Below are positions 1 to 64,000 of a DNA stretch of 64,000 bases, piece after piece. Below the pieces are notes generated by a model that was not told the DNA's origin, ran no database searches, and saw only the letters and a program-made list of their open reading frames with translations. Source of the stretch: Pseudomonadota bacterium (GTDB lineage: Bacteria > Desulfobacterota > Desulfobacteria > Desulfobacterales > RPRI01); contig JBDRRF010000116.1 in assembly GCA_043825875.1 (NCBI GenBank), positions 32,552 to 96,551 on the forward strand, given 5' to 3'. Position 1 is the stretch's first letter; every line of letters begins with the position of its first letter. The translations under genes were made by a program, and so were the position numbers.

Positions 1-1351
1 GCGTTCTCAATGAAGCTATGGAATAATTACGCTTGTCATAGAGATCTAATTCCAGCAAAAGAGTAGGAAGCCCGAGTTCTTTTTCTATTTCTTCTTTGAT
101 AAGCTTGCTTGTAGATACTATCGGGCGGCAGCTGAACGGATAGGTATAGATAACACCATCCACATCAACAAGTTTCAAGCCGTCCATATTTCTTTTAATC
201 CAGCCATAAGTACTGTGGTAAGCTCCGGTGAACATAGCCTGTTCGGCTCTCTTTTCTCCAAGGGTTTCATAAGGATATGGTTCCGGAGGACGCAAAGGCG
301 GTAACAATATCATTGATAAAGGCACTGCCAGACCGACTTCTTCAATCAGGCGGTTGAAAGCAGTATCAGAAATGCTTTGCAGTAGTATAACAACCCTGGG
401 GCTTCCCTTCGGAACAACCCCGAACCCTTCTTCAAACCTTTTACCTACTTCTTTTGCAAGTATCTCAATGGCTTCAGGACCTTCTTCAATAGCAACACCT
501 GTGCAACCGGTCGGAATTGCAAATATCAATTGCGTATCGGCCACACTAAGCGGAACAGGATCTGCTGTTATATACCTGACCAGTTCATTTATTGACGTAT
601 AAAGCCGCCCGGACACTTCCCTAGCCTTGTCCCAAACTTCTTCATTTATTTCAAGCCCGAATTTTTCTTTAAGACTATCAAATAATTTATTTAACTGCGC
701 TCCTAGATAATGAACAGTTTCGCGATCATGGTCGGGCCATGCACCCCATGGTGAATCCAAACAACTATCGACATATTCGACAGGATAACCGTATTTATAC
801 TGCATCAGTTCATCCGCCTTAGGCCCCATGTCACAAAAATAACTGGTAGCTATAGAAAGGTCTGGAAGAGGAATAATGCCTTTTTCAAGAGCACCAAGCT
901 TAATTTGAAGTAATCCACACATCGCATGCCCGGGCGGCAATCCTGCCGATTCCCCTTCTTCCAGTATTGGCGTAAGTTTATCAAATATCTGACCAAGCGT
1001 CTGACATAATACCACTTCAGGACAACCTACATAAAAATCATTTTTTGATTTTGCTGCTACTTTGATTGCAGAACCGGTATATTGAAAAGGAGGGTAGCCA
1101 AAGTATATGATCTTTTTACCTTCTTCCCTTGCAAGCACGACATCAAACAATTCTTTAAGCCATATGCCAAGCAATTTCCTGATACCCATAAGTCCGATAT
1201 CAAAATATTTGTTAATCCTTTCTACAGCTGTTTTCATGTCAGCCGGACCCAATTCAAGTATTTGAAAAACTCTTTCAAGCCGATCCTTTTGACTTGCTAT
1301 CTCAGCTTCGTCAAATGCACAAAGCTTAAGAAGTTCATGATAATAGGTCAT
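1..1351 (-). CDS. 2-hydroxyacyl-CoA dehydratase family (HgdA/B-like) subunit; 3' end runs off the window
   Basis: Not in the ORF track. Manual translation from ATG 1351 (AGGAGA upstream) gives MTYYHELLKLCAFD...GHAMCGLLQ...SYFCDMGPK...DGVIYTYPFSCRP...GLPTLLLELDLYDKRNYSIASLRT, open to base 1. The C-terminus is typical of HGD-D proteins and it is in tandem with the next subunit. Confidence 0.8.
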   Translation of the reverse strand, partial: MTYYHELLKLCAFDEAEIASQKDRLERVFQILELGPADMKTAVERINKYFDIGLMGIRKLLGIWLKELFDVVLAREEGKKIIYFGYPPFQYTGSAIKVAAKSKNDFYVGCPEVVLCQTLGQIFDKLTPILEEGESAGLPPGHAMCGLLQIKLGALEKGIIPLPDLSIATSYFCDMGPKADELMQYKYGYPVEYVDSCLDSPWGAWPDHDRETVHYLGAQLNKLFDSLKEKFGLEINEEVWDKAREVSGRLYTSINELVRYITADPVPLSVADTQLIFAIPTGCTGVAIEEGPEAIEILAKEVGKRFEEGFGVVPKGSPRVVILLQSISDTAFNRLIEEVGLAVPLSMILLPPLRPPEPYPYETLGEKRAEQAMFTGAYHSTYGWIKRNMDGLKLVDVDGVIYTYPFSCRPIVSTSKLIKEEIEKELGLPTLLLELDLYDKRNYSIASLRT

Positions 1352-1356
1352 GGCAT

Positions 1357-2496
1357 TTATCTCCTTATGCTTTCAAAAAAGGTTTCTATGCGAGTTTGCA
1401 TCTGTCCGATTTCGGAAGGGTCATAATCTGAATCTAATGTAAGCATGGAAAGGCCTGTTTCCTTGTTTAGAATTTCAGGAAAATAATAAGACTCAATTTT
1501 GTAGGCCTCTCTATACATCAATTGGTACCAGATGACCCCATCTACGGAAAATTCCTTTGCCAGTTGAACCAAATGATTCAAACGTTCACCAGCCGGCCTG
1601 AACCAGGCAGGGACAATACGATCTGTGAAATATGCACGAGCAAGAGCCTCCATTGGATCGCCGGTAGTATTTACATTTTTCCAATAGAACTTTATTCCTT
1701 CGGCAAATTCTTCGATAACAACCTGCCCACCGGCTTCTTCTATCAGATCCAATATTTTGCAGTCACCCATTGCAAGCGTTGAGCCGGTCAATAGCAGCCT
1801 TGGCTTTTTTGTATCGGCAAAATTTGCTTTCTGTAACTCCTCAATCAGTGATTCCAGACACTCTATCAGTAGTTTTTTATCAATGACCATGGAAGCATGG
1901 TTGATCATAACAAAGTCTTTGGAACTTATGGGCACGGCATCCGTTTTTCGCATCAGGCTTATCTTCTTTAATAATTCCTTTTCTTTATTACATAATTGAA
2001 TAGCATGCGTAAGCCTTTCTTCGTTTATCTCAATACCGGTTATCTGTTCCAGTTTTGCTTTAACTTTATTTAGACCATGCAGATAATAGCGGTAACCGGA
2101 TTCTTCTTTAATATGAGGAACTCCATAGCGGAATATGTCTATATCCGTATGGTATTCGAGAGTATCTGAAAGAGCCCGGTTATTACTGTCAGTTATCGGG
2201 GCAATGAGAACATCAATAATATTATAGTATGGATTTTCTCCTGAAACAGCAGCTCCTATCTGTGAGCGATAAAATGTATCAATCCATCGGTCGATATAGG
2301 CTATAGACTCTTCGACATTTGTATGATTTCCACCCTGTATCATACATACAGGTATTGCACCGGCAGCTATTGCAAGCTCTTCAGGAAAATACCCGCCGGG
2401 TAAATAACCCACTATTTTAGCACCCTTTTCATTCGCACGCTTCAAATCATCCAACCCGGATTTCAAATATGCTTTTATTTTGGCAATCGCTTCCAT
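1357..2496 (-). CDS. 2-hydroxyacyl-CoA dehydratase / benzoyl-CoA reductase-like subunit (HGD-D family)
   Basis: PEELAIAAGAIP, KPRLLLTGS, VDGVIWYQL and QMQTRIETFFE motifs. Start moved to ATG 2496 (MEAIAK), which has GGAGG upstream. Confidence 0.85.
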   Translation of the reverse strand: MEAIAKIKAYLKSGLDDLKRANEKGAKIVGYLPGGYFPEELAIAAGAIPVCMIQGGNHTNVEESIAYIDRWIDTFYRSQIGAAVSGENPYYNIIDVLIAPITDSNNRALSDTLEYHTDIDIFRYGVPHIKEESGYRYYLHGLNKVKAKLEQITGIEINEERLTHAIQLCNKEKELLKKISLMRKTDAVPISSKDFVMINHASMVIDKKLLIECLESLIEELQKANFADTKKPRLLLTGSTLAMGDCKILDLIEEAGGQVVIEEFAEGIKFYWKNVNTTGDPMEALARAYFTDRIVPAWFRPAGERLNHLVQLAKEFSVDGVIWYQLMYREAYKIESYYFPEILNKETGLSMLTLDSDYDPSEIGQMQTRIETFFESIRR

Positions 2497-2545
2497 TAAA
2501 GCCTCCTTAAAGAGTATGTTACTTATACAATACAAATACCCGCTT

Positions 2546-3556
2546 TTAGTTTGAAAGATCATTTCCGGAAAAAATCCGACTGTAAAGAACCCCATTCCAT
2601 AAATTCTCGGCGCCCTCCAATCCTTTCAACATTTCCGGTGCAGGTGCAACATATTTAATGCGGGCTATTTGATAATCCGAAAAAAATTCTTTCCATGTAA
2701 TTTGCTTTCCTTTCTTTTGCAATTGATAGTTAGGACTATTTAAATCAATTTTAACTTGATATGCTTCTTCAGGCTTTAAAAGTTTGATATCGGATTGTGA
2801 ATAAATAATTTTCTTATTTTTAATAACCTTTACCTTTGCAGGATCTCTTCCATTCCAGCGGGGCAGTATTTCTATCTCGAAAGCACTTCTGTCTTCAGGG
2901 CAAACGATTGCAAGCGGTTTATCTGATGCATTTATAAATTGCAGGGTAATAGCAGAGGCATCATTTTCTTTCCTGTTGCTTCTTTCAGGCATTTTAATAT
3001 TCATTGCCAGCTTTGAATATCGATATCCTTTAATAACCGCTATTCCGTCACCTTTTCCTATCGCAACTTCCATTTCAAGGGGTATCCTAATACCTTTTAG
3101 CGACTTGCCTCTTTCAAGTATGCGTCCTGTACCCTGCTCCATAAAATATTTTTCAATACCAAATTTAAGAGAAGCATTCCATACAAATGGTCCGGTAGTA
3201 TACGCACGTAAATATTTTATTCCGGTTAAAGGTTTTTTTATAGACACTTTTTTGGGGACAAGCACATTGTTATCATCTATTTCATATATGAGATACACGC
3301 GCATCTCGGTAGTCATTTTATCATGCATTTCTTCAGGGAAAAAACTTATCGGAAGGCTTGAAAACTCATAGTTAAGCCACACATAATCTCCGCGAAACAA
3401 ATCCCTTGGATCTACAGGAGCGGTGCGCATATAGACTATATCCCCTGAGTCAAGTATTGTTTCCCGTTGAAAGCAAATTGCCGCAAGTGCAAAACATTGC
3501 AGCAACACCGCAACTATGATTAATATGTTTTTTCGTTTAATCATTTCCACCTGCAT
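2546..3556 (-). CDS. GDYXXLXY domain membrane-anchored protein
   Basis: PVDPRDLFRGDYVWLNY signature; N-terminal TM helix; overlaps the DUF2157 gene, its usual partner. Confidence 0.85.
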   Translation of the reverse strand: MQVEMIKRKNILIIVAVLLQCFALAAICFQRETILDSGDIVYMRTAPVDPRDLFRGDYVWLNYEFSSLPISFFPEEMHDKMTTEMRVYLIYEIDDNNVLVPKKVSIKKPLTGIKYLRAYTTGPFVWNASLKFGIEKYFMEQGTGRILERGKSLKGIRIPLEMEVAIGKGDGIAVIKGYRYSKLAMNIKMPERSNRKENDASAITLQFINASDKPLAIVCPEDRSAFEIEILPRWNGRDPAKVKVIKNKKIIYSQSDIKLLKPEEAYQVKIDLNSPNYQLQKKGKQITWKEFFSDYQIARIKYVAPAPEMLKGLEGAENLWNGVLYSRIFSGNDLSN

Positions 3557-4862
3557 TCTTTTTTACTTTTGATGTTTTAATGGAAACTGCCAGGATAAAG
3601 ACCCCGGCCAGCAAAAAACAGAAAGATCGAATCAGAAGATTATCCGTAAAAGACATAAAGCGTGCTATTATAACGATAACAACGATAAGACACCCGGCAA
3701 AAGATATACCGGTTCTTCCCGATCCGGTTCCGGAAAAAATAAGTACAATTCCATGAAACAAAGCAATTATATTAAAACCTATGACAGCTACATTTTTAAG
3801 AAGGAATTTAGACTCGTAAGACTTAGCTGATATGCCAGCAAACAGAATTATCATTGTAAGGATAAACCCGGCAAAAACAAGCAGATTGCTTTTTTGTGGT
3901 AGGGATTTGATACGTTCCGAGAAAGTATTTAAAGGAAATAATAATGTTACCCATATGGCTAATACAGAAAATGTCATTACCACTGGGTAAACAATTCCCA
4001 CATAACCGATATGTGGTTTTCCTGACAACAGAGTGTGTTTCATAATTTCAGGAAATGTGAACGTAATAAGCATAACAAAATATAGAACAAGGCCTATTGC
4101 TTCGGGAGGTACTGCGCAACTTTCATAAGATGATCTTCTGATTAATAGTCCAGCGCCAACACTCAAAGCGCCAAGGCTAAGAAGTACAACAAGTGGATCA
4201 ACCAGGCTGAACCGGCATTGAATCGCACAAACAACTATAAAAGAAACGGTTGCAATTGCAGCAGGAAACCAGTTTTTGTTATAAAAGGAAAAGAGTATAA
4301 CCGGTGCCGATACATATAAAACAGGCCACAACATGAGAGCATCAAACCTGATTTCCATTATTTGCCATATAATAACCAGAACGGCAAATAAAAGCATTTG
4401 GGGAGTGGATTTAAGGATAAACATCATCAACAGAGGTCCGATAGACCAGAGAAGAATACCATTTGGAGCGTGCTCGTCAATATGATAGATCTGGGCAATA
4501 AGTATAATCGCAGCGCCAAAGAGAAAAGAGCCAAGCAGATGACAGAATTCAGCATGTGCATTTTTTTCAGGTTTTTGGCCCAGCCATAGTCCAACTCCAT
4601 GAGCAATAATAAATGACAAAAATATGGTAGCAAGCTTCATCCATTTTGTCATGTCCTGCCAGTTATAGGCAAAAAAACTGATTACCCCAAGACCAATAAA
4701 AAGAGCACTGATACTTATTAAAATACGCGTTAGCAGGCTATGCCCCTGTTCAATCGGCTGCTCATTGATTATTCTCTCCGACTGCTCGGAAGTAATAATA
4801 CCCCTATCAATCCATTCCGGCAATTGTCCTTTTAACCATTTCCAGTGTTTTAGTTCACTCAA
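3537..4862 (-). CDS. DUF2157 family multi-pass membrane protein
   Basis: WxxxGIITxEQ start, GLGVISFFAYNW, GAAIILIAQIYHI; many TM helices; TTG start. Confidence 0.85.
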   Translation of the reverse strand: MSELKHWKWLKGQLPEWIDRGIITSEQSERIINEQPIEQGHSLLTRILISISALFIGLGVISFFAYNWQDMTKWMKLATIFLSFIIAHGVGLWLGQKPEKNAHAEFCHLLGSFLFGAAIILIAQIYHIDEHAPNGILLWSIGPLLMMFILKSTPQMLLFAVLVIIWQIMEIRFDALMLWPVLYVSAPVILFSFYNKNWFPAAIATVSFIVVCAIQCRFSLVDPLVVLLSLGALSVGAGLLIRRSSYESCAVPPEAIGLVLYFVMLITFTFPEIMKHTLLSGKPHIGYVGIVYPVVMTFSVLAIWVTLLFPLNTFSERIKSLPQKSNLLVFAGFILTMIILFAGISAKSYESKFLLKNVAVIGFNIIALFHGIVLIFSGTGSGRTGISFAGCLIVVIVIIARFMSFTDNLLIRSFCFLLAGVFILAVSIKTSKVKKNAGGND

Positions 4863-4926
4863 GGCTGTTATTCCTTTTTAAATATTAAAGAGAGTTTTGT
4901 GGTGAAACTGTATTAAGGATTTTTTA

Positions 4927-5223
4927 TTATGCCATAATTTCTTTTATCGGTAATATTTGCTTGCCATGCCGAATCGTAAGAATAGATATTTGCTTCTTTG
5001 ATATATGATAAATAATTCGATAGTTGCCGTATACTATTTCTCTGAATTGGTTGTTTTTAATTTCGGGAACAATCCTTCCCATTTCAGGGGAAGATTTTAG
5101 CTGCTCAACATTTGAAAATATTGTGTTAATCCATTTTTCTGCTGCTGAAGGTTTGTCTTGGGCAATATAATCCACAATTTCAGAAACCCTAACTATAGCC
5201 AGCGGCGACCAAATAATTTTCAT
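4927..5223 (-). CDS. RelE/ParE family type II toxin (intact)
   Basis: MKIIWSPLA...YIAQDKPSAA...PEMGRIVPE...YRIIY...IRHG; 4-bp overlap with the antitoxin. Confidence 0.9.
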   Translation of the reverse strand: MKIIWSPLAIVRVSEIVDYIAQDKPSAAEKWINTIFSNVEQLKSSPEMGRIVPEIKNNQFREIVYGNYRIIYHISKKQISILTIRHGKQILPIKEIMA

Positions 5224-5501
5224 TTTTTGATACGTTTTACAATTTTATCTTTTGCTGCTTCATGATCTACTCCCTGCCCATTTTCTATCTGGTGCAAGGA
5301 TATTTGAACATCGGCAAGAAGTTCAATTTTCTCTTGCAGTGCTTCATATTCATGTACATCCAAAAGAACAGCAACACCTTTTCCATGTTGCGTTATGATT
5401 AGCGGCCTTTTTGTCTCGCGGACTTGTTTTATAAAACTTGCAATGCCCGTTCTCACCTCAGACAATGGTTTTATATCTTGATCAATTTTTATTTTTTGCA
5501 T
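5220..5501 (-). CDS. Phd/YefM family antitoxin
   Basis: DIKPLSEVR...RPLIITQHGKGVAVLLDV; directly upstream of the toxin. Confidence 0.9.
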   Translation of the reverse strand: MQKIKIDQDIKPLSEVRTGIASFIKQVRETKRPLIITQHGKGVAVLLDVHEYEALQEKIELLADVQISLHQIENGQGVDHEAAKDKIVKRIKK

Positions 5502-5528
5502 ACTTTACCTCATTCAAGCTTAAGTTTG

Positions 5529-5562
5529 GTACAATATAACGTACTTTTTATAGTGTAATCAA
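5529..5562 (-). promoter_or_regulatory. Putative sigma70 promoter of the TA operon with GTAC operator boxes
   Basis: Minus strand TTGATT-18 nt-TATATT, with palindromic GTAC boxes at 5529-5532 and 5541-5544 flanking the -10, consistent with TA autoregulation. Confidence 0.45.
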
Positions 5563-5700
5563 GAACAATTTCGGCATAAGATTGAAACTTGAAACAGTAG
5601 GCACTAATCAAAGAATTCTATCTTAACCTATTGTCTGTACAAATAGGCTTTATCCCACAGCTCTGTTTTCACTTTTGCTGATGTAACTCGGATTCTGTGT

Positions 5701-5841
5701 TTACCGGTTCAGATCACAAAGTACTTCTTCCTGAAAACTCAATTTCTGACAATAGCTGCATTTACTATGAATAAAAGCCTTGGATGATTTGGCGCACTCC
5801 AGACATTTTGCAGGAAAATTATCCTGAGATGATATTTTCAC
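5701..5841 (-). pseudogene. Short Cys-rich ORF remnant (46 aa)
   Basis: AAGGAG RBS, then GTG: MKISSQDNFPAKCLECAKSSKAFIHSKCSYCQKLSFQEEVLCDLNR-stop. Two CxxC motifs; looks like the truncated N-terminus of a longer gene. Confidence 0.35.
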
Positions 5842-5936
5842 CAATTCTTATCTCCTTGAATGGAAAACATGAAAAATGGGGAGTTATATTTGTTTAGCAG
5901 GAGTCAAAAGCCGATTCGACTCATTCTTTTCTTTAT

Positions 5937-8639
5937 TTATTGTCTATAAGGTTCAAGTGCTGCCCGGAACTTTGGTGATCCGGGATAATTTAGCCTAACA
6001 GCATTATCATAATATTTAATTGCATTTGGAAACTGCCTTAAAACGTAATATGCCATTGCAATATTGTAATTAGCCAACACATGGTTTGGTGATATTGTTA
6101 ATGCTTTTTTATATTGGATTATAGCTTCAGCAGGCATTTTTTTTAAAAAATATGTATAGCCCAAATTATTCACGGCATCTGCATTATCAGGTTGTAAAGC
6201 AATTGCAGTTTCAAAGCTCCTAACCGAACTATCAAGCAAATTGCTTTTTCCATATATCACTCCAAGAGAATAATGCCCTTGAAAAAAGGAAGGCTTAATT
6301 TCAACTGATTTTTTAAAATGTAAAATAGCATTCTGCATTTGACCCAAGGATTCTAATGCCAAGGCGAGGTTGTAATGTGTTTCGTGTGAATCCGGTTTGT
6401 TTTTAAGTGACATTTCATAATAGTCGATTGCTTTTTCATGTTTTTTAATTCCTGTATAACAGAGTCCAAGAAATGTGTACACTGATTCTAAATTAGGATC
6501 TTTGTTTGCTGCGATTTCGAGATGTGAAATCGCTTCCTCAAATTGTTTTATTTTATATTTTTCAATACCCAAAAAATAATTGGCAAGTGCGTTTTCAGGA
6601 TCAGTTTTCAAAACTTCAGAAAAACTTTCTATTCCTTTCTTTTTTTTATCCATTGCCAGATAAAAGACTCCCAAAGAGTTTTGGATAGATATAATATCTT
6701 GTTTTGCCTCGTTCGCCGATGCCACTTCCAGTGCCTTTTTATAAGTTAATTCGGCTTTTTCATTCATGCCTTGAAGTTTATATGCCTCACCCAGATAATG
6801 ATAAGCCTGATATGATTTTGGATCTGCTTTAAGAGCTTCACTGGAAGCCCATAACACTTTTTCATTCATTCCTTTCTTTCTATAGATATTACATAATCCC
6901 AGATAGGCCGGAGAGTATTTAGAATCATATTTTGTAGCTGATTGATAGGCATCAAAAGCTTTTTCCCAGTTTCCTTTATCAATATAATCATTACCAATGC
7001 AAACATACTCATAGGCGGTAGTATTGCTATGAAGATTTTTTTTTAAATTCTCCAGGCGGTTCCGGCATACGGAACAAAGATCTTCGGATTTTGCATCATG
7101 CTCTTCCAAACTATTAGGATATGAACGAGCACATAAAGGTGTATCACATCTTGGGATTCCAAGTGCAAAATTGGTAGAAGAAAGGGCTTGTTTAAGCAAT
7201 CGATTAATTAGACGAGGTCTGTTTTGTTTTTCATTAGTGTTAACAGAGGCAAATCCGGCATAGGAAATCACACCATAGCTTCCGTCAGTATGACCAAAAA
7301 GAAAGTTACAAGTTTCACAGTAAAGATCCTGTGACGTAACACCAATATAAGCCATAATGGTCTTACTTTTATTAAAAGGGAATATGTTTCTCATTTCTTC
7401 AGTAATCAGTTCCGGATTATATTGTCCTTTTTGACCAAGGTTATCTAAGATATTATTATAATTTTGTAGCTCAATTTCTCCTACCACACCTAATTTATTA
7501 AAGTATGACACAATAAATCGACTTTGATTTGAATAGGAAGAAAGGTCTTCGCTTTTTAAATGTAAGCCGGAAAGCAGCATGTTTTTTTGTAAGGAAGTTA
7601 TATTTTCCGATATTTTTTTAAACACTTCCGATATATATTTTTCCGAATAAATTCTATTTGGTTCTCCAAGGGGAATTGTTTGCCCTGATAATAAGACTTT
7701 TATCCCCATTATATTCTGCAATACTACTCGTAACTCAGATAAAATTTGGTGGTTAACATCGCCTAAAGGTACTAAAAGTATTTCGATTTTTTCATTAGCA
7801 GGCTCAGGTACTAGAAGATGTGGCAAATCAACTTTTAAATCAGATAATATTTTTTTTGTCTTTTCAAACAATCGATCATCTTCGACCAGATTATAAATAT
7901 TTATCAGACGTTTAATCGTCTCTTTACTACGATTTAGTTTTATTAACAATTCACAAAACTTAATTTGATATTCAAAGTTAGTTGGATCAGACTTTAAACC
8001 GGTTTGGTATATTTTAATTGCTCTTTCATTAAGACCTTCATCCTGATAAATTTGGGCTAATCGAAATATATTCTCAATGTTTTTCCTGATTTCTACGGTA
8101 TTATCTTTTTCAATCAAATTATTTACCAACAATTCCAACTCATTTTTACTAATAAATTTATCAGTACATTTTTCTTCTGTAGGCTGGTTATTTATTGCAG
8201 AAGCAGTATTTTGGAAAGAATCGGAATCTACATGAAAAAAAAGAATGCTCCAACTATTTTTCTCTTTGATTATCTTTACTGATACTTTTGCAAGACCATT
8301 TTCAAATTTACCATTTGCCGCATAGTTGCCTGTAATTATTTTTATACCATCCGAAGTTCTTGAAATGATAATCTGACCTTCCGATTTTTGATAATCCTCA
8401 AGTGTGCCAAGTTTTTTTAATAAAAAAAATTGACTCTCAAATTGGGAATAAGTACTATTATTTAGTAACTCTTTATGGCTGTGCTTTGTAAGTTCTGATA
8501 ATTCCCAATTTTGAATGATTTTCGGGACAACATCATCAACATATATTTTTGCTTGGTTATCAAGCTTTTTCATGTTCGTGCATGATACACAGAAAAGAAT
8601 CGTCAAAAAAATAGTTCCGGTTTTTATAATACTATTCAC
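5937..8639 (-). CDS. TPR-repeat lipoprotein with a central archaemetzincin (peptidase M54)-like domain lacking the HExxH motif
   Basis: Lipobox-like FCVSC; ILLVPLG...IGVTSQDLY...NFLFG...GVISY...RLLKQAL...C-x4-C...NSLEEHDAK...CSVC; roughly ten C-terminal TPRs. Confidence 0.75.
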   Translation of the reverse strand: MNSIIKTGTIFLTILFCVSCTNMKKLDNQAKIYVDDVVPKIIQNWELSELTKHSHKELLNNSTYSQFESQFFLLKKLGTLEDYQKSEGQIIISRTSDGIKIITGNYAANGKFENGLAKVSVKIIKEKNSWSILFFHVDSDSFQNTASAINNQPTEEKCTDKFISKNELELLVNNLIEKDNTVEIRKNIENIFRLAQIYQDEGLNERAIKIYQTGLKSDPTNFEYQIKFCELLIKLNRSKETIKRLINIYNLVEDDRLFEKTKKILSDLKVDLPHLLVPEPANEKIEILLVPLGDVNHQILSELRVVLQNIMGIKVLLSGQTIPLGEPNRIYSEKYISEVFKKISENITSLQKNMLLSGLHLKSEDLSSYSNQSRFIVSYFNKLGVVGEIELQNYNNILDNLGQKGQYNPELITEEMRNIFPFNKSKTIMAYIGVTSQDLYCETCNFLFGHTDGSYGVISYAGFASVNTNEKQNRPRLINRLLKQALSSTNFALGIPRCDTPLCARSYPNSLEEHDAKSEDLCSVCRNRLENLKKNLHSNTTAYEYVCIGNDYIDKGNWEKAFDAYQSATKYDSKYSPAYLGLCNIYRKKGMNEKVLWASSEALKADPKSYQAYHYLGEAYKLQGMNEKAELTYKKALEVASANEAKQDIISIQNSLGVFYLAMDKKKKGIESFSEVLKTDPENALANYFLGIEKYKIKQFEEAISHLEIAANKDPNLESVYTFLGLCYTGIKKHEKAIDYYEMSLKNKPDSHETHYNLALALESLGQMQNAILHFKKSVEIKPSFFQGHYSLGVIYGKSNLLDSSVRSFETAIALQPDNADAVNNLGYTYFLKKMPAEAIIQYKKALTISPNHVLANYNIAMAYYVLRQFPNAIKYYDNAVRLNYPGSPKFRAALEPYRQ

Positions 8640-9135
8640 TTAATTATCTCCTGAATATAATATATAGGATACCTTTGACTTATTGAATAATTAACACTAT
8701 TTGAAAGAAATCTTGCTTCTTACTCAAAAATTCGAGGCCCAACCATAGGTATCATTATCTGTCATTCTTCCTATTAATAATAAGTGGCCGTATGCCACTA
8801 TGCGCTTCACCTTGCTCTGCTATAATCTTCCCATCGCGATCTATTAATAAATGCTCCTTAAACGTATCAAAAGCATAAACTACACCGTTAACCTTTAAAT
8901 GACCATTCCCGTTTTTTTAACATCTGTTCTTCGAATTCTCTTTTCCTTACTTCAATATTCATTTAAATTAAATAATTTGTGGTAAATGCTTGTGGTATCA
9001 TGTCCTTATTATTAGAAGATACGCAATAAATATCATCAATATTTCTTGATGATCTTGAAGTCGACTTCAAACCTTTATCACTCTATTGTTTTTTGATTCA
9101 GATAGCGTGCTTAGTAGTACTCCTCTTGAAAAGTG

Positions 9136-11631
9136 CTAACTTATATTAAGGGCTTTTTCGATTTGCACTACAATAGCGGCCAGATTGGCTATAAGGCGAC
9201 CAAGCAGTATAAAAGGCGCACTCATACCATTTTCCAGGGCGTTAATCAATTCGCCCAAATTATCTTCTCGCGGAATGTTGCCCACAAGAAAATGGCCCAG
9301 TAAAATATTTTTTTCCGCATGATCAAAAGGATAATCGCTATCGGCAAAACGCACTTTAACATCTTGTAACAGGTGATGTCCGGTATGCATTAATTTGTGA
9401 ATCTTTTTAATGAATAACTCGTTATCCTGATTATCTTCTAACTGATGCGCCAGTACTATCAACTGTTGGTATGATGATTCTATAGCCATAAAATCATCAT
9501 GGCTATCAGCAAGTATGTTCCAGGTTTCCATATAATTCTGTGCTCTGGTTTTTAATTCTTTGCTGTCCGGAATACGCTTAATTATGGGGTCATAAGCGAG
9601 CATAGATAAACTTTGTTCTATGCGCTCGAAAGATGTGGCTTCAAACTGTTTCATCTGATTAAAAAGCCCTTGCCCTTCTGCGGAGGCTCTCGATCGGGCC
9701 TGTTCGACAGTCTCACGGTTGGCATGGGTCAGGTTGAAGTCTTTCGGGTTAAAGGTAAATCCTGCTTCAAGCAGTACTATTGCCCGATCAAGTTGAAGCA
9801 TCCGTTTATGAATTTTTTTATAAATGCTGACGGTAGTGCTATATTCTTTTTTTTGTTGATTTAATTTGGCTTTCAGTGTCTTGATGCGTTCGATACAAAT
9901 TTTCGCGTCTTTTGGCTGTTTAATCGGAAGAGAGAATTCTTCCGGTTTAATGAACATATTAAACTGACCACCGAAGACTTGTTCTAAGGCATCGAATGCC
10001 TCAGCTTCCTTGTCCTGATTTTTAATTAACTGCTCGAACGGTATCAGGCGATCTTCCGGAATGGATTGCTCAAGAACCATGGTGTAGTAGTCATTGGTGT
10101 CTTCCTTACAAGTGGTGGGAAAATTGGAAAAAAGAATTGTCGATGGTGGTGAACAACGATAGATACCATCAGGATCATCCGGTTGTATTTCAGCAAGATA
10201 GCGCTGTATTTCAGAATCGTTTGTATCCAAATAGAATTTTGGAGGTTTATCGTATTTGCGGGCATGGGCAATGCGTTCAGCCGTGCTGGGGTGAGTGTCA
10301 AAAAGCCCCCTGCGGTTGCTGTTTTTTAATGATTGGATAATTTTTTTCTTATCCGATTGAGGAATCCGATTGGCGCGAGATTGGATAAGTGCAGGCAGAT
10401 TATCCACAAGCCGGCCTTCCCGCCAGGCACTGCCTAGATCATTGTAAGCCCATTGATGTGCTCCCGAGAGAATCTCCAAGCGTTCCGAGCCTGATTGAAA
10501 GACATCTGCGCCAATAAGTGCCAATCCATGGCGGTCAGCATTATATTCCATTTGGCGCATCATGAAACAACTCACCACCTCACCGATCCACATAAGCATC
10601 CACAATACTTTTCGGGTCAACCAGATGAAAAACATTGCGAAATAGAGTATTATAGAAATTCGAAAATCCCATTTCTTACTCCATTGTTTTATCCTTACAT
10701 CCCACTCATCTTTTTCATAAACGACTCTGGCGAACCAATGATTTATAAGCCGTATGATATAGCTAAAACGCATGGCGACAGTCTGGGAAAAATGACCAAA
10801 CTCATGGCCAATGACTTCTGTTAATTGGTACAAGTTCATGCCGGCAACAAGAGGAAGGCCGATAGTCAGCTCAAGTTCATTTGAAAAAAAACCTTTTATG
10901 CCCCGTTTTAATCCTGCTGAAGCATTTACCTGCATAATTGTGTAAATTTCCGCCGGCAAGGGTGCGCCAAGCATATCTGCAATTTTTTCTACATAGGCAT
11001 ATAGAAAGGGTTCTTTTTTCGGATCGATCGGGCAACGGTTGTCATTAACCCAGCGACGCGCAAAAATTGGTTTCACCATAAAAAGCATCAGCAGGAAGCC
11101 GATGATGATAGGGGCTACATAAGCAATGATAGCACCACGGGCACTACGCAATTCATGAAACAGGGTGATGTTTTCCCGGATGTGGAAAAGCAGCAGATAA
11201 CCTATCCCAGTGATGAAGGCAAGATAAATCAGCGGCAATAGTAACATAATAAAAGCTGTAACCCCCAAGCCTATCCGATATAAAAAAGGAATCGGAATTT
11301 TCTCAATTTTTCCCTGAAATCCACGTATGATCATGCTTTTAATTTTATTTATATCGACAGGTGTTTTTAGCGTCTGTGCCGTTGGCTGGGTATCTACAGG
11401 GGCAAAACTTGCCTTTGCACCTAATGCATTTAACTTCAATACCATTTTTTCCGCCTGATTTTCTTTCAGTGTAAGTACCAGGGAAGCCTTTGGATTTTTT
11501 AGCAGTACAGCCAACGTTTCGGGCGGTGCTTTTGGAAATGTTTTTATTAAGAATCCGTACACTTTTTTTTTGCCGATATTATCATCGATTGCACCTATGG
11601 TCAGCTTACCTTTAACTTTCTCTTCGCTCAT
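9136..11631 (-). CDS. M48 family (HtpX/Ste24-like) membrane zinc metalloprotease with long C-terminal helical extension
   Basis: VNASA, HEFGH, EYNADR and THPSTAERI motifs; TM helices. Confidence 0.85.
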   Translation of the reverse strand: MSEEKVKGKLTIGAIDDNIGKKKVYGFLIKTFPKAPPETLAVLLKNPKASLVLTLKENQAEKMVLKLNALGAKASFAPVDTQPTAQTLKTPVDINKIKSMIIRGFQGKIEKIPIPFLYRIGLGVTAFIMLLLPLIYLAFITGIGYLLLFHIRENITLFHELRSARGAIIAYVAPIIIGFLLMLFMVKPIFARRWVNDNRCPIDPKKEPFLYAYVEKIADMLGAPLPAEIYTIMQVNASAGLKRGIKGFFSNELELTIGLPLVAGMNLYQLTEVIGHEFGHFSQTVAMRFSYIIRLINHWFARVVYEKDEWDVRIKQWSKKWDFRISIILYFAMFFIWLTRKVLWMLMWIGEVVSCFMMRQMEYNADRHGLALIGADVFQSGSERLEILSGAHQWAYNDLGSAWREGRLVDNLPALIQSRANRIPQSDKKKIIQSLKNSNRRGLFDTHPSTAERIAHARKYDKPPKFYLDTNDSEIQRYLAEIQPDDPDGIYRCSPPSTILFSNFPTTCKEDTNDYYTMVLEQSIPEDRLIPFEQLIKNQDKEAEAFDALEQVFGGQFNMFIKPEEFSLPIKQPKDAKICIERIKTLKAKLNQQKKEYSTTVSIYKKIHKRMLQLDRAIVLLEAGFTFNPKDFNLTHANRETVEQARSRASAEGQGLFNQMKQFEATSFERIEQSLSMLAYDPIIKRIPDSKELKTRAQNYMETWNILADSHDDFMAIESSYQQLIVLAHQLEDNQDNELFIKKIHKLMHTGHHLLQDVKVRFADSDYPFDHAEKNILLGHFLVGNIPREDNLGELINALENGMSAPFILLGRLIANLAAIVVQIEKALNIS

Positions 11632-11733
11632 TCGTGCTTAATCCTCCATTACCGGTTCATAAGATAAACAATAGCTGCTTCCATTCTCTTGGAATAATTA
11701 CCCTGAGCTCTAATCATGCTGTAATATAGTTGC

Positions 11734-12228
11734 TCATAAGTTCTTCTTTATAGATTTTATTAATTCAGGATGACGCTTTATTACACCGCTAATATTTTCA
11801 ACTTTGCCACCACATTTATAGCAAGATAATTCTTTTGCATCTTGTGATTTTTGGATAGCTCCACAGGAGATGCATATTTTATTATAAGTGTTTTTAGCTT
11901 TATCAATCCCTGTGCCAGAACTTTTAAGGAAAGCTGTAATAATAGATAAAACTCCAAAGATAAAGATAACTGCAAACAAAAGGCGATTATGGACAGGAAA
12001 ACCCCACCGTTCTGAAGATTGTGCTCCAGGAGAAAAATTATGGAATCCGGGTTCTTGACTAAGTGAAAGGAGGCTAACGAAAAGAAAAAACAATCCTGCC
12101 GATAGATACCAAAGGTTTAATTTTTTTCTTTTAATAAGCGTTAAGGCTACAGGGATTATTGAATCATATGCTATCCCAACCACAACGAGGCCTAAGAAAA
12201 GAAATATTATGAATATCCAAACGTACAT
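11734..12228 (-). CDS. Hypothetical membrane protein with C-terminal zinc ribbon
   Basis: Three hydrophobic helices followed by CISCG...CYKCGG. Confidence 0.6.
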   Translation of the reverse strand: MYVWIFIIFLFLGLVVVGIAYDSIIPVALTLIKRKKLNLWYLSAGLFFLFVSLLSLSQEPGFHNFSPGAQSSERWGFPVHNRLLFAVIFIFGVLSIITAFLKSSGTGIDKAKNTYNKICISCGAIQKSQDAKELSCYKCGGKVENISGVIKRHPELIKSIKKNL

Positions 12229-12488
12229 ATTTTAAATAATAAATTTATAGCAATTAATATACATAGTATTTAAAATTTGGTTTTGAAAAGATCTATATTT
12301 GGAATCCTCTTTCCTTTACAGTAACATTTATCTAAAATCAAATAATTTATGTTATAGCTATGCGGCATCATATTTTGATCATTAGAAAATCGCGATACAC
12401 ATAATGATTTCTTTCCGGAAAAGGGGGTGGTGGGTTGATGGTTTTAAAGTAAGGAGATTGTGATTAGCACTCTTATTTGCCGTATCTG

Positions 12489-13319
12489 TCAAATCGCTCT
12501 TGCAAGAGTAAGAACATCAACGCTTTTTGCACCGCCTTTAATAAGAACTTTTGCGCATTCGTCAACTGTGGCTCCGGTAGTATATACATCATCTACTAAA
12601 AGAATTCTCTTTGACTTTACTTTAGAAAATTCCTTAACTGTAAAAGCTCCTTTGATATTTTTTATTCTTTCTTCGCGCCCCAGACCCGTTTGCGGCTGAG
12701 TCCATACGGTTCTTTCAATGACATCTTTGCCTATTTCAATCCGGCCTGATTCAACCATGAACCTTTCAGCTAATTCTTTTAAATTTCTTATAAGAAAATA
12801 GGCCTGATTAAATCCCCTTGCCCTGAAACGTTTTATATGCAGGGGAACAGGAATAACAATATCAAAATCACTTAGTTTCCAGTGCCGCATAAGCACGGAA
12901 AAAAGAAGTAATTCAAGAGAAGCTGCAACCTGAAGCTTTCCTTTGTATTTGAAAGAATGAATCACTTCCATCACTGCCAGGCTGTAGAGAAATATAGCAC
13001 GAGCTTTTCCAAAACGTTTCGGTTGTTCAATGCATTTCTGGCAAAGATGGTCTTCGCCCTCACGGCTTTTAAAAACAGCCCCGCATGAGGAACATATTGG
13101 AGATTCTACAGGCAAATAATCGTCACAGCAGGCGGCGCACAGGAATGGATACATTACTCTTTCAAACGTGATATTTTCCATTTCGGATAGCTTGTCAGCT
13201 AAATTAACAATATCTACAGAATTATTTTTAGAAAAACCGTGGAAAAAAGAACCGCACACAATACATCTGGAAGGAAAAACAGCTTCTTTTAGTATTTCCG
13301 CCATTCGGAACATAAGCAT
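12489..13319 (-). CDS. comF: ComF family protein (double zinc ribbon plus phosphoribosyltransferase domain)
   Basis: FPSRCIVCG, PVPLH...RGFNQA, ILLVDDVYTTGATV. Confidence 0.9.
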   Translation of the reverse strand: MLMFRMAEILKEAVFPSRCIVCGSFFHGFSKNNSVDIVNLADKLSEMENITFERVMYPFLCAACCDDYLPVESPICSSCGAVFKSREGEDHLCQKCIEQPKRFGKARAIFLYSLAVMEVIHSFKYKGKLQVAASLELLLFSVLMRHWKLSDFDIVIPVPLHIKRFRARGFNQAYFLIRNLKELAERFMVESGRIEIGKDVIERTVWTQPQTGLGREERIKNIKGAFTVKEFSKVKSKRILLVDDVYTTGATVDECAKVLIKGGAKSVDVLTLARAI

Positions 13320-14546
13320 TTAAAGTGTGTCCATCTTTTCGATGATTGCAGTGGCAAACTGTGAACATTTCACCTTTGTAGCACCTTGCATCTGACGCGC
13401 AAGATCATATGTGACAATTTTATTATTAATGGTTGCCTGCAGGCTGGATCTTATCAATTCGGAGACTTCGTCCCATTGCATATAATCAAACATCATGGCA
13501 CCGGAAAGAATGAGAGAACTAGGATTTACCATATCTTTATCGGCATACTTCGGCGCTGTGCCGTGAGTCGCCTCAAAAACAGCGCAAAAATCCCCGATAT
13601 TTGCACCAGGAGCCATGCCGAGGCCACCAACCTGGGCGGCAAGAGCATCTGAAATATAATCACCGTTTAGGTTCGGAGTAGCAATAACATCATATTCTTC
13701 AGGCCTTAACAGAACCTGCTGAAAAAGCATATCTGCAATACGGTCTTTTATTATTACTTTTCCTTCGGGTCTTTTTTCGTTATATTTATCAAAAAGCTCC
13801 TGTTCGGTTATTGTTTGTTCCCCGAATTTTTCCTTTGCAACCTCATAACCCCATTTTACAAAAGCGCCTTCCGTAAATTTCATGATATTGCCCTTGTGCA
13901 TCAGGGTTACACTGGAAAGTCCTTCAGAAACCGCATAGGATATAGCTTTTGCAACAAGACGCTTGCTGTTTTTTTTGCTGATCGGCTTAATTCCGATACC
14001 TGCATCTTCGGGAAGAAAAACTCCCATATTCTTTGCCAGAAAGTTTCTGATCTCAGCAGCACCTTCACTTCCTTCTTCCCATTCTATTCCTGCATATAAA
14101 TCCTCGGTATTTTCTCTGAAAATAACCATATCGACTTTTTCAGGATTTTTCATAGGACTCGGAACGGAATCGATATATTTCACCGGCCGTATGCATGAAT
14201 AAAGATCAAGTTTTTGTCTTAAAGAAACATTAACGCTTCTTATGCCTTTTCCTACAGGCGTAGTCATGGGGCCTTTTATGGCAACAACATGGTTTCTGAT
14301 AGCATTAATGGTTTCTTCCGGAAGCCATTTCCCTGTATTTTTAAACGCCTTCTCGCCGGCTAGTATTTCAAGCCACTTTATTTCTCTTTTGCCTTTGTAT
14401 GCCCTGGCCACAGCTTTATCAAACACCAGGCTCGCCGCCTTCCAGATATCAGGCCCTGTACCATCTCCTTTAATAAATGGGATAATCGGGAAATCGGGAA
14501 CATTTAACGTGCCGTCAGTATTTATGGTAATCTTAGCTTCAGTCAT
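13320..14546 (-). CDS. icd: NADP-dependent isocitrate dehydrogenase
   Basis: [62 protein letters not shown]. Confidence 0.97.
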
Positions 14547-14587
14547 TTATATAAGCTTTCTTTTATAAAAATATTGTATCTGATATT

Positions 14588-14875
14588 TTAATCTTGGGCA
14601 TCGTATTTATTTTCAAGCTTAATTTTTTCTCTTTCAGAGATTTTCCCAAGTTCTACCAGAAGATCTCCGATACCGTCATATCTGAGATCATCAATTTTCA
14701 TGATTGTATCTGGCCTCTTATCTTCGAGCTCATAAAATGTGTAAACAAAGGTCAACTCACTTTTCTTAAGAAGATGAATATTCTTTCCATCAAGGATTAT
14801 ATGATTATCCAGAAAGAAATAAACGGCACAAATCGCAATACCAATTAAGATATACTTTCTAATTGTTCTAAGCAT
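14588..14875 (-). CDS. Small hypothetical membrane-anchored protein
   Basis: N-terminal hydrophobic helix; co-oriented between dnaB and icd with a GGGG RBS. Confidence 0.6.
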   Translation of the reverse strand: MLRTIRKYILIGIAICAVYFFLDNHIILDGKNIHLLKKSELTFVYTFYELEDKRPDTIMKIDDLRYDGIGDLLVELGKISEREKIKLENKYDAQD

Positions 14876-14890
14876 TCAGACCCCCTTATA

Positions 14891-16273
14891 TCATGGTTGG
14901 TCTCCTGTGTTGTATCTGTCTATTGCCATATCCTTAAATAATGTAAATGCGCTTATAAAAGTCAAAGAAATTTTGCCTGTCGGCCCGTTTCTTTGTTTCT
15001 CAAGCAAAATTTCTGCGGTGTTTCTATGGGGATTATCTTCACTCTTATTATATACTTCATCCCTGTAAATAAAGGCTACCACATCTGCATCCTGCTCAAG
15101 GGCTCCCGACTCTCTTAAATCGGCAAGCTGCGGTCTTTTATCCGCCCGGTCTTCAAGTTTCCTGTTTAGCTGGGACAGCGCAATAACAGGAACACTTAAC
15201 TCTTTTGCAAGAGCTTTTAAAGACCTTGATATATCGGCAATTTCAAGATCCCTGCGTTCAGTAGGAAGTGAACTGCGCATGAGTTGAAGATAATCTACAA
15301 TAACAAGCCCAAGGCCTTTATTCATTGTAAGCCTGCGGGCTTTAGCCCGAATTTCCATAACGGATATAGCCGGAGAATCATCTATAAATATTGGTAGTTC
15401 GGATAACATTCCTGCTGCATCCGTAAGGCTTTTCCAGTCTTCATTACTAAGAAAACCGCTTCTTACACGCGAAGAATCCACTTTTGCTTCTGAACATAGC
15501 ATTCTTAGTGATAACTGCTCCTTGGACATTTCAAGCGAAAAAACGGCAACTGGGGTATTTGATTTAACGGCTGCATTTCTGGCAATATTTAAGGCAAACG
15601 CGGTCTTGCCCATACCGGGACGCGCAGCAATAATTATAAGATCTGATTTCTGAAAACCCGATGTCATTTTATCAAGATCGGTAAAGCCTGTCTCTACACC
15701 GGTAACAAGGGCTCTTTTCCCCTGTCTTTCCTCAAGGGCATCAATATTAACGTTTATTATGTCCTTTAAAGGATAAAAAGCCTGCTTTATTTTCTTTTCA
15801 GATATTTCAAAGATTGAGCTTTGGGAATAATCGAGTATCTCATCAAGATTCCCGCCATCTTCAAAACATTTTCTTACAATGTTATTCGCCTGTTCGATAA
15901 GTCTTCTTAAACACGCTTTTTCATATACTATTCTGGCGTAATGAGATGCATTTGTTGCAAGAGGGATATCTAAAAGCCTGGCTAAATATGTTGCTCCGCC
16001 AATTTGTTCAATCTTGCCCTGTTCTTTTAGGGCATTGGATAATGTAACAAGATCAACCGGTTCACTTTTGTTAAAAAGGTCCAACACAGCCGAATAAATT
16101 ATCTGATGAACAGACTTATAAAAATCATCAGGAGAGAGAATCTCTACAATGTCAAGTAATGTGTTATTATCGATCAAAATAGCGCTTAGCAAAGATTCCT
16201 CGGCCTCGATACTCTGGGGAGGAACCCTTAGCAAAGATGTATCTTTTGCGCCTTGTTGTTTAGTCCTTGTCAT
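14891..16273 (-). CDS. dnaB: Replicative DNA helicase
   Basis: PPQSIEAEESLL, Walker A AARPGMGKT, VDYLQLM, LSQLNR, DLRESGALEQDAD, KQRNGPTG. Confidence 0.98.
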   Translation of the reverse strand: MTRTKQQGAKDTSLLRVPPQSIEAEESLLSAILIDNNTLLDIVEILSPDDFYKSVHQIIYSAVLDLFNKSEPVDLVTLSNALKEQGKIEQIGGATYLARLLDIPLATNASHYARIVYEKACLRRLIEQANNIVRKCFEDGGNLDEILDYSQSSIFEISEKKIKQAFYPLKDIINVNIDALEERQGKRALVTGVETGFTDLDKMTSGFQKSDLIIIAARPGMGKTAFALNIARNAAVKSNTPVAVFSLEMSKEQLSLRMLCSEAKVDSSRVRSGFLSNEDWKSLTDAAGMLSELPIFIDDSPAISVMEIRAKARRLTMNKGLGLVIVDYLQLMRSSLPTERRDLEIADISRSLKALAKELSVPVIALSQLNRKLEDRADKRPQLADLRESGALEQDADVVAFIYRDEVYNKSEDNPHRNTAEILLEKQRNGPTGKISLTFISAFTLFKDMAIDRYNTGDQP

Positions 16274-16294
16274 TGAATTTGATGAAATAATAAT

Positions 16295-16744
16295 TTACAT
16301 AGCTTCAGGCACAACTTCGACAGTTATTGTCGGTTTAATTCCCTTATATACGCGAACAGGTACGGAAAAAGTGCCTAATGTTTTTATGGGTTCAGCAAGC
16401 AGCACCATATTTTTCTCAACAACAATGCCCTGCGCTTCCAGTGACTCAACTATCTCTCTTGCAGAAACCGATCCATAAAGGCGGTCTTCCTCGCTGACCT
16501 TTGCTGTTACCTTACAGACTACTCCATCGATTTTTTTAGCCATTTCTTCTGCAAGACCTTTTTCTTTTGCTAAAATAACTTCTACTTTGACTTTTTCACG
16601 CTCAAGCAGCTTAAGATTATGCAAGGTGTTTGGCACAGCCTTTTTCTGGGGTAAAAGATAGTTTCTTGCATACCCATCCTTAACATTTACGATAGAGCCG
16701 ATAATGCCAAGTGATTCAATAGTTTCTTTCAATATTACTTCCAT
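16295..16744 (-). CDS. rplI: 50S ribosomal protein L9
   Basis: MEVIL...VNVKDGYARNYLLP...LYGSVS. Start ATG 16744 after GGAGG; the ORF-track start at 16816 is too far upstream. Confidence 0.97.
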   Translation of the reverse strand: MEVILKETIESLGIIGSIVNVKDGYARNYLLPQKKAVPNTLHNLKLLEREKVKVEVILAKEKGLAEEMAKKIDGVVCKVTAKVSEEDRLYGSVSAREIVESLEAQGIVVEKNMVLLAEPIKTLGTFSVPVRVYKGIKPTITVEVVPEAM

Positions 16745-16862
16745 TGTTAACCTCCAAATAAACGCTGGCTTTTTATGCTGACATTGAAACAGCTTGATTA
16801 AGCCGGCAAATTTCAAAATTATATATATTCAAAATTAATCGTCTTGTTCTATAGCAAGTACA

Positions 16863-17813
16863 TCAACTTTTTTGAGGGTCTTCTATTTTTCTGACATTAA
16901 GCCAGATATCAAAAAAACCAAGACCTGTTATAAACACAGCCGCAATATATTGGAATGCAATTACGCTGTATAATAAAACTCTAAGCCCCTTGGGCAGCTG
17001 CTTTTTTACAAAATAATAAGATACAATGGCTATACCCTGGAAAAAGTATATCGGCATCATAACAAGCAAAATATTTGCCCCGAACATCATAATGGCTTTG
17101 TCAGGGACCAAAAGCATCAGAAAAGAGCCTATCACAACCCATACAAGCTGCTCAGGCGCTTTCCACAAATTCAGTGTACCAAAATCCGGATAATAAAGTT
17201 TCTTTTTGGCAAACAAAGGTTTTGCTATCAACAAAGTTACCCAGCTTAAAAACAGAGTTGCAGCAATTACCAACGAAGGAATTATCCTTATAAAAATATA
17301 CTGAACAAGCTCTATATTGTCTGAAAGCATTCGTATATTTTCTTCAGGTATGCCCATTTGTTTATATAACTCAATGGATTGCTTCAAATTTATTGCAACA
17401 TACTCTGAAATTATATCATAAATTCCCGAACCGTGAATATTGCCAAATATGACCAGAGCAATTGTTCCTGTCACCAGAATACTAAAACATGCATATCCAA
17501 TAGTTTTTTCTATAGATAGGTCAACCCGAAAAAATTCGCTGAATATAAATCCCAAGAATAGAAGTTCGGCAAAAAACACAAGGTCTATTGATACGGAGCG
17601 CAAAACACATATAATTACAAAAATAGTTGCGCCAAATACCTTAAGCCCTGACCTTCTGCCTAATTTGGAACTATAAAACAGTATCGGCAAGGGAACAAGC
17701 AGGGCGCATAAAATACCTATTAGCGGAATAAACAGACATGCCAAACACAAAAGACTCGCTATGGAAATTCCTTTCAACGTGTCTGTAAATATCTCGCCTT
17801 CGGCATATGCCAC
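16863..17813 (-). CDS. YybS/DUF2232 family membrane protein
   Basis: Multi-TM protein with FFQGIAIV and GLGFFDIWLNVR; position between rpsR and rplI. Confidence 0.85.
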   Translation of the reverse strand: MAYAEGEIFTDTLKGISIASLLCLACLFIPLIGILCALLVPLPILFYSSKLGRRSGLKVFGATIFVIICVLRSVSIDLVFFAELLFLGFIFSEFFRVDLSIEKTIGYACFSILVTGTIALVIFGNIHGSGIYDIISEYVAINLKQSIELYKQMGIPEENIRMLSDNIELVQYIFIRIIPSLVIAATLFLSWVTLLIAKPLFAKKKLYYPDFGTLNLWKAPEQLVWVVIGSFLMLLVPDKAIMMFGANILLVMMPIYFFQGIAIVSYYFVKKQLPKGLRVLLYSVIAFQYIAAVFITGLGFFDIWLNVRKIEDPQKS

Positions 17814-17859
17814 TATCCCAGCCTCCGCTTAAAAAGCCATATCTTCTATAGATATATAG

Positions 17860-18141
17860 CTAAAAATCCAAAGTCCCCACGTAAGGCAAAAGAGCTATTG
17901 TCCTTGCACGTTTTATAGCATGCGTTAAGACTCTCTGGTGTTTTGCGCATGTACCTGAAATGCGCCTTGGGATAATCTTTCCTCTTTCAGTGGTAAAATA
18001 TCTGAGTGATTTAAAATCTTTGTAGTCAATTACAATAGTTGAATCCGCGCAAAAACGACAAACTTTGCGTCTGTGAAATACTCTTTTTTTCTTTTTATCC
18101 CCATCGACCTGTTGTCCTCTGCCCTGATTATCGTAAGCCAT
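17860..18141 (-). CDS. rpsR: 30S ribosomal protein S18 (zinc-binding form)
   Basis: [39 protein letters not shown]. Confidence 0.98.
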
Positions 18142-18144
18142 CTT

Positions 18145-18618
18145 CTACTCCTTTTCGCTGCTATCGTTTTCTGTTTTTGCCTCTTCCGGTTCCGCTTTGC
18201 TCTCATCAGCCGGTTCCGCTTTGTTCTCATCAGCAGGCGTTTCGGCATTTTCCGACTTGTTCTCTTGGGCGGATAAAGCAGCTTCTGCTTCAATTTCAGC
18301 CATTTTTGCTTTTATCTTTTCGATATCTGCATCTTTTTCAAGCAATATGGTCATGAATTTAAGAACTCGATCGTCTATACGGAAGAAACGTTCCATCTCA
18401 CTAACAAGCAAACCTGTCCCGCAAAAATCAATATGGACATAATAGCCGCGATTTTTCTTCTTTATTTCGTAGGCAAGTTTCTGGGCGCCCCATTCGTTGA
18501 GCTTAACAAGAAATCCGTCCTTTTGAGAGATAGTATCATTAATTTTTTCTAAAAGGGGGGCCCTGTTTTCGGGTGGAATATCAGGATCGATAATAACAGT
18601 TGTCTCGTACCTTCTCAT
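18145..18618 (-). CDS. rpsF: 30S ribosomal protein S6 with acidic tail
   Basis: MRRYETTVIIDP, WGAQKLAYEIKK, GYY, RIDDRVLKF. Confidence 0.97.
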   Translation of the reverse strand: MRRYETTVIIDPDIPPENRAPLLEKINDTISQKDGFLVKLNEWGAQKLAYEIKKKNRGYYVHIDFCGTGLLVSEMERFFRIDDRVLKFMTILLEKDADIEKIKAKMAEIEAEAALSAQENKSENAETPADENKAEPADESKAEPEEAKTENDSSEKE

Positions 18619-18622
18619 AAAA

Positions 18623-18663
18623 CCTCCTTGTGGATGTAAAGCCCCGGTTACCGGAGCAAGGAT
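18623..18663 (-). promoter_or_regulatory. S6:S18-type ribosomal protein leader (autoregulatory RNA)
   Basis: Minus strand TCCTTG CTCCGG TAA CCGGGG CTTTACAT CCA CAAGGAGG directly before the rpsF ATG. The outer stem pairs with the SD, there is an inner hairpin, and a CCR lies in the loop. Confidence 0.7.
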
Positions 18664-18796
18664 TATATTGCATTTTATTATGCAATTAAAGATGTTCTTT
18701 TACCATTTCAAAAATATATGTGTCAAGATTTTTAAAAAATACTAAATTATATCTTGAAACGGATTACATAGTTTGTTAAATAGGTTTAATTGACAT

Positions 18797-18873
18797 GGTG
18801 GGTGTAGCTCAGTTGGCAGAGCACCGGGTTGTGGCCCCGGTTGTCGAGGGTTCAATCCCCTTCACTCACCCCA
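18797..18873 (+). tRNA. tRNA-His (GTG)
   Basis: G-1 plus GTGGGTG/CACTCAC acceptor stem, anticodon loop TTGTGGC, TTCAA T-loop, encoded CCA. Confidence 0.95.
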
Positions 18874-18880
18874 TTTTTTT

Positions 18881-18954
<74 letters not shown>

Positions 18955-19090
18955 CTTGTGATATCAGAATGTTAAAACAATTTTATTTCCATCTGATTTT
19001 TGATGCTACCCTATAGCTACCTTCTTTATACTCCTTGACAAATTTGATTTGCTTCTATTAACTTATATATATAAAATATGAGGTGTTATA

Positions 19091-19294
19091 ATGAAAATTA
19101 AAACAATTATCCATGAAGCGGAAGAGGGCGGCTTTTGGGCCGAAGTTCCTTCTATTCCCGGATGTGCCACCTAGGGAGAAACGTTTGACGAACTCCTGAA
19201 AAATATTTATGAGGCCGTGGAAGCTTGCTTGTCTGTGGATATCGAAGCTATCGAATTAAAGGGAAAAGATAGGGTTATGGAGATAGCAGTTTGA
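19091..19294 (+). pseudogene. hicB: HicB family antitoxin with in-frame TAG at codon 28
   Basis: [58 protein letters not shown]...MEIAV. TAG at 19172-19174 replaces the Q of the usual TQGET motif. Confidence 0.85.
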
Positions 19295-19350
19295 AAGCCA
19301 TTTCAGGGAAGGACTTTGTAAAACTACTTGAGAAATTCACAGCCTTTTGA
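19291..19350 (+). pseudogene. hicA: Truncated HicA family toxin
   Basis: TTG overlapping the hicB stop; MKAISGKDFVKLLEK is HicA-like, then runs into the end of the opposite-strand symporter. No GSH motif. Confidence 0.65.
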
Positions 19351-20689
19351 ATTTAGACATATATTTTCGTGTGAGATCTGCTACCACAGGCGCAAGAACT
19401 ATCAAAGCAATAAGATTAGGGATAGCCATCAGGCCGTTTAAGGCGTCACATAAATTTATCACATCATCAAGAGGGTTTAAAGCTCCGATAATTATAATAC
19501 CAACATAAATCCACTTATAAATGGGAACATAAGTTTTCCCGAATAAGTAATCGACAGCCCTGTCTCCATAATATGACCATCCGATTAAAGTCGTAAAAGC
19601 AAAAAGTATAACACTAAAAGATACTATATAACCAGCTCCCGGGATACCCTGATCAAAGGCAACGCTTGTCAATATTCCCTTAATATGCACTGTTTCATAG
19701 GTTCCCATGCAAACTACCACAAGACCGGTAATACTGCATACCATCAGTGTATCAATAAATGGCCCCAGCATAGCAACAAGACCTTCACGTACCGGCTCTT
19801 TTGTCTTGGCTGCACCGTGTGCAATCGGAGCACTTCCCAAACCGGCTTCATTTGAAAACAAGCCCCGCGCCACTCCGGAACGTATAACTCCGCCGAGCAA
19901 TCCACCCGAAACCGCTTCCGGCGCATGAAAAGCCTGGTAAAAAATCAGCTGGAATCCGGGAAGTACCAGATGTATATTTTTTATCAGAATTACTATTCCA
20001 GTACCTATGTAAACTGCACACATAAAGGGAACCAAAACACCTGCCACATGAGCAATACGCTTGATGCCTCCCAAAATCACACCGGCAACTATTGCAGCTG
20101 TCAGGGCACCGACTACAAGGCGCAATGCAAAACCAGGTGCTGCGACTTCTTTGAATAATAATGAATTGACGGCTGAAACCATGCTGTTTATCTGAAACAT
20201 GTTTCCGATACCAAAACTTGCAAGAGCGGTAAATACGGCAAAACACACAGCAAGCCATTTATATGAACTTCCCATGCCGATTTCGATAAAATGCATGGGC
20301 CCGCCATGAGCCTCACCATCCTTGTCTATTTTACGAAAATGCACAGCAAGCGTACAACTTGCAAATTTGGTTGCCATACCAACACATGCGGTAATCCACA
20401 TCCAGAACACGGCACCCGGCCCTCCGGTAAGAACGGCCACTGAAACGCCAATAATATTTCCGGTCCCGATTGTTGCCGATAAAGCTGTAAACAATGCACG
20501 AAAATGAGATATTTCTCCGGGATCATCCGGATTATCATATACCCCTCTTAGTACTTTAAGGCCTTCCCTGAATCCTGAAAACTGAATTCCTTTCAAGCGG
20601 ATTGTTAAAAATAATCCGGTTCCCACAAGAAGTATGATTAACGGAACACCCCATACAAAGCTGCTAAACTGTGATAGAAATTCAGTCAT
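19337..20689 (-). CDS. Alanine/glycine:cation symporter (AGCS family)
   Basis: LSATIGTGNI, GGPGAVFWMW, GGPMHFI, RGLFSNEAGLGSAPIAH, GLMAIPNLIAL. Confidence 0.95.
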   Translation of the reverse strand: MTEFLSQFSSFVWGVPLIILLVGTGLFLTIRLKGIQFSGFREGLKVLRGVYDNPDDPGEISHFRALFTALSATIGTGNIIGVSVAVLTGGPGAVFWMWITACVGMATKFASCTLAVHFRKIDKDGEAHGGPMHFIEIGMGSSYKWLAVCFAVFTALASFGIGNMFQINSMVSAVNSLLFKEVAAPGFALRLVVGALTAAIVAGVILGGIKRIAHVAGVLVPFMCAVYIGTGIVILIKNIHLVLPGFQLIFYQAFHAPEAVSGGLLGGVIRSGVARGLFSNEAGLGSAPIAHGAAKTKEPVREGLVAMLGPFIDTLMVCSITGLVVVCMGTYETVHIKGILTSVAFDQGIPGAGYIVSFSVILFAFTTLIGWSYYGDRAVDYLFGKTYVPIYKWIYVGIIIIGALNPLDDVINLCDALNGLMAIPNLIALIVLAPVVADLTRKYMSKFKRL

Positions 20690-20786
20690 ATTATATTTTC
20701 GCTCCTGATCTGCTCATACAACAAATTTTCATGGAAATATTATCTGTCATTTAAATTCATCAAAGATTACTGTAAATTCCTGTAGA

Positions 20787-21182
20787 TTATTTATTTGAGC
20801 ACTCTCTTTCTATCTGTTGTTCAATCTCATGCCTTCCCTGTTCCAATGTCTTTAGCTGTTCGAAGGCCTCTTCAAGCGCAACTCTTGCGTGGGCATCTCC
20901 TTTACTTTCTGCCGATTCCAGGCGCTGGATCTCGCTCTTCAGCGCATCTTGGTGGCTGACATTTTCATCGAAGTGCTGCTGAAGTTCCTGGCATATTGTA
21001 TTATTGCGCGGACCATTGTCACAGACTTTTTTGTACTCAATCAAGCCAAAGAATACAGAAACTTGCTCGCACGGTTGCGCATTTATATGTGCAATCCCCC
21101 ATACAAATCCAAATGCAAGGGCTGCAAACAGAAGTGACCATAAACCAAAACGCTTATATAGCTGATTCAGTAAATCCCACAT
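20787..21182 (-). CDS. Hypothetical protein (TM helix plus coiled coil)
   Basis: AAGGA RBS; hydrophobic N-terminal helix and heptad-rich C-terminus. Confidence 0.6.
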   Translation of the reverse strand: MWDLLNQLYKRFGLWSLLFAALAFGFVWGIAHINAQPCEQVSVFFGLIEYKKVCDNGPRNNTICQELQQHFDENVSHQDALKSEIQRLESAESKGDAHARVALEEAFEQLKTLEQGRHEIEQQIERECSNK

Positions 21183-21277
21183 ATTTCAATTCCTTTTAAG
21201 TAAAAATTTATAATATTTCGAACAATCTTTTTTACATGTTTAGATGATTAAATCAAACCTGGCTATCAGCTATTTGT

Positions 21278-21844
21278 TTATTTTATATCAGGCAGTATTA
21301 ATTTCGGGAAATACTTCATCTCCCTAAATAATTCTTTATCTTTTTTAAGGATAAACTTTTGAAGTTTTTGCTGTTCTTCTGTTATACGAACCGATGAAGA
21401 CCATTTCTCTTTTTTTACCACACCATTAAGCAATCCGTCATTTATAGCCTGCCCGACAACATCATTATCCATAAATGCGATACCAAACGATCTCTGGCTT
21501 ACGGTATATTTAACAAACATATATCCGCCACCATCGTCTTGTTCCGGGCGCACCCATTTAAGATTCAAATACTTGTTTTCTTCCAATAATGATGTGTGAC
21601 CGGTGAACTCTGAAACTTTTATGTTTCCGTCTTTGTTGAACTCCACCATTAAAAGCCGGAGCAACTTTGATTTCTCGTCAAGCCCAATATGTATGTAGCC
21701 GGACTCATTTCCTTCATTCCAGAACCATGTTCCGACAATTGATAAATCAATATCTTCTTTATTTGGGTCAGTGATAGGATTGTCCGAATAAGGAATGCAA
21801 CCAAACAAAAAGAATATTGAGAATGCTATCAAAAATTTGCGCAT
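21278..21844 (-). CDS. Hypothetical lipoprotein
   Basis: Start ATG 21844 after GGAGG: MRKFLIAFSIFFLFGC lipobox; D..IVGTW motif. Confidence 0.7.
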   Translation of the reverse strand: MRKFLIAFSIFFLFGCIPYSDNPITDPNKEDIDLSIVGTWFWNEGNESGYIHIGLDEKSKLLRLLMVEFNKDGNIKVSEFTGHTSLLEENKYLNLKWVRPEQDDGGGYMFVKYTVSQRSFGIAFMDNDVVGQAINDGLLNGVVKKEKWSSSVRITEEQQKLQKFILKKDKELFREMKYFPKLILPDIK

Positions 21845-21908
21845 AATGTTCCTCCCGATACGTTTTATATACCAAAAATCAAGTATCACATATTGCCGTT
21901 TTGCAGGT

Positions 21909-22394
21909 TTAATCTCCTTGTTTCATACTTTTAATCTTCTTATTATACAAATCTTTAATTAATTCTGTTCGTTTTTTATTAGCACCTAAATCACCATACC
22001 CGACTCTTGATGCTGAGCGAATGTGAATAGATTTTTGCGTAGAATCAATCCTGATTTCTAAATCATCTACAAACCCAAATATAGCTGAAGAAAATGTGGC
22101 GGCAAGATATGTGCCGGTTTCGGTTTGAATTATACCTCCCAATTCCTGAATGGTATCTTTTATGATTTTCATAGTTTCATCAGAACTTTTTTGACTGATT
22201 ATAATAGGATCAATATAATGGCCGGTATCATTTTTTTGCTCGCTGCACACGCAATTGGGCTTGGCAGGGCACTTCAAAAGTTCTCCTTCAAGCAGTCCGG
22301 CAGGTTTTCCTGACCTGGAAATATGGCCAAAAACTATAAGCAGGATAGTAATAGCAACAAATATGATTACAAAAACAATTATAATTTTTTTCAT
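21909..22394 (-). CDS. DUF1499 family protein
   Basis: CPAKPNCVCS, FGFVDDLEIRID, IRSASRVGYGDLGANKKR. Confidence 0.9.
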   Translation of the reverse strand: MKKIIIVFVIIFVAITILLIVFGHISRSGKPAGLLEGELLKCPAKPNCVCSEQKNDTGHYIDPIIISQKSSDETMKIIKDTIQELGGIIQTETGTYLAATFSSAIFGFVDDLEIRIDSTQKSIHIRSASRVGYGDLGANKKRTELIKDLYNKKIKSMKQGD

Positions 22395-22456
22395 ATGCTT
22401 TCTCCTTGCTCAGTCTATTAAAGCAACTGCCACAAATTTGTTTCGTTTTTGGCAAT

Positions 22457-23899
22457 TTACTTCCTCTGTGCAATTTCCTTTATGCCCGTAAGAGCCTTCA
22501 AGATATCATTCCAAAAAGGAGCTCCAAAAGTGACGAGTACTGCCGTCAATAAAAGGCCGCCGATTTTTTTCAGTATTAATCTCCAGTACTCCTTAGAAAT
22601 TTCTTTAGCAGCATCTTTGGCCTCGTCCTTTTTAGCATCCTTGGTAGCATTGATCGCTTTTTCCTTTTCGCTTAATGCTTTGAGTCTCTGCATATCTGAT
22701 GCCCAGCCCAGTGGAAGTTCAAGTTCGGTTAGTCCGGCCATATGTTTTTCTATTGCCACCCCCGGCAGCCGGATATTAAAATTAGCGATTTTAGCGTACT
22801 TCTCATCCAGTTCTTTCCTGATTTTATTCCTTTTTTCATCATCATTGCTGATAACGATTTTTTCAACCGAGTCTTTCAGTTGATTTATCTTATCAGCTTC
22901 ATCAATAGCGCCAACCATGCGATAATCACTTTCGAGTTTAGCAAGAAAGCTTTCCGAAAGGTTTTTAACATCCTGCAATTTATTTTCTTTTAATAACCCA
23001 TGAATCCTGTTTAAATCTTTTGGATCGGCAGTTTGCTTTACCACTTTTATATCTTTTACTTTTTCAGCAATTTTATCCTGTACCTTGGTATCCGAACGCA
23101 AGTACTTATAAATCGCTAACGAATCGGCATTAACACTAATGACAAAAATAAAACCGATGGCGACTGTCCATTTAAGCATATTTCGGCGGTACTCTTCATT
23201 TATCTGGCCTATCCATGAGTCCATATTCTGTTCCGCCTGAATCCGGTATTCAGAAATACTGTCTTCAAATGTTTTCATACTCTGATCTTCAACGGATTCT
23301 ATAGTTCTTAAAAGATTCTTGCACGCTGTCTGAAAGTCTAAAACAACCGCTTTTGAAAACTGCAAGAGGTGCTCGGCTTTTGCGTGTTGAATCTCAAATT
23401 CTTTAATTTCATCATAAAGTCTATTTATGTCTTGTTTTTTGAACACCTCCACATAAATATACATAAACTTAGGTAATGCAAGTCCCTTTGCCCGGCCTAT
23501 TGCTTCAAAAACCGGCTGGAGCTGGTATAAAATCAGACGTGGAGTATCAGCAGCGTTTGGATCAAGATCAACAATAATCCGAAGGCTTTTCTTGAGTGCT
23601 TTAAAGGTATTATCTGCGGTTATAAGTTTTTCTTTCAAACGGGCAAAACCCTTCTCAAACTCACCGTTAAAATTACCGCTCCAGATTCTTTTGATATACA
23701 TTTTAAAACGTGTCTTAAATGATATCTCACCTATTTGAAATTCGGTTTCTTTTGAATACAAATTAATGAAAAACCGCTCCCAAACACCAACTCGCAGTTT
23801 AAGAATGTTTTTTACCGCCTCCTGGGCTGACTGAACTATTATCGAGAAGAGAATCAGAATGCCTACAAAAGCAATTAGTGCCGATATGGTTTCATTCAT
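22457..23899 (-). CDS. Uncharacterised membrane protein with C-terminal GAPFW motif
   Basis: N-terminal TM (ALIAFVGILILFSIIVQSAQE), central TM ending ..NADSL, C-terminal GLLLTAVLVTFGAPFWNDIL; long helical inserts. Confidence 0.75.
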   Translation of the reverse strand: MNETISALIAFVGILILFSIIVQSAQEAVKNILKLRVGVWERFFINLYSKETEFQIGEISFKTRFKMYIKRIWSGNFNGEFEKGFARLKEKLITADNTFKALKKSLRIIVDLDPNAADTPRLILYQLQPVFEAIGRAKGLALPKFMYIYVEVFKKQDINRLYDEIKEFEIQHAKAEHLLQFSKAVVLDFQTACKNLLRTIESVEDQSMKTFEDSISEYRIQAEQNMDSWIGQINEEYRRNMLKWTVAIGFIFVISVNADSLAIYKYLRSDTKVQDKIAEKVKDIKVVKQTADPKDLNRIHGLLKENKLQDVKNLSESFLAKLESDYRMVGAIDEADKINQLKDSVEKIVISNDDEKRNKIRKELDEKYAKIANFNIRLPGVAIEKHMAGLTELELPLGWASDMQRLKALSEKEKAINATKDAKKDEAKDAAKEISKEYWRLILKKIGGLLLTAVLVTFGAPFWNDILKALTGIKEIAQRK

Positions 23900-23962
23900 T
23901 TTTCATCTCCTTGCACATTTCATCATCGTATGAATTGGAAATCATGGTTAGCTAAAACGCTA

Positions 23963-24787
23963 CTAGTTATTCGGACATGTTTGAGGCATTCCCAGCCTTT
24001 TACCCCAAAAGCCTGATATTGAATCTGCTCTGTCCGTTTGGACATTATTTAGAGCATCCCGGAATTCTTTCCAGGCTGGAATAGCATAAACGCACCATTG
24101 ATTGATTTCCACCCCTTTGTCAAAATCTGAAGGAATGATTTTATCTTTCGTGAAAGCTTTTGGCGTTCCTCTTAAATCAGCCCAGTTCTTCAGCACTGAC
24201 AGTCTTGCTATTACAAGATATAACCCGAGGCTGTCAGTACCGCGAATCTGGCTGTTGATATCTTCTATCGAAGAAAGCAAAAGTCTCTTTATGCCGTCAT
24301 AATCGTAATCTTTTGCCGCCATGTGTCCGTATGCCTGATCGTTTTTTATAAGACCGCTCAGTGCGTTCATCAGTGCGCGATCTCTGGGAAAGAGTTTAAT
24401 CTCTTTATCACTTTTGGCCATGGCAACAGTGTTTATTGCATCATCGTATTGTCCTATCCTCCACTGGGCAAGAGCCTTGAGCGTATATGCCGTGCCAAGA
24501 AGATTATCATTTCTAAGCGCCTGCTCCTTTTCATCTATAAGATTTGCAAGTAATTTTGATGAAAGATGGTATGAAGCATTTGCCTGGGTGCTGATCACAA
24601 GTGCATCACCCGATAAAGGGTCGATTTTCAACTGGTTTTCAAGCATTGCTGCGGAATTGAAATGATTTTGAGCTTCTCTTAGTTCTTTGATATGGGATAC
24701 ACAACCCGATACAACAGACAGTAGTGCAAGTACAAGAAAAACGCGGATAAATTTATTTATACTTAGCCTGTAAATAGCTGGTAACAT
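23963..24787 (-). CDS. Uncharacterised helical lipoprotein
   Basis: ATG 24787 after GGAGG; lipobox LSVVSGC; TPR-like segment AYTLKALAQWRIGQYDDA. Confidence 0.7.
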   Translation of the reverse strand: MLPAIYRLSINKFIRVFLVLALLSVVSGCVSHIKELREAQNHFNSAAMLENQLKIDPLSGDALVISTQANASYHLSSKLLANLIDEKEQALRNDNLLGTAYTLKALAQWRIGQYDDAINTVAMAKSDKEIKLFPRDRALMNALSGLIKNDQAYGHMAAKDYDYDGIKRLLLSSIEDINSQIRGTDSLGLYLVIARLSVLKNWADLRGTPKAFTKDKIIPSDFDKGVEINQWCVYAIPAWKEFRDALNNVQTDRADSISGFWGKRLGMPQTCPNN

Positions 24788-24800
24788 GGGCACCTCCTAT

Positions 24801-26591
24801 CTATACCATGCTTATATTTTCTATGGTTATCAGCAATGACTCTAATGAAAACTGTTTGCCTGCGGCAATAACCTGCACGGTTTCATTAAGGGCTTTTCTT
24901 ATTTTTAAAAGAATCTCCTCGGAAACACCGGTTTCTGATATTCCTGACAGTACAGTTGATACTATCTCAACAAAAATTTCAGTGCGGCCCAAAATCCACA
25001 GCACATCAGATTCGACATTAGCAGGCATGATCGTGTCAATGATCACTTCCAATACAGCCAGTATCGCCATTTGCTGCTTGCCGAAAAGGGGTATCTCATA
25101 TATCAAATCTCTCCTTAGTGCTACAGCCATAATTGTGGCTTCAATCACATTCTGTACCGCTTGAGAACTGATACGCCCGGCCGGAATGTTGCGTAATGCG
25201 GCAAGTGCGGCTTCTATGGCAGTTGCAAGTATGGAACTCTCTTTTCCTGCAACCTTGATAAGCCAGCCCGGATTTTCAACCACTTCATCTAACACTGCAT
25301 TGAGTAATTCAACAACCTGGCTTTTTGAAAGCCGAAGCGCCCATTCTCCTTCTTCAGGTGTTTTTGAAAGCTGATTGAGCAATTGACTTGATGCTGTGAT
25401 CAGTAAATGTTTTGCCGGATCATTTCTGAATTCCTCCGGCCAGAGAAACTCGGCATTGCCGGCAGTTTTTTCAAGAACTAATCTCATAACTTCCGGAATA
25501 ATATCAGGACCGAGAATCCTGGATGAGTCTGCAAGTTCAATGGCTATCTGGCTTAAGATATTTGTTAAGCCTTTGTGATCGATTCCTATCAATTCCGGAT
25601 TTTCAGAAACCGTTTTTAAAGCAGCTTTAACTATTGTATCAAGACCTTCCCGGCTGATGAGTTTTGATAGATCAACGGTATCTGAATCAATGATTACATC
25701 AAGTACTGATTTGCCCACGGAACCAACAAGCGCCTGATTTGCCGGGTCGTCAATCCCTAAATAAAAACCGGGACTGGCGTATATTACTTCACCGGCATTG
25801 GCAAGCACGCTGCGAAGCACAAGTTGAGCCCATTCCTGTATGTTTTCCCGCTGTTCAAGATCTTGGCCCCCAAGCTTTTCTATCCGCTCTTTGGCATCCT
25901 TAATAAGACCCGTTGCTATAGCCTCAACCAGCTTTTCAGTTTTCTTGTCCGCATTTAAAAGAGCCGGATTATCCCCTATGGTTTCAATTACTGCAATAAA
26001 TAAATCTCTTATAAGTACATCAACCTTCTCCTGGGCAAAATCGATATTATCGATCGATTTTAAAAATCCTTTCAACACTCTGCCTGTGGAAGATTTCTCA
26101 TCTAATGCTCCGGGCATATTGGCAAAGTAGTCGATGCCGATCTCTATCAGAGTGCCAACAATCCGCTGAAACGGAGACGGAAATGGACTCTTCCGGTTAG
26201 CCCATTGACGTACATTTACAATGGACAAAAGTGCTTCTTTGCTAAGACCGATATCAACTCCATCTACTTCACCGGCTCTGATATTGCCATCACGCTGGTA
26301 ATCAACAAAAAATGCCATGTACCTGCGTTTTTCATCCTTCGTCATCTCTCTTGTATGCTTCATTGAGATATCGTAAAGCTCTTTCAGATCCGGGTTTTCG
26401 TCTACATAGACCTGCCCCGCACCATGGAAATACCCGTCAGCCGTACCTATTGAAGGTTCAAAATTGAAGTTTGGCAGAGGCAACGTAAGGTCGCGCTCTA
26501 TTGTTGTTTCGATATAAATTCTCTTGCCCTGTTGCGCAAGCCTGATACCTGCCTTGATTCCGAATAGTATCAGCTCAGCCGTACCTGTCAT
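24801..26591 (-). CDS. Uncharacterised large alpha-helical protein (596 aa)
   Basis: Strong RBS AAGGAGGTG; amphipathic N-terminus; repeated 'V.ENP.L' helical units; no clear signal peptide or catalytic motif. Confidence 0.75.
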   Translation of the reverse strand: MTGTAELILFGIKAGIRLAQQGKRIYIETTIERDLTLPLPNFNFEPSIGTADGYFHGAGQVYVDENPDLKELYDISMKHTREMTKDEKRRYMAFFVDYQRDGNIRAGEVDGVDIGLSKEALLSIVNVRQWANRKSPFPSPFQRIVGTLIEIGIDYFANMPGALDEKSSTGRVLKGFLKSIDNIDFAQEKVDVLIRDLFIAVIETIGDNPALLNADKKTEKLVEAIATGLIKDAKERIEKLGGQDLEQRENIQEWAQLVLRSVLANAGEVIYASPGFYLGIDDPANQALVGSVGKSVLDVIIDSDTVDLSKLISREGLDTIVKAALKTVSENPELIGIDHKGLTNILSQIAIELADSSRILGPDIIPEVMRLVLEKTAGNAEFLWPEEFRNDPAKHLLITASSQLLNQLSKTPEEGEWALRLSKSQVVELLNAVLDEVVENPGWLIKVAGKESSILATAIEAALAALRNIPAGRISSQAVQNVIEATIMAVALRRDLIYEIPLFGKQQMAILAVLEVIIDTIMPANVESDVLWILGRTEIFVEIVSTVLSGISETGVSEEILLKIRKALNETVQVIAAGKQFSLESLLITIENISMV

Positions 26592-26668
26592 GTAGTCACC
26601 TCCTTTTATATCAAAAAACTCTGAAAAAGACCTTCCCCTTGCCTCCCAGCACAGCTATGAATATAAGA

Positions 26669-26747
26669 AACATAATGCAAAGCTCTATCCGCAAACTGGC
26701 CGTAGCACAGTAGGGGCAATTTCGTTGAAGGCAGTACCTGGTTAGCT
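26669..26747 (-). other. Degenerate attC-like palindrome
   Basis: Minus strand GCTAAC CAGGTACTGCC...AAATTGCC...GGCCAGTTT...GAGCTTTG CATTATG. It has the AAC...(G/A)TT imperfect hairpin layout of attC sites, with a mutated GTT. Confidence 0.35.
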
Positions 26748-26800
26748 TAATCTGATTGCAACTTTAGCTCAGACCTAAAAGCCACTAACCTTTGTATCAA

Positions 26801-26880
26801 GCTAACGAGGCTGTAGAAAAAGGAGTATCATTCAAAATGCCAGCGCAATTCACGGTACTGCTTGAGCGACTGGTTCACAG
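26801..26880 (-). other. attC-like left arm joined to an IS-end-like sequence and GTTAGC
   Basis: Minus strand GTGAACCAGTCGCTCAAGCAGTACCG...TTTTTCTACAGCCTC-GTTAGC. Confidence 0.3.
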
Positions 26881-26922
26881 CTGGAGTTTTGTTTGCGCAA
26901 TTTCAGATAAACGCATGTATCC

Positions 26923-27135
26923 TCAAAAAGGAATGTCTTCTTTATCTGAATCATCATCAAAATCAAATGGCATCATTTCATTTGCCAAATCAAAAAAGAC
27001 ACCCAAAGATTCGCATAAATTTTTCACAATTCGACTATGAACTTCTTTCTCATTAACATCCTTGGCTTTCGACATTGATTTTAATGCAGAAACTAATTCT
27101 TTTGACAAACCATCTATTATTTTTTCAGGATCCAT
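26923..27135 (-). CDS. Small acidic hypothetical protein
   Basis: AAGGAG RBS; 70 aa helical protein ending DDDSDKEDIPF, an SSB-like acidic tail. Confidence 0.7.
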   Translation of the reverse strand: MDPEKIIDGLSKELVSALKSMSKAKDVNEKEVHSRIVKNLCESLGVFFDLANEMMPFDFDDDSDKEDIPF

Positions 27136-27147
27136 TAATTCTCCTTT

Positions 27148-27280
27148 TCATTTTATTCTGTTAACTTGCTCGTTTAAACGTTTTGAAATTAGCTCTAAAG
27201 CTAGTAAATAATGGCCGAAAAATACTTTGAAAATGGGAAAAAATCAGATTAAATTCGGTTTGAATAAAGCATGTTATGGC
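27148..27280 (-). other. Degenerate attC-like inverted repeat
   Basis: Minus strand CCATAACATGCTTTATTCAAACCG ... CGTTTAAACGAGCAAGTTAAC; the arms are imperfectly complementary. Confidence 0.3.
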
Positions 27281-27703
27281 TTATATGTCAATATAAAGTC
27301 TCAGAATATTAACAGAATCTGAAATCTTATGTATCTGCAAAACTATCCGTGCCGACAGAACATAAACGCTAATTTCTACTGTTTTTTTTCTCAACAAATC
27401 ACTTAATAACAAGCAGGTACATTCTGACAATTATATTGACTTTATTGAATTTAATAATAGAATTTAAAATAATTATTTTAAAATAAAATCATTTGATTCA
27501 TAGATCCACTTAATATTTCATCAGACCCGGATATTAAACAGATAGATCTATTTCCGGAATATATATTATTTAAACGGTTTCATAAAAATGGCAATACGCC
27601 TATTACTCAACTTCCCGTGACCCCAAGGCATACTATTATACCTTATAGCTGTCTCTGAAAGACCAGTGGGCGCCTGAACGGATAATCAGGAGAAATTACA
27701 AGC

Positions 27704-30700
27704 ATGAAAAACAAACCCAGGCCTGAACGTCAAAAGAAAAAACAGGCCAAAACTATACCGGAAGAATCATCACCTGAGCAACCAGTTGAAAATGTAGTTG
27801 CTGAAATACCCTTTCCGGTAGTTGGCATCGGCGCTTCAGCCGGAGGCCTGGCAGCCTTTGAGGCATTCTTTTCAGGTATGCCAACAGACACCAACCCGGA
27901 TATGGCTTTTATTCTGGTTCAGCATCTGGCCCCGGATCATAAGAGCATCTTAACCGAGCTCATCCGACGCTATACCCGTATGCAGGTTTTTGAGGTCGAA
28001 GACGGGATGGTTGTAGAGCCAAACTGCGCCTATATAATTCCGCCCAACCGTGACATGGCCTTTATAAACGGTACCCTCCAATTGCTGGAGCCCTCTTCCC
28101 CGAGAGGCCAGCGTCTGCCTATTGACTTCTTCTTCCGTTCGCTTGCCAACGATCAGCGGGAACGGGCCATTTGCATTGTGCTTTCGGGCACCGGCAGCGA
28201 TGGCGCTCTGGGAGTTCGGGCTATAAAGGGCGAGGGGGGTATGGCCATGGCCCAAAGCCCCACCTCAACCGAATACGACGGTATGCCACGCAGCGCCATC
28301 GCCACCGACATGGTGGACTATGAGCTTCCGCCGGGTGAGATGGCTGCTCAACTCATCACCTATGTAGCCCACGCGTTCGGGAAGTCTCCCGGACCTGCTT
28401 TTGCAACACCGCCCCAATCCGAGAATATTCTTAATAAGATCTTCATACTGTTGCGCGCTCAGACCGGCCACGACTTTTCCCGGTATAAGCCGAACAGCAT
28501 CAACCGTCGCATAGAACGGCGCATGGCACTTCATCAGATAGAAACGCTTGACAGATATGTCAAATATCTGCAAAAGAATCCGGACGAGGTTGAGGCTCTG
28601 TTTCGCGACCTTCTTATCGGTGTAACAAATTTCTTCCGTGATCCTGAAGCCTTCGATGTTCTCGAAAAAATGGCCATCCCCAAGCTCTTTGCCGGCAAGC
28701 CTGCAGATAGCATGGTTCGCATCTGGACTCCTGGATGCTCAACAGGCGAAGAGGCCTTTTCCATCGCCATCCTCCTTCAGGAGCACATGGAAACCCTGAA
28801 GCAAAATTACAAGTTGCAGATATTCGCCACCGACATTGACAGTAATGCTATTAGCACAGCCCGTGCCGGCCTCTATCCGTCAAGCATTGCGGCCGACATC
28901 GCACCGGAAAGGCTGGCGCGCTTTTTTTTACCCGAGCCTGGTGGCACCACTTATCGCATCAAAAAAGGCATCCGCGACATACTGGTTTTTTCGGAGCAGG
29001 ATTTAATTAAAGATCCGCCCTTTTCCAAACTTGACCTTATCAGTTGCCGTAATCTCATGATCTATTTAAACGGAGACCTACAGAAAAAGCTGATTCCCCT
29101 GTTCCACTACGCGCTGAAACAAGACGGCATGCTCTTTCTGGGTACATCCGAAACCATTGGCGGGTTTGACGATCTGTTTGCCGTAATAGATCGTAAATCA
29201 AAGCTGTATCAGCGCAAAGAATATTTTCACAGCTTACAACACCATGGTATAGGCCGATTTCTTCCTCCCATAACAGCAAGAGAGATGACTGTTTCACGTA
29301 CAGCAGGAGATACAAAAAAACTTCCGCTTCGTGAATTGGCTGAGCAATCTATTTTGCAGCAGATCGCCCCGGCCGCAGCACTTGTAAACGGGAAAGGGGA
29401 TATACTTTATCTGCACGGCCGTACCGGAATGTATCTTGAACCAACCCCCGGCGCGGTTGGTGTTAATAATATCCTTAAAATGGCCCGCGAAGGGTTGCAA
29501 AACGATCTGACTATTGCCATCCACAAAGCCGTGGCAACAAAAGAGATCATACGCTGCTACGGCGTGTATGTCAAAACCAACGGCAACATGACTGCGGTTA
29601 ACCTGACCGTACGTCCGGTGCCAAAAGACTCCTTAGCGTTATCTGAGACGCCCCTGTATATAGTAATAATAGAGGAAGTGCCGCAGCCGGAACCGGATAG
29701 CAGTAATCATCCTGCATTAATCAGTGATCAGCTGCCGACCGGTTATGGATCAGACGGGCTTATCGCAGATACAAGTATAGAGGCGCTTAAGCAGGAATTG
29801 TCCGCCAAGGAAGAATATCTACGGAGCGCCAATGAGGAGCTGGAAACTTCCAACGAAGAGCTGAAATCCTCCAATGAGGAAATGCAGTCTGTGAATGAAG
29901 AATTACAATCAACCAATGAGGAACTTGAGACATCCAAAGAGGAGTTGCAATCGGTAAATGAGGAACTGGCGACTGTCAACATCGAGCTGCAAACAAAAAT
30001 GGCCGACCTTACCCAGGCTAATAACGACATGAACAATCTGCTGGCCGGCACAGGTATCGGCACTATCTTTGTGAACCATCAACTGCACATCCTTCGTTTT
30101 ACTCCAAATGCCTCCAAGATCATCAACCTTATACCAGGCAACTTAGGAAGACCCGTCGGCCACATAGTATCTAACCTTATAGACTATGACAGCCTTGTGA
30201 CAGACGTGCAGACCGTGCTGGATACACTGGTTCCCAGGGAAGTAGAAGTTCAGGCAACGGACGGCAAATGGTACATGATGCGCATCCTTCCATACCGTAC
30301 GCTGGACAACATAATTGAGGGTGCAGTGATCACCTTTGTTGAAATAACTGAGATGAAGCAGGCGAAAGAATCACTTCGAAAATCCAAGAAACTGCTCCGT
30401 CTGGCGGTAGTAGTGCGCGATGCATACGATGCAATTATAATGCAGGATCTTGATGGAAAAATTCTGGCCTGGAACCCCGGAGCCGTTAAAATATACGGTT
30501 GGAGTGAGTCAGAAGCACTGGGGATGAACATCCGCGACCTTATTCCTGCCAGGTTGCAAAAAGAAGCATTGGCCAAGTTACAGCAGCTAAGCCATTCTGA
30601 TATTCTTGAACCGTATCGTATGCAACGGATCGCAAAAAACGGTACTATAATTGAGGTCCGGATAACTTCTACTGCTTTGGTGAATGAATCAGGGCGTATG

Positions 30701-30748
30701 TATGCGGTTGCAACAACGGAAAGGGAAACCGGACGAACAAAAAAATAA
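27704..30748 (+). CDS. CheB methylesterase / CheR methyltransferase fusion with coiled coil and PAS domains
   Basis: CheB triad motifs GASAGG, QHL, SGTGSDG; CheR motifs VTNFFRD, GCSTGEEA, ATDID, CRNLMIY; NEEL repeats; C-terminal PAS domains. Confidence 0.95.
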   Translation: MKNKPRPERQKKKQAKTIPEESSPEQPVENVVAEIPFPVVGIGASAGGLAAFEAFFSGMPTDTNPDMAFILVQHLAPDHKSILTELIRRYTRMQVFEVEDGMVVEPNCAYIIPPNRDMAFINGTLQLLEPSSPRGQRLPIDFFFRSLANDQRERAICIVLSGTGSDGALGVRAIKGEGGMAMAQSPTSTEYDGMPRSAIATDMVDYELPPGEMAAQLITYVAHAFGKSPGPAFATPPQSENILNKIFILLRAQTGHDFSRYKPNSINRRIERRMALHQIETLDRYVKYLQKNPDEVEALFRDLLIGVTNFFRDPEAFDVLEKMAIPKLFAGKPADSMVRIWTPGCSTGEEAFSIAILLQEHMETLKQNYKLQIFATDIDSNAISTARAGLYPSSIAADIAPERLARFFLPEPGGTTYRIKKGIRDILVFSEQDLIKDPPFSKLDLISCRNLMIYLNGDLQKKLIPLFHYALKQDGMLFLGTSETIGGFDDLFAVIDRKSKLYQRKEYFHSLQHHGIGRFLPPITAREMTVSRTAGDTKKLPLRELAEQSILQQIAPAAALVNGKGDILYLHGRTGMYLEPTPGAVGVNNILKMAREGLQNDLTIAIHKAVATKEIIRCYGVYVKTNGNMTAVNLTVRPVPKDSLALSETPLYIVIIEEVPQPEPDSSNHPALISDQLPTGYGSDGLIADTSIEALKQELSAKEEYLRSANEELETSNEELKSSNEEMQSVNEELQSTNEELETSKEELQSVNEELATVNIELQTKMADLTQANNDMNNLLAGTGIGTIFVNHQLHILRFTPNASKIINLIPGNLGRPVGHIVSNLIDYDSLVTDVQTVLDTLVPREVEVQATDGKWYMMRILPYRTLDNIIEGAVITFVEITEMKQAKESLRKSKKLLRLAVVVRDAYDAIIMQDLDGKILAWNPGAVKIYGWSESEALGMNIRDLIPARLQKEALAKLQQLSHSDILEPYRMQRIAKNGTIIEVRITSTALVNESGRMYAVATTERETGRTKK

Positions 30749-30760
30749 AGGAGCCCCATA

Positions 30761-31906
30761 ATGAGCAACAATGACAACCGTTCAGGACAATCCGGGCCTG
30801 CAAGAAGCCAGGTGCAGTTTTTACGCAGGGAGGCGGAAAAAATCCTGCGGGAAAGAGCAGCCCGGTCGCCTGAGAATATCAAGACCCTGTCGTCCGAGGA
30901 AACTCAGCAGGTACTCCACGAACTGCGTGTGCACCAGATCGAACTTGAAATGCAAAATGATGAGCTGCGCCGGATACAGGTAGAACTTGGTGCCGCCGGG
31001 GCCCGCTATTTCGACTTGTATGATCTTGCCCCGGTGGGTTATGTTACAGTTAGCGAAAAGGGACTGATTTTAGAGGCGAACCTTACCGCCGCAACTTTGC
31101 TGGGCGTTGGCCGGGGTGAGCTTATCAAACAACCTTTTTCCCGGTTTATCCTAAAAGAAAATCAGGACATCTACTATTTGCATCGCAAAAAGCTTTTTGA
31201 AGCCTATTCCGCAAATACAGCACAAGATGCCGAACCGCAGGCTTACGAACTGCGGATGGGAAAAAAGGATGAAACGATATTTTGGGCACATCTTACCATT
31301 ACCGTTTCACATGATACCGACTGTACCCCTGTGTGCCGTATCACGATAAATGATATTACCAAACTCAAACAAGCGGAAGAAGATGCAAAACGTATAGCGC
31401 GGGAGTGGGAGTCTACCTTTAACGCTTCTAACGATGTCTTCTGGATTCTGGACCAGAATCAGCGGATATTGCGGACAAACAAGGCCGCAGAAAAGTTCTT
31501 TAATCATGACAGCCAGGATTTGATCGGCAAACACTGTTGGGAGATTGCACATAAAACATCGCATCCGATTCCTGAATGTCCTATCCTCCGGGCACGTGAG
31601 AGCCTGCAACGTGAGGACATGGAACTACAGATCGGCAATGGTTGGTTTCAAGTAACCACCGATCCCATAATAGACACAGCCGGCAAGTATGCCGGTGCTG
31701 TCCACATTGTAAGCGACATCACCGAACACAAACAGTCCGATGAAAAAATAAAGAACCAACTGAAGGAACTGCACAGATGGCAGGCTGTTATGATGGGACG
31801 CGAGGGCCGTGTACAGGAACTTAAGCGCGAAGTCAATGAACTCTGCCGCCGCATAAACGAACCTATTCGCTACCATAGCCAGGAAGACAGTCCGGCGGAT
31901 TCCTAA
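30761..31906 (+). CDS. PAS-PAS protein with coiled coils and no recognisable output domain
   Basis: LHELRVHQIELEMQNDELRR coil, two PAS/PAC domains, C-terminal REGRVQELKREVNEL; no H-box or GGDEF. Confidence 0.85.
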   Translation: MSNNDNRSGQSGPARSQVQFLRREAEKILRERAARSPENIKTLSSEETQQVLHELRVHQIELEMQNDELRRIQVELGAAGARYFDLYDLAPVGYVTVSEKGLILEANLTAATLLGVGRGELIKQPFSRFILKENQDIYYLHRKKLFEAYSANTAQDAEPQAYELRMGKKDETIFWAHLTITVSHDTDCTPVCRITINDITKLKQAEEDAKRIAREWESTFNASNDVFWILDQNQRILRTNKAAEKFFNHDSQDLIGKHCWEIAHKTSHPIPECPILRARESLQREDMELQIGNGWFQVTTDPIIDTAGKYAGAVHIVSDITEHKQSDEKIKNQLKELHRWQAVMMGREGRVQELKREVNELCRRINEPIRYHSQEDSPADS

Positions 31907-32321
31907 GTATAGAGATTTATAAAAATTTTGTACTAAGAGCCGAAGCAATATCAAACTTAAAAATCAATACTCGGGCAAAATAATGTTTCAGCTACACAAT
32001 CCGTATAGTTCGTCTTCCAATCCTGTTTTCATCATTTCCATCAGTTACAAGAACCCGCCTTATGGCGCCTGCATCTATATGTCTGTCAATAATAAAAGCT
32101 CAACCAATCTAAAAATAAACTGTTAAATCAGTGATTGCAACGTTTCCGGGTTTGCTTTAATCCTCTTGCCAACGCACTCTTTATTTTTTTGATCGATTAT
32201 GGTAACTTCGTAAAAAATCAAAAGCAGGCTATACTTATTAAAAATGGCATTAAGAGCGGCGGCAAAAAAGCTGCTGTGCCTTATGCCGGACATCATATTC
32301 AGATCATACAGGTGAATCACT

Positions 32322-32912
32322 ATGTCTTTTCAAGAAAGAGTTATAGAAATACAGCTTCCTGATTGGATTGATACTTTCATAAGCAACCAGCCTGCTTATA
32401 TGCCATCCATTGAAGACCGCATGTCTTTTGTTATCGAAGCCTCGAAACTTAATGTTTCCAATGGTACCGGCGGCCCTTTTGCTGCTGCAATATTTGAGTC
32501 TGAATCAGGGAAATTGATTTCTCTTGGCGTAAACATGGTTACTTTAGAAGCCTTGTCTGTTCTGCATGCGGAAATTGTGGCTTTTGCGCTTGCGCAGAAA
32601 AAAGTCGGCACCTACGACCTTGGAGGCCAGGGTTTACCTGCTCATGAGCTTGTAGCCAGTACTGAACCATGTGCTATGTGTCTGGGTGCGATTGTCTGGT
32701 CCGGAGTACGAAGAGTCATAACAGGCGCTACCGATTATGATGCAAGAAAAATCGGATTTGATGAAGGGCCGAAAATTAAGGAGTGGAAAACCGAACTTGA
32801 GAAGAGAGGGATTGTAGTCATATCAGATGTCAAACGGGAAAAAGCAGCAAAAGTTCTTCTCAATTATTCCTTACAAGGTGGAAAAATATATAACTCGCGT
32901 GAAACCGGTTAA
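32322..32912 (+). CDS. Nucleoside/nucleotide deaminase (CDA/TadA/guanine deaminase-like)
   Basis: GGPFAA, HAE, EPCAMC, GFDEG. Confidence 0.9.
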   Translation: MSFQERVIEIQLPDWIDTFISNQPAYMPSIEDRMSFVIEASKLNVSNGTGGPFAAAIFESESGKLISLGVNMVTLEALSVLHAEIVAFALAQKKVGTYDLGGQGLPAHELVASTEPCAMCLGAIVWSGVRRVITGATDYDARKIGFDEGPKIKEWKTELEKRGIVVISDVKREKAAKVLLNYSLQGGKIYNSRETG

Positions 32913-34400
32913 TTAAGATTTTTCTTTCGGGGCTTTTTTGCCCTTTTTCTTAAATTTTTCAAGAAAATCTTCAATTTCAGATTTTCTGTTTTTATCCTCT
33001 GTTTTTTCCAATGCCTTTTCAAAATGAAAGCGGGCAATTTTATCATCTTTTTTGTTTATATAAAACAAACCCAAATAGTAATGGGCATCGGCCATATTAT
33101 CCATTTTCCCGCTTGTTTCACCAAGATAATATAATGCCATATTGTAAAATGGATAGTTACTGGTAATGTTTAAAAACAAATCTCTGGCTTCTTTCAATTT
33201 TCCGGTTTCCGCTTTAATACGTCCCAAAAAAAATAGAGTCTCAGGGTCATCCGGAGCAAGGCTTATCGCTCCTTCAAGGGTTTTTTGCGCTTCAGGATAT
33301 CGTCCATCCTGAAAATATGTTTTCCCGAGATCTCTTAAAATTTCGGGGTCAAAAGGGTTCTTCTCAAGAGCTTTTTTAAAATATTCCACCGCATCCGATC
33401 TATCCCCGTTCTGAGATAAAATCAGGGCATATTTATATTGTGCCATAATATCTTTTGGATGCTTGTTTACATCCTCTTTAAACATTTTTAAAACATTTTC
33501 CTTATTGCCGTACATAACAAGAAGCCTTGTATGTGCTTTTTCAAAATTATCATTGTTTAAAGCCGATTTCTTGTTTGATGCTCCATCATTTTCTCCTATT
33601 CGGTTGCTAAGATAGTTTATACGGTCTTCAACTGCAGGGTGAGTTGATAGATAAACTGGGATATCATTAGGGTCATACCAGCGTTTGTCACGTATTTTCT
33701 TTAACATACTTAATGTTCCGTCACCTGTGTATCCTGCTTTTCTAAGGTAATTCAAACCTATCTGATCGGCCTGTATTTCATCTTCGCGGCTGTACGCAAG
33801 AGAAAGAGACTGCCCCATAGCAGCAGTGCCCATAAGCAGAGCATTCCCGGCATCTCCCGCACCCCCCACTCCAAGGAGTATGCCGGCAGCCATTCCTGCA
33901 AGAGTTGCGATTTCAATTTTTTTTGATTTTTCAAACCGGTCGGAAAGATGGCGGCAAACTACATGTGTAATTTCATGAGCTATTATGCCTGCAAGTTCTT
34001 CTTCATTGTCCATTGCCTCAATTAATCCGCTGTGAACAAATATATTTCCTGCAGGTCCTGCAAATGCATTAAAATTTTCATCTTTTATTATATTAAACCG
34101 GTAGGTAAAAGGCTGGGGTGGAGCAGCGGCTAATATCTTGCGCCCTATATCGTTAATATACTTTACCAAAACCGGGTCATCAACAATTTCATAATGCTCT
34201 GCAACAGCTTTAAGAAATTCAACGGCAAGTTTTTCTTCCTCTTTCACTGTCAGGCAATAAGCTTTTTGAAAACCAAAAGAAGTTCCGAAAATAAATATTA
34301 TGCTATATATCAAAACGATCTTCATCGATAATTTCATATGTTTCATTATATTAAGAGACCCCTTTGCCGTTAATGGCAAAACACTATATTTATTTATCAA
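32913..34400 (-). CDS. M48 family metalloprotease with TPRs (BepA/YfgC-like)
   Basis: NAFAGPAG, HEITH, YSREDEIQAD, YLSTHP, C-terminal TPRs. True start probably about 34338-34347. Confidence 0.9.
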   Translation of the reverse strand: MINKYSVLPLTAKGSLNIMKHMKLSMKIVLIYSIIFIFGTSFGFQKAYCLTVKEEEKLAVEFLKAVAEHYEIVDDPVLVKYINDIGRKILAAAPPQPFTYRFNIIKDENFNAFAGPAGNIFVHSGLIEAMDNEEELAGIIAHEITHVVCRHLSDRFEKSKKIEIATLAGMAAGILLGVGGAGDAGNALLMGTAAMGQSLSLAYSREDEIQADQIGLNYLRKAGYTGDGTLSMLKKIRDKRWYDPNDIPVYLSTHPAVEDRINYLSNRIGENDGASNKKSALNNDNFEKAHTRLLVMYGNKENVLKMFKEDVNKHPKDIMAQYKYALILSQNGDRSDAVEYFKKALEKNPFDPEILRDLGKTYFQDGRYPEAQKTLEGAISLAPDDPETLFFLGRIKAETGKLKEARDLFLNITSNYPFYNMALYYLGETSGKMDNMADAHYYLGLFYINKKDDKIARFHFEKALEKTEDKNRKSEIEDFLEKFKKKGKKAPKEKS

Positions 34401-34592
34401 ATAGTTACTTCACATTCGATTTGATTTGATATGATGTTTCGTATATAGTTTAGCGGTTATTATAAACTATGGATTTGTCTGCAATTTAGCTGTAGACGTA
34501 ATTTTTACAATTGTTTTATAATAATAATGAAAACTCAAAAAGTCAAAACATGAGCGTATTATTAGTAATTATTGAAATAAATCAATAATTCT

Positions 34593-34735
34593 GAGCCACT
34601 CTCAAAACGTTTAAGTTTGGTCAAGCTCAAGGCGGGAGAAAATTTCAACCGCAGTAATACATTGAGTATTTCGAGGATTGAAATTTGAGCCCAACGCTTA
34701 AGATCGGCCAAAATGGGGCGTTTTGAAACTGGCTC
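34593..34735 (+). mobile_element. 143-bp MITE, copy 1
   Basis: TIRs GAGCCACTCTCAAAACG / CGTTTTGAAACTGGCTC, flanked by a TTCT direct repeat; near-identical copies at 38703 and 55006. Confidence 0.9.
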
Positions 34736-34767
34736 TTCTGTGTCGTAAAACAAAAAGGGGTATTATA

Positions 34768-35157
34768 ATGGCTATAAACGAAAGCGATCTTGAAAAAGAA
34801 ATTATGGGCCATGTGGCAGATAACGAACTTTCATGCACCGATGCATTCGAGATTGCATGGAGATTACAAATACCGGCTTGCGATATAGGAGCTACTGCCG
34901 ATCGGCTTAAGCTTAAACTTGCAAAATGCCAGCTCGGACTTTTTGGATATAAACCCGATAAAAAAATTGTAACCGCCAAAGATTTGGTATCAAAAGAGCT
35001 GGAAAATGCCATTCGAAATTGTCTTGATGACGGCAAACTGTTGTGCATCAAAGCATGGGAAATAGCTAACACTTTAAACATACAAAGATTTTCCGTAAGC
35101 TGCGCATGTGAATCTCTTGGGATAAAAATCAAAGAGTGCCAGCTTGGTGCCTTTTAA
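34768..35157 (+). CDS. Hypothetical protein with two CxxAxxIA...CQLGxF repeats
   Basis: Start ATG 34768 (the ORF-track start lies inside the MITE); LSCTDAFEIA...KCQLGLF and LLCIKAWEIA...ECQLGAF. Confidence 0.75.
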   Translation: MAINESDLEKEIMGHVADNELSCTDAFEIAWRLQIPACDIGATADRLKLKLAKCQLGLFGYKPDKKIVTAKDLVSKELENAIRNCLDDGKLLCIKAWEIANTLNIQRFSVSCACESLGIKIKECQLGAF

Positions 35158-36601
35158 CGACTCTATTATAAGCAGCAATGATAATTCTATGAGAAAGATA
35201 CCCCGTTACAATTTATTTATCGTATTTTTGTATCTTGCTTTCTGTGTATTTACTGTCTGGGTAAAGAATTCTGAAAACGCAAGCCTTCATGCTATTCTAA
35301 AACACGGGCAAATAAATGTAATTACATTAAACAATGCTCATTGCTATTATTTTTATAAAGATCAGCCTTTAGGTTTTGAATATGAACTGGCGAAGGCTTT
35401 TGCAGAATATCTTGGTGTAAAACTTAATGTACAGGTAGTAGAAAAACCGGAAGACTTGATACCTGCTTTGAAAAAAACCAAAAATTCTTTTATCGCTGCA
35501 AACATTACAATAACTCCGGAAAGAATAAAAGAGGTAGCCTTTTCAGATAGCTATATGAATGTTCGGCAGCATATTATTATTAGAAAAAATAAAGCATGGC
35601 TTATAAAAACCAAAAATGATCTTGCAGACCGGTATGTTCATGTAAGAAAAGGCTCTCCTTATGAAGATCAGCTTAAGAAATTAAAAGAGCAGGGAATTAA
35701 TCTTAAAATAGTATCCAAAGAAAACACCTATGACGAAGAATTGATAGAAAAAGTTGCAATGAAAAAAATTAAGATTACTATTGCATACTCCAATATAGCC
35801 AATCTTAACAGAAGATATAATCCGCAGGTTGTGATTGCTGGCGCAATAAGTGAATTTGAACCAGTGAGCTGGGCGGTTAAACGTAATGACAAAACTCTAT
35901 TATTACGTATCAATGATTTCTTTAAAATGATAAAAAATAATGGGAAATATGCTGAAATTCGCAACAGATATTATTCAGGAATTGATTCTTTTGATAGCAC
36001 GGATATAATAGTTTTTTATGTAATGTTGAGAACAAGGTTTCCCATTTACAGCCAATTTATCAAAGAAGCCTCAGCCACATACGGTTTTGACTGGAGGTTG
36101 ATAACAGCCATGGCATACCAGGAATCAAGGTTTGATCCTTTTGCACAAAGCCATGCAGGTGCTTATGGATTTATGCAGATAACTCCCGAAACAGCATTTA
36201 GCCTGGGATTGGGCAGCATATTCGACCCTGAACAAAATATCCATGCAGGCGTTCGATATCTAAATAAATTATACAAATACTATCGATTAAAATCAAAACC
36301 GGACAGACTGTTTATTTCTCTGGCAGCATATAATATAGGCCAAGGTCATATTTCAGATGCCATGGATCTTGCAATACTAATGAAAATAAATCCATATAGC
36401 TGGGCATCTATTTCAAAAGTACTACCTTTATTGAGTGAACAAAAGTATTATTCCAAGGCAAAGTTCGGATATTGCAGAGGCTCGGAAGCCGTTAATTATG
36501 TGAATCAGATTATGCATTATTATGAAATTTTAAAAAAAGATGCTATAAGACGTAAAATGAAAAAGCCCCATGTAAAAAACAATCAAAATGAAATGCTTTG
36601 A
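35144..36601 (+). CDS. mltF: Membrane-bound lytic murein transglycosylase F
   Basis: SBP_bac_3-like N-domain (GFEYELAKAFA) plus SLT domain (AYQESRF, GFMQI, LAAYNIG.GH, GYCRGSE.V.YV). Start may be ATG 35189. Confidence 0.9.
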   Translation: MVPFNDSIISSNDNSMRKIPRYNLFIVFLYLAFCVFTVWVKNSENASLHAILKHGQINVITLNNAHCYYFYKDQPLGFEYELAKAFAEYLGVKLNVQVVEKPEDLIPALKKTKNSFIAANITITPERIKEVAFSDSYMNVRQHIIIRKNKAWLIKTKNDLADRYVHVRKGSPYEDQLKKLKEQGINLKIVSKENTYDEELIEKVAMKKIKITIAYSNIANLNRRYNPQVVIAGAISEFEPVSWAVKRNDKTLLLRINDFFKMIKNNGKYAEIRNRYYSGIDSFDSTDIIVFYVMLRTRFPIYSQFIKEASATYGFDWRLITAMAYQESRFDPFAQSHAGAYGFMQITPETAFSLGLGSIFDPEQNIHAGVRYLNKLYKYYRLKSKPDRLFISLAAYNIGQGHISDAMDLAILMKINPYSWASISKVLPLLSEQKYYSKAKFGYCRGSEAVNYVNQIMHYYEILKKDAIRRKMKKPHVKNNQNEML

Positions 36602-36684
36602 AATTGTCTCTTTAGAAAAAGTTTTATGCATGGTTTATAATTTAAAAAAATATTTTTAAAAAGACACAATATTTGGAGAAAAAA

Positions 36685-37851
36685 ATGAACCGAAGTTTTA
36701 ATTTCATGCTTATACTTGCGCTACTGCTGAGTTTATCTTTTTCGAATGCATATGCAATAGAAAAAAAAGATTTTCCAGTAACTCCAAAAACAAATAATGG
36801 TAAGAAATGGCGGATCGCTTATCTTGAAGCAGGCAGCTATGAAAATTATACTGACAATCTGCGGGCTCTTGTTATAGCCCTTTCTGACTTGGGTTGGGTG
36901 CAAAAACCTGTTTTTCCAAAATCAGAAAAAAACAATGACAGTAAAAAACTTTGGCAGTGGATATCAAAAAATCTGAAAAGCAATTACCTTGAATTTGTTT
37001 CTGATGCTTACTGGTCAAGTAATTGGGACGATAGCCTGAGAGAAAAAAACAAGAAAATAATTATTGAGCGGTTTAACAAAACAAAAGATATTGATCTATT
37101 ATTGGCTATGGGAACGTGGGCAGGACAGGATCTGGCAAACAACGAACATTCCGTTGCTACCATTGTAATGTCCACCAGCAACCCTCTTGCTACAAAAATT
37201 ATAAAAAGTGCCGATGATTCAGGCTATGATCATTTGAACGTAAGAGTTGATCCAACAAGATATGAACGCCAGATCAGGATCTTTCATGATATATTTAAAT
37301 TTAAAAAACTTGGGGTGGTTTTAGAACAAAATACGATTGAAGGAAGAAGCTATGCTGCAATAGATGATATTAATCGGGTTGCGAAAGAAAGCGGCTTTGA
37401 TGTTATAACTTGTAATGCACCGTTTTCAGATGTTTCCAGCAAAGATGCATATAATGCGGTATTGAAATGTAATAGCGAACTTGCTCCTAAAATCGATGCT
37501 TATTATATTACAGTTCATCGTGGAGTAACACTTAATAATATGGATAAATTACTGGCTCCTTTCATGCAATATAAAATACCTACTTTCTCACAGCGCGGAA
37601 CAGAAGAAGTAAAACATGGCGCACTGCTAAGTATTGCACGGGCAGGATTCAAATACGTTGCGCGTTTCCACGCAGAAACTATTGCCAAAATATTTAACGG
37701 GGCAAAGCCGCGTAATCTTGAGCAGTTATTTGAAGACCCACCCAGAATTGCCATAAATCTGAAGACAGCTCAAATTATCGGCTATGACCCAGGAGTGGAT
37801 ATTCTCGGATCTTCAGATGAAGTCTTTGAAGATATTGCCGTTACAAAATAA
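36685..37851 (+). CDS. Periplasmic substrate-binding protein (ABC_sub_bind-like)
   Basis: Signal peptide ending AYA; KWRIAYLEAG, AMGTWAGQDL, IPTFSQ.G..EVKHGALLS, IAINLKTAQIIG. No ABC permease or ATPase nearby. Confidence 0.8.
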   Translation: MNRSFNFMLILALLLSLSFSNAYAIEKKDFPVTPKTNNGKKWRIAYLEAGSYENYTDNLRALVIALSDLGWVQKPVFPKSEKNNDSKKLWQWISKNLKSNYLEFVSDAYWSSNWDDSLREKNKKIIIERFNKTKDIDLLLAMGTWAGQDLANNEHSVATIVMSTSNPLATKIIKSADDSGYDHLNVRVDPTRYERQIRIFHDIFKFKKLGVVLEQNTIEGRSYAAIDDINRVAKESGFDVITCNAPFSDVSSKDAYNAVLKCNSELAPKIDAYYITVHRGVTLNNMDKLLAPFMQYKIPTFSQRGTEEVKHGALLSIARAGFKYVARFHAETIAKIFNGAKPRNLEQLFEDPPRIAINLKTAQIIGYDPGVDILGSSDEVFEDIAVTK

Positions 37852-37858
37852 TTTGTGT

Positions 37859-37892
37859 GAGCCAGTTTCAAAAACAGGTTTTATAACCGGTC
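37859..37892. repeat. Short hairpin made from MITE terminal repeats (possible terminator)
   Basis: GAGCCAGTTTCAAAA is identical to the MITE TIR and pairs with the degenerate GTTTTATAACCGGTC; lies 7 bp after the SBP stop. Confidence 0.5.
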
Positions 37893-37910
37893 AATATGGG
37901 AAGATAAGAA

Positions 37911-38684
37911 ATGCCGCAGCTTGATAGTAACAGAAAAATAACCGAAATGCTTTTTGAATCTGTTATTATCTCTCAAAAAAACAAAAAAATATTAGAAAGA
38001 AACGCTTACCAAATAAAGATTCTTGATATAAATTATCTTCCTCAGATAATGGAATTGCACCAGCTTATAATCGACAGATTAATCAGAAAGGATACTCTCC
38101 AACCCTTTACTCTCGATTTTATGAAGGAACATCTCGGCAGTAAAGGGGTTATCATAGGTGTTATTTTCGAAAATAAGCTTATTGCTTTCCGGAACATCTA
38201 TTTTCCGGATGCTGACGAAAAAGAATGGAATCTTGGAATAGATCTTGGATTTGCCAAAAACATTCTTCATAAAGTTGCCAACCTGCAAATGGTTTGTGTT
38301 CATCCTTTTTACCGGGGCAATTCACTTGCCATGATAATGAACAGGCATGCCATAAAAATGATTAAAATTTCAGGCACGTATGATCATATTTGCGCTACAG
38401 TATCTCCATATAACTACTGGAATTTAAAAATTCTATTGGAAAGCGGTTTTGTTATAAAAAAACTTACGACAAAATATGGTGATAAACTTCGTTATATAGT
38501 TCACCTTGACTTGAAAAATCCGCTATGCTGTGAACCTGGCTACACAGAATATGTTTCTCTGACAGATTTTACCAGACAACACAAACTGCATAGCAAAGGC
38601 TGGTACGGCACCAGTTTAAGCATAAGCAAAAAAAGCGGGAATCCATCTTCTTATGAAAAAATGCTTCTTGGTTACTGTAAATAA
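37911..38684 (+). CDS. GNAT family N-acetyltransferase-like protein
   Basis: VCVHPFYRGNSLA (motif A) and ATVSPYNYWNLK...GF. Confidence 0.75.
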   Translation: MPQLDSNRKITEMLFESVIISQKNKKILERNAYQIKILDINYLPQIMELHQLIIDRLIRKDTLQPFTLDFMKEHLGSKGVIIGVIFENKLIAFRNIYFPDADEKEWNLGIDLGFAKNILHKVANLQMVCVHPFYRGNSLAMIMNRHAIKMIKISGTYDHICATVSPYNYWNLKILLESGFVIKKLTTKYGDKLRYIVHLDLKNPLCCEPGYTEYVSLTDFTRQHKLHSKGWYGTSLSISKKSGNPSSYEKMLLGYCK

Positions 38685-38702
38685 AAATAATTAATTTCGG
38701 AT

Positions 38703-38845
38703 GAGCCACTTTCAAAAAGTTTCAGTTTGGTCAAGCTCAAGGCGGGAGAAAATTTCAACCACAGAAATACATTTAGTATTTCGAGGATTGAAATTTGAGC
38801 CCACCGCTTAAGATCGGCCAAAATGGGGCGTTTTGAAACTGGCTC
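38703..38845 (+). mobile_element. 143-bp MITE, copy 2
   Basis: Same element, flanked by a GGAT direct repeat; ends 15 bp before ATG 38861. Confidence 0.9.
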
Positions 38846-38860
38846 GGATTATTCATAAAT

Positions 38861-39787
38861 ATGCAATCGCAAAGATTCTATAGCAATGCTACCGGATTTA
38901 GGGTTAAAATTATTTTGATAGTCGTGGGAATTCTATCTCTTTCCTATTCCCTGGGTTCATATCTTAGCGTTTTATCTTTTGAAAAGGTTTATGTGAAAGC
39001 ATTGACATCAAAATATGAAATTTTGGGCAAGGAGTTAAAACGAAAAATTGAAATAGCTCTTAAATTCGGCAAGCGCATTGATGGCTTTGTAGGTATGGAA
39101 AAGCTTGTTAAGCCGCTTTATGATCAATCCAAGGAGATTTCTGAAATATTTTTAACTGATGAAAAAGGCAATATACTATTTTCTTCCGGCAAGGCCAAAT
39201 TTGTTATAGCAAGCAGCTCAGCGGTTGGTGGCAAAGACACTGTATCGATTATAAACCGTACAATAAATGCAACTGAAAAATTGCCGGTAGACAAGTTATT
39301 TGACTGGAAAGCAAAAGATACCATTATAAGGGAATATAAGGGCAAATACTATATATTGATTCCTGTTATCCCTCCGTATGGTGGCAACAAAGGTATTTTG
39401 GGACTTTCTTTCAGTAAATCGGTAATTACAGAAAAAGAGGCTGTACTTGCAAAATCCTTCCGTAATAAACTTATTTTATCTATACTTCTTACATTTTTGC
39501 TTATCGGTTTAATGATAGAATATTTTTTTATCAAACCTGAAAGTAAACTAATAGAAAAGACCGCAGATGACATATTTGATAATCCGAACTCCTTTAAAAC
39601 CGCTTCGTCCGAAGTCTCTTTGGAAGTAGAACAAATTCACAAACAGATTTCCGAAGCACTTGTGCAGATGCAACAATCGAGTCAAGATGTTGCATCAAAT
39701 TTGACCAAACTGGAAAACCTTATGCCGGATAATGAATATGCCGTTAATGAAATCCGGGTTATGAGGGAGATCATCGATGGGAAATAA
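38861..39787 (+). CDS. Two-TM membrane protein with periplasmic Cache-like sensor domain and no output domain
   Basis: TM1, periplasmic domain (IFLTDEKGNILFSS...GILGLSFS), TM2, short helical tail. N-domain resembles that of the next gene. Confidence 0.7.
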   Translation: MQSQRFYSNATGFRVKIILIVVGILSLSYSLGSYLSVLSFEKVYVKALTSKYEILGKELKRKIEIALKFGKRIDGFVGMEKLVKPLYDQSKEISEIFLTDEKGNILFSSGKAKFVIASSSAVGGKDTVSIINRTINATEKLPVDKLFDWKAKDTIIREYKGKYYILIPVIPPYGGNKGILGLSFSKSVITEKEAVLAKSFRNKLILSILLTFLLIGLMIEYFFIKPESKLIEKTADDIFDNPNSFKTASSEVSLEVEQIHKQISEALVQMQQSSQDVASNLTKLENLMPDNEYAVNEIRVMREIIDGK

Positions 39788-41882
39788 CCGCCGTATCAGT
39801 CTGAACAAAAAAATACTGCTTATTGTTTTAAGCTTTATGGTTATCTCTCAGCTTGTCTATTTATACATTGACATCAAGTCATTTGAAAAAAGCTATATTG
39901 AGGTAATAAGGTCTAATCTGTATGTTGTTGGAACCAGCATTAAGAACAACCTTGACAGTATTTTGGAAAAGGGTATTCCGATAAACAAGCTTATAGGGTT
40001 GGAACCTTTTTTTAATGAAACGCTCTCCGATGCTCCGAATTTATCCTTCCTTGCTGTTTATGATAATTCCGGAAGATGCATATATTATTCCGACAGAGAT
40101 AAATTTATTGAAGGTTCTGCCGCCCAAAAGGCAGACAAGGCAATTATCAAAACAGACACCGGCAGTGATTCTGTTTTAAGTTTTTTGCTTCTATCAACCG
40201 GAGGTGAAGTTAAAGGAAAGCTTGTCGCAGGTATTGATCAAAAACTAATATCAAAGCAGATAAGATCGGTAATTTTAGATACCGGCACAATAATATTAAT
40301 CTCAATTCTTGCTACAATTGATTTTCTTTTTTTTGTCGTGGCCTTAACAATTGAAATTCCTCTCAAAAGGGCGGCAGAAGACATCAGACTTGCTAAAAAC
40401 CTTGAAGCAACCGGACTTATGATCGGGCGAACCGGCATAGATTTTTTTGACCAGGAGCTTGAACGCTTTGACCATTACAGAAATAATTATATAGTAAAAT
40501 GGCTAAGATTTAAAGAGCTTTTTCTCTCATTTGAAAGAACTCTGAAATACCAAAATATAAAAAACCATGCTGTGTATAAACCGGTTAAAGAAATTGAATC
40601 CCTGATCAGCCGTATCAGTTCTGAGCGCAAAAACCAACCCGGTCCGGCTGTTATCGGTTTGCCGGTATTAATCCGCCCGGCTTTATTCTTATTCGTTTTT
40701 GCAGAAGCTCTTAGCATTTCATTTCTCCCTCTTTATGCAGAAGAAATCTATCGTCCGCTTTTGGGATTTAGCCAAGAAGTTATAATCGGCCTTCCAATTT
40801 CAGCTTTTATGCTATTTACTGCTTTAAGCTTTCCTGTAGGAGGAGCACTTGCAGATACAATCGGTTATAGAAGAGCTTTTGTAATCGGAGCACTAATTAC
40901 AGCAACAGGGCTTTTTTTAACCGGCACAGCAAACAATATTCTTTATTTGATTTTTTATCGCTGTATAGTCGGAGCAGGATTCGGCATAGTATTTATTACT
41001 GCACAAAGTTATATAGTATCAACAACTTCAATGTCCAACCGGGCTGAAGGGATGGCTATATTCCTTTCGGCGTTTTATGGAGGAACTCTTTGCGGTTCAG
41101 CGATAGGAGGTATGGTAGCTGAACGTATAGGATACAGGATATTGTTCCATTCAGGCGCAGTAATGGCTCTCGTAGCTGTTTTTTTCATTTACTTTTTCAT
41201 TTCCGAACAGACTGCAATAGGGAAAAAACGCGAAGCCGGAAAATTATTTATGCAGTTTAAATCACTTCTGCCATTGCCGCAGAATTTTATAAAACTTCTT
41301 TCAGACAAAAACTTTTCCGCTCTTACTTTTTTGCAAAGCATTCCGAATAAAATATGCCTTATAGGTTTTGTATATTATGCTGCTCCATTGCTTTTAAAAA
41401 GCTTAAATTCGAGCCAGTCCGACACCGGTAGATATATAATGGGGTACAGCCTGATGATGATTCTTTTCAGCCAGGCGGCTTCAAAATGGTCAGACAAATA
41501 TCTGTCGGCAAAGCCTTTTATATTCTGGGGTGGAATTTTATCCGGCCTTTCGCTTATACCTTTTTTCTTTTTTAGCAACGTGTGGGTGGTGGCAATCGGG
41601 ATATTACTTCTCGGACTGTCACATACTATTTCAGTTTCGAATCAGGCAAAAATGGCTTCCCAGTTAGATGTAGTAAAAGAAATAGGCATAGGTCCGGGCT
41701 TGGGAATATACAGACAGATGGAACGGTTAGGCAATGTTGTTGCTCCTGTTCTTTTGGGATTTTTATCTTCAATATTCGGGTATTCAAAAACTCTTGCAAT
41801 TATCGGGGTTTTTACGATTATTTTAAGTATTGTTTTCCAAATTATTTACTGTGAGAAAACCGTTGTTTCGCATGAGATTTAA
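39777..41882 (+). CDS. MFS transporter fused to an N-terminal periplasmic sensor and HAMP-like linker
   Basis: About 290-aa N-terminal TM-sensor-TM-helical region, then about 12 TMs with GGALADTIGYRR (motif A), YRCIVGAG, NRAEGMA and GGMVAERIGYR. Confidence 0.85.
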   Translation: MGNNRRISLNKKILLIVLSFMVISQLVYLYIDIKSFEKSYIEVIRSNLYVVGTSIKNNLDSILEKGIPINKLIGLEPFFNETLSDAPNLSFLAVYDNSGRCIYYSDRDKFIEGSAAQKADKAIIKTDTGSDSVLSFLLLSTGGEVKGKLVAGIDQKLISKQIRSVILDTGTIILISILATIDFLFFVVALTIEIPLKRAAEDIRLAKNLEATGLMIGRTGIDFFDQELERFDHYRNNYIVKWLRFKELFLSFERTLKYQNIKNHAVYKPVKEIESLISRISSERKNQPGPAVIGLPVLIRPALFLFVFAEALSISFLPLYAEEIYRPLLGFSQEVIIGLPISAFMLFTALSFPVGGALADTIGYRRAFVIGALITATGLFLTGTANNILYLIFYRCIVGAGFGIVFITAQSYIVSTTSMSNRAEGMAIFLSAFYGGTLCGSAIGGMVAERIGYRILFHSGAVMALVAVFFIYFFISEQTAIGKKREAGKLFMQFKSLLPLPQNFIKLLSDKNFSALTFLQSIPNKICLIGFVYYAAPLLLKSLNSSQSDTGRYIMGYSLMMILFSQAASKWSDKYLSAKPFIFWGGILSGLSLIPFFFFSNVWVVAIGILLLGLSHTISVSNQAKMASQLDVVKEIGIGPGLGIYRQMERLGNVVAPVLLGFLSSIFGYSKTLAIIGVFTIILSIVFQIIYCEKTVVSHEI

Positions 41883-41912
41883 ATAGTTGACATTAAACGG
41901 AGATTTAATTGT

Positions 41913-43055
41913 ATGAAAAAATGGTTGCAAAACTTTATCATTTTGGCATTTCTAATGAATTCTTGTGTGGCCTTTTGTCTTGATGATTTACCGAAAGCAA
42001 AAGAAATTCAAACGTTTTCCTATACCGTAAACCAGCCATTTGCGGGCAGCCAGTCTCCGGATGATGCAAAGGTAGCGGCTATTGCCAAAGGGAAAACCGA
42101 GGTGCTTGAAAAGGCGGGCACTTTCCTCGAATCACTTACAGTTGTTGAAAATTTCGCGCTTACAAAGGATCAAAGTATTGCAATTGCATCCGGAATTTTA
42201 TCGGTTGATATATTGTCACAGAAAAATTATGCCACCAACCAGAGCTTTGGAATTATACTTGAGCTTAAAATAGATGTTGATTCCAGTATTTTGAATAAAA
42301 GAGTCAAGCAAATCAAAGAAGATATGACTCTTATGGGAAAATACAGTGAGTTAAAGGATAGAGAGAATGAACTGTTAAAAAGAATTAAAATGCTGGAAAA
42401 GCAAAATATAGAGCTATCACGTCTGCCATCTCATAAAGAATCGCAGAAAAGAGAAGTCTTAGGCAAACAATTTGAGGAAGTTATCGATGCTCTGCCTGCT
42501 ATTGAGCTGAATCAAAAAGCTATAGCTTTGTGGGAAGGGCACAAATATAATGATCCTGATAAAGCAATTAAATATTTAAATGAATCTATCCGGCTTGATC
42601 CAAAGAATTCTATCTCATACAACAACAGAGGTGTCGCATTTTACAATATAGGCAACAGACAACTTGCTTTAGAAGATTTTAGCCAGGCAATTTTGCTTTA
42701 TAAAAATTATGCAGATGCCTATAACAACCGAGGTGTTATTTTCTTTGAACTAAGGCAATATAATAAAGCAATCAAAGACTTCAATCAGGCTATCATGAAT
42801 AATCCACAGCGGGTTGATTCTTTTTTAAACCGTGCTGCAGCATACAAGAATATCTGGCAATACCAGCTTTGCCTCGATGATCTCAAGCAAGCTCTGTTGC
42901 TGGATCCAAACTATGCAAAAAAATCTATCGGAAATGTAAGTGCAAATATTGATTTAAATGAAATTGAGCGCTTATGTGAAAACTCCCGTAAAGCCTGTAC
43001 CCTTGGATTATGCAAATCCAGGAAGTATCTTTATGATAGAGGTTTTTGCAAATAA
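41913..43055 (+). CDS. Exported TPR protein with N-terminal LPP20/FlgT-N-like domain and coiled coil
   Basis: Signal peptide; AKVAAIAKGKTEVLEKAGTFLES; repeated YNNRG TPRs; C-terminal KAC.LG.C. Confidence 0.75.
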   Translation: MKKWLQNFIILAFLMNSCVAFCLDDLPKAKEIQTFSYTVNQPFAGSQSPDDAKVAAIAKGKTEVLEKAGTFLESLTVVENFALTKDQSIAIASGILSVDILSQKNYATNQSFGIILELKIDVDSSILNKRVKQIKEDMTLMGKYSELKDRENELLKRIKMLEKQNIELSRLPSHKESQKREVLGKQFEEVIDALPAIELNQKAIALWEGHKYNDPDKAIKYLNESIRLDPKNSISYNNRGVAFYNIGNRQLALEDFSQAILLYKNYADAYNNRGVIFFELRQYNKAIKDFNQAIMNNPQRVDSFLNRAAAYKNIWQYQLCLDDLKQALLLDPNYAKKSIGNVSANIDLNEIERLCENSRKACTLGLCKSRKYLYDRGFCK

Positions 43056-43142
43056 ATATAACTGTTGTTTTTCACTTGATAATAGCTGCATAAGAGTGTA
43101 GAAAAAGGAATAAATCAATCAAAAACAGGGTAGTGTTAAACT

Positions 43143-44555
43143 ATGCGTATCAAGCAAAATATTTTTAAAATTTTATTTTTTATCATTGCTATAGCAATAA
43201 CTCATGGTTGTGGGGGAGTTGACAGACCTTTAAACAATAAACAACTGAGTGGATTTGCAGCAGATGACGGTGCTTTACCTGTTTATGAGGGATATGTTGG
43301 AGAAAATCCTGATTCAGTTAAATCAGGAAATAAGCTGGGAGTTTGGTATTTAAAAACAGGCCGTTTCGATAAAGCAATTTCCGGATTTGAGGCTACCCTG
43401 GCAAAAGAACCCGGAGAACCATTCGCTACCTATTATCTTGGGCTTGCTTATCTTGGTAAGGAAAATTTCAATAAGGCCATACAGGTTTGGCAAAGTTACA
43501 AAAATAAGGATAACCCCATTTTGGAGGAAGCGATATCTCGACAAATCACATTGTTAAGAATTGCTCAATGCCGTAAACTTGCAACAAAAGCTCTTGCTCA
43601 GGAGAAAAAACTCATGGCAACAAAACCCGCTGCCAACACAGTTGCCATTTGCTATTATGAGGATCTTTCACCTGATAAAAGCCTTCATGCGTTCCGCAAA
43701 GGCCTTGCGGCAATGATTATTTCAGATCTTTCAAAAATAAAGTCAATACAAGTTGTAGAAAGAATCAGATTGCAGGCTCTTCTGGAAGAAATGAAGCTGG
43801 GGCAAACAGGCCTTGTTAAAAAGGATACAGCACCTAAGGTTGGTAAACTTCTTGGTGCCCGTAATATTGTTCTTGGCAATCTTTCACTTGGCAGTATTAA
43901 AGCCATAACCACCTTAGCTTCAACCGAAACTGAAAACATCAAAGGCAGTGAATCTGCATCTGTTGAAAAGGATAAGTTTTTTGAACTCCCTGCGATAATT
44001 ATAAATGATATTGCCAAAATCATGGGAATAAAGCTTACAGCTAAAGAAAAAAAGACCATCGGAGTTGCTCATACAAAGGTTTATAAGGCTTTGGTTTATT
44101 ATGGTAATGCACTTGATGCTTTAGATACCGGTAAATGGAAAGAGGCAAAGGGTTATTTCGATATGGCCCTTAAAGAAGACCCGAATTTTGATCTTGCAAA
44201 AGAAGCAGCGTACAGTTGCCCGGAGGCAAATTATCCGAGTATAAATAACATACTAAATTTAAAAGGCTCCAAAATATCAACCGCAATTGAAGCTTTAATG
44301 AGTTCTGAGGAAAGCAAATTGATAACAGGCTCTTCGATTGCATTTGACTATCTGAATAACAGTGGGTACACCGAAACAGATATTTTGGGAATAGATCTCG
44401 GAGATCTTGGAATAACCGGAGTAGGTGAAGAAACGTTGGAGGAAGAGAGTTGGACAACGCCGACAACGCCGACAACACCAACAACACCAACAACACCAAC
44501 AACACCAACAACACCGACAACACCGACAACACCTTTTACTGGGCCTTATCCATAA
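43143..44555 (+). CDS. TPR plus CsgG/HfaB/TolB-N-like lipoprotein with (TTP)9 tail
   Basis: Lipobox ITHGC; TPRs; QVVERIRLQALLEEMKLGQTGLV...KVGKLLGA. Confidence 0.8.
   Translation: MRIKQNIFKILFFIIAIAITHGCGGVDRPLNNKQLSGFAADDGALPVYEGYVGENPDSVKSGNKLGVWYLKTGRFDKAISGFEATLAKEPGEPFATYYLGLAYLGKENFNKAIQVWQSYKNKDNPILEEAISRQITLLRIAQCRKLATKALAQEKKLMATKPAANTVAICYYEDLSPDKSLHAFRKGLAAMIISDLSKIKSIQVVERIRLQALLEEMKLGQTGLVKKDTAPKVGKLLGARNIVLGNLSLGSIKAITTLASTETENIKGSESASVEKDKFFELPAIIINDIAKIMGIKLTAKEKKTIGVAHTKVYKALVYYGNALDALDTGKWKEAKGYFDMALKEDPNFDLAKEAAYSCPEANYPSINNILNLKGSKISTAIEALMSSEESKLITGSSIAFDYLNNSGYTETDILGIDLGDLGITGVGEETLEEESWTTPTTPTTPTTPTTPTTPTTPTTPTTPFTGPYP
44454..44534 (+). repeat. 9-bp tandem repeat x9 (ACAACRCCN) encoding (Thr-Thr-Pro)9
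   Basis: Counted directly: two ACAACGCCG, four ACAACACCA, two ACAACACCG, one ACAACACCT. Confidence 0.95.
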
Positions 44556-44726
44556 ATGGTGATAATTATATTAAATGAACACAATGCTAATATCGACTTT
44601 GAGGTAATTTAACGATTCAGTTATTTTCATTTAAATATGAATTCGATGCGAATTAATTGCAAGACAACTGGCCGATGAGACTTAAGTCCAGGTCTGAGAT
44701 GAGGAAGTCATCCAAAGGATACAAGA

Positions 44727-45452
44727 ATGAAAAATCTTAACATTCATTTCATTACAACACTTATACTTCTTTTGCTGTTTATTGGATGCGCCGGTGTTTC
44801 AAAAGAAATTGTCAAAGAGCATGAAAAACCATATAAAGCAGCTGTATATCAAGTGCCTGAAACAATGGCTGTATTGCCTTTTGAAAATAACTCTGTTACT
44901 GAACCTGAAAAATACGCTCCTTTAAGCAAGGGCCTTTCCGCCATGCTGACTACTGATCTAAAAAACAGCAATACAACTCTTCAGATCATTGAGCGTGAAA
45001 AAATTCAGGCAATTTTAAAAGAAATCGCTCTTGGCCAGACTGGCAGCGTGGATCAGTCGACCGCAGTAAAGGCCGGGAAATTGCTTGGAGCGCAATCCAT
45101 TGTCTTTGGATCTTTTATGGTGCTTGGCAACAATGTACGCATAGATGCCAGAATAATAAATGTCGAGACCGGAGAAGTCTTGATGGCTGAATTTATAACA
45201 GGAGACAGCGGCGGATTTATAAATATAGCTATTGACCTTGCTGCAAAGATTTCAAAATCAATGAAAGTTGCGTTTAATCCGGTTAAAGTTAAGAGTACCG
45301 GCAATCTGGATGCGGCAATTTATTTTTCAAAAGGGCTTGATGCGCTTGACAAGGGGGATAAAGAAGAAGCTAACAGGTTATTTTTAAAATGTATAAAACT
45401 TGACCCTGCATATAAGGTGCAGGTTGATAATGTGAAAGGTTTAACCAAATGA
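44727..45452 (+). CDS. CsgG/HfaB (FlgO/TolB-N-like) lipoprotein
   Basis: Lipobox FIGC; MAVLPFEN, IIEREKIQAILKEIALGQTGSVD..TAVKAGKLLGA, RIDARIINVETGEV. Confidence 0.85.
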   Translation: MKNLNIHFITTLILLLLFIGCAGVSKEIVKEHEKPYKAAVYQVPETMAVLPFENNSVTEPEKYAPLSKGLSAMLTTDLKNSNTTLQIIEREKIQAILKEIALGQTGSVDQSTAVKAGKLLGAQSIVFGSFMVLGNNVRIDARIINVETGEVLMAEFITGDSGGFINIAIDLAAKISKSMKVAFNPVKVKSTGNLDAAIYFSKGLDALDKGDKEEANRLFLKCIKLDPAYKVQVDNVKGLTK

Positions 45453-46576
45453 AAAAAACAGTATTATTCATGTTTGCATTTGCGGTTTTTCTGATTTTTA
45501 ACAGCAATTCTTTTGCAGAAGATAAAACCATTGAGGCTGAAGGGTTAAGTACCATATCAAGAGAAGATGCTATACGCCAGGCTCAGCGTTCAGCTGTTGA
45601 GCAGGGGGTTGGAATTTTTATTCAGTCTCAGACCGAAGTGGAAAATTTCGAACTCAAAAAAGATAAGATTTTTTCAAGAACCAAGGGCTATATCAAAAGA
45701 TTTTCAATACTAAAAGAAAGTAAAGATGAAGACTTATTTAAAATAATTATAAAAGCAACGGTTTCTCTTGATAAAATCAAAGATGACCTTATTGCTATGA
45801 AGATACTTCTTGCAAGCATGGAACACCCAAAACTGATGGTGCTTATCGAAGAAGATTATAAGAGTATGGACAATCTGGGAATGGGCATTGCCTCAACAGA
45901 AATGGCTTCATTGCTCGGTGCCAAAGGTTTTGAACTTGTCGATAAATCTCAGGTAGATGCAATAATGAACAATAATCAGGGAAGGCAAGCACTTGCCGGA
46001 AACACAAACGCCGCTAAAGCATTAGGGCTTAAGTTCGGAGCACAGTATGTTGTCGTTGGAAAAGCTGTTGCCCAGGATGCCGGAGAGGCTTATCCTGGTT
46101 CAGGACTTAAATCAATTCAGGCAAGCCTTCAATTAAAGGTTATTCAAACTCAGACAGGTCTTGTTTTAGGCTCGGTAGTTAAAACCGGGGTTTCTGCCCA
46201 TATAAGTCCTCTTATTGGTGCTACAACAGCAATCCAGATGAGTGCCAAAAAAGCTGTTGATGAATACCTGGTGAATGCAATTACTAATTCTTTCCAGGAT
46301 TTTTTAAATAACGGTACTCCCCTTAAGCTGCATATCACCGGTGTGGACTCTTTTCAGAAATCAAAATTGGTTACCGGAGCAATAGAAAGAACAGAAAAAG
46401 TTGCCAGCAGCAAGAAAGAGGGATGGAGTAAGGCCGGCGGTATCCTTGAACTCGGTCTGCTCTATAAAGGTACAAGCGAGGAACTGGCTGAAGTGATTGA
46501 CGGGAAAATAGTCGGTAATGGCAAGCTTGAAGTTATTGATGTTGCACCTGAAAGGCTCGACTGTAATCTAAAATAA
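45449..46576 (+). CDS. Exported protein with FlgT N-terminal-like domain
   Basis: Signal peptide ending SFA; IEAEG..SREDAIRQAQRSAVEQGVG.FIQSQTEVENF..KDKIFS...GYI; ATGA overlap with the upstream gene. Confidence 0.75.
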   Translation: MKKTVLFMFAFAVFLIFNSNSFAEDKTIEAEGLSTISREDAIRQAQRSAVEQGVGIFIQSQTEVENFELKKDKIFSRTKGYIKRFSILKESKDEDLFKIIIKATVSLDKIKDDLIAMKILLASMEHPKLMVLIEEDYKSMDNLGMGIASTEMASLLGAKGFELVDKSQVDAIMNNNQGRQALAGNTNAAKALGLKFGAQYVVVGKAVAQDAGEAYPGSGLKSIQASLQLKVIQTQTGLVLGSVVKTGVSAHISPLIGATTAIQMSAKKAVDEYLVNAITNSFQDFLNNGTPLKLHITGVDSFQKSKLVTGAIERTEKVASSKKEGWSKAGGILELGLLYKGTSEELAEVIDGKIVGNGKLEVIDVAPERLDCNLK

Positions 46577-46607
46577 AATATAGCCATATAAATTGGAGGC
46601 AAACAAA

Positions 46608-46820
46608 ATGAAACGTTCTGAACAGTTAACTCTTGAGGGATGGGAAAAGCGAGCAACTTATGATGAACCACGCCTTTCAGAAATGTTAGAAATGTATAAA
46701 GAAATTGGTTTTGAAGTGCTTTTGGAACCCTTTGATGCTGATGCAGAGCCTGGTTGTGCTGAATGCATGAAAGCTTCGCCGCAAAAATATCAAACAATCT
46801 ATACGCGTAAAAAATCTTAA
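46608..46820 (+). CDS. Small hypothetical protein
   Basis: GGAGG RBS, ATG 46608; GWEKR..DEPRLSE..EMYKEIGFEV...CAEC...TIYTR. Confidence 0.65.
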   Translation: MKRSEQLTLEGWEKRATYDEPRLSEMLEMYKEIGFEVLLEPFDADAEPGCAECMKASPQKYQTIYTRKKS

Positions 46821-46841
46821 GAATCAAAAAATTCTCATAAT

Positions 46842-47786
46842 ATGGAAAATAAATCTAATTTTCAGCCCCGGCATTTTGCAGTTATAGGAGCTGGCCCGGT
46901 TGGATGTATTGTCTCGGCGTTACTATCAAAAAACGGATATGAAGTAACCTTGTGCGATGTGGTTCCTGAGCTGGTTAAACCAGCCATAAATCCGGGCATT
47001 ATCATCGAAGGAGCAGAAAATATTCGGCAGAGCGTATCCCACACATGTACAAGCGTAGAGGATCTTTGCGAAAAAGTACCTGATGTAATAATTCTTGCAA
47101 TAAAAGCAAACACGCTTTCACTCGTTGCCTCTGCTATAGAAGCATTTTACAAAGAAGGTATATATATTATATGCTGGCAGAACGGGATAGATACTGAATC
47201 CGAAATAGCGATAACTCTCGGTAAAAAACCCGTTATGAGAGCGGTTGTAAATTACGGATGTGAGCTAATCGGACCATGTCATGTCCGTATGTCTTTTCAT
47301 CATCCTCCTCATTACCTGCAGGAACTTGATAAAACATCATCTGCAGCGGCAATCGAGATCACTAAAATTCTGACTAAATGCGGTCTTCATACCAAACATA
47401 CTGATGAAATAAATTCCATGATATGGCGAAAAGCAATTCTTAATTCCTGCATGAATCCGGTTTGCGCAGTAACCGGACTTACGATGTCCCAGGCCATGAA
47501 CGATCCTTTTGTCTTTCAGATTATAGACTCTCTTGTAAAAGAATGTGTTGCCGTTGCCAGGGCAAACGGAATAGATCTTGGCTGGAACTTTTATCCCTAT
47601 GCATTGGAGTATATGGGAAAAGCGGGAGATCACAAACCTTCCATGCTTACAGATATTGAAAACAACCGCAGAACTGAAATTGAATTCATGAACGGAAAAT
47701 TTGTGGAATACGGCAGGCAGACCGGAATGGATACACCTTATAATAAAACCTTAAGGGCTCTTATTAAAGCTCTTGAGCCAAAGTAA
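46842..47786 (+). CDS. panE: Ketopantoate reductase family (PanE/ApbA)
   Basis: IGAGPVG, QNG, WRKAILN..MNP, SMLTD..N.RRTEIEFMNG. Confidence 0.85.
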   Translation: MENKSNFQPRHFAVIGAGPVGCIVSALLSKNGYEVTLCDVVPELVKPAINPGIIIEGAENIRQSVSHTCTSVEDLCEKVPDVIILAIKANTLSLVASAIEAFYKEGIYIICWQNGIDTESEIAITLGKKPVMRAVVNYGCELIGPCHVRMSFHHPPHYLQELDKTSSAAAIEITKILTKCGLHTKHTDEINSMIWRKAILNSCMNPVCAVTGLTMSQAMNDPFVFQIIDSLVKECVAVARANGIDLGWNFYPYALEYMGKAGDHKPSMLTDIENNRRTEIEFMNGKFVEYGRQTGMDTPYNKTLRALIKALEPK

Positions 47787-47811
47787 TGAGCTTATTTATT
47801 GCTGAACCGTT

Positions 47812-48594
47812 ATGAAGACAACTCCTCTGTACGCTGGAATCGATGTTGGAGCATCCAGAACAAAAGTTGCCGTAATTGATTCCTGTAAAAATCTGGTCGG
47901 ATATGCCGTAGAAAAATCGGGAACAGATTTTTTGGCAACCGCAAAAAAATGCTTCGATCTATCCCTTGCCGCATCTAAATCATCTAAAAACAATGTAAGC
48001 CGAACCATTTCAACCGGATATGGCAGAAAAAATGTTTCTTTTTCCGATGAAACAAAAACGGAAATAAGTTGCCATGGGAAAGGAGCTTTCCACTATTTTC
48101 CAAGGCAAATTTCAATTATTGATATCGGCGGCCAGGATAACAAAATTATTAAACTTGATAAAGATGGCCGGAAGCTAAATTTTGTGATGAACAGAAAATG
48201 CGCAGCCGGAACAGGAGCTTTTCTTGAAGAAATGTCTGCACGCCTTGATATACCTCTTGAAAACATGGACAGCCTTGCCAGACAATCTATTGATATGGTT
48301 GAACTTGGAAGCTACTGCACTGTTTTTTCAGCTACGGAAGTATTAGGAAAAATCCGGCAGGGGGAAAAAGTCCCGGATATAATTAAAGGACTTTTTTTAT
48401 CCGTTATAAAAAGAGTGCTTGAAATGGACTCACTTGGCGATAATGTCGTAATGACGGGAGGGGTTGTTGCCTATAATCCTTTCCTTGTAAAAATGACGGA
48501 AGAAATTATAGGAAGAAAGATTCTGCTCCCCGAGCACCCTCAACTTGCAGGAGCTATTGGAGCAGCTCTTTACGCAATTGAAACAACACCCTGA
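47812..48594 (+). CDS. CoA-substrate-specific enzyme activase (HgdC/BadG-like ASKHA ATPase)
   Basis: GIDVGASRTK, STGYGR, EISCHGKG, IDIGGQD.K, MNRKCAAGTGAFLE, CTVF, TGGV, GAIGAAL. Confidence 0.92.
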   Translation: MKTTPLYAGIDVGASRTKVAVIDSCKNLVGYAVEKSGTDFLATAKKCFDLSLAASKSSKNNVSRTISTGYGRKNVSFSDETKTEISCHGKGAFHYFPRQISIIDIGGQDNKIIKLDKDGRKLNFVMNRKCAAGTGAFLEEMSARLDIPLENMDSLARQSIDMVELGSYCTVFSATEVLGKIRQGEKVPDIIKGLFLSVIKRVLEMDSLGDNVVMTGGVVAYNPFLVKMTEEIIGRKILLPEHPQLAGAIGAALYAIETTP

Positions 48595-48921
48595 TGTATA
48601 ATCAAAATTTTTATCAACTCAAATAAGAATTTAGCTGCTTTCATAGTAATAATCCCCTTCTAAAATCTTTAGATTTCCCTGCTGACCACAACCCTTATTA
48701 TCCCGATATATTTAAAAAAGATTAATTCATAATTTTCAGATTGTGCACGAAAATATCGATAACTGTACCTTAGAGATAATTAAAGTTTTTGTTCTACCGT
48801 GCCGATAGTTGAAATAACAGATATTTATATTCCCGGTTCTGATTGAGGAGAAATATCTATATATTTATTTTTTTCGATAACAACTTAAAATTAAACATTC
48901 TATTTAAAGACAACAATCGAT

Positions 48922-51621
48922 ATGCCGGAAAATCAAAAAAAAATCCTTGTCGTGGATGATAGTCCTATCACAAGAAAAATATTAAAAAGAGAACTATCAG
49001 ATGGCGGATATGCTGTAGAAGAAGCCTGTGACGGAAAAACAGCGCTTGCATTATTTAGTGAATATATGCCGGATTTGATCACTCTTGATATTGAGATGCC
49101 GACACTTGATGGTTTTGAAACTTTCAAAAAGCTTCAAAATAAGCAAAACTCCGACGGTTTTAAACATTCCAAAAAATGCCCGGTACCTGTTATATTTGTA
49201 ACCGGAAACGATAACCTTAAAGACAGGAACAAAGGATTTCAACTTGGAGCTGCGGACTTTATCACAAAACCATTTCTAAAAGGCGATATACTTTCAGCCG
49301 CAAAAAAAATTCTAAAACCTGAAAACCGTTTAATGAAATTAACGGCGCTGGTAGTGGATGACAGCCCGACATTAAGAAGTATAGTATCATCCACTTTGGC
49401 AAGGGAAGGTGTAAGTGTTATTGAGGCCGGAGACGGCTTTGAAGCTTATCAAATTCTTTATGCCAGAAAAGAAGAAATAGATATGGTAATAAGCGATTTG
49501 TGTATGCCTCAACTGAATGGAGACGAGTTATGCAAAAAAATAAGAAATGAGCTTTTTTTGTATGATCTTCCTTTTATTCTGTTAACAGGGTCAAGTGATC
49601 AATCAAAGCTTTTGGAAATATTCAAATCAGGCGTAACTGACTATATTACCAAACCCTTTGTAAGGGAAGAATTACTGGCCAGGCTCACAGCTCATATAGA
49701 AAGGGCACATCTCAATAAGCATCTTCGCGAAACAATAGAAGAGCTTGAAAAAACGAAAATAAAAACGGAGCAGGCAAACAAGGCCAAAAGCGAATTTATA
49801 TCAAACATCAGCCATGAATTGAAAACTCCTTTAAACGCTATTATAGGGTTAACAGATCTGGCGTTAAAAAATGATCTTACCCCCAAGCTTAAAGATTATT
49901 TGGAAAAAATCAGTATTTCATCCGGCTCGCTTTTGGTAATTATTAATGACATCTTAGATTTTTCCAAAATTGAAGCAGGCAAACTCGATATTGAATCCGT
50001 TAAGTTTCAATTGAATGATGTAGTAAAGAATCTTACAAGCCTTATAAGTAATGAAAGCGCAAAAAAGGAAATAAATTTTACTGTTGAGATTGAACCAAAT
50101 GTTCCTCAGACTCTTATCGGGGACCATTTGCGTTTAGAGCAGATTCTTGCCAATCTGGCCAATAATGCCGTTAAATTTACCCCACAAGGTGAAATTATAC
50201 TACATGCCAATCTTCTTGATGAGATTGAAGATGGAGTTAATATAAAATTTTCAGTCAGGGACACAGGAATCGGCATGGATCCTTTTCTGGTTCCGACATT
50301 ATTCGATGCTTTCACCCAGGCAGACGGAGCTACTTCCCGCAAATATGGAGGAACTGGATTGGGCCTTGCTATATGTGAACGTCTTGTAAATATGATGGGA
50401 GGTCGGATCTGGGTTGAAAGTAGCTTAGGGAAAGGGAGCACATTTTATTTTACGGCATATTTTAAAATCATTAAAAACAAAGAAGAGCTCTGCTATAAAT
50501 CTTGTGCAGGTTTGCCAGAAATAAAAAAACCTGCCCCCGATAATTTAAATAATGAGATTTTACAAAAAATAGCCGGCACACATATTCTTATTGTTGAAGA
50601 CAATTTAATAAATCAACAGATAGTTCAAGAAGTACTCGAAAATGACGGCTTTCGCGTAACAGTTGCAAACAATGGGAAAGAGGCTATTAATGCTTTGAAA
50701 GTATTAATGTTTGATGCAGTATTAATGGATATTCAAATGCCGGAAATGGATGGATATGAAGCTATCCGTATAATACGCAAAGATAAGCGTTTTAAAGATC
50801 TGCCAGTTATTTCTATGACCGCATATGATCGAAAAGGTGATAAGGAAAAATGCCTTAAAGCTGGCATGAATGAATATTTATCAAAACCGATTGATCATGA
50901 TCAGCTGCTATCAACTCTCGGCAAATGGATTAAACCTGGAAAAGAAAAAGCTGCGGTGCATATAATACCTCAAACATCGGAAAAAAGAGAAGGAGAGTTT
51001 TTACCGGAAAAAATGCAAGGCATTGATCTTGAGTCCGGATTAAAGAGAGTTGGCGGCAATAAAAAGCTTTTTAAAAAAATACTGCTCCAGTTTGCATCAG
51101 AATTTAAAAATGCCTCAGAAAGGATGCGGGATATAATCCGCAAGGGTGATATTGAAGATGGAGAATGTCTGGCTCATAATATCAAGGGAGTATCAAGCAA
51201 TATTTCTGCATATGAACTGCAATCAGCTATTATAAAACTTGAAACTGCCTTTAAGCAAAGCGACAGGGGAAATTTTGTCAGCCTTCTTAGCGATTTCGAC
51301 AAGTCATTGCATCAAGTACTATCATCAATTGCAAAACTTGAAAACAATGATACTGCACAAATTAATAGCTCTGCTGAAACACAACTTAATATCGAAACCC
51401 TTTCGCCAATTTTTGTCAGGCTCCAACAGCTCCTGGAAAAAAATGACCTTGTTGACGATGAGCTGTTAGAGGCACTGCAAAAACAGGTTTCAGGATCTCA
51501 ATATGAAAAGAAAATTAAAACTTTTGAAAAACATCTGGATAATTTCGATTATCATAATGCACTATCTGTCTTATCCAATATGAGTGAATATATGGGGATT
51601 CCCTTGGAAAGTTATAAATAA
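48922..51621 (+). CDS. Cytoplasmic hybrid histidine kinase (REC-REC-HisKA-HATPase-REC-HPt)
   Basis: Two N-terminal receivers, SHELKTPLN, NNAVKFT, DTGIG, GGTGLGL, third receiver LMDIQMP, HPt AHNIKG. Confidence 0.95.
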   Translation: MPENQKKILVVDDSPITRKILKRELSDGGYAVEEACDGKTALALFSEYMPDLITLDIEMPTLDGFETFKKLQNKQNSDGFKHSKKCPVPVIFVTGNDNLKDRNKGFQLGAADFITKPFLKGDILSAAKKILKPENRLMKLTALVVDDSPTLRSIVSSTLAREGVSVIEAGDGFEAYQILYARKEEIDMVISDLCMPQLNGDELCKKIRNELFLYDLPFILLTGSSDQSKLLEIFKSGVTDYITKPFVREELLARLTAHIERAHLNKHLRETIEELEKTKIKTEQANKAKSEFISNISHELKTPLNAIIGLTDLALKNDLTPKLKDYLEKISISSGSLLVIINDILDFSKIEAGKLDIESVKFQLNDVVKNLTSLISNESAKKEINFTVEIEPNVPQTLIGDHLRLEQILANLANNAVKFTPQGEIILHANLLDEIEDGVNIKFSVRDTGIGMDPFLVPTLFDAFTQADGATSRKYGGTGLGLAICERLVNMMGGRIWVESSLGKGSTFYFTAYFKIIKNKEELCYKSCAGLPEIKKPAPDNLNNEILQKIAGTHILIVEDNLINQQIVQEVLENDGFRVTVANNGKEAINALKVLMFDAVLMDIQMPEMDGYEAIRIIRKDKRFKDLPVISMTAYDRKGDKEKCLKAGMNEYLSKPIDHDQLLSTLGKWIKPGKEKAAVHIIPQTSEKREGEFLPEKMQGIDLESGLKRVGGNKKLFKKILLQFASEFKNASERMRDIIRKGDIEDGECLAHNIKGVSSNISAYELQSAIIKLETAFKQSDRGNFVSLLSDFDKSLHQVLSSIAKLENNDTAQINSSAETQLNIETLSPIFVRLQQLLEKNDLVDDELLEALQKQVSGSQYEKKIKTFEKHLDNFDYHNALSVLSNMSEYMGIPLESYK

Positions 51622-51646
51622 CTCCCATATAAACAAAGGATGATTA

Positions 51647-52564
51647 ATGGATTTTAATGTAACTAAACAAACTATATTAATTGTAGATGACATGCCTATT
51701 AATATACAGGTTATGGCAAGAGGATTAAAGTCGGATTACCATATCAAGATTGCAACTGATGGGACAAAAGCTATTGAGATCTGCATATCTGAAAATCCTC
51801 CTGATTTAATTTTGCTTGATATCATGATGCCGGGAATGGACGGGTATGAAGTATGCAGTACTTTGAAAAAAAACCCAAAAACTCAAAATATTCCTATTAT
51901 ATTTGTTACAGCAAAAGGGGAAGTTGAAGATGAAACCAAAGGGTTGGAATCAGGAGCAGCGGATTATATTACAAAGCCTTTTCATATGCCCATTGTAAAA
52001 GCAAGGGTAAATACACACCTTGAGCTAAAAAGAAAAAGCGATATACTGGAACATATGCTTGCTATAGATTCTCTTACCGAAATACCTAACCGCAGGCACT
52101 TCGACAAAGTATTTGGTTCCGAATGGAACAGGACTAAACGCTTGGGCACACCTATTTCATTAATAATCCTTGATATAGATTATTTTAAAAAATTCAATGA
52201 TAATTACGGGCATCCGGCAGGTGATGAGTGTTTAAAGCTAGTAGCTCAAACACTAAAACAATGCATAAGAAGATCCGGTGAAATCGTTGCCCGTTATGGA
52301 GGCGAAGAATTTGCAGTAATTTTGCCGGGTGTAAGCCAAAATGATGCGCTAAACCTGGCCGAAAAACTTAGAAATCATATCGAATCATTACAAATTATAC
52401 ATGCATTCTCCGATGTGGCAGATTGTGTAACAATCTCTTTAGGAGTAGCAACCACTTCTCCTAAAGATGGTTTGGAACCGGCCGAATTCATAAATACTAC
52501 AGATAAAATGCTTTATGAAGCCAAAAGCCAGGGCCGCAATCAGGTTAAAGGTAAAACGCTTTAA
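51647..52564 (+). CDS. REC-GGDEF diguanylate cyclase
   Basis: LLDIMMP receiver; DSLT...NRR, DIDYFKKFNDNYGH..GD, RYGGEEF. Confidence 0.95.
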   Translation: MDFNVTKQTILIVDDMPINIQVMARGLKSDYHIKIATDGTKAIEICISENPPDLILLDIMMPGMDGYEVCSTLKKNPKTQNIPIIFVTAKGEVEDETKGLESGAADYITKPFHMPIVKARVNTHLELKRKSDILEHMLAIDSLTEIPNRRHFDKVFGSEWNRTKRLGTPISLIILDIDYFKKFNDNYGHPAGDECLKLVAQTLKQCIRRSGEIVARYGGEEFAVILPGVSQNDALNLAEKLRNHIESLQIIHAFSDVADCVTISLGVATTSPKDGLEPAEFINTTDKMLYEAKSQGRNQVKGKTL

Positions 52565-52658
52565 TAAATACTATCTGTCACATTACATGTTCCTGTTATC
52601 TAATAATCAGAAAAGTAAATCTATATTTATTCCCCTCAAAAAAGTGCTCCTCCTCCAA

Positions 52659-52696
52659 TCCCCCTTAAATAAAGGGGGATTAAGGGGGTTGTTTCC
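52659..52696. repeat. REP-like CCCCCTT-N4/5-AAGGGGGATTAAGGGGG repeat, copy 1 of 4
   Basis: Other copies at 54193-54228, 54309-54345 and 59394-59430, all in the same orientation and with partly shared flanks. Confidence 0.85.
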
Positions 52697-52922
52697 TTGT
52701 TCGTTATCCGATATTCTTCTTTCTTTTAAATACGTTCTATACCCCACACCTCGCCAAGGATATTAAGTTCCATAAATCTTTCAATAAGAACTAAAAGCAG
52801 ACCTGAGCCCAATTACTCTCTTAATCACAAATAATGGTTTCACCCTGTTCTTTCCCTTAAATGCTTCTCGAAAGGTTAACGGTACTTTGGCGCGTAACGC
52901 CGTAGTAATACTGGGCAGGTTT

Positions 52923-53033
52923 TTATTGAAGTTTTGTTCTTATCCAGGCAGGGTTTCTTCGACAGTCGATGACAGCATAAATTCTTATCTCGTTTTCTTC
53001 AATTCTGTAATATATTGCAAATGGAAATCTTTT
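52923..53033 (-). pseudogene. C-terminal remnant of a RelE/ParE toxin
   Basis: An alternative frame reads KRFPFAIYYRIEENEIRIYAVIDCRRNPAWIRTKLQ-stop; the N-terminal half is missing. Confidence 0.8.
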
Positions 53034-53218
53034 TTTGCTTGTTCCCAGTCGATAAACTTCTCTTTTCCGATTTTATATTTTTCTTCCCTATCTTTTAAAA
53101 TTTCTCCATGCCATTGGGGTGAAGCATAATCCGGAACATTTCGACAAATGTCATCCCAAAGCAATTCCATTGTTCTTAGCTTTTCTTCTATAGTCATTTC
53201 ATGGAGATTTAAACTCAT
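52985..53218 (-). CDS. Addiction module antitoxin (Unstab_antitox-like) with out-of-frame C-terminal tail
   Basis: MTIEEKLRTMELLWDDI...SPQWHGEILKDRE...FIDWEQAKKD, then reads out of frame through the toxin remnant. Confidence 0.8.
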   Translation of the reverse strand: MSLNLHEMTIEEKLRTMELLWDDICRNVPDYASPQWHGEILKDREEKYKIGKEKFIDWEQAKKDFHLQYITELKKTR

Positions 53219-53478
53219 TATTCCCCCCTATTTTTACAAAATTCTAACTTATTATTTATAACAATACCTATTTTAAATCAAATAAGTTTTTAATATAGAG
53301 ACAAAACTTGTTACCCTAAGTTCAAAATTTGATACTATTTATTTTATAAGAATTTACAAATAATATTATATTTCCTAACGTTTACATGATCCTTGAGAAA
53401 CGACTCAGAAAGTAGCTTGTTATTGGTAAATAAAGTGTATAAAATAAAGAAAACTTATATTTTAAGGAGGATAAGCAT

Positions 53479-53667
53479 ATGGAAACCGAGAACATAAAGC
53501 ATGAAGCTTACAAGATATTAGATAAATTGCCCGACAAAGCTACATGGGATGATTTGATGTATCAAATCTATGTGCGCCAGACAATAGAAGCAGGTATAAA
53601 AGACAGTGATGAAGGGCGGACAGTTGATGTTAAGGAAGTACGCAAAAGGTTTGACCTGTCAAAATGA
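53479..53667 (+). CDS. Putative antitoxin
   Basis: AAGGAGG RBS; LDKLPDKATWDDLMYQIYVRQTIEAG..D..EGRTV; ATGA overlap with the toxin. Confidence 0.8.
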   Translation: METENIKHEAYKILDKLPDKATWDDLMYQIYVRQTIEAGIKDSDEGRTVDVKEVRKRFDLSK

Positions 53668-53952
53668 GAGTTTACTGGACAGAAAAACGCTATCGGACAT
53701 CTTGTAAACATTTACGAATACATTGCCATCAATTCTCCGACTTATGGTAAACGGATGGTTGACAGGATTACCCGGCGCTCAGAGCAAATCGCGGGTCACC
53801 CGCTTTCCGGAAGAAAAGTGCCGGAATATGATGCTGAAGATATCCGTGAACTGATAGAAAACCCATATCGTATCATCTACCGCATAAAGCCGGATCAAAT
53901 CGATATTGTTGCGGTTATCCACGGGGTAAGAATATTGCCGGATGAATTATAA
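53664..53952 (+). pseudogene. RelE/ParE toxin with +1 frameshift
   Basis: Removing one A from the run at 53683-53687 restores MRVYWTENAIGHLVNIYEYIAINSPTYGKRMVDRI...GRKVPEY...YRIIYRI...VIHG; length 289 = 96x3+1. Confidence 0.85.
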
Positions 53953-53979
53953 AAGATTTCTATCAAAAAGTTCCCGAAC

Positions 53980-54116
53980 CGTCATGCCGGCGGAGGCCTG
54001 CCCCGGAATTGTTTAATCCGTGGGCCGGTATCCAAAATATATTGGACTTGCTTGATACCGGCCATCGTGGGTATGGTATAAAAAGTTGTTTTTCGTTTAT
54101 TTACGAGTCCATCAAA
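53980..54116. repeat. Degenerate palindromic intergenic repeat (CGTCATGCCGGC...GCCGGTATCCA...GATACCGGC type)
   Basis: GC-rich inverted segments GGCCGGTATC / GATACCGGCC in AT-rich context; single copy in this window. Confidence 0.4.
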
Positions 54117-54192
54117 ATTGCTTTAATAATATTTTCTTTTTCTCTTCTCTTCGATATTCATTCCCCCTCAAAAAATGCGCTCATCTTCCAAT

Positions 54193-54345
54193 TCCCCCTT
54201 AAAAAAGGGGGATTAAGGGGGTTGTTTCATAGAGTTGTTTCGATATCCAAACTACTTTCATACGGGGCTTTAAATCCCCGCCGAATTTCCCTTCCTTCTA
54301 CATTCACTTCCCCCTTAGAAAAGGGGGATTGAGGGGGTTGTTTCC
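54193..54345. repeat. Two REP-like CCCCCTT...AAGGGGG copies
   Basis: Direct copies of the 52659 motif at 54193 and 54309. Confidence 0.85.
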
Positions 54346-54372
54346 TTGCTCGTTATTAGATATTCAAAATAC

Positions 54373-54957
54373 TTATTGCCCTACTTCAATAACGGTTATA
54401 GTCCGGCCATAATAATCAGGTTTATAAGCTGCTTTATTATAACCTATACCAGAGTTTACTTTCCACAGAAGTTTTACTGTATGGGTGCCGGATTGAACTG
54501 TCGCAACGGCGTGGCCACCTGACGAGTCTACTGTGTTATAAAAGACACCATCCCTACTGGTGTTGCTACCGCCAAAATGCGAACCAATAGCTATTCCGTC
54601 TAGTTGCGTTTCGACTGTAACCCACACAGAATCTAAATTACTATAAAGTGTGGCATTCCAAAATATTAATAAAATACTGTTTCCTGTGGTTAAAGTAATA
54701 CTCATCTCAGGCATATCAACAAAAGTAGTAGAGCTAGTGGAGATATCGGAAGTAGGGCTTACGCTCAGAATTTGCCTTATTATTCCAGGCCCCACAAATC
54801 CTGTTGCTTTCACAGTGCCATTAACATCCAGTTTCTCGGTTGGTGTGGTTGTACCCACACCAACATTGCCATTTACAATAAGATCTCCATCTGCTGCAAA
54901 TCCGTTACTTCCGATCAACAACAAACCTAAGACAAAACCCAAAATACTTTTTTTCAT
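54373..54957 (-). CDS. Secreted protein with phage tail-fibre-like GNVGVGTTTP..KLDVNG motif and beta-rich tip domain
   Basis: GGAGG RBS; signal peptide MKKSILGFVLGLLLIGSNGFA; one fibre-shaft repeat; C-domain STTFVDMP..SITLTT...GTHTVKLLWK...RTITVIEV. Confidence 0.7.
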   Translation of the reverse strand: MKKSILGFVLGLLLIGSNGFAADGDLIVNGNVGVGTTTPTEKLDVNGTVKATGFVGPGIIRQILSVSPTSDISTSSTTFVDMPEMSITLTTGNSILLIFWNATLYSNLDSVWVTVETQLDGIAIGSHFGGSNTSRDGVFYNTVDSSGGHAVATVQSGTHTVKLLWKVNSGIGYNKAAYKPDYYGRTITVIEVGQ

Positions 54958-55005
54958 TATCATCCTCCTCTTATTAATTGTAGTATTGTCAAAAATATAT
55001 TAAAT

Positions 55006-55147
55006 GAGCCAGTTTCAAAACGCCCCATTTTGGCCGATCTCTGCGTTGGGCTCAAATTTCAATCCTCGAAATACTCAATGTATTCCTGTGGTTGAAATTT
55101 TCGCCCGCCTTGAGCTTGACCAAACTGAAACGTTTTGGAAGTGGCTC
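55006..55147 (-). mobile_element. 142-bp MITE, copy 3 (inverted)
   Basis: Reverse complement of copies 1 and 2, flanked by an AAAT direct repeat. Confidence 0.9.
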
Positions 55148-55230
55148 AAATATCTTAAATTATTTCGGTCTATCTATATTTAACCGGCGTTAATTTATTT
55201 TCTCAAGTTTGCTACTAAAAATTGAATATC

Positions 55231-55450
55231 GAATTTCGAACAAGGAATTTCGGATTATGAATTTTTTTTATTCTTACTCTTTGCAGTATTAATGCTTGTA
55301 ACAAATATTTATATTATATGTGACTTCCTACTTTTGTTTTAGGTAACGATCCTGACAACTTGATGATTCTCACAGCAAAATCTATTAACCGATCCTCGAT
55401 ATCATATCTCTTATCTTCCTTCGACATTCATTATTCCTTGTTCGATATTC
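55231..55450. repeat. Spaced inverted repeat GAAT[AT]TCGAACAAGGAAT
   Basis: Left arm about 55231-55261, right arm about 55420-55450. Confidence 0.55.
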
Positions 55451-55462
55451 AAATATCTCTAC

Positions 55463-55567
55463 TTAGTGCCCGTCCCAAAATGGTAAATTGCGGTTCAGAT
55501 CAAGGCCGCAGCGTTTTTGAAAACAGCAGATATGCGCCGCAAGATGCCGTTTATGGATGGACGCTAA
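55463..55567. mobile_element. Second MITE-like element (about 105 bp)
   Basis: Imperfect TIRs TTAGTGCCCGTCCCAAAATGGTA / TGCCGTTTATGGATGGACGCTAA; GC-richer than flanks; overlaps the TAG stop of the adjacent ORF. Confidence 0.5.
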
Positions 55568-57399
55568 TTATTCTCCAGCACAAAGTTCTTTATCGTAAGC
55601 GTTCCTCCATTCGGATACGTTTGTATCATTCCTTTTAATGATGTGCTTCCTGTTATAGCCGTAAAATCAGAATTATAACCACCTTCCATAGAAACCGAAA
55701 TATCTCTGTTTACATCAAGGCTTTGTGTAATTTGTTGATCCTGAACCTGGATTACGTCTTCGATGGAAGCAGCATTGTAGGCATCCTGCAAGAAGTTAAA
55801 ATATAAAGGGGGTGTTCCGGCAATACGTATAAGCCCTGTGGAAGTTATGGATATTGTATAATCCTGGGTTTGAACGGATTCAGCATACCCCGCTAAATCA
55901 ATAGCAAAATATTTTAGTGTAGAAGTTTCGGTTATTTCAATCGGGGCAGTATAAACTGCTGATGCAGTTGTTGGTGTTGAGCCATCAGTTGTATAATATA
56001 TCTTATCGCAGCCCGAACCTGATAGATCATCACATGTAAGAGCTACTGCCACAGCCGAAGAAAAGGGGCCTCCGGCAGGTGATGCGGTTGTCACAGGAGC
56101 AGTTGTATCTGATATATTATCTATAATAATATTTTTTATAGTAACTGTACCGCCACCTGGATATGTCTGGATTTTTCCTTTTATAGAAGTAGCCCCGGTT
56201 GCGGCTGTAAATCCCGGATCATAACCACCTTCCATAGAAACAGAGATATCTCTGTTTACATTAAGGTTTTGAATAAATAGATAATCCTGAAACTGGATAA
56301 CATCGCCGTCAGTGGCTGCATTGTATGCATCCTGTAAAGAATAATAATATACAGCCGGATTGCTTAAATTGCGTATTACTCCATCTGGTAAAACAAAATC
56401 TATTATATAAACCTGAGTTTGAAAAGTTTCGTTATTTGTCGCTAAATCAGTTGCAAAATATTTAAGTGTTGTAGTTTCGGTTATTTCAATCGGAGCAGTA
56501 TAAACTGCTGATGCAGTTGTTGGTATTGCGCCATCAGTTGTATAAAATATCTTGTCACAACTCGAACCTGATCCATCATCACATGCAAAAGCTACTTCGA
56601 TAGCTGAAGAAAAGGTTCCTCCGGCAGGTGTTGCAGTGGTAACAGGAGCTGTTGTATCCAAAAGAATTGTATCGGTATATGCCGTCGACCAGTTGCCGGC
56701 ATTATCTTTGAATTTGGCATATACGGTTTTATCGCCATCACCTATTGCTAAATCCCAGATCTTTGTATCGGCGTATGCTTCGGCAGTCGAATAATTAATG
56801 CCGTCATTTGAAAACTGCATTTGTGAACAACCGTTTGCATCGCTACATGTCAATGTGAGTGAAACATTTGCATTGTTAGTTATTGCCGCCCCAGAGTTTA
56901 TTATTATTGAGCCAGTTGGAATTATAGCATCAAGGGTATAAGTCTCGGACTTTGGAGGGGTCTCGGTATTTCCTGCATGATCAACGGCAAAGAACATAAG
57001 TGTTGTTGTATCGGCTATTGTTAGCGGAGTTGTATAAACTGCAGATGCAGTGGTGGGGGGTATTCCATCAATGGTGTAATAAATCTTGTCACAACCTGAA
57101 TCATCTCCGTCACTACAGGAAAGTTCAACCTGAAGAGTTTCAACAAATGTCATTCCGGCAGGCATAGCTATAGAAACAGGAGCATTCACATCAACAAGAC
57201 TTGTCTTATCTATAATGTTCCCCACTTCATCATATGTATATTTTAAAAATTTGCCATCATCATAAACAACTCTTATCAAGCGGTTAATATCATCGTAAAC
57301 GTATTTAATAGGTCCCGCATAAGAAGATATCAGCAATGTAAAAAACAGCACTATAACTGCCAAACAGATAAATACTACACGCTTTTGCATCGATAGCAT
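55564..57399 (-). CDS. Secreted protein: one YD/RHS hairpin unit, three chitobiase-C/Fn3-associated-like domains, an Ig-like domain and two LQDAYNAA domains
   Basis: Signal peptide ending SSYA; YVYDDINRLIRVVYDDGKFLKYTYDEVGNI; three (I[YF]YT.DG..PTTASAVYT.P) units; two (LQDAYNAA..DVIQ..NRDISVSMEGGY) units. Start ATG 57399. Confidence 0.8.
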   Translation of the reverse strand: MLSMQKRVVFICLAVIVLFFTLLISSYAGPIKYVYDDINRLIRVVYDDGKFLKYTYDEVGNIIDKTSLVDVNAPVSIAMPAGMTFVETLQVELSCSDGDDSGCDKIYYTIDGIPPTTASAVYTTPLTIADTTTLMFFAVDHAGNTETPPKSETYTLDAIIPTGSIIINSGAAITNNANVSLTLTCSDANGCSQMQFSNDGINYSTAEAYADTKIWDLAIGDGDKTVYAKFKDNAGNWSTAYTDTILLDTTAPVTTATPAGGTFSSAIEVAFACDDGSGSSCDKIFYTTDGAIPTTASAVYTAPIEITETTTLKYFATDLATNNETFQTQVYIIDFVLPDGVIRNLSNPAVYYYSLQDAYNAATDGDVIQFQDYLFIQNLNVNRDISVSMEGGYDPGFTAATGATSIKGKIQTYPGGGTVTIKNIIIDNISDTTAPVTTASPAGGPFSSAVAVALTCDDLSGSGCDKIYYTTDGSTPTTASAVYTAPIEITETSTLKYFAIDLAGYAESVQTQDYTISITSTGLIRIAGTPPLYFNFLQDAYNAASIEDVIQVQDQQITQSLDVNRDISVSMEGGYNSDFTAITGSTSLKGMIQTYPNGGTLTIKNFVLENN

Positions 57400-57424
57400 T
57401 GTGTTAACCCCCGTTGTAAAATAT

Positions 57425-57817
57425 TTACTCGCATTGAAATTTATAAGTTTTAGTTGATTCAACCCTACATGTTATTTCAGGATCAGCAGGACTTGCGGTA
57501 TGATCTTCACATGAGCCTAAGCAATTTTGTTCGCATGGCTCTACGCACCAATCATCTTCATATTTATATTGTCCGACAACAACCGCATCAGCCACCCAAT
57601 AGCCATCCCAAGCTTCGGGGGCACACTCACTAATTAAAACCCATTTGCAATTTGCGAAACCTTCAGCAAATCCCCGTGTTCGTATACTATTACCTCCAGA
57701 CGAGGGGGCTGTAGAAATACTGCAGCTATTATCAGCCTTTGCAGGTAAACTCAGGTTCAGGCAAAATGTAAACATCAGAATGATAAAGCAAAGTGTAAAG
57801 ATTTTTTGTTTAAACAT
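57425..57817 (-). CDS. Secreted Cys-rich small protein, paralog A
   Basis: GAGG RBS, ATG 57817; MFKQKIFTLCFIILMFTFCLNLSLPAKA-DNSC; ends TYKFQCE. Confidence 0.7.
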   Translation of the reverse strand: MFKQKIFTLCFIILMFTFCLNLSLPAKADNSCSISTAPSSGGNSIRTRGFAEGFANCKWVLISECAPEAWDGYWVADAVVVGQYKYEDDWCVEPCEQNCLGSCEDHTASPADPEITCRVESTKTYKFQCE

Positions 57818-59330
57818 GGTTCCTCTCAATATGAAATATTGTTGTAAAAGGTGTTCTTAAAAATGAATATGTTTTTTTGCATATTTTATTGTTTTAAATT
57901 TTAAAACTCTATAAAGAAGAATTAATAGAGTATTTCCCTAAATACCTAAATTAAACCTTCCCGATGCATTCACCGGGGAATGCGGTTGCTGTTTTGGGTC
58001 ATAAATTCGGTTAAGTATTGTCATTTCGAACAAAGAGAGAAATGTGACATCGAAATTATGAAGCAGAGTACTAACTCTTTTCCGAAAACAGATTAACCGG
58101 ATTCCCTCCTATGAAATATTAACGATCCTAACCATTTTTTCTTCTTTCATTTCCTCCATGGTAGCTTGGTAATGGCAAAGTCTAATAGAAACTGTATAAC
58201 TAAAGAACGTACTTAATATCTCCACCGTCACCGATATCTCCCCCTTATTAATTACATTTCCATTTATATGTATATGCATTACAACTTTTTAAATTTGATA
58301 AGTTACAATAATCTGGATTAGAGCCAACTGAATAACAATTCCCACCTTTAACACCATTTGGACAAGTATAAGAGCCATCACCTCCAAAACAGCGATTTTG
58401 CATAAAGGCAGTTTCTACTTTAGTATCTCCATTGATATAAATACACTTACAATACTTGCCCCAAACACCAGAAACACATGTATCTACACCAACCCATCTA
58501 CCTGTAGCACATCTCACATATCCAGTAGCTAACTTCTCATTGCATCCGGTTATAGTTATTGTCGCTGAGCCACATGCCGAACTACTTGCTTTAATTCTTT
58601 TTGAAAGATGAGTATCTGGAATATCTTCCAACGAAAATCCAGTTCCTATTACAGACCATGTATATTTTCCACCCACACCATCTTTTTCTATTATTGTTAA
58701 AACGCGGGTTGAATTTCTTGCAAGGTTTGTTGTTGAATTTGCATCATTCCATTTGATTGTAGTCTTTTCTGAACAGTAAGGCTCAGTGCGTTCAACATTG
58801 CCTGCAATAGAAGGCGATATTGAATTATTACAACTTTTATCAGCATTTACAGGCAAGCCCGGATTCAGGCAAAATGTGAGCACTAGAATGATAAAGTATA
58901 GTGTAAAGTATTTTCGTTTAAACATGGTTCCTCTCAATATCAAATATTGTTGTAAAAGGTGTTCTTAAAAATGAATATGTTTTTTTGCATATTTTATTGT
59001 TTTAAATTTTAAAACTCTATAAAGAAGAATTAATAGAGTATTTCCCTAAATACCTAAATTAAACCTTCCCGATTCATTCACCGGGGATTGCACTTGCTGT
59101 TTTGCTTCATAAATTCTATTAAGTATTGTCATTTCGAACAAAGAGAGAAATCTGACATCGAAATTATGAAGTAGAGTATTAAGTCTTTTTCGAAAACAGA
59201 TTAACCGAATTCCCTCTTATGAAATATTAACGATCCTAACATTTTTTTCTTCTTTCATTTCCTCAATGGTAGCTGGGCAAAAGAAACAACCAAAAGAAAC
59301 TGTATAACTCAAGAATGCCCCCGATATACC
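57690..59330. repeat. About 530-bp direct duplication with 1108-bp period
   Basis: About 57690-58220 matches about 58800-59330; nearly identical across the upstream noncoding region and more diverged in the coding part. Confidence 0.9.
58248..58925 (-). CDS. Secreted Cys-rich protein, paralog B
   Basis: ATG 58925; MFKRKYFTLYFIILVLTFCLNPGLPVNA-DKSC; beta-rich middle; ends TYKWKCN. Confidence 0.7.
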   Translation of the reverse strand: MFKRKYFTLYFIILVLTFCLNPGLPVNADKSCNNSISPSIAGNVERTEPYCSEKTTIKWNDANSTTNLARNSTRVLTIIEKDGVGGKYTWSVIGTGFSLEDIPDTHLSKRIKASSSACGSATITITGCNEKLATGYVRCATGRWVGVDTCVSGVWGKYCKCIYINGDTKVETAFMQNRCFGGDGSYTCPNGVKGGNCYSVGSNPDYCNLSNLKSCNAYTYKWKCN

Positions 59331-59393
59331 GAAAATTCCCCCTTTAAAAATTGCCACTCTTCACACCCACCAAGATACCATTCTACATTCACT

Positions 59394-59770
59394 TCCCCCT
59401 TAAAAAAGGGGGATTAAGGGGGTAGTTTCCTTATTCAATATTCTTCTTTCTTTCAAATGGGCTTTATATCCCACACCCCGCTATGGCAATTAAGTTCCAT
59501 CAATCTTTCAACAAGAGCTAAGAGTAGACCTGACAACAATTATCCTATTAGTCATAAATCAAGGTTTGACCCCAATTTTTTCCCCAAAATCAAGGTTTGA
59601 CCCCAATCTTTTTCGGTTTTCTTTCTCAGCACCACGCAATCTTAATAAAATATCAATTTGTCAAGTTAGTTCAGAAATCAAGGTTTGACCCTGATAGTTT
59701 TCAACAAGAGCCAAGAGTAGGCCTGACAACAATTATCCTATTAGTCACAAAAACAAGGTTTGACCCCGAT
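59394..59770. repeat. Repeat-rich spacer: REP-like copy 4, four AATCAAGGTTTGACCC motifs and an approximately 75-bp direct repeat
   Basis: Motif at 59557, 59588, 59676 and 59751; about 59496-59575 repeats at about 59698-59770; about 59435-59575 is homologous to about 52710-52845. Confidence 0.8.
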
Positions 59771-59918
59771 TTTCTTTTTTTCTATCTGACCGCTTGCTGT
59801 GGTTTTTAAATATGAAACTAGGCTAACCATTATTTCTTCTTTCATTTCCTCAATTGTAGCTTAGTAAGGGCAAAATCTATTAGAAACTGCATAACTCAGG
59901 AACGTCCCCGATATCCCC

Positions 59919-60344
59919 CTACGGCTTTAGCGACTTAAGTTTGTGAAAATTTATTAGATATACTGTTAGGCCATCTGATGTAAAATTTTGTTTTTTAAGT
60001 GTTTCTTTTAACTGCGGCGAAAGATGGATAATTGATTCATCCTTTGAATCATTACACCCAATATAAATATTTTTCCTGTAAGCATTATCAGTCTCAGGTT
60101 GAATATAATCAGGGCCTATTCCTTCAAGAAGCTCAAGAAGTTCATTTAAACGCTCTATTTCCACGCCAGGACCAATCAGCAAAATGAATTTCGAAGGTTT
60201 AGTAGGTGGATCTGAACTGGACCCAAAAGTATCGGTTAAAGGTATCTCCGAAACTTCAAAACGGTCAAGTATTTTTTCAGACACTGCAAATAAGTCATTA
60301 AGATAAATTGTATAGCCAAGCCATCTTCTGGGTTTCATCAACAT
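59919..60344 (-). CDS. Putative immunity protein for the Rhs toxin
   Basis: 141-aa ORF with AAGGAG RBS, the first gene downstream of the Rhs C-terminus. Role inferred from position only. Confidence 0.55.
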   Translation of the reverse strand: MLMKPRRWLGYTIYLNDLFAVSEKILDRFEVSEIPLTDTFGSSSDPPTKPSKFILLIGPGVEIERLNELLELLEGIGPDYIQPETDNAYRKNIYIGCNDSKDESIIHLSPQLKETLKKQNFTSDGLTVYLINFHKLKSLKP

Positions 60345-60430
60345 ATTTTCTATCTCCTTACCTAATAAAGATTTTTTAGAGGTTATTTGTAAACTATAGC
60401 TTCCTCTAGTAGCTATAGTTTATTACAAAA

Positions 60431-63400
60431 CTATTGAGGAGGTGGCGTTGGCTTCCATTTACCATCATGAGGATCCTTTTTTTCCCATTTCCCAGTTTGA
60501 GGATTTTGTCTTTTCTTTTTATCAGGTTTTGGACTGCGATCTCCTGGGCCTGTATATTTTCTTTCGCCCTTTCCTGTTTTTCCGCCTTTCCTTGCCTCCA
60601 TGTAAGGGATTTCGCAAACTTCACTTTTATATACTTTATCTCCAAACCAAATAAGTATTCTCCAAGGAAGCATTTGATTCCAGTGTATATACGCAGAAAC
60701 ATCTCTGACAATATAATTATTTTCAGGAGTACCTCGCCGAAATACAGGATGTGCATCTGGACTGATAATTCCAGTTGGATTAGGTTTTGCAATAGTTTGT
60801 AACCCCTTAGAATCAGTCAAATTCAGTGGATTGTTTTCAACATAAGAAAATAAATTAATCCCTCCTGCCAACCCAATCGGATCGGCCCTCAAATACCTCC
60901 CCGTACCCGGATCATAATACCTAAAATAATTATAATGCAACCCCGTCTCTGCATCATAATATTGCCCCGGAAACCTAAAATTATTCACCACAGTAGAATT
61001 CGGATTTACATCCGCTTCCCCATATGGCTTATACACAGCCTCCCACACAACAGTATTAGTAGAATCCGTCAATATCTGCGGTGTTCCCAACTGATCGTTG
61101 CCATAGTAGTATAACGCACCACTTCCGACATCAACCAGCACAAGCATGTTACTTCCCCTGTAAAGATATTCTTTCGAGAAAACACTACTTGCATCACTTT
61201 CTCCGATAATATTGCCGTCAAAATCATAATGAAAAACAGTCGTTACTCCACTTGCTACCTTGATAATCCTTTGCCCAAGCCCGTTGTATGTATATTGGCC
61301 TAAAACAGTGCTATTTACCTCAACTTTTATTAATCGGTTGTTTTGATTGTAAGTTAATACTCTGTTCCCAATATCCGTTATATTCCCATTGGCATCATAA
61401 AAATAATTCTTGGTTTCTGTATCTGTAATGGTTTGATACAGCCTGTTTGTACCAGGATAGTATGTATATGTTGTAGGCGTTTCGTTCACCCGGTTGTACC
61501 AGGGAGTCGATGGCGCATCTACCGATGTGAGATTGCCATTGTTATCATATCCGTATGTCATCTCATGTTCGGCTCCGGGATTGGATGCGGTTAATTTGCC
61601 GGACAGATTATACACACTTCCCACAATACCACCGGCACCGTTATCCATAGCGGTAGCTCCGCCAAACGGACGATAAGCAAGATTATCCATTATCGTAACA
61701 GTACTTGCCCCGAAAGTAGTTGTAACAGAATCCACACTGCATGCACACGCCGTCCTGTGATAATCCACAGTTCTTCCCGTGGGATATATTAATGAGCTTA
61801 CCCTGCCTCCGGGAGTATATGTTCTTGATACCGGATAAACCTGCCCGCTTACCGTGGCGGTTTTACCGGCAAGCCGCCCCCTGTTATCATACCCAAAATT
61901 TGTAATTCCCGACTGATCAGTCATGCCGGACATAAAGCCTATCGCATTTGTACCCTGATCATAGGAATAGATTATATCCTGTGATGAATCAGGAAAATGC
62001 ACAGCGGTCAGTCTGTTAAGATCATCATAATCGTATTGCACCACAATGGCTTTTGCATCTTCTTTTTGCTTAAGATTACCAGCTTCATCATAAAAATACT
62101 TTACCGTTCCGGTATCAGGCGATACGGTTTGAACAAGCCTTCCCATATCATCATACTGGTATGTGGTTACATGAGATTTGGCATCGGTAACTGATGCAAG
62201 GCTTCCGTGGCCGTCATAAGCATAGCCCGTTATCAGGTTGCCGGGCTGAGTTACAGTTTTTAGCCGGTTTAAGGCATCGTATGTATAGCTTGTGGTTTTT
62301 CCGTTAAAATCGGTTACAGCAGATACATTGCCTCTTTGGTCATAGGCATATTCCATGAATGTATCGTCATGCTTGATCTCTTTGTAAAGCTTTCCGGGTA
62401 TAGCCGGATGCTGATAGCTAAAACGCTTCCAGTTTGTGCGTATTGCCGCCGGATCATAATAACTCTTATCTGTCAGATTACCCTGAGTGTCATACAGGTT
62501 ATCAATATAATTGCCCTCATGATCGGTAACCCGTGAAAGCCTTCCGTAAGTTGTGTCATAAGTATAACCGGTGTTAACGCTGTCTTCATCGGTTCTTGAT
62601 TCTATAAATCCGGCAGTATTAAAGGTAGTGCTTGCCGTGCTGGAATCATCGGCATGATACACATCCGTAGCCCTTCCCCTGCCATCATATGTGTATGTGT
62701 TTACATGACCGTTTACATCGGTAGTCTGACCAACCTGACCGGCATTGTCATAATTTTGAAAAAGACTGCTTCCAACAAGCGGTCTTGTAATGGATGTAAT
62801 ATCACCTGTACTTGTGTTATAGGCAAAAGTACTTGTATCTGCGGTTCCGGCAATAGGACCGTCTATGGATAAAATCTGACCTTTGGCATTGTAAGTAATC
62901 TTTGTTATATATTCATAAGCAACTGTTGCTCCGGTATTATCTGCTGTAAAACCCTGCTCGATAACCCGGCACAAATTCCCCGTTGGGTTCTGGTTTGGCG
63001 TGCTGTTGTAATCATCATCATAATCCCAGATGGTAACCTTGTTGCCTGAACCCAAAACACTGACTTCCGTTCTGTTTAAGGGCACATTCATATCGGGATG
63101 ATAGGTATAAATGATTGTTCTTTGTTCGGTTGTGCCTGAAGCCAGTATAACGGTTGCCGGATTTCCTTTTGTGTCATAGTTCTGATAAAGGTTTATAACG
63201 CTTCCGGTATCTTCGGTCTCAACAAGATTCATGTTTGCGTCATAATCCCATCTTACAACATTATTTGCGCTGTACGGTGCTTCTGCAATGCCGCTTGCCG
63301 CAGTTACTCTTTTTCTGCCTCCTTCTTCGCCGATACTATAACTTCTTAGCACACTATAGGCATCGGTGACATCTACCTGGGTATCACTAACATAATTTAC

Positions 63401-64000
63401 AGATACTCCTGTTCCGTTAACACTGAAATTATTTACAGCCATGTCAAAAATATCGTATGCCCAGGTGTTTAAAAGATGATTTGCTTTGTTTCTTTTTTCA
63501 CTTACATTGTGAATGTCATTTGGATCGGTATAAGCATAGCTGAATCCCGAACCATCGGCATATGTAACGCTTATAAGATTTGCATTTGCGTCATAGCCGT
63601 ATTGCACCCATATACCGTCTGTAACAGCAGATGTAACCGGCCCTGTGATATTTTCCAAAAGATTATTTGCATTGTAATTTAATGTCAGTATTCTTGCGCT
63701 TGAAGTATCTGTAACTGTAGAAACCTGATCATTTGCATTATAGGCTATTTCAAGACTGTTTGATTTTTCATCTGTAATGCTGATAAGTTTTCCTGAAGAA
63801 TTGAAAGTATATTGCGATCCGTCAGTACGACGCCAGATGTATTCTCCTGATACATATGAAAGAGTTGAATGTTCATTAAAAGCCGCCTGATAAACACCCG
63901 GAGTTGTTTCTTCAAAAAAGATCCCTCTTCCGGTAGCATCCGTTATTTTGATATAATCTATGCTCCTATACTGGTAGGCAGCATCAAGAGATACTTCATA
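60431..64000 (-). CDS. Rhs/YD-repeat polymorphic toxin; 5' end outside the window
   Basis: The frame is open to base 64000 (YEVSLDAAYQ...NNLLENITG), beyond the ORF-track start. Many YD repeats; core end RFPGQYYDAETGLHYNYFRYYDPGTGRYLRADPIGLAGGINLFSYVENNPLNLTDSKGL; about 115-aa tip. Confidence 0.95.
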   Translation of the reverse strand, partial: YEVSLDAAYQYRSIDYIKITDATGRGIFFEETTPGVYQAAFNEHSTLSYVSGEYIWRRTDGSQYTFNSSGKLISITDEKSNSLEIAYNANDQVSTVTDTSSARILTLNYNANNLLENITGPVTSAVTDGIWVQYGYDANANLISVTYADGSGFSYAYTDPNDIHNVSEKRNKANHLLNTWAYDIFDMAVNNFSVNGTGVSVNYVSDTQVDVTDAYSVLRSYSIGEEGGRKRVTAASGIAEAPYSANNVVRWDYDANMNLVETEDTGSVINLYQNYDTKGNPATVILASGTTEQRTIIYTYHPDMNVPLNRTEVSVLGSGNKVTIWDYDDDYNSTPNQNPTGNLCRVIEQGFTADNTGATVAYEYITKITYNAKGQILSIDGPIAGTADTSTFAYNTSTGDITSITRPLVGSSLFQNYDNAGQVGQTTDVNGHVNTYTYDGRGRATDVYHADDSSTASTTFNTAGFIESRTDEDSVNTGYTYDTTYGRLSRVTDHEGNYIDNLYDTQGNLTDKSYYDPAAIRTNWKRFSYQHPAIPGKLYKEIKHDDTFMEYAYDQRGNVSAVTDFNGKTTSYTYDALNRLKTVTQPGNLITGYAYDGHGSLASVTDAKSHVTTYQYDDMGRLVQTVSPDTGTVKYFYDEAGNLKQKEDAKAIVVQYDYDDLNRLTAVHFPDSSQDIIYSYDQGTNAIGFMSGMTDQSGITNFGYDNRGRLAGKTATVSGQVYPVSRTYTPGGRVSSLIYPTGRTVDYHRTACACSVDSVTTTFGASTVTIMDNLAYRPFGGATAMDNGAGGIVGSVYNLSGKLTASNPGAEHEMTYGYDNNGNLTSVDAPSTPWYNRVNETPTTYTYYPGTNRLYQTITDTETKNYFYDANGNITDIGNRVLTYNQNNRLIKVEVNSTVLGQYTYNGLGQRIIKVASGVTTVFHYDFDGNIIGESDASSVFSKEYLYRGSNMLVLVDVGSGALYYYGNDQLGTPQILTDSTNTVVWEAVYKPYGEADVNPNSTVVNNFRFPGQYYDAETGLHYNYFRYYDPGTGRYLRADPIGLAGGINLFSYVENNPLNLTDSKGLQTIAKPNPTGIISPDAHPVFRRGTPENNYIVRDVSAYIHWNQMLPWRILIWFGDKVYKSEVCEIPYMEARKGGKTGKGERKYTGPGDRSPKPDKKKRQNPQTGKWEKKDPHDGKWKPTPPPQ

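Follow-up and report, generated by a model that had tools for sequence, protein, structure and literature searches.

The window, by which we mean the whole 64,000-nucleotide stretch of DNA analyzed, ends in a locus (positions 54373 to 64000) of six ORFs, all encoded on the minus strand. These specify an Rhs protein, a putative immunity protein, two Cys-rich proteins, a YD-hairpin/Ig-like protein and a fibre-like protein; an ORF check confirmed this gene list, as given in the original prediction, together with its coordinates. The four downstream proteins possess hydrophobic leaders that end in AxA-like sites (judged by eye and by hydropathy), as expected from the signal peptides predicted for them. 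The N-terminus of the Rhs, described as lying outside the window, is indeed absent from it, but the end of the window is also the end of its contig (C116) and this part of the protein is unassembled: comparison of C116 with the other contigs of the assembly revealed no overlap that would extend it.

The visible portion of the 5'-truncated Rhs (1189 aa; 60431..64000, minus strand) comprises a YD-repeat cage and an Rhs core with a DPxG...DxxG motif. Pfam and NCBIfam profile searches gave matches to RHS_repeat, RHS and TIGR03696; those to PF05593 (E 2e-45) and TIGR03696 (E 2e-26) correspond to a YD-repeat array and an Rhs-associated core, and residues 470-1069 are all-beta in a structure model (pTM 0.82). 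Directly behind the core motif is a C-terminal tip of about 123 aa (60431..60802, minus strand), which is likely to be a toxin cargo, its toxicity being assumed. The next gene (59919..60344, minus strand) encodes a 141-aa protein whose putative immunity function is assigned from its position directly after the tip. The tip had no match in PHROGs or NCBIfam and matched only itself among longer proteins, the whole Rhs matched no toxin family in Pfam, and the 141-aa protein matched no family in Pfam, PHROGs or NCBIfam and gave no usable Atlas match. These null results, and the observation that Rhs proteins bearing a Cys-rich module as cargo are mostly not followed by an immunity-like gene, would suit a cage that serves as an adhesin or scaffold with an inert tip and is no weapon. 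We consider this very improbable: the core motif is intact, and the different C-terminal tips, small downstream genes and orphan tips found among Rhs relatives form the pattern of polymorphic toxins. The locus itself contains no orphan tip, as predicted, although two such tips follow a paralogous Rhs on contig C23.

The two Cys-rich genes had been described as paralogs. They have in common a 494-nt direct duplication (57714-58207 and 58822-59315, spanning 57714..59315, with no strand assigned; 89.7% identity) that takes in the upstream DNA and leader of both genes, and the leader and first 59 aa of their products (52.5%), and are paralogous only in part. The island around the Rhs also contains dispersed repeats. 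Alignments, modeling, a fold search and gene contexts were used to characterize the longer protein (225 aa, 15 Cys; 58248..58925, minus strand), which consists of a signal peptide, a Big_2-like Ig neck (58491-58754) and a hypervariable head ending in W-x-C. The shorter one (130 aa, 11 Cys; 57425..57817, minus strand) is without the Ig neck, and the 225-aa protein was its only relative among the sequences fetched. Neck residues 22-113 of the model align with many Big_2-type chains at Z scores of 8-9.3 (rmsd 2.1-2.9 over 80-88 aa), and individual comparisons gave Z 9.1 with phage T5 pb6 (5NGJ; rmsd 2.1 over 82 aa), 8.7 with the lambda tail-tube Ig domain (2L04) and 9.3 with LigA (8GYR). The top rows of the fold search are tied, so that the assignment is made at the level of the fold, and at that level the modeled neck is a Big_2-type Ig beta-sandwich. 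The head was poorly modeled, and an Atlas search with the Cys-rich protein produced weak leads to Big_2 only (score 0.76-0.80, TM under 0.5).

The same neck and hypervariable head also form the end of some Rhs cargoes, and the module terminates proteins with PHROG tail matches (L139 and L143, E about 1e-45; L054 and L117, weaker). Unlike phage tail proteins with a terminal Ig domain, the Cys module at this locus has its own leader and adjoins an Rhs gene. Two of the five leader-bearing Cys-module genes recovered by genome search (L049 and L050) have no Rhs nearby. The Cys-rich proteins are likely to be further phage-derived binding modules. The secreted fibre-like protein (194 aa; 54373..54957, minus strand) has a conserved N-terminal motif, a fibre repeat and an exchangeable head. 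Its PHROG tail match is weak (E 0.001), and its family was not found in the viral contigs searched. A fibre-motif match at locus L157 was considered as a chance hit; this was rejected, as the match is a genuine truncated remnant near the start of a contig. The Cys-rich and fibre proteins, as possible further parts of an Rhs particle, are linked to the Rhs by gene neighborhood and domain fusion only. The pairing of hairpin and fibre genes, in turn, is kept across families, and the fibre-like protein likely acts together with the cap-bearing hairpin protein.

Profile matches and a domain reading of this YD-hairpin/Ig protein (611 aa; 55564..57399, minus strand, with the ATG at 57399 as its most likely start) give the order signal peptide, YD repeat, three CHB_HEX_C_1 Ig-like domains, a Big-like domain and two C-terminal copies of a 'cap'. 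The single YD repeat (57202..57315, minus strand), which we propose to be a donor hairpin, occupies the predicted mature N-terminus. The consensus of the hairpins of 37 partner proteins matches a repeat that is missing from the Rhs of this locus.

That repeat, 34 residues long, is kept in all 22 of the nearest relatives and is absent from the window Rhs. In alignments, the segment that includes it measures 53 aa in 21 of the 22 and 63 aa in the remaining one, compared to a 19-aa linker in the window Rhs (61460..61516, minus strand), which is the proposed slot. The linker is modeled as non-strand with a dip in pLDDT to 60; no other non-strand link within the cage is as long, and confidence is nowhere lower ahead of the core. 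A slip in assembly was excluded as the cause of the missing repeat: the deletion site is crossed without any gap by two further contigs, one identical and the other, from a different study, 90% alike. The run of the second study also contains pieces alike to the hairpin gene. Eight rows at greater distance have segments of 18-19 aa, and in each case a hairpin gene is present in the locus or in the genome; assignments to short and long forms were made by eye, related rows are not independent, and several come from distant Rhs subfamilies. The match in linker length is no independent proof, since loss of any whole repeat would give the same length. In a tree computed with the repeat segment excised, the sister of the window Rhs is repeat-complete (support 100/100), which indicates that short and long forms have interconverted more than once.

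Linkage between hairpin genes and Rhs was surveyed from both directions. Starting from the partner, an Rhs/YD gene was located within 2.7 kb at 29 of 40 loci for signal-peptide YD-hairpin proteins, on the same strand in 28. In the Rhs-first control, with equal windows, none of the 32 loci with a repeat-complete Rhs had a hairpin gene, whereas 2 of the 6 with a repeat-lacking Rhs did (Fisher p 0.021). Three more were found at 5-15 kb, which brings the repeat-lacking Rhs with a hairpin gene to 5 of 6 out to about 15 kb, an extension that covered repeat-lacking loci only; the reading of the repeat site excluded about eleven hairpin-linked Rhs. Four Rhs loci were fetched from genome G715, where the single hairpin match adjoins the only short-form Rhs, and a locus from another family (L158) repeats the order Rhs, immunity, orphan tip, hairpin/Ig, fibre. 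At two loci (L160 and L170) a hairpin gene is present yet the repeat is kept, and the next repeat seems to be absent instead. Around the hairpin genes of L183 and L192, the roughly 9 kb on each side contain no Rhs.

Several of these observations could come from an ordinary Sec-exported Rhs toxin residing in a variable surface-protein island, its cage merely shortened, its neighbors independent adhesins and the hairpin a leftover fragment that aids recombination or is idle. Rhs loci are hot spots of recombination, this island carries the 494-nt duplication and dispersed repeats, short YNR/GNR likeness is present on both flanks of the deletion, and some hairpin and Cys-module genes have no Rhs neighbor. 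We nevertheless regard this explanation as unlikely, because the hairpin always begins directly behind its own leader and is always the same one repeat, because it tracks short-form Rhs in the Rhs-first control, and because the hairpin-fibre pair is conserved across families.

All three accessory families adjoin Rhs genes elsewhere, and the window Rhs has no PAAR/VgrG context, both in keeping with the original prediction. Its proposal that the Rhs is independent of type VI secretion is likewise supported: profile searches of the 99.8%-complete genome returned no match to PF05943 (TssC), PF05488 (PAAR) or PF04717 (VgrG), two GspD type II secretin genes scored above the TIGR02517 cut-off, and signal-peptide leaders are present on the paralogous Rhs of C23 and on the sister Rhs (L012). 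On these grounds the window Rhs is likely exported by Sec. Another contig, C85, encodes a leader, a propeller and IPT-like repeats and resembles (78% alike) the N-terminal part of a relative with 90.6% identity; it may belong to a second Rhs copy, since sequencing run X1 contains a copy that is about 90% alike at similar depth. TcA and SpvB-type TcB had no match among the locus proteins scanned.

Together, these results lead us to propose, as slightly on the probable side, a Sec-exported Rhs cage that is short of one YD repeat and a neighbor that would supply the repeat in trans, displaying its Ig and cap domains as an aiming part. Rhs and partner would be exported by their signal peptides and then probably by type II secretion. 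Cleavage of the leader would free the partner's N-terminal hairpin to slot between the strands that flank the long linker, a step suggested by sequence match and co-occurrence; the variable partner domains, hung outside the cage, may then bind a surface. By analogy with known Rhs proteins, we suppose that the tip is cleaved off by the core and that immunity comes from the product of the next gene. Of the separate secreted targeting subunits predicted originally, the hairpin/Ig protein can now be given a defined hypothesis of docking, which comparative data support.

The hairpin might instead bind the slot as a lid that seals a side opening, or as an anchor that ties the cage to its producer until release. 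Some partners are tiny or carry nothing beyond a membrane-tail or dockerin-like domain (L181, L186, L195 and L031), a preprint on Vibrio RhsP reports a side opening for cargo exit (bioRxiv 2024.02.26.582050), and Sec-exported YD proteins are described as displayed on the producer via adhesion domains (PMC13018210, PMC3482391). The bodies of the partners are nonetheless highly diverse in make-up (Ig, LamG-like, repeats) and in length (80 to over 2000 aa), and the associated fibre and Cys modules look like the ends of phage tails. Both features suit target binding better than a simple lid, and we think a lid or anchor improbable.

Components of the proposed donor-hairpin assembly have counterparts in known systems. 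Sec/T2SS-exported Rhs toxins, as portrayed in passages of Zhang et al. 2012 (PMC3482391), likewise combine a signal peptide, RHS repeats, adhesion/Ig domains, a variable tip and an immunity gene, with the adhesion/Ig domains located N-terminally or among the repeats of the toxin chain; here, in contrast, a separate gene for a secreted protein carries one wall repeat together with the domains attached to it. Bacterial teneurin-like proteins, which are reported from Thermodesulfobacteriota, share a toxin-holding YD shell, signal peptides and variable adhesion domains, but the latter are in the same chain, and the word 'hairpin' is absent from the text (PMC13018210). T6SS Rhs effectors (Tse15 8UY4, 8H8A and RhsA 7Q97) are homologous in sequence (E about 1e-10 to 6e-6) and likewise have a YD cage and an Rhs core; they differ in their dependence on PAAR/VgrG/TssC, unmatched in this genome, and Tse15 has, built in, the repeat that is missing here (printed alignment, read by eye). 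In the Streptomyces umbrella particles UmbABC (PMC11062931), an N-terminal strand docks into a cleft, there are five spokes and export is by TAT. The likeness is one of analogy: a polymorphic toxin that contains repeats and is secreted, with variable, in our case putative, binding subunits encoded by genes of their own. Our scaffold is a YD cage, which seems to be exported by Sec and not by TAT, and a single slot is proposed in place of five spokes. The locus is not a member of the umbrella toxins: ALF repeats, trypsin-like UmbA and UmbB are absent among its proteins, which give YD and Ig families only.

What is new is an Rhs without one YD repeat beside a leader-bearing YD-hairpin/Ig protein that begins with that repeat. 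Literature searches, which covered mostly journals outside subscription, listed no paper presenting a separate YD-hairpin partner in its title or the opening of its abstract, and an earlier description is possible. More tentatively, and a shade on the doubtful side, the locus may represent a class of T6SS-independent Rhs particles that is widespread and undescribed, in which donor-hairpin complementation could attach any adhesin body and phage-derived fibres and Ig-neck/Cys-head modules could broaden the range of aiming parts; it might be present in as many as roughly one in ten of the genomes sampled from the phylum.

To our knowledge, how Rhs cages without an injection machine reach their targets is an open question. 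If our proposal is true, Sec-exported cages would have a plug-in answer to target finding, and the slot-and-hairpin joint would constitute a concrete, testable assembly rule, by which a partner gene could be predicted from whether the cage has or lacks a single repeat. Small proteins with one YD repeat, which are usually annotated as fragments of Rhs, would become real subunits, and phage tail-end modules would be tied to the delivery of toxins in an anaerobic phylum that has received little study.

Contig C116, whose final 64 kb form the window, belongs to a 4.77-Mb genome that is 99.8% complete. The Rhs locus is real, and the six minus-strand genes of the original prediction (a 5′-truncated, probably toxin-carrying Rhs cage at 60431..64000, a putative immunity gene, two partly paralogous Cys-rich genes, a YD-hairpin/Ig protein and a fibre protein) are all present. 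Just past the fibre gene (52985-53900) lie a PF09720 addiction-module component and an apparent small ParE-type toxin-antitoxin pair. Positions 55005-55150 hold a ~143-nt MITE- or REP-like repeat that contains an inverted repeat and has very many genome copies, often at contig ends, and 43143-46576 is an operon that encodes TPR/CsgG-like lipoproteins together with a FlgT-like protein, with a Thr-Pro-Thr repeat closing the first protein.

At 61460-61516 the window Rhs aligns with 34 residues fewer than its near relatives, the length of one YD repeat. Across alignment A8 (35 rows, near-copies among them), the segment is 53 aa long in 21 rows, 63 aa long in a single row and short (18-19 aa) in nine, the window among them; it measures 23 aa in two mis-registered short rows from locus L030 and 10 aa in L160 and L170. 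For a tree the segment was excised, and six distant rows were excluded by name and two short rows because of their length; among the 27 rows left, the window Rhs falls inside the long, repeat-complete forms as sister to L012 (100/100), and the short/long label changes at least two times. Contigs of two studies cross the deletion site gap-free. In a structure model of Rhs residues 470-1069 (pLDDT 85, pTM 0.82), residues 360-374 are non-strand and pLDDT dips to 60. The 611-aa hairpin protein carries one YD repeat directly behind its leader, and a consensus from 37 such hairpins agrees with the repeat missing from the window Rhs. We somewhat favor a reading in which the hairpin would fill a slot left by the missing repeat and aim the cage; the same joint serving instead as a lid or an anchor seems doubtful.

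A leader-plus-hairpin profile built from six rows (15-20 candidates scored per genome) had matches in 38 of the 401 genomes sampled from the phylum and in 31 of the 301 from the order, counts that take in the source genome and some internal Rhs repeats. In the best 40 of ~100 listed matches with the leader aligned, an Rhs/YD gene lay ≤2.7 kb from the hairpin gene at 29 loci, on the same strand in 28; at nine of the other 11 a contig end was ≤2.2 kb away. The remaining two have no Rhs/YD gene within ~9 kb on either side. That the hairpin proteins are unlinked adhesins is an explanation we consider unlikely and against which a reciprocal, Rhs-first control argues. The control drew on 201 genomes searched with TIGR03696, of whose 314 matches ~150 were listed. 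Loci new to the analysis and with reading frames of ~1000-2800 aa were picked roughly in list order, 40 in all; inspection by eye placed 32 in the long class and 6 in the short class, with 2 uncalled. The fetched stretch held a hairpin gene at 0/32 long versus 2/6 short loci (Fisher p 0.021, the loci not being independent). A wider look at the short forms only found a hairpin gene 5-15 kb away at three more; for the sixth, a truncated locus, one lay on another small contig. Short Rhs adjoin hairpin genes at L030, L158, L159, L175, L176, L180, L182, L184, L189, L190, L196 and L197; among readable sites (~11 further Rhs fell outside this reading) the exceptions are L160 and L170.

Several variants accompany these loci. 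In one genus (L031:1-2770, minus strand, and L182:9833-10993) a leader-hairpin protein is in frame with the Rhs N-terminus, separated from it in L031 by acidic repeats, a membrane-tail-like stretch and a second leader. At L023:60-6794, just upstream of a repeat-complete Rhs, a 2244-aa secreted protein ends in half a YD repeat and is possibly a C-terminal strand-donor variant. The source genome itself has another leader-hairpin gene, truncated and 53% identical, at contig C33:2087-2677 (L026), between other-type Rhs fragments and a transposase.

The fibre protein shares a common leader, a nine-residue motif and a fibre repeat with 72 relatives, 18 of them full-length with the window protein counted; the heads of the others differ, S74 chaperone, LamG, F5/8 and tail collar among them. 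Its motif occurs in 3 of 401 genomes, the source genome included. Two of three outside motif matches lie directly 3′ of a hairpin gene bearing the C-terminal cap domain, and the third is a remnant; one of the two, at L158, reads Rhs, immunity, orphan tip, hairpin, fibre. At L029 a different fibre gene sits between a Cys-module gene and Rhs.

In the 225-aa Cys-rich protein a leader precedes an 85-aa neck, which is followed by a head whose length and Cys pattern differ in every relative, its W-x-C end being almost constant. Structure modeling and fold search assign the neck a Big_2-type Ig fold, and at E ≤0.001 it has matches in 2844 cluster representatives. The module occurs free with a leader, at phage protein ends and fused to Rhs. 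Free leader-bearing modules adjoin Rhs at L012 (twice), L015, L017, L018, L021 and L029, and contig C23 of the source genome has a weak, short relative beside Rhs. Among 10 new loci from a module-first genome search, Rhs neighbors 3 of 5 leader-bearing matches, and five of the 10 resemble prophage tail regions; in a metagenome set of 80 loci it neighbors 8 of 19 hand-picked leader-bearing ones, 10 of the other 11 being on contigs <2.6 kb. The linkage of hairpin, Cys-rich and fibre families to Rhs recurs in other genomes. Sixteen IMG/VR loci carry the module, none with Rhs, and 4 of 8 module carriers scanned match PHROG tail families. Two phage contigs (L139:1853-7054, L145:6116-12003) have two or three tandem genes, each with a different terminal Cys head, which are possible receptor-range cassettes.

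At 7 of the 80 metagenome loci the module forms the end of the Rhs cargo: the core motif comes first, then a stretch that is Gly-rich and hydrophobic, then the module. Most of these Rhs lack an immunity-like gene on their 3′ side. The layout (L063:5096-10516, L068, L074, L078, L083, L089, L062) is colicin-like, a Gly-rich hydrophobic domain followed by Ig neck and Cys head. This pairing of a membrane-type domain with a tail-end module is compatible with a binding role for the module. The Rhs N-termini of L032:1-2091 (minus strand), L160:191-4504 and L170:10979-15361 have an Ig-like start that by eye resembles the neck.

A genome-wide family search of the source genome returned no TssC, PAAR or VgrG matches, which supports the predicted independence from type VI secretion; two GspD secretins scored above cut-off. 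Both the C23 paralog of the window Rhs (41% identical) and its L012 sister (genome G006, same genus) start with leaders. In the closest relative, L011 (1845 nt aligned at 90.6% nucleotide identity), a leader is accompanied by a propeller and IPT-like repeats; contig C85 (2456 nt) of the source genome is 78% alike to this part. C85 stops ~440 nt before C116 starts and is likely the N-terminus of the window Rhs, a join that stays a candidate because a similar second copy is present in sequencing run X1. On contig C112 (39-5307), 3′ of an IPT-containing protein, a gene pair (a secreted protein with a short conserved domain and a carboxypeptidase-regulatory-like lipoprotein) is repeated three times in tandem; the set also occurs upstream of Rhs at L019.

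Rhs that are exported by Sec and have their adhesion domains in-chain are already known from the portion of PMC3482391 consulted. Teneurin-like proteins, in the sections seen of PMC13018210, likewise keep adhesion domains in-chain, whereas the window has its hairpin/Ig protein on a separate gene; umbrella particles, as far as the excerpted PMC11062931 describes them, are a functional analogue with no defining part in common. A side opening of Vibrio RhsP is reported second-hand in part of bioRxiv 2024.02.26.582050. The literature searched, mainly open-access, yielded no description of a separate YD-hairpin partner.

In the slot-filling reading, Rhs and partners would be exported by Sec and then type II secretion, and the hairpin would insert into the cage wall at the missing-repeat slot, displaying its Ig and cap domains outside; fibre and Cys modules may add further binders. 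Core self-cleavage would precede tip toxicity, with immunity provided by the neighboring gene; a non-toxic scaffold is very improbable. The putative donor-hairpin joint would be the surprising, and directly testable, element of this locus.
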